Positions 1-45,659 of a stretch of 45,659 nt of DNA are shown here, one piece after another. Position 1 is the stretch's first letter. Each line of letters opens with the position of its first letter. The stretch comes from Bdellovibrionota bacterium. GTDB taxonomy: Bacteria; Bdellovibrionota_C; UBA2361; JBIKUX01. The notes below the pieces were generated by a model. It worked only from the letters and a program-made list of their open reading frames with translations. It ran no database searches and was not told the origin of the DNA. The stretch lies in NCBI GenBank assembly GCA_044347345.1, contig JBIKUX010000021.1:1-45659 (forward strand). Direction: 5' to 3'. The position numbers and the translations under genes are program-made.

Positions 1-23
1 TAACCACGAAAAACCACACGGCT

Positions 24-43
24 CGCTGGGGGTACCCCCAGCG
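24..43. repeat. Perfect 20-bp GC-rich palindrome (possible REP/MITE end or terminator stem)
   Basis: CGCTGGGGGT|ACCCCCAGCG is self-complementary over 20 bp and stands out in an AT-rich context at the window edge. Confidence 0.6.
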
Positions 44-256
44 GTGTTTGCTTCGCAGCTCAGAAAGGAGTTAAAAGATAACAACCGGACTATGCTTCAG
101 ACCGTAGCGAAGAAGGGGGGCTGATCATCACCGCTTCACATGGATGAGGTCCATTTATATCAGAAAGAGTTTGCTCGCTATTTTCCATGGCGAACCAGAC
201 TTGAACTTTTTCTTCCTCAAAAGAAAATTGATATAACGCTGAAGTGAAACCACTGC

Positions 257-292
257 ACGGTAAGGAACTACTAGACGGTAAGGAACTATTAG
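257..292. repeat. 18-bp tandem duplication (2 copies, 1 mismatch)
   Basis: ACGGTAAGGAACTACTAG followed by ACGGTAAGGAACTATTAG. Confidence 0.85.
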
Positions 293-504
293 GCTGTGAG
301 CAATTACGCGATGAGATATTTTGCATAGATGGTAATTGTGCGTATAAGACATCATGATATTAGACGTTCCTGATAGTCAAAACCATAACTCAACTTAATT
401 TTGAAGCATAGAAAAAAATGGAAATATTCAGTAGGGATTTAATTGAAAGAAAAAAAGATTAACCTGTTTCACTTTAATTAGTTTATCCTGCATCATCTGT
501 TGAA

Positions 505-2844
505 ATGGATTCAGCTAGTATACCTTTTTTCTCATTAAGAACTCGCAAAGTACGAGGCCCAGAAGAGTTAACAGTAGAAGAAAAAAATGAACTTGAACGA
601 ATTACTTGGGGAACAGGTGTAGGAGGAATTTTATCTGGTGTGCTTGAAGGTTCTTTGGCTTGGGACAAACGACCTCTAGTCCTCAGAGCTAATGAATTGA
701 GTATTATACGGTTGGTTGATCCATTTTTAGGAACAAATTCAGAAAAGATTGAACAACTCAGACGTAGCTTAGATCTATTAAAGGCTACTGGCGCTCAAGT
801 ATCTATGGGGCTTTTGCCTTTAACAAGACCAACTAGGAAAGGAGCAGCTCATACAATTTCTCAACTTTGGGTTCGTCGTCCGTATTATGCAGAGACAGTA
901 ACTCCAACCACTCTGGCAAAAGAACCTAACGCATTATCCCTTATTCGCGAATTTTTTCGAGCGGTTTTGGCCGAACTAAACAAATTACAAAGGATAGGAG
1001 CCGCTCATGGTCATATCACCTTTGGCAATATTGTGCGGTATAATGGCTCTTTTATACTAGTAGATCACTTACTTGCATCATACTCACCGTCATCTTTTAA
1101 TGAATTAGATGACCTTGCTCCAGAGATACGCAAAAATGGTGAATTACCACAACCAGCAAGCGACTTATTCGGAATAGGAGTGCTTCTTGCGTCAGTCATG
1201 CACTTAGTCCCTAATGAGGAGCGAGTTAGATGGCACAAACTAGCTCACCAATTACTGTACTTATCTCCCGAAAAGCGCCCCTCAATACTGGAGATAGAAA
1301 AAATAATTGTAGGAACTCCAACAAGCAGTGTTAGAATTATTAGTGGTTCATCAAATACACTTCTTCAGGGTACACCTCTTCAGGGTACACTGCTTCAGGG
1401 TAAGATAGTTCCGAAATCATCTCAGGTAGAAGAAACTACTTCCACCGAACACTCTAATAAGGAAAAATTAAAGTCCTACGCCAAGCACGCCAATCTTCAG
1501 CAGTACCTTTTGGGAGCGATTATTGCAATCACCTTATTAATTTTTAGCTGGAGATACTTTACTACAACAAAAGAGATTCCATTAGAAGCTTACTGGAAAA
1601 GTAATGATGTTCCTTTAATGCAAGAAGTAGCAGAAAGAGCGATAAATCATGAAGACCAAGAAGCTATAAATATCATCACATCTTCGGCTATCAGTAACTC
1701 AGCGCCCAAACTAATAAACAGTGCTATAATTCGAGTTGGATGGGACAGTCGCTGGCGAAATAATCTAACTAGCGATGACTTACGTCTCCTGTTGACCGTC
1801 GCTCTTGCCCCACTACTTACAGCTAACAATCGCTCTGTTTACCTTTCAGATTCAGTGCATCCTGGGATTTTATTCGCTTTTCTTGCAACTTCAGATATCA
1901 GTTCAAATGGCGATCACTTTGCCAGATTTTCGCCTAACTATCTCTCCTCACTCCCTCAACCTATTGGGGCTCTCTTTGAGAAATTAGCAAACATTGGCAT
2001 CAATTCTATTGAGAACTCTACTGTACGGGCAGCTAGTCATCTTTTAGTAGGAGATATAAGCGCAGTAACTTGGGATAGTTATTTTGACACTAATGATTCT
2101 GACGCTCTTTCATTAGCCAAGTTAGATGCGCTTACCCCTTTGATTTTTACAGACAAGTCTGTCGGTGAAGTTTTATATAAAATTCTTGAAAGTCGTGATG
2201 GGCCAGGGAGACTGCTCTTAGAGTGGTTCACCCAGCCTACTCTTGCTCAGTGGAAAGAAGTTAGACCTCTAGACCGATTAAAAATTGTACTAGGACAAAT
2301 TCCGCCAAACATCACAAGTTTTGAACAGTTAGTTGATTTACTCACGTTTCCACGCAATACGATTAGAAACCAAGTTGTGCTTCTCCTTAAAAAGGAAAAT
2401 AAGCTACGAGCATCACCAAATCTTATTCCCTTTTTGGCCGATTCTCGTGCTTCAGGATTAACTCGAGCTGAGCTTATATCTCTCCTTGCTGCTATTACCG
2501 GTACAGGAGATTTTTCAGAGTCACTTCTCAACGAATGGTTTAAACAAACTCCTTCGCCATCCTTGGTTCTAAAATTATTAACACTATATCAAGGTGCAGA
2601 AGAAATAGACGCATTTCAATTACAGGCCGCAAAGTATCTGACAAGTAATCGCGAAAAAATCACCCCCACTGATGAAGATTTGACAAAACTATCATTACAT
2701 GTGGAGCCATTAGCTCGAGCACTAGCTTACTCTTTTCTAAATAATGAAAACCCGAGCCATCGGCTAATAATCGAAGAATCTTTAAAACAAGAAAGAGTTC
2801 CTAGATTAAAGAAAGCCCTACAAAATAAAACTGAAAATAGGTAG
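505..2844 (+). CDS. Membrane-anchored protein-kinase-like (pseudokinase) protein with large C-terminal helical domain
   Basis: 779-aa ORF with Hanks-type subdomain remnants in order: HGHITFGNI (VIb), LVDHL (VII), LAPE (VIII), SDLFGIG (IX), PEKRPS (XI). One TM segment (LLGAIIAITLLIFSWRYF) follows, then a Leu-rich helical region. Confidence 0.7.
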   Translation: MDSASIPFFSLRTRKVRGPEELTVEEKNELERITWGTGVGGILSGVLEGSLAWDKRPLVLRANELSIIRLVDPFLGTNSEKIEQLRRSLDLLKATGAQVSMGLLPLTRPTRKGAAHTISQLWVRRPYYAETVTPTTLAKEPNALSLIREFFRAVLAELNKLQRIGAAHGHITFGNIVRYNGSFILVDHLLASYSPSSFNELDDLAPEIRKNGELPQPASDLFGIGVLLASVMHLVPNEERVRWHKLAHQLLYLSPEKRPSILEIEKIIVGTPTSSVRIISGSSNTLLQGTPLQGTLLQGKIVPKSSQVEETTSTEHSNKEKLKSYAKHANLQQYLLGAIIAITLLIFSWRYFTTTKEIPLEAYWKSNDVPLMQEVAERAINHEDQEAINIITSSAISNSAPKLINSAIIRVGWDSRWRNNLTSDDLRLLLTVALAPLLTANNRSVYLSDSVHPGILFAFLATSDISSNGDHFARFSPNYLSSLPQPIGALFEKLANIGINSIENSTVRAASHLLVGDISAVTWDSYFDTNDSDALSLAKLDALTPLIFTDKSVGEVLYKILESRDGPGRLLLEWFTQPTLAQWKEVRPLDRLKIVLGQIPPNITSFEQLVDLLTFPRNTIRNQVVLLLKKENKLRASPNLIPFLADSRASGLTRAELISLLAAITGTGDFSESLLNEWFKQTPSPSLVLKLLTLYQGAEEIDAFQLQAAKYLTSNREKITPTDEDLTKLSLHVEPLARALAYSFLNNENPSHRLIIEESLKQERVPRLKKALQNKTENR
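1356..1400 (+). repeat. 15-bp x3 in-frame tandem repeat
   Basis: TACACTTCTTCAGGG / TACACCTCTTCAGGG / TACACTGCTTCAGGG, encoding TLLQG-TPLQG-TLLQG in the linker between the kinase-like domain and the TM segment. Confidence 0.9.
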
Positions 2845-3132
2845 GTATCCCCATATAGCATTTAGTGCTTAAGCTACATTCTAAAAACTGTTCACTTAGA
2901 ATTATTACAGGTTAACATCAACTCACTCTATATTGATGAGAGGCGCTGTTTAATAAATGCTAGAGCCTTATATCGATTCTTTCCGAGTTTTTCAGTAGAA
3001 AACGGTTTTTCCACAACGGTAGGCACACGGTACTAAATAGAAGCAAAAGCTATAGGTACAAAAATTTTAAGTATGACTGTATATCACCAAAAAATCATTT
3101 CAGCTTAAGTCTAATCTAATGTTTATATCGCA

Positions 3133-3885
3133 TTATTGCTTAAAGGGAATGGTAAATCGCTCTTGTCCGGGACGCCCTCCCCACTTACTTACGTATCGCT
3201 CATCATTTGCAGTGATTTTGGAGCGCAGATCGAAAAGCAGTTGTTTAAACGCCAAAACATCGGAACTATCGCAGTCGATAATACCTTTAATTGTTCCTCT
3301 ATCATAATTTAGGTATAGAGCTGCAAGGCATGTAATTCCACGGGCACCAGCTAGATGAAGGCGATATGCCATATCAGCATCCTCTAGATATGCTGGAATG
3401 AAGCCCTCATCAAACTCTCCAACGACTTCGAAAAATCTCCGGTCAATCATAAAGCAGGACCAACTAACTCCATCTTGTACAGCAGGTTTAAGGCGAGCTG
3501 ATAAAAAAGTACGTGGGTCAGTCCACGATGCAGGGCACCATACTAATGCTTGAGGTTCCTGATGGGCGCACTCTATAAGATTATCGATACATAACGGATG
3601 AAATTGAATATCAAGATTCGAGACGATTATATACTCTGCTTTACGCTCTAAAGCTTGTCGAATTCCGTTATTCCAAGCTCGCGCGAGGATATTTTCATCG
3701 TTATACTCAACCAAGTCAAACTGCTGCCCTATCCACTGGCTATCTTCAGCAGAACGGACAAAATTAACTATCGCTATTCGATCAATCTGGTGAGCTGAGC
3801 AGATTGAATTCATCGTCAATTCAGCAAGTAGTCGGTGTCGTACAGTCTGAAAAAAAGGAACTGTCACTATTGCGATCCGAGCCAC
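3133..3885 (-). CDS. Glycosyltransferase family 2 (GT-A fold)
   Basis: Motifs LARAWNNGI, YIIVSNLDI (DxD-like), CFMIDRRFFEVVGEFDEGF, YLEDADMAYR and C-terminal YVSKWG are typical of WbbL/RfbF-like GT2 enzymes. Confidence 0.85.
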   Translation of the reverse strand: MARIAIVTVPFFQTVRHRLLAELTMNSICSAHQIDRIAIVNFVRSAEDSQWIGQQFDLVEYNDENILARAWNNGIRQALERKAEYIIVSNLDIQFHPLCIDNLIECAHQEPQALVWCPASWTDPRTFLSARLKPAVQDGVSWSCFMIDRRFFEVVGEFDEGFIPAYLEDADMAYRLHLAGARGITCLAALYLNYDRGTIKGIIDCDSSDVLAFKQLLFDLRSKITANDERYVSKWGGRPGQERFTIPFKQ

Positions 3886-3889
3886 TATG

Positions 3890-4627
3890 TTATGCCTCTC
3901 CCTTATTTATCGCTGAAATTCTTTGACGGATCATTTCAATAATTGAAGGAGATACCTGAGCGAAGGGAGCAAATGATATCACTCTTGACATTTCTTCCAC
4001 TGCCTCCGCATGTCGCCCCTCATGCAAAAGTGAGAGTGCACGCACTCCTCTTACATCGAGATTGATAGGCTGAGCCTTCTGAATCTCTACCAGAGCTGCT
4101 GCCAAATATGCATGCTGACCAAGGGTAGTACCGACTGAAACGAGTAACGACACAGAGAGGCTGTGTGTTGGACATAGGGAAACAGCCTGTTGCGCGCAGC
4201 CCCACGCGGAATCATATTCACCGCGTGACACAAAAATCTCCCCAAGAGCATGCCATCCGAAATGGCTCTCAGGAAATTTGGCTACTACGTCTTGTAAAAG
4301 GTTAAATGCCTCATCGCTTCGAGATAAGCCTAGAAGCGCCCTGCCTGCTCCAGCGAGCGATTCTGAGTATAAAGGCTCAGGGAGTCGCTTTCCGGCGCAA
4401 AAATGGTCGTAGGCTACGGCGAAGCTCCGTGCCTCTAATTCTATATACCCAAGTAAGAGATGCGGCCACTCTAATTCGCATGGAGTGGCTAACAGCTCAT
4501 AGCATCGTTGGCGCACATAACTCCACTCACCGTTAAGAGCTTGAGCGTAGAGACGGTCAAACTCAAGCTCAAAAAGTGGTTCATTACCTTCAATTATCAA
4601 GGTGTATGCCACTTTTTTATTCTCCAA
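3890..4627 (-). CDS. Tetratricopeptide-repeat protein
   Basis: TPR-like helices (WPHLLLGYIEL..AYDHF; GWHALGEIFVSRGEYDSAWGCAQQAVSLCP; GRHAEAVEEMSRVISFAP). TTG start; ends 4 bp before the GT2 start. Confidence 0.75.
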   Translation of the reverse strand: MENKKVAYTLIIEGNEPLFELEFDRLYAQALNGEWSYVRQRCYELLATPCELEWPHLLLGYIELEARSFAVAYDHFCAGKRLPEPLYSESLAGAGRALLGLSRSDEAFNLLQDVVAKFPESHFGWHALGEIFVSRGEYDSAWGCAQQAVSLCPTHSLSVSLLVSVGTTLGQHAYLAAALVEIQKAQPINLDVRGVRALSLLHEGRHAEAVEEMSRVISFAPFAQVSPSIIEMIRQRISAINKGEA

Positions 4628-4992
4628 ACTATAAAAACTGCAGATGCCTTTGAAGAAAGGCTTCCATTTTCATGATTAGACGCATTTGTTGGCATCTGGT
4701 GTTCCACCCTTTGGAGGCTCTGTACCGACCAAAGATGTCGGAGTAACAGTAGTAACTCACTAAAAGATGACTATATGCTAACTAAACTCTTATAATGATA
4801 AACAGTCGTAATTCTTACTGCTTGGCCATTACGCGGCCATTGTTTTTACTGGAAAGGCAGAGAAATTTTCGAAAAAACCAACTAGGCCTTGAAACAATAT
4901 TCAAAATTCTTACTTCGAGCAAAAAATAATACATTTCATAGCTAATCCTTAAACACGAACTCTAGAGCCACAACCTGCATCTCATAGATGTT

Positions 4993-5988
4993 ATGGAACA
5001 GATCCAAGGCACGGTTCAACCTATAGCTGGTATAAATAGCGACTCTATAGAATTAGCTCTTACTAGCGAGATGCTCGCTATTTGCGAACCTCTACGCTAC
5101 GCAGTAACTGCTGAACAAAGCACCTTGCGAAAAGGGATACTCGAAAATGCGGTCTTGGCTCTTGATAACTTTATTACCCGCTGGAAATCCAAAAACCCCA
5201 AGATAGACAACAATGTCCTCGAAGCGATTTCGCTCCGACGAGAGGGTATTCATTCCCTTCTGAACATTATGGCTGATGAGCCCAGACTCCCAACCTTAAT
5301 ATACGAACAATTCCTCGCTCTCGAAAATATCCCGAGTCAAATCGCTGCCGCAATCGAACAAAACCGTCTTGAACGGGGGCTTGTACCAACTCGGTATTCA
5401 TTACTCAATCATTTAGCCGAGATCGTATCAGCGCAAAACTATCTCGAGATAGGCTGCTGTAGGAATGACTGCTTTAACGCTATCTCATGCCCACAAAAAG
5501 TTGGAGTGGATCCTATTTCCGGTGGAACCTTAAGAATGACTAGTGATGAATTTTTCCAATTTAATGCTCAAATCTTTGATCTTATATTCATAGACGGATT
5601 ACATGAGTCTTGGCAAGTAGACAAAGATATTGAACATGCACTGCACTGGTCATCGCCACAGGCACTTATCGTACTTCACGATTGCAATCCACTGTTTGAA
5701 GTTAGATCTCTTGTGCCACGCCTCACTGAAACCTGGAACGGCGACGTTTGGAAGAGTTTGGTTCGCATTAGGTCACGGGAGGATCTTGACTGCGCAACGG
5801 GAATGTTTGACCACGGCTGTGCAGTCATCTGCAAACGACCTAACTCTGCCCCGATCAACTCAGTACCAGATAACGCTCTTTCGTGGAGCAATCTTGTTAT
5901 GAATCGCAAATCGTGGATTCGCCCTATGTCGTACAATGAATTGATAACTTGGGTAACCGCATCCTCTTCCAGCCCAATTAACCACTAA
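4993..5988 (+). CDS. Class I SAM-dependent methyltransferase (Methyltransf_24-like) with N-terminal helical extension
   Basis: YLEIG, KVGVDP, MTSDEFF, FDLIFIDGLH, IVLHDCNP and WNGDVWK motifs; about 130 aa of extra N-terminal sequence. Confidence 0.85.
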   Translation: MEQIQGTVQPIAGINSDSIELALTSEMLAICEPLRYAVTAEQSTLRKGILENAVLALDNFITRWKSKNPKIDNNVLEAISLRREGIHSLLNIMADEPRLPTLIYEQFLALENIPSQIAAAIEQNRLERGLVPTRYSLLNHLAEIVSAQNYLEIGCCRNDCFNAISCPQKVGVDPISGGTLRMTSDEFFQFNAQIFDLIFIDGLHESWQVDKDIEHALHWSSPQALIVLHDCNPLFEVRSLVPRLTETWNGDVWKSLVRIRSREDLDCATGMFDHGCAVICKRPNSAPINSVPDNALSWSNLVMNRKSWIRPMSYNELITWVTASSSSPINH

Positions 5989-6366
5989 AAGGAAGTATAT
6001 TATCCTACCTTACTGTGTTGTTAGTTCGATTCTGATGCGCTCTAGACTATTTGGTAGGCATTCACAGAAAAGTGACCGTACTAAACTAAACACACCGATG
6101 ACAATTACCGCACCACTTAGTCGGTTATCTAGTACCCACGTTTACATATTACCAACCTGAATACGGCCTCCCAAAACCTCTAAGTTGTATAATCGAAAAT
6201 TTTTTATCTGAGTAACACAAAAAAATTGTGTAAAAGGTAGTGGGCAGAGCTGTTATAGGTTGAAAGCAACGCTGTTAAAAAGCTTGCAAGCACTTTTGGT
6301 CTAAAAGACAGAAACTTAGTTTAATATCACGAGATATTATCGATATTACACTATCCGCTCTCCATT

Positions 6367-6394
6367 TTAAGAAGGGTAAGGTTACCCTTCTTAA
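6367..6394 (-). terminator. 13-bp perfect hairpin just downstream of the 6401..7636 ORF
   Basis: TTAAGAAGGGTAA-GG-TTACCCTTCTTAA lies 6 nt after the minus-strand stop codon. The U-tract is weak. Confidence 0.55.
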
Positions 6395-6400
6395 CCGTAT

Positions 6401-7636
6401 CTAGGTAGTTGAAGGTACTAAATTAAGAATTGAACCTGATCCAATAAAATGCTTCGATAAGTTTCTCTCTAACCTTTGTCGCCTAATCACGTGAATGCGA
6501 TGGTGCCTATAGACCTCATAAGTAATATGGAACATAAAACTAGCCAAGAGGTTACCAATTGTTAGGCCGACTATTACGTTACCACCTACAGTAGCCGCAA
6601 CCAACCCACCTAGTGCAACACCAGGAAATTCTGCTAATTTGTGGAGAATTAAATGAGCCATAAGGCCGGGTAACGACTCTTTTAATGACCTTAATCTACC
6701 AACAAATGATTCAGGAACACCAACTCTTTGTTCAGTAGTTTTACCTGATTCGGTTCCTCTAGGTTGGCTATTATTTGTACTTTTGTTCATTTGTTTAAGC
6801 CCGAAAGAAAGCCCCCATTGCCCCATAAACACTCCTGCATAAGGTTTATTACCAGAGCTATCTTTGCTAGGGCTTTCCCTTTTTTTCCCAGCTGCGTTAT
6901 CCCAGGCTCTAGCGGCACATCCACAGCTATCAGAAGATAGACCTATAAAAATACCAAGGCCTATCATGCTAATTGTGCTTGCTACAATGCTCCCGATGGA
7001 ATAACTCACCAAAGATCCCGAAAGACCAAAATGTGGAGTTGCCATTTTTTGCAGCATGGCGCCTATCGCTGCACCAAAATACTCAAAAGCTTCGGCTCCT
7101 GCAGCAATTATACTCCCATTGAACAAACCAGGAAGTGTGAATAACCCACGCACCCACTTCGGCTGCGTAACAGTTAGAAAAAAAACACGAGATCCATTAT
7201 TCGCACTGCCCCCAAGATTTACAATAAATGTTGCTTCATTCTTAGCTGTACGAAAGTGAGATAAAACTTGTTTAAATACTAATTTTCCGGTCTTACATTC
7301 TTCCTTTACCTGCTCACTGCAATATTTGACAGTACTAGCCAGACTTTTTGTAAATGAATTATACATTTGCATAAAGTAGTTTCTAATACTTACGCCGCTA
7401 ACAGTCGCTAAACCAGCAACTAAGACGTTCGTCTTCTCCAATGGAGCTCTCCAGGAAATATTATCTGGTACCTCATTTTTACGTTGCACAAAACAACGTA
7501 AAGCCAAATCCTCAGTTGTTGGAGCTTTCTTGATAACGGGGGGCAAAACTATGCATGAAGGAAAGGCATATTGATAGAAAGCATCCGGATCTTGAATGTT
7601 TTGATTATTAGGACTTTTCTCAGACGCTAGACGCAT
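6401..7636 (-). CDS. Hypothetical membrane protein with Gly/Ala-rich hydrophobic segments
   Basis: 411-aa ORF with ATG start and a downstream hairpin. Hydrophobic stretches GSIVASTISMIGLGIFIG and GVALGGLVAATVGGNVIVGLTIGNLLASFMF. No family recognised. Confidence 0.6.
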   Translation of the reverse strand: MRLASEKSPNNQNIQDPDAFYQYAFPSCIVLPPVIKKAPTTEDLALRCFVQRKNEVPDNISWRAPLEKTNVLVAGLATVSGVSIRNYFMQMYNSFTKSLASTVKYCSEQVKEECKTGKLVFKQVLSHFRTAKNEATFIVNLGGSANNGSRVFFLTVTQPKWVRGLFTLPGLFNGSIIAAGAEAFEYFGAAIGAMLQKMATPHFGLSGSLVSYSIGSIVASTISMIGLGIFIGLSSDSCGCAARAWDNAAGKKRESPSKDSSGNKPYAGVFMGQWGLSFGLKQMNKSTNNSQPRGTESGKTTEQRVGVPESFVGRLRSLKESLPGLMAHLILHKLAEFPGVALGGLVAATVGGNVIVGLTIGNLLASFMFHITYEVYRHHRIHVIRRQRLERNLSKHFIGSGSILNLVPSTT

Positions 7637-7660
7637 AATTACTTCACTAAATTAAAATAT

Positions 7661-7708
7661 TCTCTGCATTATTATTGCTGCAATTTAGTTGCAATAATAA
7701 TGCAGAGA
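7661..7708. promoter_or_regulatory. 18-bp perfect inverted repeat upstream of the 6401..7636 ORF
   Basis: TCTCTGCATTATTATTGC (7661-7678), 12-nt spacer, GCAATAATAATGCAGAGA (7691-7708); 24 nt from the ATG. The repeat is seen directly; a regulatory role is inferred. Confidence 0.55.
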
Positions 7709-7940
7709 GAAATTTTTTAAGTAAAGGCGAATCCAGAAAAACCATATTATTTTTTGTGCTTCCTGGGACTTTATTTAACGGGGGGAATACCTCCTCATGA
7801 GCAAATACTAACTATCACCAAAGATATTAATTAGGGAGCAGCTCTTAATTAGACTGAAAAAGAACCAACTTAAGGAGAATTTGGACAATAGCTAAATACC
7901 ATGCATGTAAAAACTGCTAAAAATGGAACTCTAGAATCAG

Positions 7941-8834
7941 TCATCGCAAGGATGAGTAAGAGCTTATTTTTTTAGCAAAGGCCAACAGCTTTAAACGAAT
8001 CGATCTAGCAGACTGCGAGAGATTTTTTTGTAATTTTTGATAACCAATTTTTCCTTCATCGTTCTCTATACAAATAGGAGTAAGACCATAGGAAGTTAAG
8101 TCATAGGGACTCGCTCTCATATCAAGTTGACGAGCTTGGAGAGCTATTAGAAATGCTTCTCTAATAAGCTCACTTCCTATCCAAGGCGCTAACTTATAAG
8201 CCCATTTGTACAGATCCATATTTACATGCAAACAACCTGCTTGCTCATACTCTAGTCGCGTGAAAGAGGACAGTTTAACGGCATTCTTAGGAGCTGCTGC
8301 TGGAGTAAAGAACCGATAAGCATCATAATGTGAACAAACAAGAGAATTTTCTTCTACTACAGTTGCAATATCTTTTTGTGACAGGCGTAAAGGTACGGAA
8401 TGCCTCACTTGGTCAGATTTATAGACCATCGCCCATTCGTGCAGCCCATAACAACCAAAACGAGGTAAACGACTATCTACTTTTTCACATAGCTCAATTA
8501 TCCAGCATGCTTGACGAAAGATACGAGAGGTAATGCGCGAGACATCAAGATACCGAACATTATTGATGGTTTTGTAAAAGCTACAAGCAGTAGCCTGAAA
8601 ATTAGATGAAGCGTCTACTTCAAGAGCAGTATTTAGAGGAGGATGCCAAGCTAAAAGTTGCGCTGGTGAAAATTGGTAATAAGTAAAAAGAAAATCATAT
8701 ACGGGATGCTTATCAGCTCGAGACCGTCTTTCTAAAAAATCATTGACTATGCTCCCTACAACCTCTTTATGTTGTAAAGCACGGCTATTCCACTCTTCAA
8801 ACGATAAAACTGTATCAAATGGTTGCTCAACCAT
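7941..8834 (-). CDS. Conserved hypothetical protein (family often auto-labelled 3-methyladenine DNA glycosylase)
   Basis: Family motifs KHPVYDFLFTYY, FGCYGLHEWAMVY, CSHYDAYRFFT, EQAGCLHVNMDLYKWAYKL, LDMRASPYDL. No Tag/AlkA/Mpg motif is apparent. Confidence 0.7.
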   Translation of the reverse strand: MVEQPFDTVLSFEEWNSRALQHKEVVGSIVNDFLERRSRADKHPVYDFLFTYYQFSPAQLLAWHPPLNTALEVDASSNFQATACSFYKTINNVRYLDVSRITSRIFRQACWIIELCEKVDSRLPRFGCYGLHEWAMVYKSDQVRHSVPLRLSQKDIATVVEENSLVCSHYDAYRFFTPAAAPKNAVKLSSFTRLEYEQAGCLHVNMDLYKWAYKLAPWIGSELIREAFLIALQARQLDMRASPYDLTSYGLTPICIENDEGKIGYQKLQKNLSQSARSIRLKLLAFAKKISSYSSLR

Positions 8835-8836
8835 GC

Positions 8837-9979
8837 TTACACTCTCTCGGTTAATATATTTTTAACCAAGGGTTCATACCTTTTCCAAAATGCACTAAAG
8901 GACTTTTGAACAACATCAACCTCTGCAGAAACAAGATAAGGATAAGGGTCGTGAAGTCCGGGATAATGAGACACTGACGGATGTGCTCTGGTATGAATAA
9001 CTGAAAAATTTTCAAGATTAGGCAGATCAGATACTTCTCCAATCCAGATTGTTAGTCCAGACATAGCCTCAGTGAGTGATAAGATAAAATTCCATCTCTT
9101 TTGAGAGATAGGAAAACGGCGAAAAAATGATGGCTCAATAACCAAGACGCGAGCCCCAACCTCCTCCTTTCGCCAATTAGGGTCAAGCATCCAGATGTGA
9201 TATAAAAAGAGCGTTGACTGCCCAGCATAAACATACTGGACTTCTTCAGCTATTTTAGGCAAAAACACCTCTATTAAAGGCTCAATCGTATCTTCGAGCA
9301 CTGACGGAATACTCACTGACGGAATACTCACTGGCGGAACACTCATACCAAGAAGGCCTTCATAAGAAACATCAAGGAAAGTACCTTTCTGTTTGGTACC
9401 AGAAAAATGGTTTAAATTATCTTGATTGGCAAGATAAGGCTTTTTGCTAAAAGTACCGGCAATCCACTGCCAGTTCAAAGTATTTGAGGCCAAATCACCA
9501 TCAAGAAGATGGTAAAAAAACCACCGAGCTCCATCCTCCCATTTACACCGACCTATGGAGCACACAATTGACGCTATCCACATACGAGCATGATTGTGTA
9601 CATATCCATCTAGATATAGAGATTGCACAGCCGCATCAATAACTTCTATTCCAGTTTGAAAATTATAAACTGAAGCAGGAATCCCACGACGCTGCCCAGA
9701 AGGTTGAGAATTTAATAAATCGTTAAATATACCATCACCCTTATCTGCCCAGACTCTCTGAAAATAATCTCGCCATGCCAGCTCATACACCAAAGTTCGA
9801 GTTGAGTCATAGCCAAACCGACTCACCACTGCCAAGGCTGTCTCAAAAGTAGAGATTACTCCATGAGTAATATAGGGCGACAAATTAGTAACTGAACCTG
9901 TTAAAAAATTTCGTGTTCCTGCATACTTTACTGGGTCAACGATAGAGATAAGTTCTTGAACTTTAGGATGTAAAGACAC
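8837..9979 (-). CDS. Short DNA photolyase-like FAD-binding protein with inverted domain order
   Basis: The N-terminus carries photolyase catalytic-domain motifs: YAGTRN, VTNLSPYITHGVIS, ELAWRDYF, TGIEVIDAA, GYVHNHARMWIAS, LLDGDLASNTLNWQWIAGT. The C-terminus is alpha/beta-like (RVLVIEPS..PISQKRWNFILSL). GTG start. Confidence 0.8.
   Translation of the reverse strand: MSLHPKVQELISIVDPVKYAGTRNFLTGSVTNLSPYITHGVISTFETALAVVSRFGYDSTRTLVYELAWRDYFQRVWADKGDGIFNDLLNSQPSGQRRGIPASVYNFQTGIEVIDAAVQSLYLDGYVHNHARMWIASIVCSIGRCKWEDGARWFFYHLLDGDLASNTLNWQWIAGTFSKKPYLANQDNLNHFSGTKQKGTFLDVSYEGLLGMSVPPVSIPSVSIPSVLEDTIEPLIEVFLPKIAEEVQYVYAGQSTLFLYHIWMLDPNWRKEEVGARVLVIEPSFFRRFPISQKRWNFILSLTEAMSGLTIWIGEVSDLPNLENFSVIHTRAHPSVSHYPGLHDPYPYLVSAEVDVVQKSFSAFWKRYEPLVKNILTERV
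9299..9343 (-). repeat. 15-bp x3 in-frame tandem repeat
   Basis: CACTGACGGAATACT x2 plus CACTGGCGGAACACT (plus strand), encoding SVPPV-SIPSV-SIPSV in the interdomain linker. Confidence 0.9.
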
Positions 9980-10204
9980 TGCTTAAATTAAACCAAAAAA
10001 TACTTCTTAAAAAATTACAGTAAAAGCCATCTAGGGTAATAGTAAAAACACGATAACTTTACCCATTCCGAGGCCTCCTATTATAAAAATTTATAGTAAA
10101 GAACGAATTAGGCCACTATTTCCATCTATTAAAAAGAAAAGGTACACTATTAAAGAATTTAGTAGCATAACTCAAAATTTAAAACGTTTAGTATTTTTTA
10201 CTTT

Positions 10205-12358
10205 ATGACTCACGAAAAAAGCTCTCCTAATTACTCTACCTTAGAGATAAAAGGTCTTAGAGAAGAGATAAATTCTATAGACGAAACTCTCCTTAACCTG
10301 CTAGCAAAGCGGCGTCAGCTTAGTAAGGAAGTCATTGAGCACAAAGAGAAAGAGAACGGTCCGGTTCGGGATATACACCGAGAGGAGGAGCTACTTCGAG
10401 ACAGAATACGGCAGGGTAGAGCTCAAGGGCTGGATTCTCACCTAGTCACGCGCGTATTTCACGAAATAATTGATGATTCTATTCGGATTCAACATCGCAA
10501 ATTACAACGTTTTTACTCAACACCCTCAAAACGAGAAAGAATAGCATATCATGGAATTCAGAGCTCATACTGTGAGCAAGCTGCAAAGCGTCACTTTGAA
10601 AAATTATCGGCTGGAGAAGAAGGTAGAGTCGCGGAATTTCGGGGTTTCCCAACTTTTGAGGCAGTAGTTCAAGCCGTGCGTGACGGAGAGGCTGACAGTG
10701 CTATTCTTCCGATAGAAAATACATTATCAGGTGGAATAAATGAAGTTTTTGACCTACTCGTTCAAGCAGACTTAGCAATTATTGGTGAGGAAAAGTTTCG
10801 AATTGATCATCAGCTTTTAGCTACTCAAGATTCAGACCTAAGTTCTATTCGAAGCGTTCTTTGTAGCTATCTATCTTACGGCGATTGCCGGCAATTTTTG
10901 CATAAGTTAAACGTAAAAATAGAACATCTAAGTGATTCAGCTATGTGCGCTGAGCGTATCTCTGAATTAAATGATCCTTCCGTAGGTGCCATAGCTAGTG
11001 GAGAATCTGCTGAACGATTTGGGTTAAAATCCGTCGCTAGGGATATTGCCAATCATCACGATAATTTTATTCGGTATCTGGTTGTGGCCAAGGAGACAAG
11101 GCCAGTAGACCCACGAATACCTTGCAAAACATCTCTAATAATCGGGACACCTCAATATGCTGGTGCACTCGCTGATGTATTGTTAGTTTTTAAAAGGCAC
11201 GGAATTAATTTGACCAAATTAGAGAACCGCCCAGTTGCCGGCCAACCGTGGGAGGAGATCTTTTACCTAGATTTTGAAGGAAATATAGCTGTTGATGATA
11301 CTGCACTGGCCTTAAAAGAAGTAGCTCGCGCTACTCGCTTTTTGCGTGTCCTTGGAAGTTACCCTTCTTACGATCTAGCTCGAACTGCGGTATCGTCAAA
11401 TGATGTTGAATCATTGAAATCTTCAGCGTCTTATTCGGATAGCTCTAATCAAGCATTAACGTCCACATTTTTAGAATCTGAAGCATCGGGATTAACAAAA
11501 AGCGGAGAGAAGATTCCGGATTCCCCAACTAAGGGTAAAAAGAAGAGTTACACGCTAGCCAGTAGAGAACACAAACCTGAAGATACTATTATTGAAGTTA
11601 AAGGGGTTAGAATCGGAGGCTCATCATTTGTAACGATGGCTGGGCCCTGCTCTGTTGAATCGAGGGATCAAATTTTTGAATGTGCTCATCATGCCAAAGA
11701 GTCTGGAGCCTTAATATTACGAGGGGGATGTTTTAAACCTCGTACTTCCCCCTACAGCTTCCAAGGATTAGGTATGGAAGGTGTAAAGCTATTAGCTGAG
11801 GCCGGAGAAGCTTACTCTCTGCCAATAATAACTGAGGTTATGGCTCCAGAAGACGTAGAGCCCGTGGCAGAGTTATCTGACATGTTGCAAATAGGCGCTA
11901 GGAATATGCAGAATTTTACTCTTCTTAAGGCGGTAGGTAGAACAACTAGACCAGTGCTACTCAAGCGCGGAATGAGTTCCTCTTTGGAAGACTTGTTGAA
12001 TGCCGCGGAGTATATACTAGCGCAAGGTAACCAGCAGGTTATTTTATGTGAGCGAGGGATACGGACCTTTGAAACTTGGACTCGTTCAACATTAGATGTG
12101 GCTGCCGTTCCTGTGCTACGACGAGAGAGTCATCTTCCAGTTATTATAGACCCTTCTCATGCGGCAGGAGAGCGAGATCTGGTGCCGTCGTTAGCTCGAG
12201 CATCAAAAGCAGTTGGTGCTCATGGAGTAATAATTGAATTTCATCCGAAGCCGGAACAAGCATTGAGTGATGGACCTCAAGCTCTTCGATTTCCGCAGAT
12301 ACTCAAACTTATAAGAGAGCTTGAAGGAGCAACTGTGCCTTGTTTTGATCTTTGCTGA
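10205..12358 (+). CDS. Fusion of chorismate mutase (AroQ), prephenate dehydratase-like + ACT domains, and type I-beta DAHP synthase
   Basis: Aro[71 protein letters not shown] synthase: [53 protein letters not shown]. Confidence 0.92.
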
Positions 12359-12369
12359 TAAAAACTAAG

Positions 12370-13515
12370 ATGAGTAGTCATTTTTCTACCCAAGTTAAAA
12401 TCGAGTCTGAACATCCATACTTTGTTGAAATAGGTTCGGGTTGTCTTTGGAGTCTTGCCTCCTATCCTAAGGTACTTGACGCCAGTAAGGTTGTAATAGT
12501 TGCAGACCCTATCATAAAGGTAGTGGATGAGATTACTGCAAAGATAAGTCGTGAGTTTCATCTGATTTATAAACAGATAACGGAAGACGACAAAAACATT
12601 GAGACCATCAAATTCTTATGGGAGCTTTTTGCTAACTTAGCTTTAGATCGAAAAAGTTTAGTAATCGCCGTTGGTGGTGGAGCCTTAACTGATACAGTAG
12701 GATTTGCAGCTAGTACATTTATGCGCGGCATAGATGTCATAAACTGCCCTACTACCATCTTAGGTCAAGCTGACGCCGCTGTTGGTGGTAAAACTGGAAT
12801 AAATTTATCTGGTGTAAAAAATCTGATAGGGAGTTTCAGTTCCCCCGTTGCCGTGTTTGTTGATGTAAAGACCCTCTATACTTTGCCGCCTCGAGAAGCT
12901 AAAGCCGGATGTGCTGAAATTGTTAAACACGCGTTCATAACATCTTCGCAAGATATTAACGATGTAAGGGAGGCTCTTGAAGTTTTTCCTTTTCGGCAGA
13001 ATTTGTTGTTAACGCCAGAATTTGATAACCAACTTGTGTCTCTTTTGGCTAGAACGATTGCGATTAAAGCCGAGATAGTCAGTCGCGACCCATTAGAGCT
13101 TTTAGGATATCGAAAACTTCTCAACTTTGGTCATACAATCGGTCATGCTTTTGAAGCATGCTCTCATGAAAGCGATTACTCAAGTACCCCTCTTTTACAC
13201 GGAGAAGCTGTAAGCATTGGAATGGTTGGTGAAGCATTTCTTTCAGTGGCCTCCAAGAAGTGTGACCTTGCAGTTCTAAGTACCCTTGAATCGATACTTT
13301 TTAGTTTAGGGCTTCCCATTCGAACTCCTTTAGCCACATCCGTTGCGCCTGAGGTCTTATTGACGAAAATTCGTGCAGATAAAAAAAATGACTTTGGTGC
13401 CGTTCGTTGGACTCTTCTATCTGGTCTAGGAAGTGCGGTGTCCGATCAAACTATACAAGAAGACTTGTTACTTGATCTATTTCAGTATCTTGATTCTCCT
13501 TACTCTGGAGCTTAA
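12370..13515 (+). CDS. aroB: 3-dehydroquinate synthase
   Basis: GGGALTDTVGFAASTFMRG, PTT..DAAVGGKTGIN, KNLIG, LNFGHTIGHAFE, HGEAVSIG. ATG at 12370 preferred over TTG at 12352. Confidence 0.95.
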   Translation: MSSHFSTQVKIESEHPYFVEIGSGCLWSLASYPKVLDASKVVIVADPIIKVVDEITAKISREFHLIYKQITEDDKNIETIKFLWELFANLALDRKSLVIAVGGGALTDTVGFAASTFMRGIDVINCPTTILGQADAAVGGKTGINLSGVKNLIGSFSSPVAVFVDVKTLYTLPPREAKAGCAEIVKHAFITSSQDINDVREALEVFPFRQNLLLTPEFDNQLVSLLARTIAIKAEIVSRDPLELLGYRKLLNFGHTIGHAFEACSHESDYSSTPLLHGEAVSIGMVGEAFLSVASKKCDLAVLSTLESILFSLGLPIRTPLATSVAPEVLLTKIRADKKNDFGAVRWTLLSGLGSAVSDQTIQEDLLLDLFQYLDSPYSGA

Positions 13516-13518
13516 TAA

Positions 13519-14046
13519 ATGAGAGTAGTACTTATCGGATTTATGGGCTCAGGAAAAAGTACTGTAGCAAGCCTCCTGGGTAGTATGTATAGGAAGCTAC
13601 AAGTAATCGATCTTGACTCAGAAATTCTTCGTACTCATGACTATAAAAACATTTCACAACTCTTTGCTGAACGTGGGAATGAATACTTTCGACAGCAAGA
13701 AAAACAAGTAGCAGAACGATTTAACACTCTTTCATCAGTAGTTTTATCACCTGGAGCGGGAGTAGTAGAATATCCCGAAACCATGAAGGCACTTTTAACG
13801 CCAGGCACTTACTCTATTTATCTTTACGCTTCTTTCAACTCAATATGTCAAAGAGTCACAGACATCGCCAATAGACCATTATTTAAGAATGCTGATGCAG
13901 CATTGGAGCTATACAATCGTCGTCTGCCACTTTACAATAAATACTGTACTGTAGCTATCGATACAACAAACTTGTCTCCAAGCGCTGTAGCAGAAATAAT
14001 TTCTGCAATGATTACACCCACAACTATTATAAAGAGAAGTAATTGA
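13519..14046 (+). CDS. aroK: Shikimate kinase
   Basis: LIGFMGSGKST (Walker A), IDLD, FRQQE, RPL and R..LY motifs; operon context. Confidence 0.93.
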   Translation: MRVVLIGFMGSGKSTVASLLGSMYRKLQVIDLDSEILRTHDYKNISQLFAERGNEYFRQQEKQVAERFNTLSSVVLSPGAGVVEYPETMKALLTPGTYSIYLYASFNSICQRVTDIANRPLFKNADAALELYNRRLPLYNKYCTVAIDTTNLSPSAVAEIISAMITPTTIIKRSN

Positions 14047-14080
14047 TTTATTAAGTCAGCTTATCTACGGTAGATTTTTT

Positions 14081-14902
14081 ATGAGCTTCAAACAAAATCT
14101 GTGTATTGTAATTGGAGATCCTGTAGAACACTCTCTATCACCTAAAATGCATCAATTTGGCTATGAGGCTTTAAATTTAGCTGATACTTGGAGATTTGCT
14201 CCTTGTCACGTGCGGCCCGAAAATCTTGAAAGTGCTGTTTCAGGTATTCGAGCTCTATCAATTCGTGGTGCAAGTGTAACGTTACCCCATAAAGAAGCAG
14301 TAATTCCCTATCTTGACTCCGTAGATCCTCTTGCTCGCCGGATAGGTGCAGTCAATACAATCGTCAATGATAATGGGTACCTCACAGGGTATAATACTGA
14401 CTATTACGGGATAGTTGACCCATTAAATGCTAAAATGAATCTTCAGAATGAGCGAGTTTTATTAATGGGAGCCGGGGGAGCAGCTCGTGCTGCGGCTATT
14501 GCTCTCTCTGATTTCGGGGCTTTAGTGACTATCGTAAATAGAACTGATAGCAAGGCTAATTATTTAGCTAATCAAATTAATAATTTGAATGTAGTTTCAT
14601 CTGAGTTTAATAACCTAGCTCATTGTGTATCTCAAGCTAAAATAATAGTTAATTGTACCTCGGTTGGAATGGTTCCCAATCTAAATCAGTGCCTCATAGA
14701 ACAAGATTGGCTGACCGTTAATCACGTAGTGTTTGATACAGTGTACACGCCACAAAATACTCTTTTGCTAAAGCGAGCTAGATTAAAAGGTGCTGTAACT
14801 ATCTTCGGTACTGAAATGCTTCTTGCTCAGGGAGGCAAGCAATTCACCCTATACACAAATCAACCGGCACCAATTGATGCTATGGCTAAAGTATTCGTTT
14901 AA
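14081..14902 (+). CDS. aroE: Shikimate dehydrogenase
   Basis: GDPVEHSLSPKMH, SVTLPHK, IGAVNT, GYNTD, GAGGAARA, NRT, VNCTSVGM. Confidence 0.95.
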   Translation: MSFKQNLCIVIGDPVEHSLSPKMHQFGYEALNLADTWRFAPCHVRPENLESAVSGIRALSIRGASVTLPHKEAVIPYLDSVDPLARRIGAVNTIVNDNGYLTGYNTDYYGIVDPLNAKMNLQNERVLLMGAGGAARAAAIALSDFGALVTIVNRTDSKANYLANQINNLNVVSSEFNNLAHCVSQAKIIVNCTSVGMVPNLNQCLIEQDWLTVNHVVFDTVYTPQNTLLLKRARLKGAVTIFGTEMLLAQGGKQFTLYTNQPAPIDAMAKVFV

Positions 14903-14928
14903 GATAATCAAGGTAAAGATTAATCACT

Positions 14929-15654
14929 ATGCACGCTAAATTATGCATTCCTTGTATGGCTTCTTCGGTTACTGAGGCTCATCATTTTTTAGATAAATAT
15001 GATACCAATCCTTCCGTTTGGTTTGAGCTATGGTTAGACTTAATTCAGGATATTATCGCTGACAGTGCAGTTGACAGTGCAGTTGACAGACTTACTCCTC
15101 TCTTAGACCGGATAAACAATAGAAGCATTGTATTATTTCGTCGCCCCGGGTTAGCAAAAATACACAGTTCTCGTAAAAAACGAAATGAGTTAATAACCCT
15201 TCTATCTCAATCTAACACTCTTCTTGATCTTGATCTTTTTTCTCAAGCTGATGATCTTCTAGCAGTACGGTCGGTAGCTCCATCTCAAAATCTTATATTG
15301 TCGTATCATAACTATAATGAAACTCCTTCGGATAAGGTGCTATTAGATATCGTAGATGCTTTAGTTGCCGAGAATCCAGCAATGATAAAGATAGCTTGCT
15401 ATTGCGCTTCTGCTGATGATGCTTTGAGACTATTAACTTTATTACGCACTATTATCCTCAAAAAAGGCTACCCTACCACCGTATTGGGAATGGGTCCTCA
15501 CGGGGTTATCACTCGTATCGCAGGGTCAATTTGGGGTAATGAGTTTCTTTTCGCTCCGCCATCTGGTGCTGTATCATCTGCTCCTGGTCAACTTACTTTT
15601 GAAGAATCGGTTTGGGCTCTTGATCTTATTAAAACGGCTATGACAAGAGGATAA
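14929..15654 (+). CDS. aroD: Type I 3-dehydroquinate dehydratase
   Basis: ILSYHNYNETP (catalytic His), IKIA (Schiff-base Lys), GMG..G..TRI, SAPGQ; operon context. Confidence 0.88.
   Translation: MHAKLCIPCMASSVTEAHHFLDKYDTNPSVWFELWLDLIQDIIADSAVDSAVDRLTPLLDRINNRSIVLFRRPGLAKIHSSRKKRNELITLLSQSNTLLDLDLFSQADDLLAVRSVAPSQNLILSYHNYNETPSDKVLLDIVDALVAENPAMIKIACYCASADDALRLLTLLRTIILKKGYPTTVLGMGPHGVITRIAGSIWGNEFLFAPPSGAVSSAPGQLTFEESVWALDLIKTAMTRG
15061..15089 (+). repeat. 12-bp in-frame tandem duplication
   Basis: GACAGTGCAGTT x2 plus GACAG, encoding DSAV-DSAV-D in aroD. Confidence 0.85.
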
Positions 15655-15663
15655 GTGATTATT

Positions 15664-16764
15664 ATGGCGGGCAATACTTTTGGACACCTATTCCGAGTAA
15701 CAACTTTTGGCGAATCTCACGGCGGTGCTGTAGGCGCAGTCATTGATGGTTGTCCACCAGGGCTTAAGTTAAGTGAAGATGATATTCAGCCTGAGCTTGA
15801 CAGAAGAAGGCCTGGCCAGAGCTCTCTTACAACTCCCCGTAAAGAGGCAGATACGATAAAACTTGCTTCGGGAGTATTTGAGGGTATGACCACAGGTACC
15901 CCTATCCTTCTAATTGCACACAATAATGATGCTCGACCGGGTGACTACAATAATTTAAAAGATCTCTACCGTCCTTCTCATGCTGATTATACTTATTACG
16001 CAAAGTACGGGCTTCGTGATTGGCGAGGTAGTGGCAGAGCATCAGCTCGTGAAACACTAGCTCGCGTTGCCGCTGGCGCGATAGCAAAAAAATTACTCCG
16101 TGAACAATTAGGGATAGAAACACTCGCATATGTTCAACAGGTTGGAAGTATTGTGACTGATTTTAATCCTAATGAGGCTACAACTGAGAAAATTGAACGT
16201 AGCTTGGTTCGATGTCCCGACCCTGAAGCTTCAAAAAAAATGGTGAGCCTGATTGAATCTATTCGAGATGAAGGAGACTCTATCGGAGGGATTATCGTTG
16301 GAAGAATCTCCGGAGTACCCGCTGGTTTTGGTGAGCCTGTATTCGATAAACTTCATGCTGAGTTAGGAAAAGCAATGTTAAGTATCAACGCTGTCAAGGG
16401 CTTTGATATCGGTAGTGGTTTTGCCGGAGTATCGCTACGCGGTAGCGTTCATAATGACCCCTTTATTACAGACAGTTGTGGAAGAGTACGTACAACAAAA
16501 AATCATGCTGGCGGTGTTCTAGGTGGCATATCATCTGGAGAAACAATTATTTTTCGAGTCGCTTTTAAACCAGTAGCTACTATCAGTAAACCTCAAGATA
16601 CCATCGACCACGTTAATAAATTACCCGCTGTAATAAAAGGCGAAGGTCGACATGATCCCTGTGTTTTGCCAAGAGCAGTACCAATCGTGGAAGCTATGTC
16701 AGCTTTAACTATTGCAGACCACTGGTTACGCCAACGAGCACAGTGTAATTTTACTCAAATCTAA
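15664..16764 (+). CDS. aroC: Chorismate synthase
   Basis: NTFG..FRVTTFGESHG, RRRPG, RPSHAD, RASARET, GDSIGG, GGISSG, GRHDPC. ATG at 15664. Confidence 0.97.
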   Translation: MAGNTFGHLFRVTTFGESHGGAVGAVIDGCPPGLKLSEDDIQPELDRRRPGQSSLTTPRKEADTIKLASGVFEGMTTGTPILLIAHNNDARPGDYNNLKDLYRPSHADYTYYAKYGLRDWRGSGRASARETLARVAAGAIAKKLLREQLGIETLAYVQQVGSIVTDFNPNEATTEKIERSLVRCPDPEASKKMVSLIESIRDEGDSIGGIIVGRISGVPAGFGEPVFDKLHAELGKAMLSINAVKGFDIGSGFAGVSLRGSVHNDPFITDSCGRVRTTKNHAGGVLGGISSGETIIFRVAFKPVATISKPQDTIDHVNKLPAVIKGEGRHDPCVLPRAVPIVEAMSALTIADHWLRQRAQCNFTQI

Positions 16765-16971
16765 TTTTACAGACTAAATTCCAGAAAAGAGACATGTTCT
16801 GTAGATATAAGTTCCTAAACTTTTAAATACTACAAAAAATAATTTCACCGCGCTTCAATTTATTAAGGCTTATCTTAATAAATCCGACGACATTCAAAGC
16901 GGCGTATTTTGGAGGCTTTTAGGCCTGATATGCCGCATGCGGCGTATGTGGGAATGAGGCGTAAGAAGTTT

Positions 16972-18879
16972 ATGAAAGTGCTCCATTATTTTTCCCTTAT
17001 TTTAGGGGCCGTTAGCGTATTTGCAATTCCTCAATCTTTTGCAGATCCGACAGACGGCAAACAAATGTCTTTTACATTCAAGGTATTAGATGGAGAGCGT
17101 ATTCCAGCAAACTACTCCATCAACAGTTCCATACAGCGCGCCGGAATGACTATAAACGGTCTGGTAGTTCCAAGATCAGCCAACTATTTAGCTGAGTCTT
17201 CAATCAAAAAAGTAATTGGGACTACTATCTGTAAAAAGAGTAAAGGTTCTCGCAATGATAAGCCCAAAAAATTTAACTCTGACAATGGCGGAGTACCTTT
17301 CCGACCAGAGGAAGGTAAATGTGTAATCTCAGGGCACGTCACTCTGTCAGACGGAAGAACAGGAACTTTCAAAGAAAATTTTTCTGGTAAAATTTACAAG
17401 AAAAATAAGAAACAAAAAATAAAACCACCATCTATTTCAATAGTTTCTGGAGACGGATCAATAGTCCCAATAGATAACAAAAATGGAACTAAAGGCTCAG
17501 CCTTTCTCCCTAACCAGTTAGGATTAGCTCTAGATACCGATACTTTCAGACACAAAACTAGTCGGAGGAGCAGATTTTTCACCAACGGCAAACTTTCTGT
17601 AACCATCATTGCTCCCAACGGTTTAGTCTCAGTATCAGAGGTTAATCCATCAGAAGGCTTAGTAAGGCTCGAATCAGGGTCGTTAATGGCTGGAACTTAC
17701 CTAATAAAAGTAACAAACAAAGGCGGTTCAATAGCGCCATTTAGCGAATTTGCTATAACAGTGGTCATACCCCCATGGTTGATAGATCCAACAGTGCCGA
17801 CACCTACTGTAACCCCTACCAGACCAGTAATTTCAAATTTCTACCGAGGGTATGATTTCGGAGGAAAGAGTGCAATTACAATTGAAGGGCAGCAATGGGT
17901 TCCTGAAGGAGAAAACAAACTGACTAATGAATCAGTAACAACTAACGGAACAGTTTTAACTGTCCCAGCGGCCGTGAAACCAAGTCCTGAAGTATCGGGT
18001 AATGTTCTATCTATGCTAAGATCCTTTGTTTGGAGCTATCAGGGCACTTCTGTAACCTGGTCAGGCTTACCAAACGGCACCTACGACGTATTTGTCCATA
18101 TCATGGAAGATAACTTCTCAACTACCTTTGACCTGTTGCTTAACCAAGAGGTCAAACGAACTGGCGTGGTTACTGGAAATGCAGGTTCATGGCAACGAAT
18201 TGGTCCGATGCGTACCAAAATTATTAATGGAGTGATAAAGCTTCAGGCAACAGGTTCCAACGCAAATATTTCTGGAGCAGAGTTGTTTCGGGTTGACGGA
18301 GTTCCAGCAACTCCGACGCCTCCGACGCCGCAACCTCCTCTACCTACCCCGGTTCCGTCACCGTCACCAACGCCAACGCCAACGCCAACGCCAACGCCAA
18401 CACTAATTCCAAGGCTAACACCGACGCCGACGGTTATTTCTACAGCTACACCTGCACCCACAGCTACTAGCACTCCTCGGCCTACAGCGACTAACACGCC
18501 AATGCCAGTAGTGACAAACACACCTAGACCAACTGCAACTGCAACTAAAACTCCGGTTCCTCCAACACCAACTTTACCTATGCCTACGGCAACTCCGACA
18601 CTGTTGCCCAAGGTAACTTACCAGCAGGTTCAAGCAATACTGAACGTGTCATGTCGCAACTGTCATGCAGGGCTTCCACCGGTATGGAACGATAGCGAAG
18701 CATCGTTAATAGCGAACGGCCTTGTAGTAAGAGGTAATCCCGCTCAGTCACCTCTTTATAGAGCACTGAAGGGTAATCCTGAAGGCTACGCACCTGCAAA
18801 TATGCCCTTTATGCAGACAGCATTACCAGCTGCTGATATAGCAAAGATTAAACAATGGATTATCGACTTAAACAGATAA
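16972..18879 (+). CDS. Secreted multidomain protein: malectin/CBM-like beta-sandwich, Pro/Thr linker, C-terminal monoheme c-type cytochrome
   Basis: Signal peptide from ATG 16972 (MKVLHYFSLILGAVSVFAIPQSFA). Beta-rich module FYRGYDFGG..LPNGTYDVFVH..ANISGAELFR. About 100-aa Pro/Thr tract. ILNVSCRNCH (CxxCH)..VVRGNPAQSPL..MP..IKQWI resembles planctomycete-type cytochrome c domains. Confidence 0.75.
   Translation: MKVLHYFSLILGAVSVFAIPQSFADPTDGKQMSFTFKVLDGERIPANYSINSSIQRAGMTINGLVVPRSANYLAESSIKKVIGTTICKKSKGSRNDKPKKFNSDNGGVPFRPEEGKCVISGHVTLSDGRTGTFKENFSGKIYKKNKKQKIKPPSISIVSGDGSIVPIDNKNGTKGSAFLPNQLGLALDTDTFRHKTSRRSRFFTNGKLSVTIIAPNGLVSVSEVNPSEGLVRLESGSLMAGTYLIKVTNKGGSIAPFSEFAITVVIPPWLIDPTVPTPTVTPTRPVISNFYRGYDFGGKSAITIEGQQWVPEGENKLTNESVTTNGTVLTVPAAVKPSPEVSGNVLSMLRSFVWSYQGTSVTWSGLPNGTYDVFVHIMEDNFSTTFDLLLNQEVKRTGVVTGNAGSWQRIGPMRTKIINGVIKLQATGSNANISGAELFRVDGVPATPTPPTPQPPLPTPVPSPSPTPTPTPTPTPTLIPRLTPTPTVISTATPAPTATSTPRPTATNTPMPVVTNTPRPTATATKTPVPPTPTLPMPTATPTLLPKVTYQQVQAILNVSCRNCHAGLPPVWNDSEASLIANGLVVRGNPAQSPLYRALKGNPEGYAPANMPFMQTALPAADIAKIKQWIIDLNR
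18367..18401 (+). repeat. Hexanucleotide microsatellite (CCAACG) x5.8 encoding PT repeats
   Basis: Perfect CCAACG run inside the Pro/Thr linker. Confidence 0.9.
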
Positions 18880-18915
18880 AGGAATCTTAATAAAGGATAA
18901 TCGAGCCTTTTATTG

Positions 18916-18998
18916 AACTCACCTTACTGTATAAAAAATTTCTTACTCTTCAAAAGAGAAAGAAAAAACTAGTACAGTTAGGTGAGTTTATTTTTTTT
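18916..18998 (+). terminator. Extended two-tier hairpin plus T-tract (intrinsic terminator, possibly bidirectional)
   Basis: Outer stem AACTCACCTTACTGTA/TACAGTTAGGTGAGTT (15 of 16 paired) and inner stem TTTCTTACTCTT/AAGAGAAAGAAA (11 of 12 paired), followed by TATTTTTTTT, between convergent genes. Confidence 0.7.
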
Positions 18999-19011
18999 GA
19001 TTTAAGTTAGA

Positions 19012-19953
19012 TCAACTATACCTCTCAATATTTTTTTCAACTTTGTTATCACCTGTTTTATATCGTTGTACTTGTGCTCCAGCCGCTAAAACTCCATTCA
19101 ATACAGTTTGCCCTGGTGGTACTAAAGTAATCGATGTCTTGCCATCAATTAACTTTTGAATCTCTAAAACTTCTAGCAGAGCGGCAAGAACAGAGGGCTC
19201 TTTACCGATAGCTGCCAGAGCTCCTCCGATTACCTTTGGTCGTAGCGCTTGTGCCTTTGCAAACTCGACAGCTGATTTTTTATCAGCAGCACTGGTTATT
19301 AAATTGACTTGATTAGCACCAGCTTGCTTTATTGCAGCAGTGACTTGTCGCAAGCGATTTACTACTTTAGCCTCTATCTGTTTTATCATACCAATATCAC
19401 GGAAATGTACCTTTCGAATGTACACAGAGCCAAGAGAGTAACCCCATTCTTGTGATTGAGGAGATACCTCAGAGCGCACAGCTTGGCTCATTGCGTGCCT
19501 ATCTTCTAACATGGATGCTAAGGGGAGATTACTCAAACACCTTACAACTGCATTACTTACGTTAGCACCTAATGAACCACGCGGATTAGTATTGCGGTAT
19601 AAATATGCAACGGGGTCAGTTATCAACATTTCATACCAGATTCCTATTCCAATAGGTGCCCCTTCTTCTGAATTGACGGGCTGACTCCTTAAGTACTCCT
19701 GATCAATTCTAAGATCGATAACATGACACTTCCCAAAAAATTGTACTAAGAGAGCTTTTATAGGGCCAAGCGATAACCAAAGACAATATAAACCGGCTTC
19801 TTGATATACTCCGATGACTTTACCGAACAACTCATAAACTTTACATTGTCGCTCGTTAACAATAGTAAAAACACCCAAACCCTTTAGAATAAACCTTAAT
19901 AAAGGCTCCAAAAAAAAGCAGGTAAGTAAGGATACACAAAAAGCTGCTATCAT
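19012..19953 (-). CDS. SPFH/band-7 domain membrane protein
   Basis: N-terminal TM, FTIVNER..LFGK, VIDLRID, VNSEEG, ITDPVAY, WGYSLGSVYIRKV, then an Ala-rich coiled coil. ATGA overlap with the upstream paralog. Confidence 0.85.
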   Translation of the reverse strand: MIAAFCVSLLTCFFLEPLLRFILKGLGVFTIVNERQCKVYELFGKVIGVYQEAGLYCLWLSLGPIKALLVQFFGKCHVIDLRIDQEYLRSQPVNSEEGAPIGIGIWYEMLITDPVAYLYRNTNPRGSLGANVSNAVVRCLSNLPLASMLEDRHAMSQAVRSEVSPQSQEWGYSLGSVYIRKVHFRDIGMIKQIEAKVVNRLRQVTAAIKQAGANQVNLITSAADKKSAVEFAKAQALRPKVIGGALAAIGKEPSVLAALLEVLEIQKLIDGKTSITLVPPGQTVLNGVLAAGAQVQRYKTGDNKVEKNIERYS

Positions 19954-20981
19954 TTTGCGTTACTCCATTCAGTAATGATATGTTCAGCCGCTTCAATAAG
20001 ATCTAATCTCCTATTTGCTACATAAGCATCAAGAACTCCGGAACCGCTTTTATGGAGAATTTTAAGCTCTTCTGCTACAGCTAGGAAGGGTTGTACTTCT
20101 GCTTGAACTTTTAATTCTTGAATTTCTACTGCTTGCCTTGATTGAACAATTTTTTGATCCGCTGAAGCCTGAGCAAGACTTATATCCGAAGAAACATGAT
20201 TGTGAGCTGTGTTAATAGCAGCTAAAGCAGATTCAACCTCAGTTGGTGGATCAATTCCAGTAATAAGAGATGCTTCAAAAACGATTCCATATCTTTCAGC
20301 AGCTACACTACATTCTTGATTCATTCTTTCGTTAAGTACCCTTAAATTTTTACGAAGATCGTTGATGGATACTCCTTGAGTAGATAGTACTGACTGCGTA
20401 AACATACCTGACTCAGGATTAGCTTGCTCCCCGCCGTCCTTTAAAGGTGCCTCAAAATTTGCGATTCGCTCGCGTAAAACCGATATAAAATATCCCAGAA
20501 TATGAACATAAGGATTTTTTACACCGAACAAATACGGATAAAGATTATCCTCAGATACCCGAAATCGAATCTGACCGGTCAATCCAGTGTTTAGCTGATC
20601 TTTAGTTACTGCTTCAAGAGTTTGTCCTTGCTTATTTGCCTTAGGATCCTCAGGATCCCAAGCCATACTGACTGTCTGTGTAGCTACAGACACAGTATGA
20701 ACTTTCTGCCAAGGAAACTTAAAATAAAAGCCAGGCTTAATTACCGCCACACTCGGATAACGAATCGCTTCATGGCTTGAGCGCCCATGTTGAGAAGAAG
20801 TCACACTATCAGAGGATGATTGTCGAACATGACTCCGCCTAACTCGTCCAAAAATAGTAATGACAGCTCTCTCAGTTGGATGAACTATAAAAAACAACCC
20901 ATACCGAAGAAAAATAAAAAGTATAATACCCAATAAAACAGCAAACCATTGCGACATCGATAGATATTCAAGCACTTTCAT
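19950..20981 (-). CDS. SPFH/band-7 domain membrane protein (HflK/stomatin-like)
   Basis: N-terminal TM, IVHPTERAVITIFGR, PGFYFKFPW, AVTKDQ, RYGIVFEASLITGIDPP and a coiled-coil tail. Confidence 0.85.
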   Translation of the reverse strand: MKVLEYLSMSQWFAVLLGIILFIFLRYGLFFIVHPTERAVITIFGRVRRSHVRQSSSDSVTSSQHGRSSHEAIRYPSVAVIKPGFYFKFPWQKVHTVSVATQTVSMAWDPEDPKANKQGQTLEAVTKDQLNTGLTGQIRFRVSEDNLYPYLFGVKNPYVHILGYFISVLRERIANFEAPLKDGGEQANPESGMFTQSVLSTQGVSINDLRKNLRVLNERMNQECSVAAERYGIVFEASLITGIDPPTEVESALAAINTAHNHVSSDISLAQASADQKIVQSRQAVEIQELKVQAEVQPFLAVAEELKILHKSGSGVLDAYVANRRLDLIEAAEHIITEWSNAK

Positions 20982-21013
20982 AAAGCTATCCTCAGATTCT
21001 AAATGAACTATGT

Positions 21014-22345
21014 CTATAAGGGGTTAAGTTCTTTTTTTACTAATCGCCTTATTGTGCCAAACAATGACGGGTCTAATAATAATCCGTTCCTTACTATTCG
21101 CAACATAAAAATGTTACGCGCTATATTCGCCAACGCTGTCGCTATTGCTGCGCCTTCCATACCAAAAATAGGTATAAGAAACACGGCAAGACTAATATTG
21201 AGTAAAGCTGCGCCAACAAATCCGATTGCACACGTCCGTTCGTTACCACTTACCTGTAAAATCCATCCAACAGCTCCAGTACCAACATTTATTAATTCTC
21301 CAGCGGCGACAATAAGAAATGGTAGGTAAGCTGAAGAAAAAGAAGTCCCAAAAAAAGACAATATCAGTGGTGCACTAAAGGCGAGTAGGATAGCTATGAG
21401 CAGCGACGGTATAAAAACCCACAAAGTGTATCCCGTCATTAGTCGGTCAAGTTCATGAACATCATTTTTTGCGATGAGAGTTGCGTATAATGGCCCCCCA
21501 ATCGCATTGCCAGCTATTAGCGGAAATAATATCCACGCATTCATTGCTACTGCTACTGCGTATACTCCAGCACACTCCTTATTTAAAAATGCTGCAATTA
21601 GTAATATATCAATATGTCTTAATACTCTGTATGAAGCAGATACAAATAACAGAGGGAGGGAGCCTTTTATCCATTTTCTCCATTGGTATTCGTGATCAAT
21701 CATCGGACTTGAAAAACTTACCTTTTGACATTTACATCTTAAAATTATTCCCTGTAGGAAAGTTACTACGGCAAGAGACGCTAAGAGAATTAACACTCCT
21801 ACCTCTGATGTCCTAAGAGATGGTGGAATTAATAGAAATATCAAAATAACTAAAAGACCCCAGAACAAATAACGAGGACTGAGCGCCAGAATCATTTCAT
21901 GTTGAACTCTAGCGAGACTCTCTTGCAGGCTCAGAACTACTATTAAGAGAGTTCCACATGCCAAACCGATAACATCAAGCCGTGAAGTGGAGTAGGTATC
22001 GCTAAAAAAATCTACAGCCTCAGCTAAGGGGATAGTGGAGATCCCTCCCAAAAAACCAGCTACAAAAGAAGCTCGCCAAAAACCTTTAATTACTCCTTTT
22101 GCTAATCCCCACTCTTGCCTCGCTTCATAATAAGGCAGAAACCTTATTAGGGCATTGGGGAGACCAAGGCAAACTATTGAGCCCAAAACAAGTACGCCAG
22201 ACCTAAGCACTTCAATTCTGCCAAGTCCATCAGCCCCAATCCATTTTACTAAAAAGAATCCAAGCAAAATATTCGTCAATTCTCCTATGGCTGTGATAAG
22301 CAAAGCGGTAAATGTTCCATTACGAAATGTGGTGGTAAGTTTCAT
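21014..22345 (-). CDS. Oligosaccharide flippase (Wzx/MOP superfamily)
   Basis: About 12 TM segments; LGLPNALIRF, DILLIAAFL..AGVYAVA, LLNISL..LIPIFGMEGAAIATALA motifs. Confidence 0.85.
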   Translation of the reverse strand: MKLTTTFRNGTFTALLITAIGELTNILLGFFLVKWIGADGLGRIEVLRSGVLVLGSIVCLGLPNALIRFLPYYEARQEWGLAKGVIKGFWRASFVAGFLGGISTIPLAEAVDFFSDTYSTSRLDVIGLACGTLLIVVLSLQESLARVQHEMILALSPRYLFWGLLVILIFLLIPPSLRTSEVGVLILLASLAVVTFLQGIILRCKCQKVSFSSPMIDHEYQWRKWIKGSLPLLFVSASYRVLRHIDILLIAAFLNKECAGVYAVAVAMNAWILFPLIAGNAIGGPLYATLIAKNDVHELDRLMTGYTLWVFIPSLLIAILLAFSAPLILSFFGTSFSSAYLPFLIVAAGELINVGTGAVGWILQVSGNERTCAIGFVGAALLNISLAVFLIPIFGMEGAAIATALANIARNIFMLRIVRNGLLLDPSLFGTIRRLVKKELNPL

Positions 22346-22475
22346 CGTAAATCAATATCTTAAAAATTATTTGCACTACCATCACCTTTCTAAAAGATTC
22401 TCTTAAATTTTATCCGGAAAGAAGCATAGTCCTAAATCTTGAGGACTAGAAAGAGGAAGAATAAGTAAAATCTTT

Positions 22476-23009
22476 GTGCAGACACATACTTTCATGATAC
22501 ACAAAAGACAAAAAAAGTTTGGCTCTTCGCCTCTAATTGGACTAAGAGCATTAAATTTGCTGCTCTGGTCAATGATTTTTTGCAGTAATGCCCATGCGCT
22601 TAATCTAATATGCGACGACAATGGCTTAATAGAGGCTTTTTCTCAAGCTTACGCAAAAGAACTTAAATCTTGGGCTCTCGCTGACCCATCTATTTCAGCA
22701 GTTGTAAGTGAACCACAGCTGGTCATAAATGTTATAGATAGAGATGAACCCATTCCTTTCCCGAAACATGCACCACTTTATACGCTTTTTGACTCCGCTA
22801 TCGGTGGCGGAGGAGAGCTTGTCTTATTTGAGAAGCTTATAAATCCAATCGAGTGTTTCTTAACCGTGGAAATAAAAATAGCAGAAATATCCAAAGAAAT
22901 TTCTGCAAATAAACCTTATATTACAAAGATAAAAGGAAGCTACCGACTACCACCTAAGCTCAAAAATCGTAGTCAGAGCAATAGTAGGAAACGAAAGCGA
23001 ATGACCTAA
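22476..23009 (+). CDS. Hypothetical exported protein
   Basis: 177-aa ORF with a signal-like segment (LNLLLWSMIFCSNAHA) and a basic C-terminal tail. Start uncertain (GTG 22476 or ATG 22494). Confidence 0.5.
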   Translation: MQTHTFMIHKRQKKFGSSPLIGLRALNLLLWSMIFCSNAHALNLICDDNGLIEAFSQAYAKELKSWALADPSISAVVSEPQLVINVIDRDEPIPFPKHAPLYTLFDSAIGGGGELVLFEKLINPIECFLTVEIKIAEISKEISANKPYITKIKGSYRLPPKLKNRSQSNSRKRKRMT

Positions 23010-23136
23010 AGCTCGTTAAATGGTTCTGCTAACCCATAATCTGAGTACTGTTTCCTCTTAAAACCATTCCCACCTGGCGTAAGTAACGATAAACTAAAGA
23101 TTGAGTTTTTCAACTTTTACTTTGTTAGGGTAAACA

Positions 23137-23943
23137 ATGCCAGTTAGAAAATTCTTGCTTAACCTCTGCGGACAAGTTGTAGCTATTCCATGGTTATTGG
23201 TTTTTTTTTGCTCAGGATGCTCTCTCCCACCTCACAAGGCAGACACGCAGTTAGTTGATGACATTACTGCGCGGATAGAACGTGAAGCTACCTTCAGTAA
23301 AAAACTAAGGGTATCAGCTGAACATGGTAAGGTTGTAGTATCTGGGCTAGTTAGCTCCACCAGTCAAGCAGAATATTTAACTCATATTCTCTCTGAAATA
23401 CAGGGCGTAAAATCAATTGAGAGCAATGTAGTAGTTGACCCTTTAGAAGCAGCTCATCATCAAATTAAAGACTCTGAGCGCACTGCTTTATCTATCACCT
23501 CGAAAAATCATAAATTAAGTGTAAGCGAGAATTTACTTCACAATATTCGTGATAAGATTAAGGAAGAGACAGACTCAGGAAAATACAACATACTTATTGA
23601 GTCCTCGGAAGGTAAAATACTGCTATCGGGTGAGGTAGAAAATGGTGGGACGGCGCAAGAGATCTTAGATGTTGCGGAAAATGTGGCAAAAAATGTAGAA
23701 GTTCGAAGCCTCATATCTATAAAAAAAGTACCTGACAATGTAATACGCAATCAGGTCAGTAGTCTTTTGTCAGAATTTCCTCCCAGTGCTATACAGGGTT
23801 TATCTTTTACAGTAGACCAGGGAGTTGTTACTTATTTTGGTGAAGTTAACAACCATGAGCATATTGATGCTGTACTATCACAGACTTTGATGATTAACGG
23901 CGTTAATGCGGCAAATAGTTCAGTTTCATATCCAAAAAAATAG
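23137..23943 (+). CDS. BON-domain (OsmY-like) lipoprotein, about 3 BON domains
   Basis: Lipobox-like FFCSGC; repeats V.AEHGKVVVSGLV..GVKSIESNV, EGKILLSGEV, DQGVVTYFGEV..GVNA. Confidence 0.85.
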   Translation: MPVRKFLLNLCGQVVAIPWLLVFFCSGCSLPPHKADTQLVDDITARIEREATFSKKLRVSAEHGKVVVSGLVSSTSQAEYLTHILSEIQGVKSIESNVVVDPLEAAHHQIKDSERTALSITSKNHKLSVSENLLHNIRDKIKEETDSGKYNILIESSEGKILLSGEVENGGTAQEILDVAENVAKNVEVRSLISIKKVPDNVIRNQVSSLLSEFPPSAIQGLSFTVDQGVVTYFGEVNNHEHIDAVLSQTLMINGVNAANSSVSYPKK

Positions 23944-23973
23944 CCATTTGGTATTTTTGTAGCGGGAGCCGTC

Positions 23974-25287
23974 ATGAGTAATTCTCAGAACAACCGAAAT
24001 CCACAGGTAATGACCGGAGTTTTCGTATTTTTAGTAGCTACAGCTATTATTTATGGGGCTAAAGCTGGGACTTTAAAATTTGTTAATAAGGCTACATTTG
24101 ATTCTGCTAAAGACGGCGCTACCTTAGCTATTCAGCTAATCGGAGTGATGGCTTTTTTTCTTGGTCTTATGCGAGTCTTAGAAGTTGGGGGTCTCATGCG
24201 ATGGCTTGCAAACGCATTAACTCCAATCGCCCGTAAACTATTTCCTGATGTTCCTGCTGGGCATCCTGCTATGGGCGCTATACTGTTGAACATATCAGCA
24301 AATATGCTGGGGCTTGGCAATGCGGCTACTCCGTTTGGCCTCAAGGCAATGGGTGAGCTGGCAAAATTATCTAACAGACCCGGAGTAGCTACGAACTCCA
24401 TGTGTATGTTTCTTGCGATAAATACTTCAAGTGTTACCTTGTTGCCACTCGGCGTTATAGGTGTTAGAGCTGCGGCTGGAGCAATCGATCCAACAGCTAT
24501 ATTTATTCCGTCACTTCTTGCCACTACGTGTTCAACAGCTGTAGCGATTATCTTGGGGTTAATATTTGCTCATTTCAGTAAAGATTCTATAGTGGTTCCT
24601 TCAATTGATCGCGTCACAAAAACTGCAGAACTATCCTCCGATAAACATTCATTAGTGAGTTCTTCACTTGGAAAATTTATCGGGCTTCTTCTTCCTTCTA
24701 TATTACTAATTATATTTGTTGTGAGGACGATATCTTCACCTCAACCACTACAATTTTTTTCAGGAGAATTTTGTCAAGACTGGTTTTTACCAACTTTACT
24801 CGTATCAATTATCGCTTTTGGTTTATATAGGGGAGTAAATATATATGAGGAAATTACCGAAGGAGCAAAAGAAGGGTTTCAGGTAGCTATACGAATTATC
24901 CCATTTTTAGTCACAATACTTGTAGCTATTGGTATTTTCCGAGCATCAGGATTATTAGATGTTATAATTCAAGAAATTTCGCCATTTACTTCTTTGGTTG
25001 GATTACCCGCAGAAACTCTTCCAGTTGCTTTGATAAGACCATTAAGCGGTAGCGGTTCCTTTGCGGTTATGAGCGCATTAATCTACCAAGATCCCAACTC
25101 CTACGCCTCTTATGTCGCCTCAGTTATGCAAGGAAGCACTGAAACAACCTTTTATGTACTTGCTGTTTACTTTGGATCAATAGGAATTACTCGAATAAGG
25201 TATACTTTATTTATTGCACTTGTTGCTGATATTGTTGGACTACTATCCTCTTGCTGGTGGAGTGCTCTTTTCTATACAGCACCTTAA
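23974..25287 (+). CDS. Fused SpmA/SpmB nucleoside-recognition (Gate) membrane protein
   Basis: LFPDVPAGHPA, ANMLGLGNAATPFGLKAM, FLAINTSS (SpmA); GAKEGF, RPLSGSGS, GSTETTFYVLAVYFGS (SpmB). Confidence 0.92.
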   Translation: MSNSQNNRNPQVMTGVFVFLVATAIIYGAKAGTLKFVNKATFDSAKDGATLAIQLIGVMAFFLGLMRVLEVGGLMRWLANALTPIARKLFPDVPAGHPAMGAILLNISANMLGLGNAATPFGLKAMGELAKLSNRPGVATNSMCMFLAINTSSVTLLPLGVIGVRAAAGAIDPTAIFIPSLLATTCSTAVAIILGLIFAHFSKDSIVVPSIDRVTKTAELSSDKHSLVSSSLGKFIGLLLPSILLIIFVVRTISSPQPLQFFSGEFCQDWFLPTLLVSIIAFGLYRGVNIYEEITEGAKEGFQVAIRIIPFLVTILVAIGIFRASGLLDVIIQEISPFTSLVGLPAETLPVALIRPLSGSGSFAVMSALIYQDPNSYASYVASVMQGSTETTFYVLAVYFGSIGITRIRYTLFIALVADIVGLLSSCWWSALFYTAP

Positions 25288-25325
25288 CGAGTAAATGAAA
25301 TATTTTTTGGTTTATGCACCATCAG

Positions 25326-26603
25326 TCAATCATTAGTCAGCTTATATTTTACATCTTCAGGCATAGCTAACCATTCACGCTCGACAGATTCGGCTAAAGC
25401 AGAAAATAGTGGATCGCACTCTGAAAGAAGTGCAGTGTTACCATCGTCTCGTATTACATGAAGCATTCCTTTAGATACTCTCTCAGCTACCGAACGAGTC
25501 TTTACGATATGAAGGTAATACTTTGGATCATATCCTAGAGATGTACTGATTTTTTGAGCTGTTTCTAAAAGATCCTCTCGCTGTTTAGGTTCTGATGGTA
25601 GCCTAACAGTTTTTAATAATCGTCTGTTAAGTAAGCGCTCAGCAAGGTCCGCTAACACTATATCTTTGGAGCTTTGCCATCTAAAAAGATGATATCTCCA
25701 CCATGGTTCGCGCATGGCAAAAATCATATCCAAAGATAGCTCAGAAGAAGATGATACTGAGAGAACACTATCCATAGTTTCGTCAGACCAACGTAAGTCT
25801 CTCTCTACCGACTTAGCACGGTCCACCACAGCGCACATAAGAGCATCTGCGGCGAGCAGTACTCGATGTTGATATAGTTGTCGATACATAGCATGACGAG
25901 AAACAGCAAAGTGCATCATTGCATCAAGACGATTTTCACGAAGCGCTAAGTGTCCAAACTCATCTATTGTAAGGGACTCAATAATTGCTTCAATATTATA
26001 CTTACCATAAGCTACTCCAGCCATAACACTGTCAGCAACACACCAATTACCTCTATCTACATTCCATCCTCCTCCACTGATACACTCCCAAGTCCAAGCA
26101 GGAAGTAAATCATCATGCTTTAAAATTTTCACAATTATTTCGATCATCTCGTCAGTTAATTTCGGCACCTCATGTTTTATTCCCGCGCTATCTAAGATAA
26201 TTTTTTCAGATAAAATTTCGTGAGAATCGTCTTCGTTTGGAAACCAAGCCCTAAAAGCTAAGTGAGATCCAGGAGCAAGATGCCCGATATCATGAAGTAA
26301 CGCCGCTATGGTTACCATAGGCCAGTAATATCTAACCTCATCTTGTCGTGCCAGCGAAATATCACTTTTAGAGAGTAAATTTCGCATTGTCAGATCTGCC
26401 AAATAGCCTACTCCTAAAGAATGACCAAATCTTGAATGTTCAGAGAACATATAAACTAAGCGGGTATTGGCAGTTTGGTGAATTTCTCGTAGTCGCTGCA
26501 TCCATGATGAATTTATTAGAGCAATAATTAAATCAAAGGCTGGATGATCAGATGAAAAAGAGAGTGCCTGAACAACTACATCAGCAAAAGTCACTCTCTT
26601 CAT
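25326..26603 (-). CDS. HD-domain phosphohydrolase (SAMHD1/YdhJ-like dNTP triphosphohydrolase family)
   Basis: MQRLREIHQ, HSRFGHSLGV, ALLHDIGH, SHE, VDR, MYRQLYQH, RLLNRRLLK. Confidence 0.88.
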   Translation of the reverse strand: MKRVTFADVVVQALSFSSDHPAFDLIIALINSSWMQRLREIHQTANTRLVYMFSEHSRFGHSLGVGYLADLTMRNLLSKSDISLARQDEVRYYWPMVTIAALLHDIGHLAPGSHLAFRAWFPNEDDSHEILSEKIILDSAGIKHEVPKLTDEMIEIIVKILKHDDLLPAWTWECISGGGWNVDRGNWCVADSVMAGVAYGKYNIEAIIESLTIDEFGHLALRENRLDAMMHFAVSRHAMYRQLYQHRVLLAADALMCAVVDRAKSVERDLRWSDETMDSVLSVSSSSELSLDMIFAMREPWWRYHLFRWQSSKDIVLADLAERLLNRRLLKTVRLPSEPKQREDLLETAQKISTSLGYDPKYYLHIVKTRSVAERVSKGMLHVIRDDGNTALLSECDPLFSALAESVEREWLAMPEDVKYKLTND

Positions 26604-27751
26604 ACTTCTTCTCCAGTGGCAAGTAACATTTGAGATTGTATTTTGATACCATATGTTATCAATGAATCCCGAGGACGCGCTTGGGCAGTTAGCAGCCGAA
26701 TCGAAGACACTCCCAAATTGCGCAAAATTGCCGCTCCAACTCCGTATGCTCGCATTGCATGGGCACTGCCGGTGCCAAACTCCTCATCTTGGCCTGATAT
26801 TTGTTTTGATAACCAGCCCACTTCTGGCCTTCTAAGATAGACAACTACCCCTCTACCTTCTAACCCGATTCTCTCGAGAGCTAACTCCAGTTGTCTACGA
26901 CTTTCACCACCAAATACATCAGTAAATGTTTGCTCTGATTGTACTCGCACTAAGATAGCTTCTTCTGGTCGCCAAAAACCCTTAACTAGAGCTATATGCT
27001 CACCTTCATGAAAGGAAGAGCGAAAAATAATAGAGCGAAGAATTCCAGCTCGTTTTGTAGGTAAGTTTGCCTCCGCAATTCGCTCAACAATAGTTCCTAG
27101 TATGAGTGATCTATAAATAATATCTTCTATTCGATAAATAGGATAATTTTTAAGTTTAGCAAACGCATGCAGCTCAGTTTCAGTTGGATATTCGCCGTTC
27201 TCATTTAGTACCTCCACATACAAAGCTGCATCCTGCTGCCAAACACTTTCAACGATTGATAAAGCGGCTTCAGGAGCATCTGCTCTTGCCAAAACCCCTC
27301 CTTGATGAGCGGCTACGGGGAATATATGCCCGGGTTGAACAATCAAATGTGGGGATGGATTAGACGACCCTAACACTCTAACCGTAGTGGCACGATCAGC
27401 GGCACTAATTCCAGTTGTAACTCCTTCTCGTGCTTCAACCCCTGAAAGTCCCTTTTGAATCGGGATAGATCGAATTCCTTGACCAAAGAAATACCCTTTT
27501 TGATCATCTATTAAACGAGTAATAGTTTGCAAATTCAAAGCCTCTACTCGGGATGCGGAAAGAGCTACTCGCAAATGACCACCTCCATAATTTAAAGTCT
27601 CTGAAATTAAAGCTTCAGTAGCCTCTCGCGCGGCTACAACAAGAATACCGCGTACATTACTAGGCTGAATTTTTTGAATTATTAGCGCAATACGACGATT
27701 TCTGAAGTGGGTGTCAATCGATGAATATATATTTAACGAATCAGTAGTCAT
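26600..27751 (-). CDS. RibBA-like protein (DHBP synthase + GTP cyclohydrolase II folds) with degenerate active sites
   Basis: Retains EAREGVTTGISAADRATT, PGHIFP, GGVLAR, EHIALVKG, LVRVQSE and YGVGAAILRNLGV, but catalytic motifs are altered (see findings). Confidence 0.85.
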   Translation of the reverse strand: MTTDSLNIYSSIDTHFRNRRIALIIQKIQPSNVRGILVVAAREATEALISETLNYGGGHLRVALSASRVEALNLQTITRLIDDQKGYFFGQGIRSIPIQKGLSGVEAREGVTTGISAADRATTVRVLGSSNPSPHLIVQPGHIFPVAAHQGGVLARADAPEAALSIVESVWQQDAALYVEVLNENGEYPTETELHAFAKLKNYPIYRIEDIIYRSLILGTIVERIAEANLPTKRAGILRSIIFRSSFHEGEHIALVKGFWRPEEAILVRVQSEQTFTDVFGGESRRQLELALERIGLEGRGVVVYLRRPEVGWLSKQISGQDEEFGTGSAHAMRAYGVGAAILRNLGVSSIRLLTAQARPRDSLITYGIKIQSQMLLATGEEV

Positions 27752-27984
27752 AGAATAGCTGTTATCAGTTACCGCAAATTTTATACTTTAGAATATGAGT
27801 CTTTTTTTCCTTAATAAAAAGCTTATCTGTATATAACTAATATAATTGTTTTTTATGACATAACAGTCGCACTTTCCTCACAAATTCCATTCTTTGTACT
27901 CATAGTGTTTTGGCTATCTCAAGAAAATCACCTGCAAAGTCGATTACCTCCTAATCAATTGTAATGAAGTAACAGTGGGGTAAA

Positions 27985-28485
27985 ATGATAAAGACGTTAC
28001 GAAAAAATAAAACGTCACTTAATATAGATCCACTAATCTTTGACATAGCAAAAATTTCAGAAGAGCCTATCCTATTAACTAAGGCTCGCCGAACTGCGTT
28101 TATTGCTCGCTTTATTGTTCTGCGTGAATCAAAAAGAACTAGAGCTCACAGGGTTATTGAACAACTTGAATGGCACGATGAAACCACCGCAGAAGAGTTG
28201 TGTGAACGCTTTAGGTCAATTTTTAGCGATAATGGCGATAATATGGAACCAGTTAATAGAGATTTAAGACGGGCACTTGCCCACGCTAACAGATCTCTCA
28301 CTTACTTTGTGAGGGAGTATGCTGACCGAGCTACAAAAAACTTTATCGATGCGCTATTTGACTACGAAAGGTCAAACTTACTTTTATTCAGAGGTGACGA
28401 AAAACCAAAACCGGGTGGATGGCTTCTACCGTCTGAACTTAAGCGATCAATAGTTAACATTGATGCGAACCATTACTTAGAATAA
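27985..28485 (+). CDS. Hypothetical helical cytoplasmic protein
   Basis: 166-aa ORF with natural-looking amphipathic, Arg/Glu-rich composition. No family recognised. Confidence 0.65.
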   Translation: MIKTLRKNKTSLNIDPLIFDIAKISEEPILLTKARRTAFIARFIVLRESKRTRAHRVIEQLEWHDETTAEELCERFRSIFSDNGDNMEPVNRDLRRALAHANRSLTYFVREYADRATKNFIDALFDYERSNLLLFRGDEKPKPGGWLLPSELKRSIVNIDANHYLE

Positions 28486-28635
28486 AGCATAAATAAAGGG
28501 GGATAGAGCACTTCCCGTAGTATAGACTAAAAGTAAACCGAGAAAGAGAAAAACGACGACCATCGGTACTAACCACCAAGCCTTACGATCCCAGATAAGC
28601 TGAAATAGTTGTATAACTGTTGCTGATTTGGCCAT
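28477..28635 (-). CDS. 52-aa DUF5989/SxtK-like small membrane protein (absent from ORF track)
   Basis: Manual translation gives MAKSATVIQLFQLIWDRKAWWLVPMVVVFLFLGLLLVYTTGSALSPFIYALF*. AGGA lies 5 nt before the ATG. The RK.WWL.P..GS...PFIY.LF pattern matches the family as I recall it. Confidence 0.85.
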   Translation of the reverse strand: MAKSATVIQLFQLIWDRKAWWLVPMVVVFLFLGLLLVYTTGSALSPFIYALF

Positions 28636-28754
28636 CCTGTTCCTAGAAAATACTGCGAAGATGAAAAGTATATCTAATATATATCATGATAGTCAAAATG
28701 GAATTGACTAAACAATTAATTAGCTCTCACTTATTAAAAAACCGACTATTTTTT

Positions 28755-29282
28755 TCAGGCCACAGCTCGATGAACACAATTGTTAGCAGAACTATTATTT
28801 GAGGTATTTTCAAGGAATTCGGCATCAACAATTTGTTGTAATTCTTCTATAAGAGAACCAATGGCATAAGCCCAAACATATTGCCCAGATTTATATCCTG
28901 TAATCACCTCAGCTATTTCGCCCTTATCTTCTTCCTTATGCTTTATGAACAAGCTACTACCATCAGTCAAAAGTAGCATATGTTGCGGTTTTTGCATTAA
29001 TGAAGGGATATTATTTCGAAGATACTCAATACCCTGCCTAAACCTATTTACCGGCAAGCCCTCTCGTTTCATTCGGAACAACCAACACAGTAAAATTACA
29101 TCACTGTAAGAATATCTTCGTCGGCCTCGAGTAACCATTTTACCGCTACACGGAACTAGATTGGTGCGTGCATAGTAATTAAGAAGCGCTAAACCTATCT
29201 TTTCATCGCTACCTACCATTACCCTCAGTACTCGTTGCACTTCTTTGGCAGTAAATTCACGCTCTAGTACAAAAACATTCAT
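28755..29282 (-). CDS. MerR-type helix-turn-helix transcriptional regulator
   Basis: FTAKEV..LLNYYARTNLVPCS..GRRRYSYSDVILL..MKREGLPV, followed by LLLTDG, as in metal-independent MerR-like regulators. Confidence 0.8.
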   Translation of the reverse strand: MNVFVLEREFTAKEVQRVLRVMVGSDEKIGLALLNYYARTNLVPCSGKMVTRGRRRYSYSDVILLCWLFRMKREGLPVNRFRQGIEYLRNNIPSLMQKPQHMLLLTDGSSLFIKHKEEDKGEIAEVITGYKSGQYVWAYAIGSLIEELQQIVDAEFLENTSNNSSANNCVHRAVA

Positions 29283-29537
29283 AGTATTGGTTATCCCAGA
29301 AATTGAAAATTTTCGCGGATAAAAAACGCATACCTCTTACGGTTTTACTTTTAGGAATGCTTATAACATTCTAAAAAATGCTAACTTTTGTTGCATGCAC
29401 TTTATTTATTCTCTACGACTCAGGTTCAGCTGTAATATGACATCTACGGGGAATAGGTCGAAAGTGTCAATGTACAAAAATATCTTTTATTGATGAATTT
29501 TTTGTTACACATTGATAGTTAACAACTATCACCCAAC

Positions 29538-30392
29538 TTATCTAGAAAAAACTCCTACTGCTACTGGTACTTGATCATCACCTTGAACCTCAAATGCAGT
29601 TAATAAATTAAGTCTGGGATCAACTAAAGTATTTTGCATTACGGCACTAGAAATAGTTGCTTTGATAAGCTCCGGATCAATTGAAAGCTGTGCTGAACCC
29701 CCACCGTCAAAGTTTAGGGCATCTTGACAATTTATATCAGGCTGCAATAAAAAATTTTGTATCTCAGCGAGGGTTACTCCACCCATCAAACTAGTCGTAG
29801 CATAGAGAATAATCCGGCTCTGCTTATCGATACATATACCTGCCCGACGAGAACGAGATAATTGACCGGAAAGAATAGCAGGGATACCAGATATAATAAT
29901 TCGTGGCCCTGCTTGTATAGCATCAATGACTTCATGTAAGGAAAATTCCTCTCTGCCAATTATAGAGTATTTTCCACCTCGATTCACAAAGAGTCCTGTC
30001 AAGAGATTGCCACCACGATGCAACTTATTTCTAACAACACCATTGCTCATCACTAATCCGAGAGGCTGGTGGCGTTCATCAAAAAAGTTTGCATTAACTA
30101 GGGCTAATGCTCGAGTTTTTTGACGTAATGTAGCTACATCACTAACTGCCATAGTACCATCCTCAGCTCTCACAACACCAAGTCGAACATCTTGCAACGA
30201 TGCCCGCACCAAAGAAACTCTTGGTCGTGTTACTACTGAAGTAATTGGATTATCAGTAGTCATATTTAGAACACGAATATCGAGACCAGAGCCTACTGAT
30301 ACCCACTGAGAGTCGCTCGGCGAACAACCAGTCGCAACTAGACATGCCATGGTCAGAACGCTTAAGATTTGTAGTAGACTTTTAGCCTTCAT
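29538..30392 (-). CDS. Phosphodiester glycosidase (NAGPA) family lipoprotein
   Basis: Lipobox VATGC; VNANFF, PLGL, IQAGPRII, RRAGICID, ALNFDGGGSAQL. Confidence 0.85.
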   Translation of the reverse strand: MKAKSLLQILSVLTMACLVATGCSPSDSQWVSVGSGLDIRVLNMTTDNPITSVVTRPRVSLVRASLQDVRLGVVRAEDGTMAVSDVATLRQKTRALALVNANFFDERHQPLGLVMSNGVVRNKLHRGGNLLTGLFVNRGGKYSIIGREEFSLHEVIDAIQAGPRIIISGIPAILSGQLSRSRRAGICIDKQSRIILYATTSLMGGVTLAEIQNFLLQPDINCQDALNFDGGGSAQLSIDPELIKATISSAVMQNTLVDPRLNLLTAFEVQGDDQVPVAVGVFSR

Positions 30393-30613
30393 CGTACTCA
30401 GACAATAATATGGCAGATTAAATTAACATAAATTGAAAAATTTTTCACACCACTAAAACATATTACAAATATGATACACGGCGAAATTGATCTTGTAGGC
30501 TGTTTTGTCGTTCTATAGAGGGGGATTCAATAAAACGTTATTGGCCGGAGATCGTTTTATTGAAGCTCTATTTCTTATTGGTTTTATATCACTTGTTATG
30601 TAGTAATTTACTT

Positions 30614-31195
30614 ATGATTGAAAATCCTACTCTAAGAATCCGAATCCTGTCTCTTCTTCAAAGAAGTAGAAAAGCAGTACGACTTTATTCTTCAGTAAGT
30701 AGGGTTGGAGCTAGCCAATTAGGAGAATTTGCCGAACAACAAGCGGTTCAATGGCAGGAAACAAATGCTTTTTTAGTGAGAACTTTAACCACTCTTCTAG
30801 AACAAGATGGGAGATTGACGAAAGATTTTACTGGTGTCCTTTTTAAGTTAGCAGACGATCTTAAGGCTCAGTATAGCTTAGCTGAAGCTGAACTCGGAGC
30901 AAAACAATGCGCATTAATTTTTGCAGCAGAAAATGGAGACTTCACCCGAGCCGCTATGTTAAGCGCTGAGCTCATATCAATTAAAGCTCGGTTACAAGCT
31001 AGACAGGCAGCTCATCATGAGGTAACGGAAGTCCTGGAAGCATCAAGGCTTCAGCGTCCAAATCAAAGTTCATCCCACTCAGATTCAAGTAGTCATATGT
31101 CAAAAGATTCTTCATCAGAAGTGAACTTGAAAAACCAACATACTAGTAGGACTGAATCAAAAATAATTCCACTGCGTAGAGCGTTTGGTAAATAA
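30614..31195 (+). CDS. Hypothetical coiled-coil protein
   Basis: Helical Ala/Leu/Gln-rich ORF with a Ser-rich tail ending KIIPLRR. ATG 30614 preferred over TTG 30560. Confidence 0.6.
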   Translation: MIENPTLRIRILSLLQRSRKAVRLYSSVSRVGASQLGEFAEQQAVQWQETNAFLVRTLTTLLEQDGRLTKDFTGVLFKLADDLKAQYSLAEAELGAKQCALIFAAENGDFTRAAMLSAELISIKARLQARQAAHHEVTEVLEASRLQRPNQSSSHSDSSSHMSKDSSSEVNLKNQHTSRTESKIIPLRRAFGK

Positions 31196-31219
31196 GTATA
31201 ATCTAGGGAGTCTCTTATT

Positions 31220-32320
31220 ATGACTGATCAAAAGCCTCTTCTATCTAAAGTATTACTTGGCAATTTAACTCTTGCGAATCGTATCGCTATGGCTCCTATG
31301 ACTCGTGCTCGCGCAGGACAAGAAAGACTTGCTAATAGCTTGATGGCTACTTACTACCGTCAGCGGTCACAAGCAGGATTAATTGTAACTGAGGCTACAG
31401 TTGTATCAAAACAGGGAATAGGTTGGCAAAATACTCCAGGTATTTTTTCAGATAAACAACAAGAATCCTGGCAAAACATAACTAACGCCATCCACGAAGA
31501 GAACGGATGTATATTTCTTCAGCTATGGCATTGTGGCAGGGCATCGCACTCTAGCTTCCATGATGGAGCTCTTCCTGTGTCGGCTTCTTCAAATGCTATC
31601 AAAGGGGACGGTATTTATACATCGCAAGGTAAGCTGCCGTACGAAACACCGAGAGAATTGACTTCCAGTGAAGTATCTCAAGTGGTAACCGATTTTAAGA
31701 ATGCGGCTTTACGAGCTAAAGAAGCCGGCTTTGATGGTGTGGAGATACATAGTGCAAATGGTTATTTATTAGATCAATTTTTACAATCTAAAACCAATCA
31801 ACGAAGCGACCGTTACGGGGGTTCCATAGAAAATAGGTGTCGAATTTTATGTGAGATTACGGAAGCCTTAATAGAAATTTGGGAACCAAGCCGAATAGGT
31901 GTTCGACTTTCACCTAACGGAGTCTTTAACGATATGGGTTCGTCTGATTTTCGAGAAACCTTTTTTTATATCGCTCAAAAATTGTCTGAGTACAAAATTG
32001 GTTACCTACATGTACTCGATGGATTGGCTTTCGGCTTTCATCAACTTGGAGAGCCAATAACCTTGAACGATGCACGATCGGTTTTTCCTAAGCCAGGGTT
32101 AATAATAGGCAACTGTGGTTACACCTTACAATCCGCTGAGGAAGCTGTATCTAAAGGTGAAGCTGATTTAATTGCCTTTGGACGGGCTTTTATTAGCAAT
32201 CCAGACCTAGTAGAGCGTTATAAGTTTAATTATCCTGTCGCCAAAGAAGCAGACATGTCTGTTTGGTATTCATTTGATGAAACTGGGTATGCAGATTTTC
32301 CAAAATATAGTAACTCTTAG
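31220..32320 (+). CDS. nemA: Old Yellow Enzyme alkene reductase (N-ethylmaleimide reductase-like)
   Basis: NRIAMAPMTRARA, GLIVTEAT, QLWHCGR, GFDGVEIHSANGYLLDQF, YGGSIENR, GVRLSP, AFGRAFISNPDL. GGGAG ribosome-binding site upstream. Confidence 0.93.
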   Translation: MTDQKPLLSKVLLGNLTLANRIAMAPMTRARAGQERLANSLMATYYRQRSQAGLIVTEATVVSKQGIGWQNTPGIFSDKQQESWQNITNAIHEENGCIFLQLWHCGRASHSSFHDGALPVSASSNAIKGDGIYTSQGKLPYETPRELTSSEVSQVVTDFKNAALRAKEAGFDGVEIHSANGYLLDQFLQSKTNQRSDRYGGSIENRCRILCEITEALIEIWEPSRIGVRLSPNGVFNDMGSSDFRETFFYIAQKLSEYKIGYLHVLDGLAFGFHQLGEPITLNDARSVFPKPGLIIGNCGYTLQSAEEAVSKGEADLIAFGRAFISNPDLVERYKFNYPVAKEADMSVWYSFDETGYADFPKYSNS

Positions 32321-32323
32321 AAT

Positions 32324-33049
32324 CTAATCTTTACTGGCCTTATAGATATAGGCTATCCCACCGCTTAAGGGCTTAGCTTCACAGTGTCTTAAACCAATTT
32401 GATGTAATTCATCTAAAAAAGCCTTCCCACTCGGGAATGTTCGTGACGTAGCTGGTAAATAGAGGTATGCTGCTCTATTACCAGTGAGCAATCCGCCCAA
32501 GTAAGGCATAACCCAGCTTTGATAAAATTTATATAAACTTCGCCAAACAGGTATATACGGCTGCCCAAACTCAAGAACTAAAAGCTTACCTCCTGGGGCA
32601 AGCACCCTCTTGATCTCTGATAAGCCAAGACGTAGATCTTGAAAATTACGCACTCCAAAAGCGACAGTTACAACATTAAAGACATCATTCTTGAATGGTA
32701 GAGACATTGCATCGCTAGTGATAAGAGTTACTCCTGAGCTAAATCCACGTTTAATACTCTGCTCGAGCATCGGCGCACAAAAATCGCCACCAATAACTGT
32801 CTTATTATGTTTTTTAAGTAGTGGAAGAAGATCGCCAGTGCCAGTGCACAAATCAAGAACTATAGAATTGCCCCTAACATTTCGAGACAATCTGTACTTC
32901 CACCACCAATGAATACCGAAAGAAAGCACAGAATTAGTTAAATCATACCTAGAAGAGATGTTAGAGAACATTGAACGTACAGCATCCGACCTTCGAGTCT
33001 CAGGATCTGGTGATAATGAATTATGATAACTCACATCTGATGTTTTCAT
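32324..33049 (-). CDS. ubiE: UbiE/MenG quinone biosynthesis C-methyltransferase
   Basis: MFSNISSRYDLTNSVLSFGIH..W, LDLCTGTGD, DAMSLPF, VAFGVRN, RVLAPGG..LEF, AYLYLP. Confidence 0.92.
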   Translation of the reverse strand: MKTSDVSYHNSLSPDPETRRSDAVRSMFSNISSRYDLTNSVLSFGIHWWWKYRLSRNVRGNSIVLDLCTGTGDLLPLLKKHNKTVIGGDFCAPMLEQSIKRGFSSGVTLITSDAMSLPFKNDVFNVVTVAFGVRNFQDLRLGLSEIKRVLAPGGKLLVLEFGQPYIPVWRSLYKFYQSWVMPYLGGLLTGNRAAYLYLPATSRTFPSGKAFLDELHQIGLRHCEAKPLSGGIAYIYKASKD

Positions 33050-33089
33050 GATAATCTTTTAATCAGCAACCATTGATCATAAAAGTTCT

Positions 33090-33821
33090 ATGTATAACAA
33101 AATTGTCAATGCTTTCACGAATTCAACTGGGCTAATACCTTTTATTCTTGGTCCCGTGATTGTATCTCCACCTACACAAATGGTTGCGATAATTAACCAT
33201 TGGACTAGTTACATCACTTTATTACTTTGCTTCTCTGTATGGCATACTCTTGAATTTTTACTCTCAAATAATTTTACAACAAAGCGAACCACAGCAAAAA
33301 TTCTTGTTAGTGTGATAGGAGGAGTAATCCTGCTATGTTGCTTTATCATAACAAGAGATAAATTTGCTTTATCAACTTTAACATTCCCCAGCATCGTTGG
33401 AGCAATCGGAATCAGTGCAGCTCGTTACTCAGTTATAACCTCTCACCCTAGAATTAGCTTAATCCTTTATTTTCTCGAGGTATACTTAAAAGCAATAGCA
33501 ACTGTTTTTGTACTTCACGGCTCGCTACCTATCATGCCTGCTATTTATGCCGCCTTAGTCGCTTCAGCGGTTACGGGAGGTTGTACACAGCTAACATCAA
33601 TTAAGGCCGTTTCTGTTCTACTTACTATACCGCCGTTAATCGGTGGACTCATGAGCCTTTTACGGCTTTTACCATTTCCATTTGTATTTTTGTATATATT
33701 TGTTCTCTTTGTGCCACTAATAACTAAAACTCAAGACCTTAGAACAAGACTATTTTTTACTTCGCTTTATATTTGGCTTTTAGGAATAGTTAGTGCCGGA
33801 TTACGCTTTTTTTTAGCCTAA
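33090..33821 (+). CDS. Hypothetical polytopic membrane protein
   Basis: 243 aa, about 8 hydrophobic segments; starts 40 bp from the divergent ubiE start. Confidence 0.6.
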   Translation: MYNKIVNAFTNSTGLIPFILGPVIVSPPTQMVAIINHWTSYITLLLCFSVWHTLEFLLSNNFTTKRTTAKILVSVIGGVILLCCFIITRDKFALSTLTFPSIVGAIGISAARYSVITSHPRISLILYFLEVYLKAIATVFVLHGSLPIMPAIYAALVASAVTGGCTQLTSIKAVSVLLTIPPLIGGLMSLLRLLPFPFVFLYIFVLFVPLITKTQDLRTRLFFTSLYIWLLGIVSAGLRFFLA

Positions 33822-34025
33822 ATCTTTAAATTTTACCTTTTTTGATGTGAGGCTTAATAAAAAACATAAAGATATAAAGCACATCAGCTGAGATCAGTAA
33901 AGGATTACAGAAAGATTTTCTTGCCTACTTGCATCAAATATTACACCATTCTATTGATTAATTTGGTACTTTCTTAGGCTAAAAACTCAATAAAAAAGGT
34001 TATTGTAAGATATTATTTGTTTATC

Positions 34026-35600
34026 ATGGCGAACATAGTTACGAAATTCAAAACAAAACCTAATGTCAAATCTATTACGGCCAAATTGTTAATTTTGAAT
34101 TTAATAATCTTTGGATTAGTCCCAGTTTATTCCTTAAATCCAGCTTACTCCTTAGACGCTTACGGCCAACCCTCCACAGAGACAGATTTAGCTGAAGAGC
34201 TTGTTGGTGATGAGTCGGGATTAGACGGTATCTTACCTCCAGACAACGCCCCTCCTCTTCATAATGGTTTTCTTCAAATTAATCCTCAATCTAGTGATGT
34301 CCCACCCCCAAAGGCTAAGCCAGGCCAGTATGTTATTAAGTTAAAAGATCCGAACTTCATCGACACTCTCCCCCAATCTGGTTACGACAGGCCTCAAGGT
34401 GGCTCTTTTTTTGTTGGTAACTCATTAGGAGTTAGCGGGGTTGGTGAACGCTACATTACGGTCTATTCGAAACAATTTTTTCGCCGCAGCCCAACATCAG
34501 AAGAGATTGAAAAACTTGACTTTGCAGAGACGGATGTTTCCGATAACTTTTGTCATCATGTAATTAGCGCAGGGGTAGCCTCAAGTTGCTCTCCGGATTA
34601 CGAGACTCAAGCTCAGTCTACCCCTAACGATGTTTTTTTCCCATCACAGTGGAATTTAGTTGGCAGCCGAGGTATTCGGGCTGTTGGGGGATGGGCTAAT
34701 TCGGTCGTTAGAGAATCTTTATTAGTTGGTGTCGTTGATTCAGGAGTCGACTGGGGACATGAAGATCTAGCCGGAGCTATTTGGACAAACAATTTAGAAG
34801 TAGCTGGAAATGATATCGATGACGACAAAAATGGAATTGTCGATGATATTTTTGGAATAAACACCTCCTCTCCGAGCCCTTGGCCTGCCGGACACCCTAC
34901 TGATGATAACTATCACGGAACCCACATAGCCGGAATTATTGCCGCTCGTAGTAACAATCAGATAGGAATAGCCGGAGTAGCTTCGAATGTTCGGTTAGTT
35001 ATCGCTAAAGCTTTAAACGAATTTGGCTCTGGGAGTGCCTCTAGCATAATTACGGCGTTTAATTATCTTTACGCCTTAAAGGTCTTTAGAAACGAACCAA
35101 TCAGATTAATTAATTGTTCGTTTGGTCAATTCTTTTATTCGCAACCGCTTATTGACACTATCGATTATGCAGGTCAAATAGGAATAACTGTTGTATTAGC
35201 TGCAGGGAATAACGCTACTGATATAAACTCAACAACTTTCTGGCCGGCATCCCTGGCTGAGACTCGGGACCATGTTATAACCGTCGGTAACCATACCTCA
35301 CAACTTACACCTCATGAAAGTTCTAACTGGGGTAATGGCAGAACAGTAACATTATTTGCTCCCGGTACTGACATACTTAGCACGATTCCTGGAGGTGGCT
35401 ACGGTTGGGCTACTGGAACATCTATGGCAGCTCCTCACGTAACTGGATCACTGGCATTGTTTCTGCAAAAGTACCCCTCATTAACCCCAAGGCAGCTTAA
35501 AAATGCTTTAATAGCAAATGGTACGAGCTTAGGTTCTAGTTTTATAGGAAGGTCTGAGTCTGGCGGAAGATTGAACTTACAGCGACTAATGAACAATTAG
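34026..35600 (+). CDS. Secreted S8 (subtilisin-like) serine protease
   Basis: Catalytic triad motifs VVDSGVD, HGTHIAG, GTSMAAPHV; oxyanion AAGN; Asp-rich insert NDIDDDKNGIVDD; N-terminal hydrophobic leader and prodomain. ATG 34026 (TTG 34017 possible). Confidence 0.93.
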   Translation: MANIVTKFKTKPNVKSITAKLLILNLIIFGLVPVYSLNPAYSLDAYGQPSTETDLAEELVGDESGLDGILPPDNAPPLHNGFLQINPQSSDVPPPKAKPGQYVIKLKDPNFIDTLPQSGYDRPQGGSFFVGNSLGVSGVGERYITVYSKQFFRRSPTSEEIEKLDFAETDVSDNFCHHVISAGVASSCSPDYETQAQSTPNDVFFPSQWNLVGSRGIRAVGGWANSVVRESLLVGVVDSGVDWGHEDLAGAIWTNNLEVAGNDIDDDKNGIVDDIFGINTSSPSPWPAGHPTDDNYHGTHIAGIIAARSNNQIGIAGVASNVRLVIAKALNEFGSGSASSIITAFNYLYALKVFRNEPIRLINCSFGQFFYSQPLIDTIDYAGQIGITVVLAAGNNATDINSTTFWPASLAETRDHVITVGNHTSQLTPHESSNWGNGRTVTLFAPGTDILSTIPGGGYGWATGTSMAAPHVTGSLALFLQKYPSLTPRQLKNALIANGTSLGSSFIGRSESGGRLNLQRLMNN

Positions 35601-35771
35601 TTTATCGAATCTGCTGTGGTCAAATACTTTTTTTTAATTGGCGTAATTAGCTTTTAATTACAAAGCTGCTAAATATTAAAAGACTCATTTTCTTTATCGA
35701 TGAGCTTTCCACTTACCATATTTTATCTGATATGATTGTAATAGAAAGAGTAGAAAAATAGTTAACAAACC

Positions 35772-36542
35772 ATGTCAGCAAATCTCAAATGTTTTAGGCG
35801 GTCACTATTGGTCAAGTTCCTTAATTTTATAGTGCCATTAAGTGCCACTTTACTGTTTATTAACCATGCGGTGAGTGAAGAACAAAAAACTCAAGCTCGT
35901 TCCTTAGAATTAAACGAGCAAGGCGTAACCGCGGTAAAAAAGGGACAATACGAAATTGCAGAGCAACTATTTCGTAGAGCTATTGGGATAGATCCAGGTA
36001 ATCTAACCGCAGTTCATAATTTAGCTGGAATGTATATCCAAAATCAGAGGCCTGATAATGCAATTAACCTGATTAATAGCTATAAAAAAAATGATCCTGA
36101 ATTTTACATTCAGCTAGGCGATGCTTACTTTGTAAAGCGTGATTCACTAAAAGCTAGAACTAATTATGAAACGGCACTAAAGATTCAACCTAAGGCTAAG
36201 GGAATATCAAAAAAAGTTGCATCGGTCTGCCTTCTAGAGAAGGATTTTACTTGTGCTCAACAGATGCTTGAGCGGGCATCTGTTGAGCAACCGAATGACG
36301 CACAAGTTTTTGCTAATCTTACAAGCTTATATTTAGCAAAAAATGATCTAAAGAAGGCAATTAATGCTGCAAAGCGCTCACTTCAACTCACACCTTCGGG
36401 CGAGGTATACGGCATGCTCGGGGATGCCTATGCTAGCTCCAAACAAAAAGACCAGGCCACGGAAGCCTATCGTCGCGCTCTTTCAATGGGATACGAAAAA
36501 GAGGAAATGGAAAAGCGCATTAAATCGATAGAAGAAAACTAA
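35772..36542 (+). CDS. Exported TPR protein
   Basis: Signal/TM segment followed by about 5-6 TPRs (AEQLFRRAIGIDP, FYIQLGDAYF, VYGMLGDAY..ATEAYRRAL). Confidence 0.85.
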   Translation: MSANLKCFRRSLLVKFLNFIVPLSATLLFINHAVSEEQKTQARSLELNEQGVTAVKKGQYEIAEQLFRRAIGIDPGNLTAVHNLAGMYIQNQRPDNAINLINSYKKNDPEFYIQLGDAYFVKRDSLKARTNYETALKIQPKAKGISKKVASVCLLEKDFTCAQQMLERASVEQPNDAQVFANLTSLYLAKNDLKKAINAAKRSLQLTPSGEVYGMLGDAYASSKQKDQATEAYRRALSMGYEKEEMEKRIKSIEEN

Positions 36543-36555
36543 CGGACAACTAAAA

Positions 36556-38067
36556 ATGAATGATCAAGATAAGTTACAGAAGATAGTTTCTCTCTGTAAG
36601 CGTCGTGGCTTTATATTTCAAAGTAGTGACATCTACGGAGGGCTAAAAGCAGCATACGACTACGGTCCTTTGGGCGTTGAACTAAAGCGGAATATTGCTC
36701 AAGAGTGGTGGAGCGACATGGTACACAAACGCTCTGACATTGTGGGTATTGATGCATCGATTATAATGCACCCAAAAGTATGGCAGGCTAGTGGCCATCT
36801 CGCGGGATTTTCTGATCCCTTAGTCGATTGTCTAGATTGTAGAGAGCGTTTTCGAGCTGATAAGGCGCCTCGTGCTACTCCTGCTAGTGAGGTTACTTTT
36901 GAGCGCAGAGTAAATGGGGGCGGTAAAGAAAAATTAACCGCTTTAGTCGATGCTCGAGGTTATATTTGCCCAACTTGTGGTTCTCCAAGACTATCAACGG
37001 AAAGACAATTTAATTTAATGTTTCGTACATCACTCGGCCCAGTAGATTCCATTGAATCTCTTGTTGATGCCGTATACGGTAAAGATTTATCCCGTGAGGA
37101 ACTCCGTTCTTGTCTTGAGCAGGTAGTTAGCCAGTCAGCCGTTTATCTACGGCCTGAAACAGCTCAGGCCATGTTTGTCCAATTTCAAAACGTACAACAG
37201 ACTACCTCTCTTAAGGTACCTTTTGGTATTGCTCAAATAGGAAAATCATTTCGGAACGAAATTAAATCCGAGAAATTTATTTTTCGTACCTGTGAATTTG
37301 AACAAATGGAGCTTGAATATTTTATTGAGCCCGGTAGTGAAAATGAATGGCTAACATTTTGGTGCGAAAAACGCATGGAATGGTGGCAAAAATTTGCGAA
37401 TACTCCAGAAAATTTTAGAGCTCGTCCACATAGCGAAGAAGAACTAGCTCATTATTCTTCTGCTTGTTATGATATCGAATATTCCTACCCTTGGGGATGG
37501 GATGAACTTGAAGGCGTAGCCTCTCGCACTGACTATGATCTTAAACGCCACAGTGAAGTATCGGGTGAAAAACTTACCTACTTTGATCAAACAAAGTGCG
37601 ATCCTCAAACTGGCAAACAAGGGTGGCGCTATACTCCGTATGTTATTGAACCAGCTGCGGGGTTAAGTCGTGCAACACTTGTTTATCTCCTCGATGCATT
37701 CCACGAAGAGGAAGGTATAGATGCTGCTGGTGAGAATAAAGTTCGAACAATATTAAAACTTCATCCTCGTCTTGCTCCCATAAAAGTAGCAATCCTACCA
37801 CTAGTTAAAAAAGATGGATTGCTCGAAGCAGCTCAACAAATTGTAAAAGATTTTTTAAGTGCTGGTATAAATGCCCGTCTTGATGAACAACAATCAATCG
37901 GAAAGCGATACTCCAAGCACGACGAAATAGGCACTCCTTTTTGCCTAACAATTGACCATGAAACCAAAGATAACGGAACAGTTACTATACGTAACCGCGA
38001 TACTACGAACCAAGAACGCATCTCAGTAGAAGGGGCATTAGCAGAGATTTTAAAAAGACTAAATTAA
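36556..38067 (+). CDS. glyQS: Glycine--tRNA ligase, homodimeric alpha2 type
   Basis: LCKRRGF, YDYGPLG, WQASGH, YLRPETAQ, QIGKSFRNE, EFEQME, ELAHYS, ELEGVASR, VIEPAAG, DEIGTP. Confidence 0.96.
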   Translation: MNDQDKLQKIVSLCKRRGFIFQSSDIYGGLKAAYDYGPLGVELKRNIAQEWWSDMVHKRSDIVGIDASIIMHPKVWQASGHLAGFSDPLVDCLDCRERFRADKAPRATPASEVTFERRVNGGGKEKLTALVDARGYICPTCGSPRLSTERQFNLMFRTSLGPVDSIESLVDAVYGKDLSREELRSCLEQVVSQSAVYLRPETAQAMFVQFQNVQQTTSLKVPFGIAQIGKSFRNEIKSEKFIFRTCEFEQMELEYFIEPGSENEWLTFWCEKRMEWWQKFANTPENFRARPHSEEELAHYSSACYDIEYSYPWGWDELEGVASRTDYDLKRHSEVSGEKLTYFDQTKCDPQTGKQGWRYTPYVIEPAAGLSRATLVYLLDAFHEEEGIDAAGENKVRTILKLHPRLAPIKVAILPLVKKDGLLEAAQQIVKDFLSAGINARLDEQQSIGKRYSKHDEIGTPFCLTIDHETKDNGTVTIRNRDTTNQERISVEGALAEILKRLN

Positions 38068-38073
38068 TTAACA

Positions 38074-39141
38074 GTGAAAAAGATAATAAGATTTTTTTTC
38101 TTTATAACTGTTTCGGTTACTGTTTCGGTTAAAGGTGAAGATAAGATTGTCAGCAATGATATAAAAGTTCGGGCACCATTATCCTTGGTAGATATCCTTC
38201 CTCTGGGTAGATTATCTCACAGTTCTCTCGGTTTAAATGCTTTTGCTAATGAGAGAGTTTTTGGATCAATTCGTTCCCAATATCGTGAAGCTGTAAATGT
38301 TCTTAAGATTCCTAGACTTCGGATACTTTTTTCTTGGAACGATCAAATTCAGCCAAATGGTGAGGCTGCGCCATTTTGGGGATTTTATGATGAAATAATT
38401 AGCTCTCTTCCCCGCGGTAGTCGCGCAGTCATTGTTGTAACTGGACTACCATCATGGGCTAGAAATAAAGGAGATAATTCATATAAACAGTCGCTATTTT
38501 TAAATGATTGGTTTTATAAAGTACTATCAAGGTACAATAGAATTTCCTCTATAGAGGGTTTTCAGTTGTGGAATGAACCCAATGATAAAAACAATCCAGA
38601 TAATGCAGCTTTAGGATTCCTAGATAATCCAGAACAATTTGTAAAGTTTACAAATACAGGAAGATTAATCCAAAAAAACTTAAATGTTAAATCTAAGCTT
38701 ATATCAGCGGCTCCTACTTCAATTATTCAAAATTTTCCGCAGACAGCTCTCTACTTTAAGCTACTGCTAGATAATGGTCTACAAGAACAGGTCGATGTTA
38801 TCTCCCTACACTTCTACGGAGAAAGTATTGAAAGGCTAATCGCCTCTAACATTATTACTGACCAAATATTTCGAATTACTAAACCACTTTGGATAACTGA
38901 GTCTGGAATTAAGGGAGCAAAAAATCAGGAAAAATATGCAAGACGTCTATGGCCTTATCTTTTCTCTATTTTTCCTTCCCTGAAGAGAATCTACATTTAT
39001 CAATTTACAGATAGCTTACCACCAGAACAATCTTTCGGTATTCGAAGCGGTTCTGACGGTAAGACTTATTCAGGGCTTTATCACTATCTCCGCAATCAAA
39101 AAGCTAGAAGGCAACGAAGCGAATTTGAGTGGATGGAATAA
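38074..39141 (+). CDS. Secreted clan GH-A glycoside hydrolase (GH5/GH39-like)
   Basis: Signal peptide; acid/base QLWNEPN, DVISLHFY, nucleophile LWITESG. GTG start. Confidence 0.8.
   Translation: MKKIIRFFFFITVSVTVSVKGEDKIVSNDIKVRAPLSLVDILPLGRLSHSSLGLNAFANERVFGSIRSQYREAVNVLKIPRLRILFSWNDQIQPNGEAAPFWGFYDEIISSLPRGSRAVIVVTGLPSWARNKGDNSYKQSLFLNDWFYKVLSRYNRISSIEGFQLWNEPNDKNNPDNAALGFLDNPEQFVKFTNTGRLIQKNLNVKSKLISAAPTSIIQNFPQTALYFKLLLDNGLQEQVDVISLHFYGESIERLIASNIITDQIFRITKPLWITESGIKGAKNQEKYARRLWPYLFSIFPSLKRIYIYQFTDSLPPEQSFGIRSGSDGKTYSGLYHYLRNQKARRQRSEFEWME
38107..38130 (+). repeat. 12-bp in-frame tandem duplication in signal peptide
   Basis: ACTGTTTCGGTT x2, encoding TVSV-TVSV. Confidence 0.85.
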
Positions 39142-40000
39142 ACTGACCTATCGCTCGGCTAGTCTCTGTTAACAAGCGGCGAATTTTAGATAGTTGGTCT
39201 TCTGCATATGAGAGAGTCGGAAGCTCACCTTCAGCTAAAGGTTTTCCCGCCAAAGCCAATGCTTCACCAGCAGCTTCATAGACACTACCAAGTTCATCAA
39301 TTAATCCCAAATTAAGTGCCTGTTCTCCAGTTAAAACTCTTCCATCTGCAAATGTACTAACTTTTTCCACGGTCATATTACGTGATTCTGCAACAGCAGT
39401 AATGAACTGTTGATGCACTCCCTTCAACATATCTTGCAAGTAAGCTCTATCCTCTTCTGTAAAAGGACGAAATGGGTTGCCAATATCCTTCATTGAGCCA
39501 CTTTTAACTGTAATCATTGATACACCGGCTTTTTCAGTTAAGCCGGTAAAATTAGGGAATTGCCCAACCACGCCAATCGAACCAGTCATAGTCCCTGGGT
39601 TTGCAAATATCTTAGAAGCCGGCAACGCGGCGTATAGTCCACCCGAGGCAGCAACCATTCCCATTGATGCCACTATGGGCTTTTTCTGACGAAGAGTTTT
39701 TACCGCCTCATATATCTCCTGAGATGGCCCAACTGCTCCACCTGGTGAGTCAATTCTAAGAACAACGGCAGTAATATTGGAAGATTTAACTTGGTCATGG
39801 AGACGCTGCACCACCTCTTTTACATCAAAAATCTCACCAGTAAGTTCTACTACACCCACAATTCGGTCACTACTCGTTTTTAGGTCAGTTCCACGCTCTA
39901 AAACACTTCCAACTAAAGCTAATATTAATGGTGCACCAACAAATATAACGACTATTACCGTTAAGAATTTTAAAAGCCAAATAAAATATTCTCGAATCAC
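39104..40000 (-). CDS. sppA: Signal peptide peptidase SppA (S49, short type)
   Basis: N-terminal TM; LRIDSPGG, KPIVASMG..AASGG, TGSIGV, KDIGNPFR, DGRVLTG..GLIDELG. Confidence 0.92.
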   Translation of the reverse strand: MIREYFIWLLKFLTVIVVIFVGAPLILALVGSVLERGTDLKTSSDRIVGVVELTGEIFDVKEVVQRLHDQVKSSNITAVVLRIDSPGGAVGPSQEIYEAVKTLRQKKPIVASMGMVAASGGLYAALPASKIFANPGTMTGSIGVVGQFPNFTGLTEKAGVSMITVKSGSMKDIGNPFRPFTEEDRAYLQDMLKGVHQQFITAVAESRNMTVEKVSTFADGRVLTGEQALNLGLIDELGSVYEAAGEALALAGKPLAEGELPTLSYAEDQLSKIRRLLTETSRAIGQFIPSTQIRFVAF

Positions 40001-40022
40001 AAAATTTATCTCCTAAACCCTA

Positions 40023-41096
40023 CTAAACAGAATAAACAAAATACTCTTCCTCGCTTGTACTAAGTGCACATAAGACTTCCAACTGCTTAACCCGTCGAAG
40101 ATATTTATGTAGCGGATACTCCCAAGTAAACCCAATCCCTCCATGATATTGAATTGCTCGTTCAATCACCCAAGAACCCCACTGAGTTGCTCTACAAATA
40201 GCGGCTAAAATGACTGTTTCTTGGTCACTAGTACCTTGCGCAATATTCCAGATTGCACAATCAATTAAACTCCGAAGCGCTTTTACCTTTACGGCTACAT
40301 CTGCAAGGCCATGCTGTACTGCTTGAAAAGAACCTACCGGACGGCCAAATTGCAATCTATCCTGAACGTAGGATACCGTCATCTCAAGAACGGTCTCAGA
40401 AATGGAGGCAATTTCAATAGCGCGTAAGAATCTATAGCATAATTTTAAATGCCAGGCTCGAGGAGCGATTATTTTTCGAAAGTTAGTTGCAGGATTTACA
40501 AACTTGAAACTACAGTATTGTCTAGATATATCGAGTGCATTAAGCATGTCCAGCTGTAAATGAGTCCTAACCTCTTCTGGAGTTAGTCTTATTTCTACAA
40601 TAATACTTTGATCAGGAGCCGCGCCAAGCTCGAGCTTTTGTTCAGAACCAGTCCCATAGAGAATTAGGCCTCTCTCCCTTATCTTTACTAGCACCGAAGA
40701 AATGTTATCGTTATTCGCTACCTCGACCGGAGAAATACTTCCGCTCACAGACTCAGCTGCTATTTCTAGCGATAGTCCTGTTAAGTCACCGAAAATTAGC
40801 GGAGCTTCACCGGTATCTTGACATATACTTTGACTACCGTTAGCTACATACTCATTAAAGAAACAATAATTTAAGTAGTCACCGCCAATTAAATTTCTAC
40901 CAACTTCCTCAGCTAAAACCGCTAAATATGGGAAAACTGCCCCTTCTCCAGTTCTAATGACTTCTCCAATACACAAACCATCTAAAATCGACCAACGAGT
41001 TTCGCTCGAGCTCTCCTTCGATCTTTCAAAAGCAGTACTTAAACTTGCCTTCAAAGAAACTACTTCCTCGTTAACTGAAAATGGATTCTCAGCCAT
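40023..41096 (-). CDS. Acyl-CoA dehydrogenase-like protein (conserved C-terminal domain, divergent N-terminal and middle domains)
   Basis: YVQDRLQFGRPVGSFQAVQHGLAD, AIQYHGGIGFTWEY..YLRR and LAEEVGR motifs. Confidence 0.8.
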   Translation of the reverse strand: MAENPFSVNEEVVSLKASLSTAFERSKESSSETRWSILDGLCIGEVIRTGEGAVFPYLAVLAEEVGRNLIGGDYLNYCFFNEYVANGSQSICQDTGEAPLIFGDLTGLSLEIAAESVSGSISPVEVANNDNISSVLVKIRERGLILYGTGSEQKLELGAAPDQSIIVEIRLTPEEVRTHLQLDMLNALDISRQYCSFKFVNPATNFRKIIAPRAWHLKLCYRFLRAIEIASISETVLEMTVSYVQDRLQFGRPVGSFQAVQHGLADVAVKVKALRSLIDCAIWNIAQGTSDQETVILAAICRATQWGSWVIERAIQYHGGIGFTWEYPLHKYLRRVKQLEVLCALSTSEEEYFVYSV

Positions 41097-41174
41097 AAAT
41101 AGTCCGATCTAAAATCACAGGATCCTCTAAAAATACTGTAAAGAGTCTAAAACCAGAGTGTTGAACTAAACCAA

Positions 41175-41495
41175 TCACGATAAACCTAGCGTGAGTTTAA
41201 CGTCATCGGACGGTTGCCAAGGAGGAGAAAAAACTACTTTTACCTCTACCTCTTCAACACCCCCTAAAGCACCAACTTTTCTCTTAACTTGATCAATTAA
41301 AAGAGGTCCAGCTGGACACATTGGTGATGTAAAAGTCATTTCAATTAAAATCGACTTACCTTCATCATTTATATTTATGGAATAAATTAATCCCAAAAAC
41401 CAAATATCAAGAAACAATTCAGGATCTTCAATTGTTTTAAGCACCTCAATGACCTGCTCCTGAGTAGGATAACTTACCAAATCCCTGTCCTCCAT
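41175..41495 (-). CDS. DUF59/SufT (PaaD-like) metal-sulfur cluster assembly factor
   Basis: LKTIEDPEL..DIWFLGLIY, MTFTSPMCP, VFSPPW. GGAGG ribosome-binding site upstream. Confidence 0.9.
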   Translation of the reverse strand: MEDRDLVSYPTQEQVIEVLKTIEDPELFLDIWFLGLIYSININDEGKSILIEMTFTSPMCPAGPLLIDQVKRKVGALGGVEEVEVKVVFSPPWQPSDDVKLTLGLS

Positions 41496-41521
41496 GACAT
41501 ATCCTCCATTTATTCAATCAA

Positions 41522-43048
41522 CTAAGGCCTTTTCCACTCGCGCCATCTTCTCCGCAATAGAGCCGCTTTATCTCGTCGCCAAAAACGAAAACTACGTCGC
41601 TTATGATTTAGCCAAAAAAGCACGTAGCCTCCATTACCGAGCATAAATCGGAGTACTCCAGCCCTGAATGAAGGTACATAACAGAGAAAATGTGACAACA
41701 TGTGGAGCTCTGTCTTTACAAAATGCCCTACCGAATGGGGAGGCGAAAACATACCGTAATCCGGAATCGATTTACCTTGTCGCCGATGAGTCTCTATCAC
41801 TCGAAAAGCTCGCCATCTTTTTTCATTCGCCATAAGACGGTTTGATGCCAGCGCTTCATCTCGAGACACTTCAACAGATTTGAGCTTACCATCTGATACT
41901 AATCTATCGTATACGGCCGTGCCCTTAGCAGTGCGAATAAGACCAAAACTCCATCCATCATAAAAATTTACTGAATCATTAGGGGGCGCCATCCAAGGAT
42001 CCCCAACAGAAATATCGGCAAATTCTGATGTCGCATCAAAGCAAGTCAAACATCTGGAAGGAGTATATAATCGATATAAAATATTTATCACTTCAATAGA
42101 GGAAGGACGATACCCAAATTTTGATCCAAAATATACAGGATAAAGGGAACCATTTTTGCGCTCAATATGCGGAGAACCAGGATGTTTCCCAACTCGAGAG
42201 ATAAACTTTTTAGCACCATCTACATTAACACCTAAAGTCTCCCAAATAACTGAGAAAGCCTCATGCTCAATAGCAGCGTGACAAAAAAGCCCGATTGTAA
42301 AAGTTATTTTATCCCTCAGTCTCGAGTCTAATGCTTTAGCTTTTAAAATACCATGAATTTGACAAGGGAGCCCGACCACAGCGACTTTCCCATCTAAGTC
42401 ACGAACAGCATCGAGAACTGAATTAGTCGGCGAAATTGCATACTTTGATTTCATAGTAGAGATAATGTCCTCTCTAGTTCGAGCCAATATCGGAGAACCC
42501 ATCCATAAAATGGATTCATGAGATCCTACGGTAACTGCACCATGAATCTCACCTCTACTCAGCAAATCAAGTAAAATTGCTGTTACTAATCCTCCTGAAG
42601 TAGATCTTTCACGAATCTCCGGATCGGTAGCATGCGCTACAACACTGCGCTCAAAGTACCCATGTGTAGCAGTAACTTCCGCCGGCCGTTTAAAAACCTC
42701 CTGATGATGAGTAAGCAAATCAAACTCGTCTCCAGGACACACTTTTACACATAAATCACAATCTGTGCATGAATTAAGATCTTTAACAACAGGATATTCC
42801 TCCTCATCTCGTCCGAGAACTTTTGTCGGACATATCCCGACGCAAGTTCCGCACCGATGGCAAAGTCCATTATCAATAATCTGAGCCAGCGACTTTAGAG
42901 CTCTCGGCAATTCAGCTTGCTCAGATGGGGGCCATTCCGAAGGACTTAAAAATGGAGTTAAAGAAAATTTTTCTATCGGGTGTTTTCTAAGAGGAATAGG
43001 GGTATCGGAAATCACTGATAAAAATCTACTTCCTTTTTTTGATACCAC
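41522..43048 (-). CDS. FrhB/FdhB-family (F420 hydrogenase beta subunit-like) Fe-S flavoprotein with N-terminal 2x[4Fe-4S] ferredoxin
   Basis: CHRCGTCVGICP and CTDCDLCVKVCP; STSGGLVT, SKY, VGLPCQ, IGLFC, CLTCFD..ADISVGDPW, IRTAKG. GTG start. Confidence 0.88.
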   Translation of the reverse strand: MVSKKGSRFLSVISDTPIPLRKHPIEKFSLTPFLSPSEWPPSEQAELPRALKSLAQIIDNGLCHRCGTCVGICPTKVLGRDEEEYPVVKDLNSCTDCDLCVKVCPGDEFDLLTHHQEVFKRPAEVTATHGYFERSVVAHATDPEIRERSTSGGLVTAILLDLLSRGEIHGAVTVGSHESILWMGSPILARTREDIISTMKSKYAISPTNSVLDAVRDLDGKVAVVGLPCQIHGILKAKALDSRLRDKITFTIGLFCHAAIEHEAFSVIWETLGVNVDGAKKFISRVGKHPGSPHIERKNGSLYPVYFGSKFGYRPSSIEVINILYRLYTPSRCLTCFDATSEFADISVGDPWMAPPNDSVNFYDGWSFGLIRTAKGTAVYDRLVSDGKLKSVEVSRDEALASNRLMANEKRWRAFRVIETHRRQGKSIPDYGMFSPPHSVGHFVKTELHMLSHFLCYVPSFRAGVLRFMLGNGGYVLFWLNHKRRSFRFWRRDKAALLRRRWREWKRP

Positions 43049-43126
43049 GAAATTCCCTATCTCTCTTAGAAATATTCCTAAATAATGCCAGATTTTTACT
43101 ATTAATAAAGGTTTTAGGAGTACCTG

Positions 43127-44236
43127 TTATGAATTTGCAACCTCATCGTCGTCAACGAGAAATGCTTCTTCGTCATTTTCATTTCTACGATCATCTTTAG
43201 AACCTAAACGAACTGTATCAGTATTAGATCCCAGATTCTCTAACAAAACCTTTCTAACTTCTTCAATAATAACTGGATGCTCTTTTAGATATAATTTAGA
43301 CCCTTCTCTACCTTGACCTAGCCTTTCTCCCTTGTACGAAAACCATGCTCCAGCTTTGTCAACGATGCCATGCTCAACCCCAAGATCAAGCACCTCACCG
43401 GACTTACTAATTCCCTCATTAAACATTATATCAAATTCGGCTTCACGAAAGGGTGGTGCTACCTTATTTTTAACGACCTTTACCCGTACGCGATTTCCCG
43501 TTACTTCACCTTGATCTTTTAATGAAGAAATTCTCCTTATATCTAACCGAACAGATGCATAAAACTTAAGTGCATTACCACCTGTTGTTGTTTCTGGCGA
43601 ACCGAACATCACCCCTATTTTCATTCTTATTTGATTAATAAATAGTATTAGAGTGCCAGATTTGGCGCTAATTGCTGTTAGTTTTCGTAAAGCCTTACTC
43701 ATTAACCGCGCATGTAAGCCAGGAAGCTGATCACCTATTTCTCCATCAATCTCAGCTCGAGGAGTTAACGCAGCAACAGAATCAACAACCACTAAATCAA
43801 TAGAACCTGACTGCACCAAAGTTTCTAAAATCTCAAAGGCTTGCTCGCCACAATCGGGCTGACTAACCAAAAGTTTAGAAGTGTCTACTCCCAATTTGCG
43901 AGCATATTCAACATCTAAAGCATGTTCCGCATCAATAAAAACAACTGTACCACCCTTACGTTGCACCTCAGCAGCAAGATGAAGAGCTAAAGTCGTTTTA
44001 CCAGAGGACTCAGGCCCGTATATTTCACATATGCGCCCCTTTGGTAACCCGCCGATACCCAACGCAATGTCTAAACCAAGACTCCCAGTAGGAAATGATT
44101 CAACAGCAGTCGGCATTGAAGTGCCTAAACTCATAATTGAACCTTTACCAAATTTTCTCTCTAAAAGAGTAAGTGCTGAACTAAGCGCTTTGTCTTTATC
44201 ACCACCTGCGCCGCTTTTCTGTTTTTCTTCTGCCAT
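43127..44236 (-). CDS. recA: Recombinase RecA
   Basis: [70 protein letters not shown]. Confidence 0.99.
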
Positions 44237-44258
44237 GACTACCTTCTATTTTTACAAT

Positions 44259-44942
44259 TTACATTTCCCTCATAATTCCGATAACCCGCCCTTGAATTCT
44301 TACTGAATCAAGAGTCATTGGAGCTAATCTGGCATTCGCGGGGACAAGCATTACTTTTCCGTTCTTTAATCGTCGATAAGTTTTAAGAGTTGCAGACCCA
44401 TCATCTAAAAGTGCTACGATGATTTGACCGTTGTCGGCATAATCCTGCTTTCGGACTATTACAATATCCCCGTCACAAATATGTGCATCAATCATGGAGT
44501 CACCACTCACCTCAAGACAAAATACTTCTCCTTTTCCCTGCATTAATCGAGCCGGAATTTCAATCTTAGTTCGCTGTTCAACTGCTTCCAGTGGCACTCC
44601 AGCTGCAATTACTCCTACCAGTGGTACAGCGGTAGCCCCTAAGTCTAATCGCTCGCTATCAATGAGCTCAATTGTTCCGTCATCACCTCGCACAAGAAAA
44701 CCCTTTTGCTCTAATCGTTCAAGATGGAAATGAGCAGTGGAAGGAGACTTAACTCCAATGTGCTCTGCTATATCTCTGAGAGTTGGAGCATACCCTCGGT
44801 CAGAAATGTAACTCCTGAGAAATTCGAGAGTATCCCTCTGAACGGGTGCAAGACTAACAGACCGATGTAAGATATCCTTCTGTTTTCTATTTCGTATCTT
44901 ACCCTTGGGATTATGCTTAACAATCCCTTTACCTTCCTCCAC
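44259..44942 (-). CDS. lexA: SOS repressor LexA
   Basis: Winged HTH GYAPTLRDIA..SPSTAHFHLERLEQKG; cleavage site IAAG; catalytic Ser (GDSM) and Lys (TLK). GTG start preceded by GGAGGA. Confidence 0.95.
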   Translation of the reverse strand: MEEGKGIVKHNPKGKIRNRKQKDILHRSVSLAPVQRDTLEFLRSYISDRGYAPTLRDIAEHIGVKSPSTAHFHLERLEQKGFLVRGDDGTIELIDSERLDLGATAVPLVGVIAAGVPLEAVEQRTKIEIPARLMQGKGEVFCLEVSGDSMIDAHICDGDIVIVRKQDYADNGQIIVALLDDGSATLKTYRRLKNGKVMLVPANARLAPMTLDSVRIQGRVIGIMREM

Positions 44943-44960
44943 AGCTAAATTCCTCCACAG
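44934..44960. repeat. 11-bp direct repeat spanning the lexA ribosome-binding site and start codon
   Basis: TTCCTCCACAG at 44934-44944 and 44950-44960 (16-bp period). Confidence 0.8.
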
Positions 44961-45251
44961 TTATTTTCTTCTAGAGTTACTTTTTTCCACAATACGCTGT
45001 CTACTGAATCTCTTCTTAGATTTTGATAACTATCTCTAATACCTATTCTAAATCACTGAGTAATTTTTTGCGGGGGTTATACTTAAATTATTTAAACTTA
45101 CTTTTTAATGCTATACTACTATTCCATATAGAACAATAGTAGAAATAGCTTAAAACTTGTTTTAGCTCAAATACCTCTCAATATGAATTTAATTTTTTCC
45201 GACAGAGACTCTATAGCAGTGATAAAAGTGCTATTTAGCAAGGATGCTAAG

Positions 45252-45659
45252 ATGAAAGAGACAAGAGGACGTCAAAAAATAAGACTCTTATTTATTCCAG
45301 AGGACGCTGTATCCAAAGAGCTCGCAAAAGAGCAATCTGATTTTTTACGCTACGATTATGATATTGACATTAAATTCGCCAATACCCGGGAGGAAGCCTT
45401 AAATTTAATGATAAATTGGACTCCATCAGTAGTGGTTCTGGATTTATACTGCCCTCACTTTGACACTTTAAAATTCCTCGAGGAATGGAAGGGTGGTCTA
45501 GCAGAATTTGTCGCTTTGGGTACAAGTGCTTCCTCAGAACTAATTAAAAGTTTAAGGGAAAAAGGCGCAATTTCGTTGGTTATGCAACATGACCCTCAGG
45601 ATGATCTCGAATTTCTTTTCAGAGAAATTTGCTGTATCGCCCCAAATATAGACTCCTCA
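45252..45659 (+). CDS. Atypical response-regulator receiver-like protein (open at window end; absent from ORF track)
   Basis: Manual translation: MKETRGRQKIRLLFIPEDAVSKELAKEQSDFLRYDYDIDIKFANTREEALNLMINWTPSVVVLDLYCPHFDTLKFLEEW..GAISLVMQHDP... This has the CheY-like A.T.EEAL..P.VVVLD pattern and no stop codon before 45659. Confidence 0.7.
   Translation, partial: MKETRGRQKIRLLFIPEDAVSKELAKEQSDFLRYDYDIDIKFANTREEALNLMINWTPSVVVLDLYCPHFDTLKFLEEWKGGLAEFVALGTSASSELIKSLREKGAISLVMQHDPQDDLEFLFREICCIAPNIDSS

Follow-up and report, generated by a model that had tools for sequence, protein, structure and literature searches.

What is a degenerate relative of RibBA doing beside a SAMHD1-like hydrolase? The question arises from a 45,659-nucleotide stretch of DNA from a Bdellovibrionota bacterium (GenBank assembly GCA_044347345.1, contig JBIKUX010000021.1), which was analysed as a whole and which we call the window. 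A sequence-only reading of this DNA had reported that two genes, here RB and HD, overlap by ATGA, with no other rib gene in the window. Both points hold: the two minus-strand ORFs share these four bases, and a Pfam scan of the window's 37 ORFs found no further rib gene. The features that we discuss are:

25326..26603, minus strand: HD, an HD-domain phosphohydrolase of the EF1143/SAMHD1 type, from a distinct subfamily (425 aa ORF with HD motifs)
26600..27751, minus strand: RB, a degenerate RibBA paralog, DHBP-synthase-like plus GTP-cyclohydrolase-II-like (383 aa ORF with both Pfam domains)
26600..26603, minus strand: ATGA, in which the stop codon of RB overlaps the start codon of HD (read in the sequence)
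26611..26614, minus strand: GGAG, a Shine-Dalgarno-like sequence inside the 3' end of RB, 7 nt before the ATG of HD (read in the sequence; function presumed)
27752..27984, no strand: the 233 bp intergenic region between the divergent genes RB and o166 (from the ORF list)
27985..28485, plus strand: o166, an orphan, all-helical, Arg-rich protein, divergent from RB-HD and syntenic with HD
28755..29282, minus strand: a small MerR-like protein beyond o166 (Pfam MerR_1, 20.4 bits, below the cut-off of 21.6)

Our preferred explanation, to which we give a probability of roughly 45%, is that HD is an active, NTP-regulated hydrolase whose substrate is not an ordinary dNTP, that RB is a non-catalytic accessory subunit of HD maintained by selection, and that the two form a core operon.

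RB appears to have lost both active sites of RibBA

RB contains collinear matches to DHBP_synthase (PF00926, 113.5 bits) and GTP_cyclohydro2 (PF00925, 110.2 bits). Both domains of RibBA from Mycobacterium tuberculosis (RibA2, PDB 4I14; E = 2.4e-39) are recognisable in it, and it keeps the fold motifs TTGISAADRA, PGH.FP, GEH.ALVKG and YG.GAQILR.LG. However, RB scores below the cut-offs of the RibBA equivalog models (200 bits versus 569 for NF006803 and 197.7 versus 513 for NF010626) and also below those of the RibA and RibB domain models. When RB is aligned to 4I14, PSNVRG stands in place of DRENEGD and RADAPE in place of RPGHTE, and there is no cysteine where the canonical HSEC...RCDC stands. 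Unlike RibBA, RB also has a deletion of about 10 residues (LQD.G.DTV) and a shorter C-terminus, and it does not lie in a rib operon.

The same losses are seen in RB's relatives. All 70 RB-type sequences match the canonical residue at no more than 11 of 41 marker positions, while the lineage's canonical RibBAs match at 39-41 (n = 13). The acidic loop (RENEGD) is replaced by segments of variable length, and of G(H/Q)TE only the glutamate is kept. The cysteine triad of GTP cyclohydrolase II, which we take to be its zinc ligands, is missing from 70/70 RB-type sequences, and so are EGRGIG, the tyrosine and NNPxK, which are presumably the GTP-binding motifs; all of these are present in 13/13 canonical paralogs. 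RB-type genes from other orders are equally degenerate (13 of the 13 examined). RB had been called a dead GTP-cyclohydrolase/DHBP-synthase protein, and the missing RibA and RibB catalytic residues agree with this: RB is probably a RibBA duplicate that can perform neither reaction. Because most residues of these presumed GTP-binding motifs are gone, ligand binding by RB is uncertain.

There is a precedent for a half-dead RibBA relative. The second-best PDB match for RB (E = 7e-33) is 6MNZ, a two-domain DHBP synthase whose GTP-cyclohydrolase-II-like C-terminal domain lacks the cysteine triad in the printed alignment, as does RB's. (We take this type to be "RibBX".) But the DHBP-synthase half of 6MNZ retains DRENEGD and RAGHTE, and RB has neither, so both halves of RB are degenerate and RB is not of the 6MNZ type. 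We know of no 6MNZ-type protein that is paired with an HD protein.

Public records label RB genes as an active DHBP synthase/GTP cyclohydrolase II. This annotation is almost certainly wrong.

RB and HD are conserved side by side and are under purifying selection

If RB were a decaying, functionless relic, its position next to HD would be a historical accident. Both of its active sites are degenerate, it has been lost in several lineages, and the matches in three genomes (G002, G053 and G072) each contain one in-frame stop, all of which would fit a relic. However, RB evolves with a dN/dS of about 0.10. Of the 70 pairs computed, 30 have an unsaturated dS, and over these the median dN/dS is 0.097 (RB) and 0.045 (HD); the closest RB pair gives 0.098 at a dS of 0.34. 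Purifying selection acts on RB and HD alike. Also, an alignment of 40 RB sequences has 37 invariant columns, and RB has conserved residues of its own at positions where canonical RibBA differs, such as Met77, Gln271, Thr275 and Arg308. A branch with an SH-aLRT of 100 separates the 34 RB rows of a 70-row tree from all others, and this clade is kept in every order that we examined. In most loci (see below), the ORF called immediately before HD is RB. The selection data largely refute the relic explanation, which we consider very unlikely.

Among 75 independent related loci in genome contigs, 67 have RB immediately before HD on the same strand, so the pairing is not due to chance. The arrangement is found in 27 of 36 HD-bearing relatives from the home order (read from match coordinates) and in 25/31 HD-bearing genomes of other orders. 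HD itself is present in 117/124 genomes of the phylum, and the signatures of both proteins are kept in every order examined. The sequence-only reading had asked whether the gene pair and its unusual substitutions are conserved together across genomes, and they are.

The spacing of the two genes is tight as well. In the genome contigs the RB-HD gap is between -10 and +30 bases in 64 of 67 adjacent pairs, and 38 of the 67 have the 4-base overlap when each ORF is begun at its first start codon. Such stop/start overlaps across orders suggest that RB and HD are produced together in a stoichiometric ratio, rather than merely being co-regulated. A complex prediction for HD and RB, with a 40-row alignment for each, scored 0.00, which we count neither for nor against an association. 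Metatranscriptome contigs (three runs from one study) cover 25200-25594 at a depth of 3-4.4 and the region from about 27970 rightwards; none covers RB or most of HD, but such contigs cannot show absence.

We found no case of RB without HD in the genomes examined. The reverse does occur. In three genomes (G017, G030 and G059), HD has an unchanged signature, RB is absent, and the sole RibBA is canonical and lies elsewhere in the genome. Two others (G018 and G061) retain HD and lack RB, RibBA and RibH. The genus g21 also has HD and no RB. Several lineages, then, have lost RB and retained HD. Since HD persists in these lineages, RB is dispensable.

The sequence-only reading had described the pair as a candidate nucleotide-sensing system and suggested phage-challenge assays. 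Bacterial relatives of dGTPase and SAMHD1 are known to deplete nucleotides in defence (PMC13519002, PMC12265719), so an anti-phage system that depletes or senses nucleotides was considered. But none of the four proteins of the locus has a PADLOC match at E <= 0.01. Nor is the distribution patchy or island-like, given that HD is in nearly all genomes of the phylum with conserved synteny; the neighbouring genes are housekeeping genes (a shikimate operon, recA-lexA and a class II aminoacyl-tRNA synthetase); and the dN/dS of HD is typical of a core enzyme. We therefore consider a role in defence to be extremely unlikely, and the defence-like sense of the original proposal is not supported. RB-HD is probably a core metabolic pair. 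More precisely, it is probably a core operon that an uncultured, freshwater, Bdellovibrionota-like phylum has inherited vertically, and not a mobile or defence module.

HD retains the metal and effector sites, with a rebuilt sugar gate

HD has a marginal Pfam match (HD, 22.8 bits versus a cut-off of 22). Its best sequence match is EF1143 (PDB 2O6I; E = 6.7e-29 over residues 20-406, at about 23-25% identity), a dGTP-activated dNTP triphosphohydrolase from Enterococcus faecalis (also 3IRH and 4LRL). The AlphaFold2 model of HD (pLDDT 81.7) has EF1143 as its best PDB match too (TM 0.79, Foldseek E = 3.7e-17), with the C-terminal lobe included, although pLDDT is below 50 in the signature segments (residues 44-55 and 179-197). 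Human SAMHD1 shares the HD fold (Foldseek E ~1e-10, TM ~0.64), but sequence similarity to it could be detected in the N-terminal ~100 residues only, and HD has no SAM domain. A scan against NCBIfam gave only a chance-level match to an unrelated HD family. TIGR01353 (Dgt-type dGTPase) has no match anywhere in this 95.8%-complete genome, including the HD gene.

We compared 76 distinct orthologs of HD (residue numbers are those of the window's protein). The invariant residues are Q43, T44, N46, R58, F59, H61, H104, D105, H108, H114, H128, E129, W180, N181, D183, R184, G185, N186, W187, D191, R236, Y240, Y244, H246, R327 and K331; position 245 is Gln in 70 of the orthologs and His in the other 6. 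H61, H104, D105 and D183 are the metal ligands (H..HD..D), which HD shares with EF1143 and which had already been read as intact in the window's protein. His108, His114 and His128 correspond to His114, His119 and His129 of EF1143, and Arg58, Tyr240 and Tyr244 are also common to both proteins. By our mapping, HD keeps the equivalents of SAMHD1's Gln149, Arg164, His167, His206, Asp207, His210, His215, His233, Asp311, Asp319, Tyr374 and Gln375.

HD also has the residues of a guanine-nucleotide effector site. Gln41, Arg44, Phe64, Arg326 and Lys330 from the effector site of EF1143 correspond to Q36, R39, F59, R327 and K331 of HD, and these are invariant in the 76 orthologs. (The roles of EF1143's residues are from one section of PMC3190883, "Identification of Binding Sites".) By alignment, all five mappable effector-site residues are retained, at the predicted subunit interface. 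This bears on the suggestion that RB might be a GTP-binding regulatory partner. Because HD keeps these residues, it need not borrow a GTP sensor, and with the GTP cyclohydrolase motifs of RB mostly lost and with lineages that have HD and no RB, that suggestion is weakened.

In contrast, the nucleoside pocket has been remodelled at the very positions that the sequence-only reading had named. In the alignment to EF1143, QTA lies opposite QLG and NVDRGNWCVAD lies opposite DADRMDYLLRD, and the 76 orthologs carry the subfamily signature Q-T-[AG]-N and S-G-G-G-W-N-x-D-R-G-N-W without exception. In the deoxyribose-selective pocket, Leu49 of EF1143 becomes Thr44 and Tyr187 becomes Trp187, both invariant, and only Tyr244 (Tyr243 in EF1143) is kept. 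Gly50 becomes Ala or Gly and is followed by an invariant Asn, DADRMDY becomes WNVDRGNW, and GH(L)APGSH has a one-residue insertion. Relative to SAMHD1, the changes are Leu150 to Thr, Tyr315 to Trp, Asp218 to Lys or Arg, and Lys312 to Arg. According to a review of SAMHD1 (PMC7045340), access to the 2'-proR position is blocked by Leu150 together with Tyr374 and access to 3'-proS by Tyr315, while Gln149 and Asp319 contact the 3'-OH.

A caveat is that a Trp/GNW-type motif is common to a paralogous HD clade, which has Leu (QLS) and is not linked to RB. What sets the RB-linked orthologs apart is Q-T-[AG]-N alone.

A further change affects the proposed catalytic residues. Glu122 of EF1143 (Asp218 in SAMHD1), which has been proposed to be catalytic together with His129 (PMC3190883), has given way to Lys or Arg in 73 of the 76 HD orthologs. 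Thus the proposed catalytic set is only partly present: the histidines H108 and H128 are kept and the acidic partner is replaced. This could mean different chemistry or weak activity. Judging from the alignments, the changes in HD seem to be confined to the residues of the sugar gate and the proposed catalytic Glu/Asp, while the metal site, the catalytic histidines, the 3'-OH contacts and the effector site are kept.

What might the pair do?

From its residues, HD is most likely a working phosphohydrolase of the EF1143/SAMHD1 kind, dependent on metal and under the control of nucleoside triphosphates. The H..HD..D metal ligands, catalytic histidines, triphosphate-binding arginines, 3'-OH contacts and guanine-nucleotide effector site are all in place. 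What has been rebuilt is the sugar gate, where Thr replaces Leu at the 2' position and Trp replaces Tyr at 3'-proS. Rather than an ordinary dNTP, the substrate would most plausibly be a nucleoside triphosphate that carries a 2'-OH, for example a guanine ribonucleotide. RB, which selection keeps even though it is probably inactive, may be a non-catalytic accessory subunit that is held in a fixed ratio to HD by translational coupling. As a ligand binder or a scaffold, RB would tie HD to the GTP-consuming branch of riboflavin synthesis.

A similar arrangement is known from oxetanocin biosynthesis, where OxsA, an HD phosphohydrolase resembling SAMHD1, has an altered pocket and acts on a non-canonical nucleotide, and where its gene adjoins that of an unrelated partner, OxsB. 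OxsB, though, is a radical SAM protein, and the system is plasmid-borne and belongs to secondary metabolism, whereas RB-HD is a lineage-wide core operon whose HD protein is partnered with a RibBA-fold protein.

Alternatively, HD could be a housekeeping dNTPase and RB could have an unrelated job, such as modulating active RibBA by forming mixed dimers, with adjacency reflecting co-regulation only. Pseudoenzymes often regulate active paralogs. HD is the only SAMHD1/Dgt-superfamily protein that we found in the genome, it retains effector and catalytic residues, and it survives without RB in several lineages. However, the Thr at the gate (76/76) and the Lys or Arg at the acidic position (73/76) are unlike characterised dNTPases, the stop/start overlaps recur across orders, and RB was never seen without HD. 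We see this alternative as unlikely.

Another possibility is that HD is the lineage's missing riboflavin phosphatase. HD and RB would form a dedicated enzyme-pseudoenzyme complex, in which RB would bind GTP or a ribosyl- or ribityl-aminopyrimidine phosphate and present it to HD; the pocket of HD would suit a 2'-hydroxylated or open-chain sugar, and guanine nucleotides would provide feed-forward control. The dephosphorylation step of riboflavin synthesis has no dedicated enzyme, and unrelated folds (HAD, IMPase and histidine phosphatase) serve depending on the organism (PMC12051542). The new polar residues in the pocket (Thr44, Asn46, Asn181 and Asn186) could suit a polyol chain.

The most direct link to riboflavin comes from two species of the genus g21. 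There, a genuine RibBA gene (612.9 bits, against a cut-off of 569) follows HD at 9 bp, and the reductase half and then the deaminase half of RibD come next; together these enzymes cover the GTP branch as far as its phosphorylated intermediate. Outside g21, the HD gene is tightly linked to that of a RibBA-fold protein. In addition, six genomes from two families (f7 and f34) that lack HD also lack RibBA and RibH (6/6). However, at 1.5-2.3 Mb the genomes without HD are small, and genome reduction alone may explain why all three genes are missing. The RibBA of g21 falls outside the lineage's own RibBA clade in the 70-row tree, and the link to riboflavin genes comes from one genus and a single evolutionary event. 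Most genomes, including this one with its canonical nrdR-ribBA-ribH operon, have real rib genes elsewhere. Four genomes (G018, G041, G042 and G061) have HD and no match to RibBA or RibH. Finally, HD keeps the triphosphate, effector-site and ring-sugar 3'-OH contacts of a dNTP triphosphohydrolase. Overall, the phosphatase proposal is quite unlikely to be correct. (In two loci, L041 and L072, we had considered the gene downstream of HD to be a rearranged pseudo-copy of RB; the marker check identified it as canonical RibBA.)

In the literature outside subscription journals, we found no paper that describes the RB-HD pair, and there were no fused HD-RibBA forms among the best 150 of 6251 representative matches. 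If RB and HD do work together, then a bacterial metabolic duplicate with both domains dead has been recruited as the partner of an unrelated nucleotide hydrolase, and the roles of the SAMHD1 family extend beyond control of the dNTP pool. The invariant Leu-to-Thr and Tyr-to-Trp changes at the positions by which SAMHD1 excludes ribonucleotides are a natural experiment on sugar selectivity. And the rib operon of g21 makes it testable whether an HD enzyme is the lineage's phosphatase for a step without a dedicated enzyme.

Genes and intergenic region beside the pair

Rfam, at its gathering scores, matched nothing in the window or in six related loci, neither an FMN riboswitch nor any other known RNA element. 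Among 64 intergenic regions between o166 and RB, a k-mer search for a common operator gave a best 8-mer that is present in only 19, so that no motif common to the lineage came out.

We found no Pfam, NCBIfam or PADLOC family for o166, no usable match in the ESM Atlas, and no Foldseek match in the PDB at E <= 0.001 for its AlphaFold2 model (pLDDT 83.8). The best VIA-align match, to bromodomain-like helical bundles, has a Z of 5.0, which is within the noise for helical proteins. There are 500 homologs of o166, and among the 120 listed, all are hypothetical or unnamed except for one "predicted transcriptional regulator".

Both neighbouring genes, o166 and the MerR-like gene, travel with the RB-HD pair. 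The MerR-like gene is present in 43/87 loci, most of which end about 3 kb upstream of HD. By tblastn, o166 is present in 70 of the 87 loci; the arrangement table shows that it adjoins the pair, or HD alone where RB is missing or has moved.

A RibBA paralog overlaps an HD-domain gene

The features that concern us are:

27751..26600, minus strand: RB, a RibBA paralog of 383 amino acids
26603..25326, minus strand: HD, an EF1143/SAMHD1-type HD-domain protein of 425 amino acids
27985-28485, plus strand: o166, an orphan protein of 166 amino acids, divergent from RB
28755-29282: a MerR-like protein

The two minus-strand ORFs share the bases ATGA at 26600-26603, with the TGA stop of RB within the ATG start of HD, and a GGAG lies 7 nt 5' of HD's start codon. 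Pfam recognizes both RibBA domains in RB (DHBP_synthase, 113.5 bits; GTP_cyclohydro2, 110.2 bits), yet its score of 200 bits falls far short of the RibBA equivalog cut-offs (513-569). HD barely passes Pfam's HD model (22.8 bits; the cut-off is 22). In a Pfam scan of 37 ORFs from the window, the others are housekeeping genes (among them a shikimate operon, recA-lexA, a class II aminoacyl-tRNA synthetase and SPFH proteins) or are unassigned. The sequence-only reading had reported the overlap and the lack of any other rib gene in the window: the overlap can be read directly in the sequence, and none of the 37 scanned ORFs is a riboflavin gene beside RB-HD.

The shikimate-pathway operon (10205-16764) begins with a 717-aa chorismate mutase/prephenate dehydratase/DAHP synthase fusion, followed by DHQ synthase, shikimate kinase, shikimate dehydrogenase, type I dehydroquinase, and chorismate synthase. 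Adjoining recA-lexA, at 41522-43048, is an FrhB/FdhB-type protein (coenzyme F420 hydrogenase/dehydrogenase beta family) with a 4Fe-4S dicluster domain, which is uncommon in a Bdellovibrio-like organism.

Conservation of the pair

All of the genomes we compared are metagenome-assembled genomes (MAGs), and absence means that a gene was not found in those searched. Among 75 genome_contigs loci (from MAGs labelled Bdellovibrionota, Bdellovibrionales, Oligoflexia, "delta proteobacterium" or similar), RB lies directly 5' of HD on the same strand in 67. In 64 of these 67 pairs the genes are separated by -10 to +30 bases, with -4 occurring in 38. The remaining loci are interrupted by contig ends (L018, L053, L086), have no RB within 3 kb (L019, L032), have RB on the opposite strand (L030), or have a RibBA gene 3' of HD instead (L041, L072).

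HD was found in 117 of the 124 species genomes of the window's GTDB phylum. In the home order, match coordinates place RB directly upstream of HD in 27 of 36 HD-bearing relatives and nearby on the opposite strand in one. The pair is split at contig ends in two more, with RB-type genes at those ends in loci L133 and L134; the rest have the canonical gene downstream (2), no RB (3), or an unclear arrangement (1). RB and HD are also adjacent in 25 of the 31 HD-bearing genomes from other orders.

RB is an ancient pseudo-RibBA

A canonical RibBA is encoded elsewhere in the genome as part of an nrdR-ribBA-ribH gene set, and scores 236 bits in its RibA domain (the cut-off is 206). We aligned 72 RibBA-like genes that adjoin HD with 13 canonical paralogs of the lineage, and we used as markers 41 positions at which the canonical genes hardly vary. 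Seventy of the HD neighbors retain at most 11 of the 41 markers, while canonical RibBAs have 39-41. RB has lost the RENEGD loop and the His/Gln-Thr of G(H/Q)TE (both DHBP-synthase motifs), the three cysteines of HSEC...RCDC (the zinc ligands of GCHII), EGRGIG, a conserved tyrosine, NNPxK, and a segment of about 10 residues. Degeneration is just as far advanced in all 13 RB-type genes that came from other orders of the class. RB shares the fold of RibBA but lacks all of its catalytic motifs, which bears out the earlier view of it as a dead GTP-cyclohydrolase/DHBP-synthase protein. (In public records, RB genes are annotated as active enzymes, DHBP synthase/GTP cyclohydrolase II.) A half-way precedent is the 6MNZ-type DHBP synthase, which has a GCHII-like half without the cysteines.

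In a maximum-likelihood tree of 70 rows, a branch with an SH-aLRT of 100 separates all 34 RB rows from the canonical clade of the lineage as well as from 21 outside RibBAs. This pattern is consistent with a single old duplication, depending on where the root lies. Of the 70 pairs computed, most had a dS near saturation; over the 30 with unsaturated dS, the median dN/dS was 0.097 for RB and 0.045 for HD; in the closest pair, RB's was 0.098 at a dS of 0.34. An alignment of 40 RB sequences has 37 invariant columns, and some of the substitutions are themselves conserved (for example, the His of VRVHSE is Gln in 67 of 72). A protein without its catalytic motifs could be a functionless relic, but the median dN/dS, the invariant columns, and the conserved substitutions argue against this, and we consider it very improbable. 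Judging from its sequences, RB is a true pseudo-RibBA that is ancient and under selection, not decaying.

Could the pair be a defence system? PADLOC gave no defence-system match, HD is near-universal in the phylum, the neighbors are housekeeping genes, and purifying selection is strong. We therefore consider a role in defence to be extremely improbable; RB-HD fits a core, vertically inherited operon.

Three RB matches have one in-frame stop each (G002:C125:42-1118, TAA; G053:C30:23852-24733, TGA; G072:C61:6463-7302, TAA), which may be sequencing errors or early pseudogenisation. In the window's RB, residues 26-27 are QK where 65-67 of the 72 sequences have DD, and its tip in the tree has a long branch (1.14).

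Functional residues of HD

The closest solved structure to HD is the Enterococcus faecalis dNTPase EF1143 (E = 6.7e-29, residues 20-406); similarity to SAMHD1 covers only the N-terminal ~100 residues. An AlphaFold2 model of HD, built with 40 orthologs, has a pLDDT of 81.7 and matches EF1143 with a TM of 0.79. In the alignment to EF1143, HD has QTA opposite QLG and NVDRGNWCVAD opposite DADRMDYLLRD, and all of the metal ligands are conserved, as the sequence-only reading had it. That reading also proposed checking whether the pair and these substitutions are conserved together. With RB upstream of HD at 67 of 75 loci, we found that Q43, T44, N46, W180, N181, D183, R184, G185, N186, and W187 are invariant across 76 distinct HD orthologs (from 87 loci), with Ala (69) or Gly (7) at position 45. 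The signature is the same in 19 of 21 further genes from other orders and RB-less genomes. Genome G018 has Ser-Val instead of Thr-Ala, G110's source genome has Leu at Q245, and the form in family f22 diverges more.

We then mapped roles from EF1143 residue by residue. The EF1143 structure paper (PMC3190883) lists the metal ligands (His66, His110, Asp111, and Asp183), substrate contacts (Arg63, Tyr239 (sugar hydroxyl), Leu49, His119, Tyr187, and Tyr243), a proposed catalytic pair (His129-Glu122), and a dGTP effector site (Lys14, Asn36, Gln41, Arg44, Phe64, Arg326, and Lys330). HD conserves the metal ligands, Arg63, Tyr239, Tyr243, His114, His119, and His129; in the effector site, Gln41, Arg44, Phe64, Arg326, and Lys330 have the invariant Q36, R39, F59, R327, and K331 as their counterparts. 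(Lys14 is beyond the aligned region.) Leu49 is replaced by Thr, Tyr187 by Trp, and Glu122 by Lys or Arg in 73 of 76 orthologs. The HD family thus retains all that it would need for binding a nucleoside triphosphate, including the 3'-OH, and an effector nucleotide. Its changes are confined to exactly the gate pair and the acid proposed as catalytic.

In SAMHD1, according to a review (PMC7045340), Leu150, Tyr315, and Tyr374 form a tight pocket around the base and deoxyribose; Leu150 and Tyr374 block 2'-proR substituents, Tyr315 blocks 3'-proS substituents, and Gln149 and Asp319 hold the 3'-OH. Our preferred reading, to which we give a probability of about 0.45, is that HD is an active nucleoside-triphosphate phosphohydrolase under effector regulation, and that its rebuilt 2'/3' gate would shift it from ordinary dNTPs, most plausibly towards 2'-OH substrates. 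RB would be a non-catalytic accessory, made stoichiometrically with HD, that ties HD to the GTP-consuming riboflavin branch. Since HD's 3'-OH contacts are retained, a ring-sugar nucleotide is favored as the substrate. The suggestion that RB is needed as a GTP sensor is disfavored because HD itself retains the predicted effector-site residues. Alternatively, HD could be an ordinary dNTPase, with some other job for RB. EF1143 and SAMHD1 do share HD's fold, metal site, and effector site, but their sugar gate and proposed catalytic acid are not found in HD, and we think this is unlikely.

The only long stretches of the HD model with pLDDT below 50 are residues 44-55 and 179-197 (window about 26015-26474), and these are the signature segments with the highest conservation; binding of a ligand or partner may be required for them to become ordered. 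The window's HD is atypical, with V11, N31, H42, and L115 instead of the H, D, S, and T of most orthologs, and its RB and HD copies both diverge more than most. We found neither a Dgt-type dGTPase nor a second SAMHD1-like gene in this genome.

A HMMER search of 1.84 billion representatives gave just 52 clusters at E <= 1e-30. WNxDRGxW is limited to about the best 40 matches, and those inspected beyond this group (to rank 60) all have the canonical QLG and DxDRxDY, so the HD family appears to be narrow in sequence space. Some genomes of the phylum have a second clade of HD paralogs (448-515 amino acids and 33-38% identical to HD; L124-L128, from G100, G088, G112, G076, and G021) with the motifs QLS(T/V) and GGWNxDRG[DH]W. 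Because these paralogs carry the Trp motif, it marks a wider clade, and only Q-T-[AG]-N is specific to the RB-linked orthologs.

The link to riboflavin synthesis

The pseudo-RB is absent from genus g21 (family f21; two species). There, HD is followed after 9 bp by a bona fide RibBA (612.9 bits versus a cut-off of 569; 37 of 41 markers) and by the reductase and deaminase halves of RibD, which is split in two ORFs (L101:4578-8168 in G020, and L102 in G032). This is the sole RibBA-like gene in these genomes. It falls outside the lineage's own canonical clade, which suggests that the rib cluster was replaced or acquired. (In G075, the third genome of f21, we did not find a RibBA adjoining HD.) This is one evolutionary event, yet it links HD to real riboflavin genes.

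Three other RB-less genomes (G017, G030, and G059) keep the HD signature, and their only RibBA is a canonical one that lies away from HD. G018 and G061 also lack RB and have no matches to RibBA or RibH, and the signature is kept (nearly so in G018). Since HD keeps its signature without RB, RB is dispensable. RB without HD was seen in no genome examined.

The unassigned phosphatase step of riboflavin synthesis is carried out by unrelated folds in different organisms (PMC12051542), and HD could be this lineage's dedicated phosphatase for it. The g21 operon and the six HD-less genomes (f7 and f34) that also lack RibBA and RibH might point this way, but HD is kept without RibBA or RibH in G018, G041, G042, and G061, so its co-occurrence with the pathway is imperfect. 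(All of these HD-less or RibBA-less genomes are small.) We consider this explanation quite unlikely.

We found no description of an HD/pseudo-RibBA pair in the literature searched, whose coverage excluded subscription journals. The pairing would be new; its kinds of components (the EF1143/SAMHD1 type and the RibBA fold) are already known.

A wider conserved block

The conserved block exceeds the RB-HD pair: o166 and the MerR-like gene travel along. o166 (55-75% identity) was found in 70 of 87 loci and the MerR-like protein in 43. Where RB is missing or moved, o166 still adjoins HD (L010, L032, L041, and L072). In our sample of genomes from other orders, we found o166 in f22 alone. AlphaFold2 confidently predicts an all-helical protein (pLDDT 83.8), which has no convincing structural or sequence relatives.

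Contigs from RNA libraries (three metatranscriptome runs of one freshwater study), 1419-1445 bases long, start at 27969-27979, or 6-16 nt before the ATG of o166, and run rightwards. Their word depth is 17-18, well above the 3-4.4 at HD's 3' end. Contigs this long would extend across o166 and the convergent MerR-like gene, but contigs cannot prove a transcript's start or strand. In 21 of loci L002-L087 (e.g., L010:3338-3658), though not in the window, a conserved ORF of ~107 amino acids lies between the MerR-like gene and o166; it presumably resembles the FlhB C-terminal-like domain.
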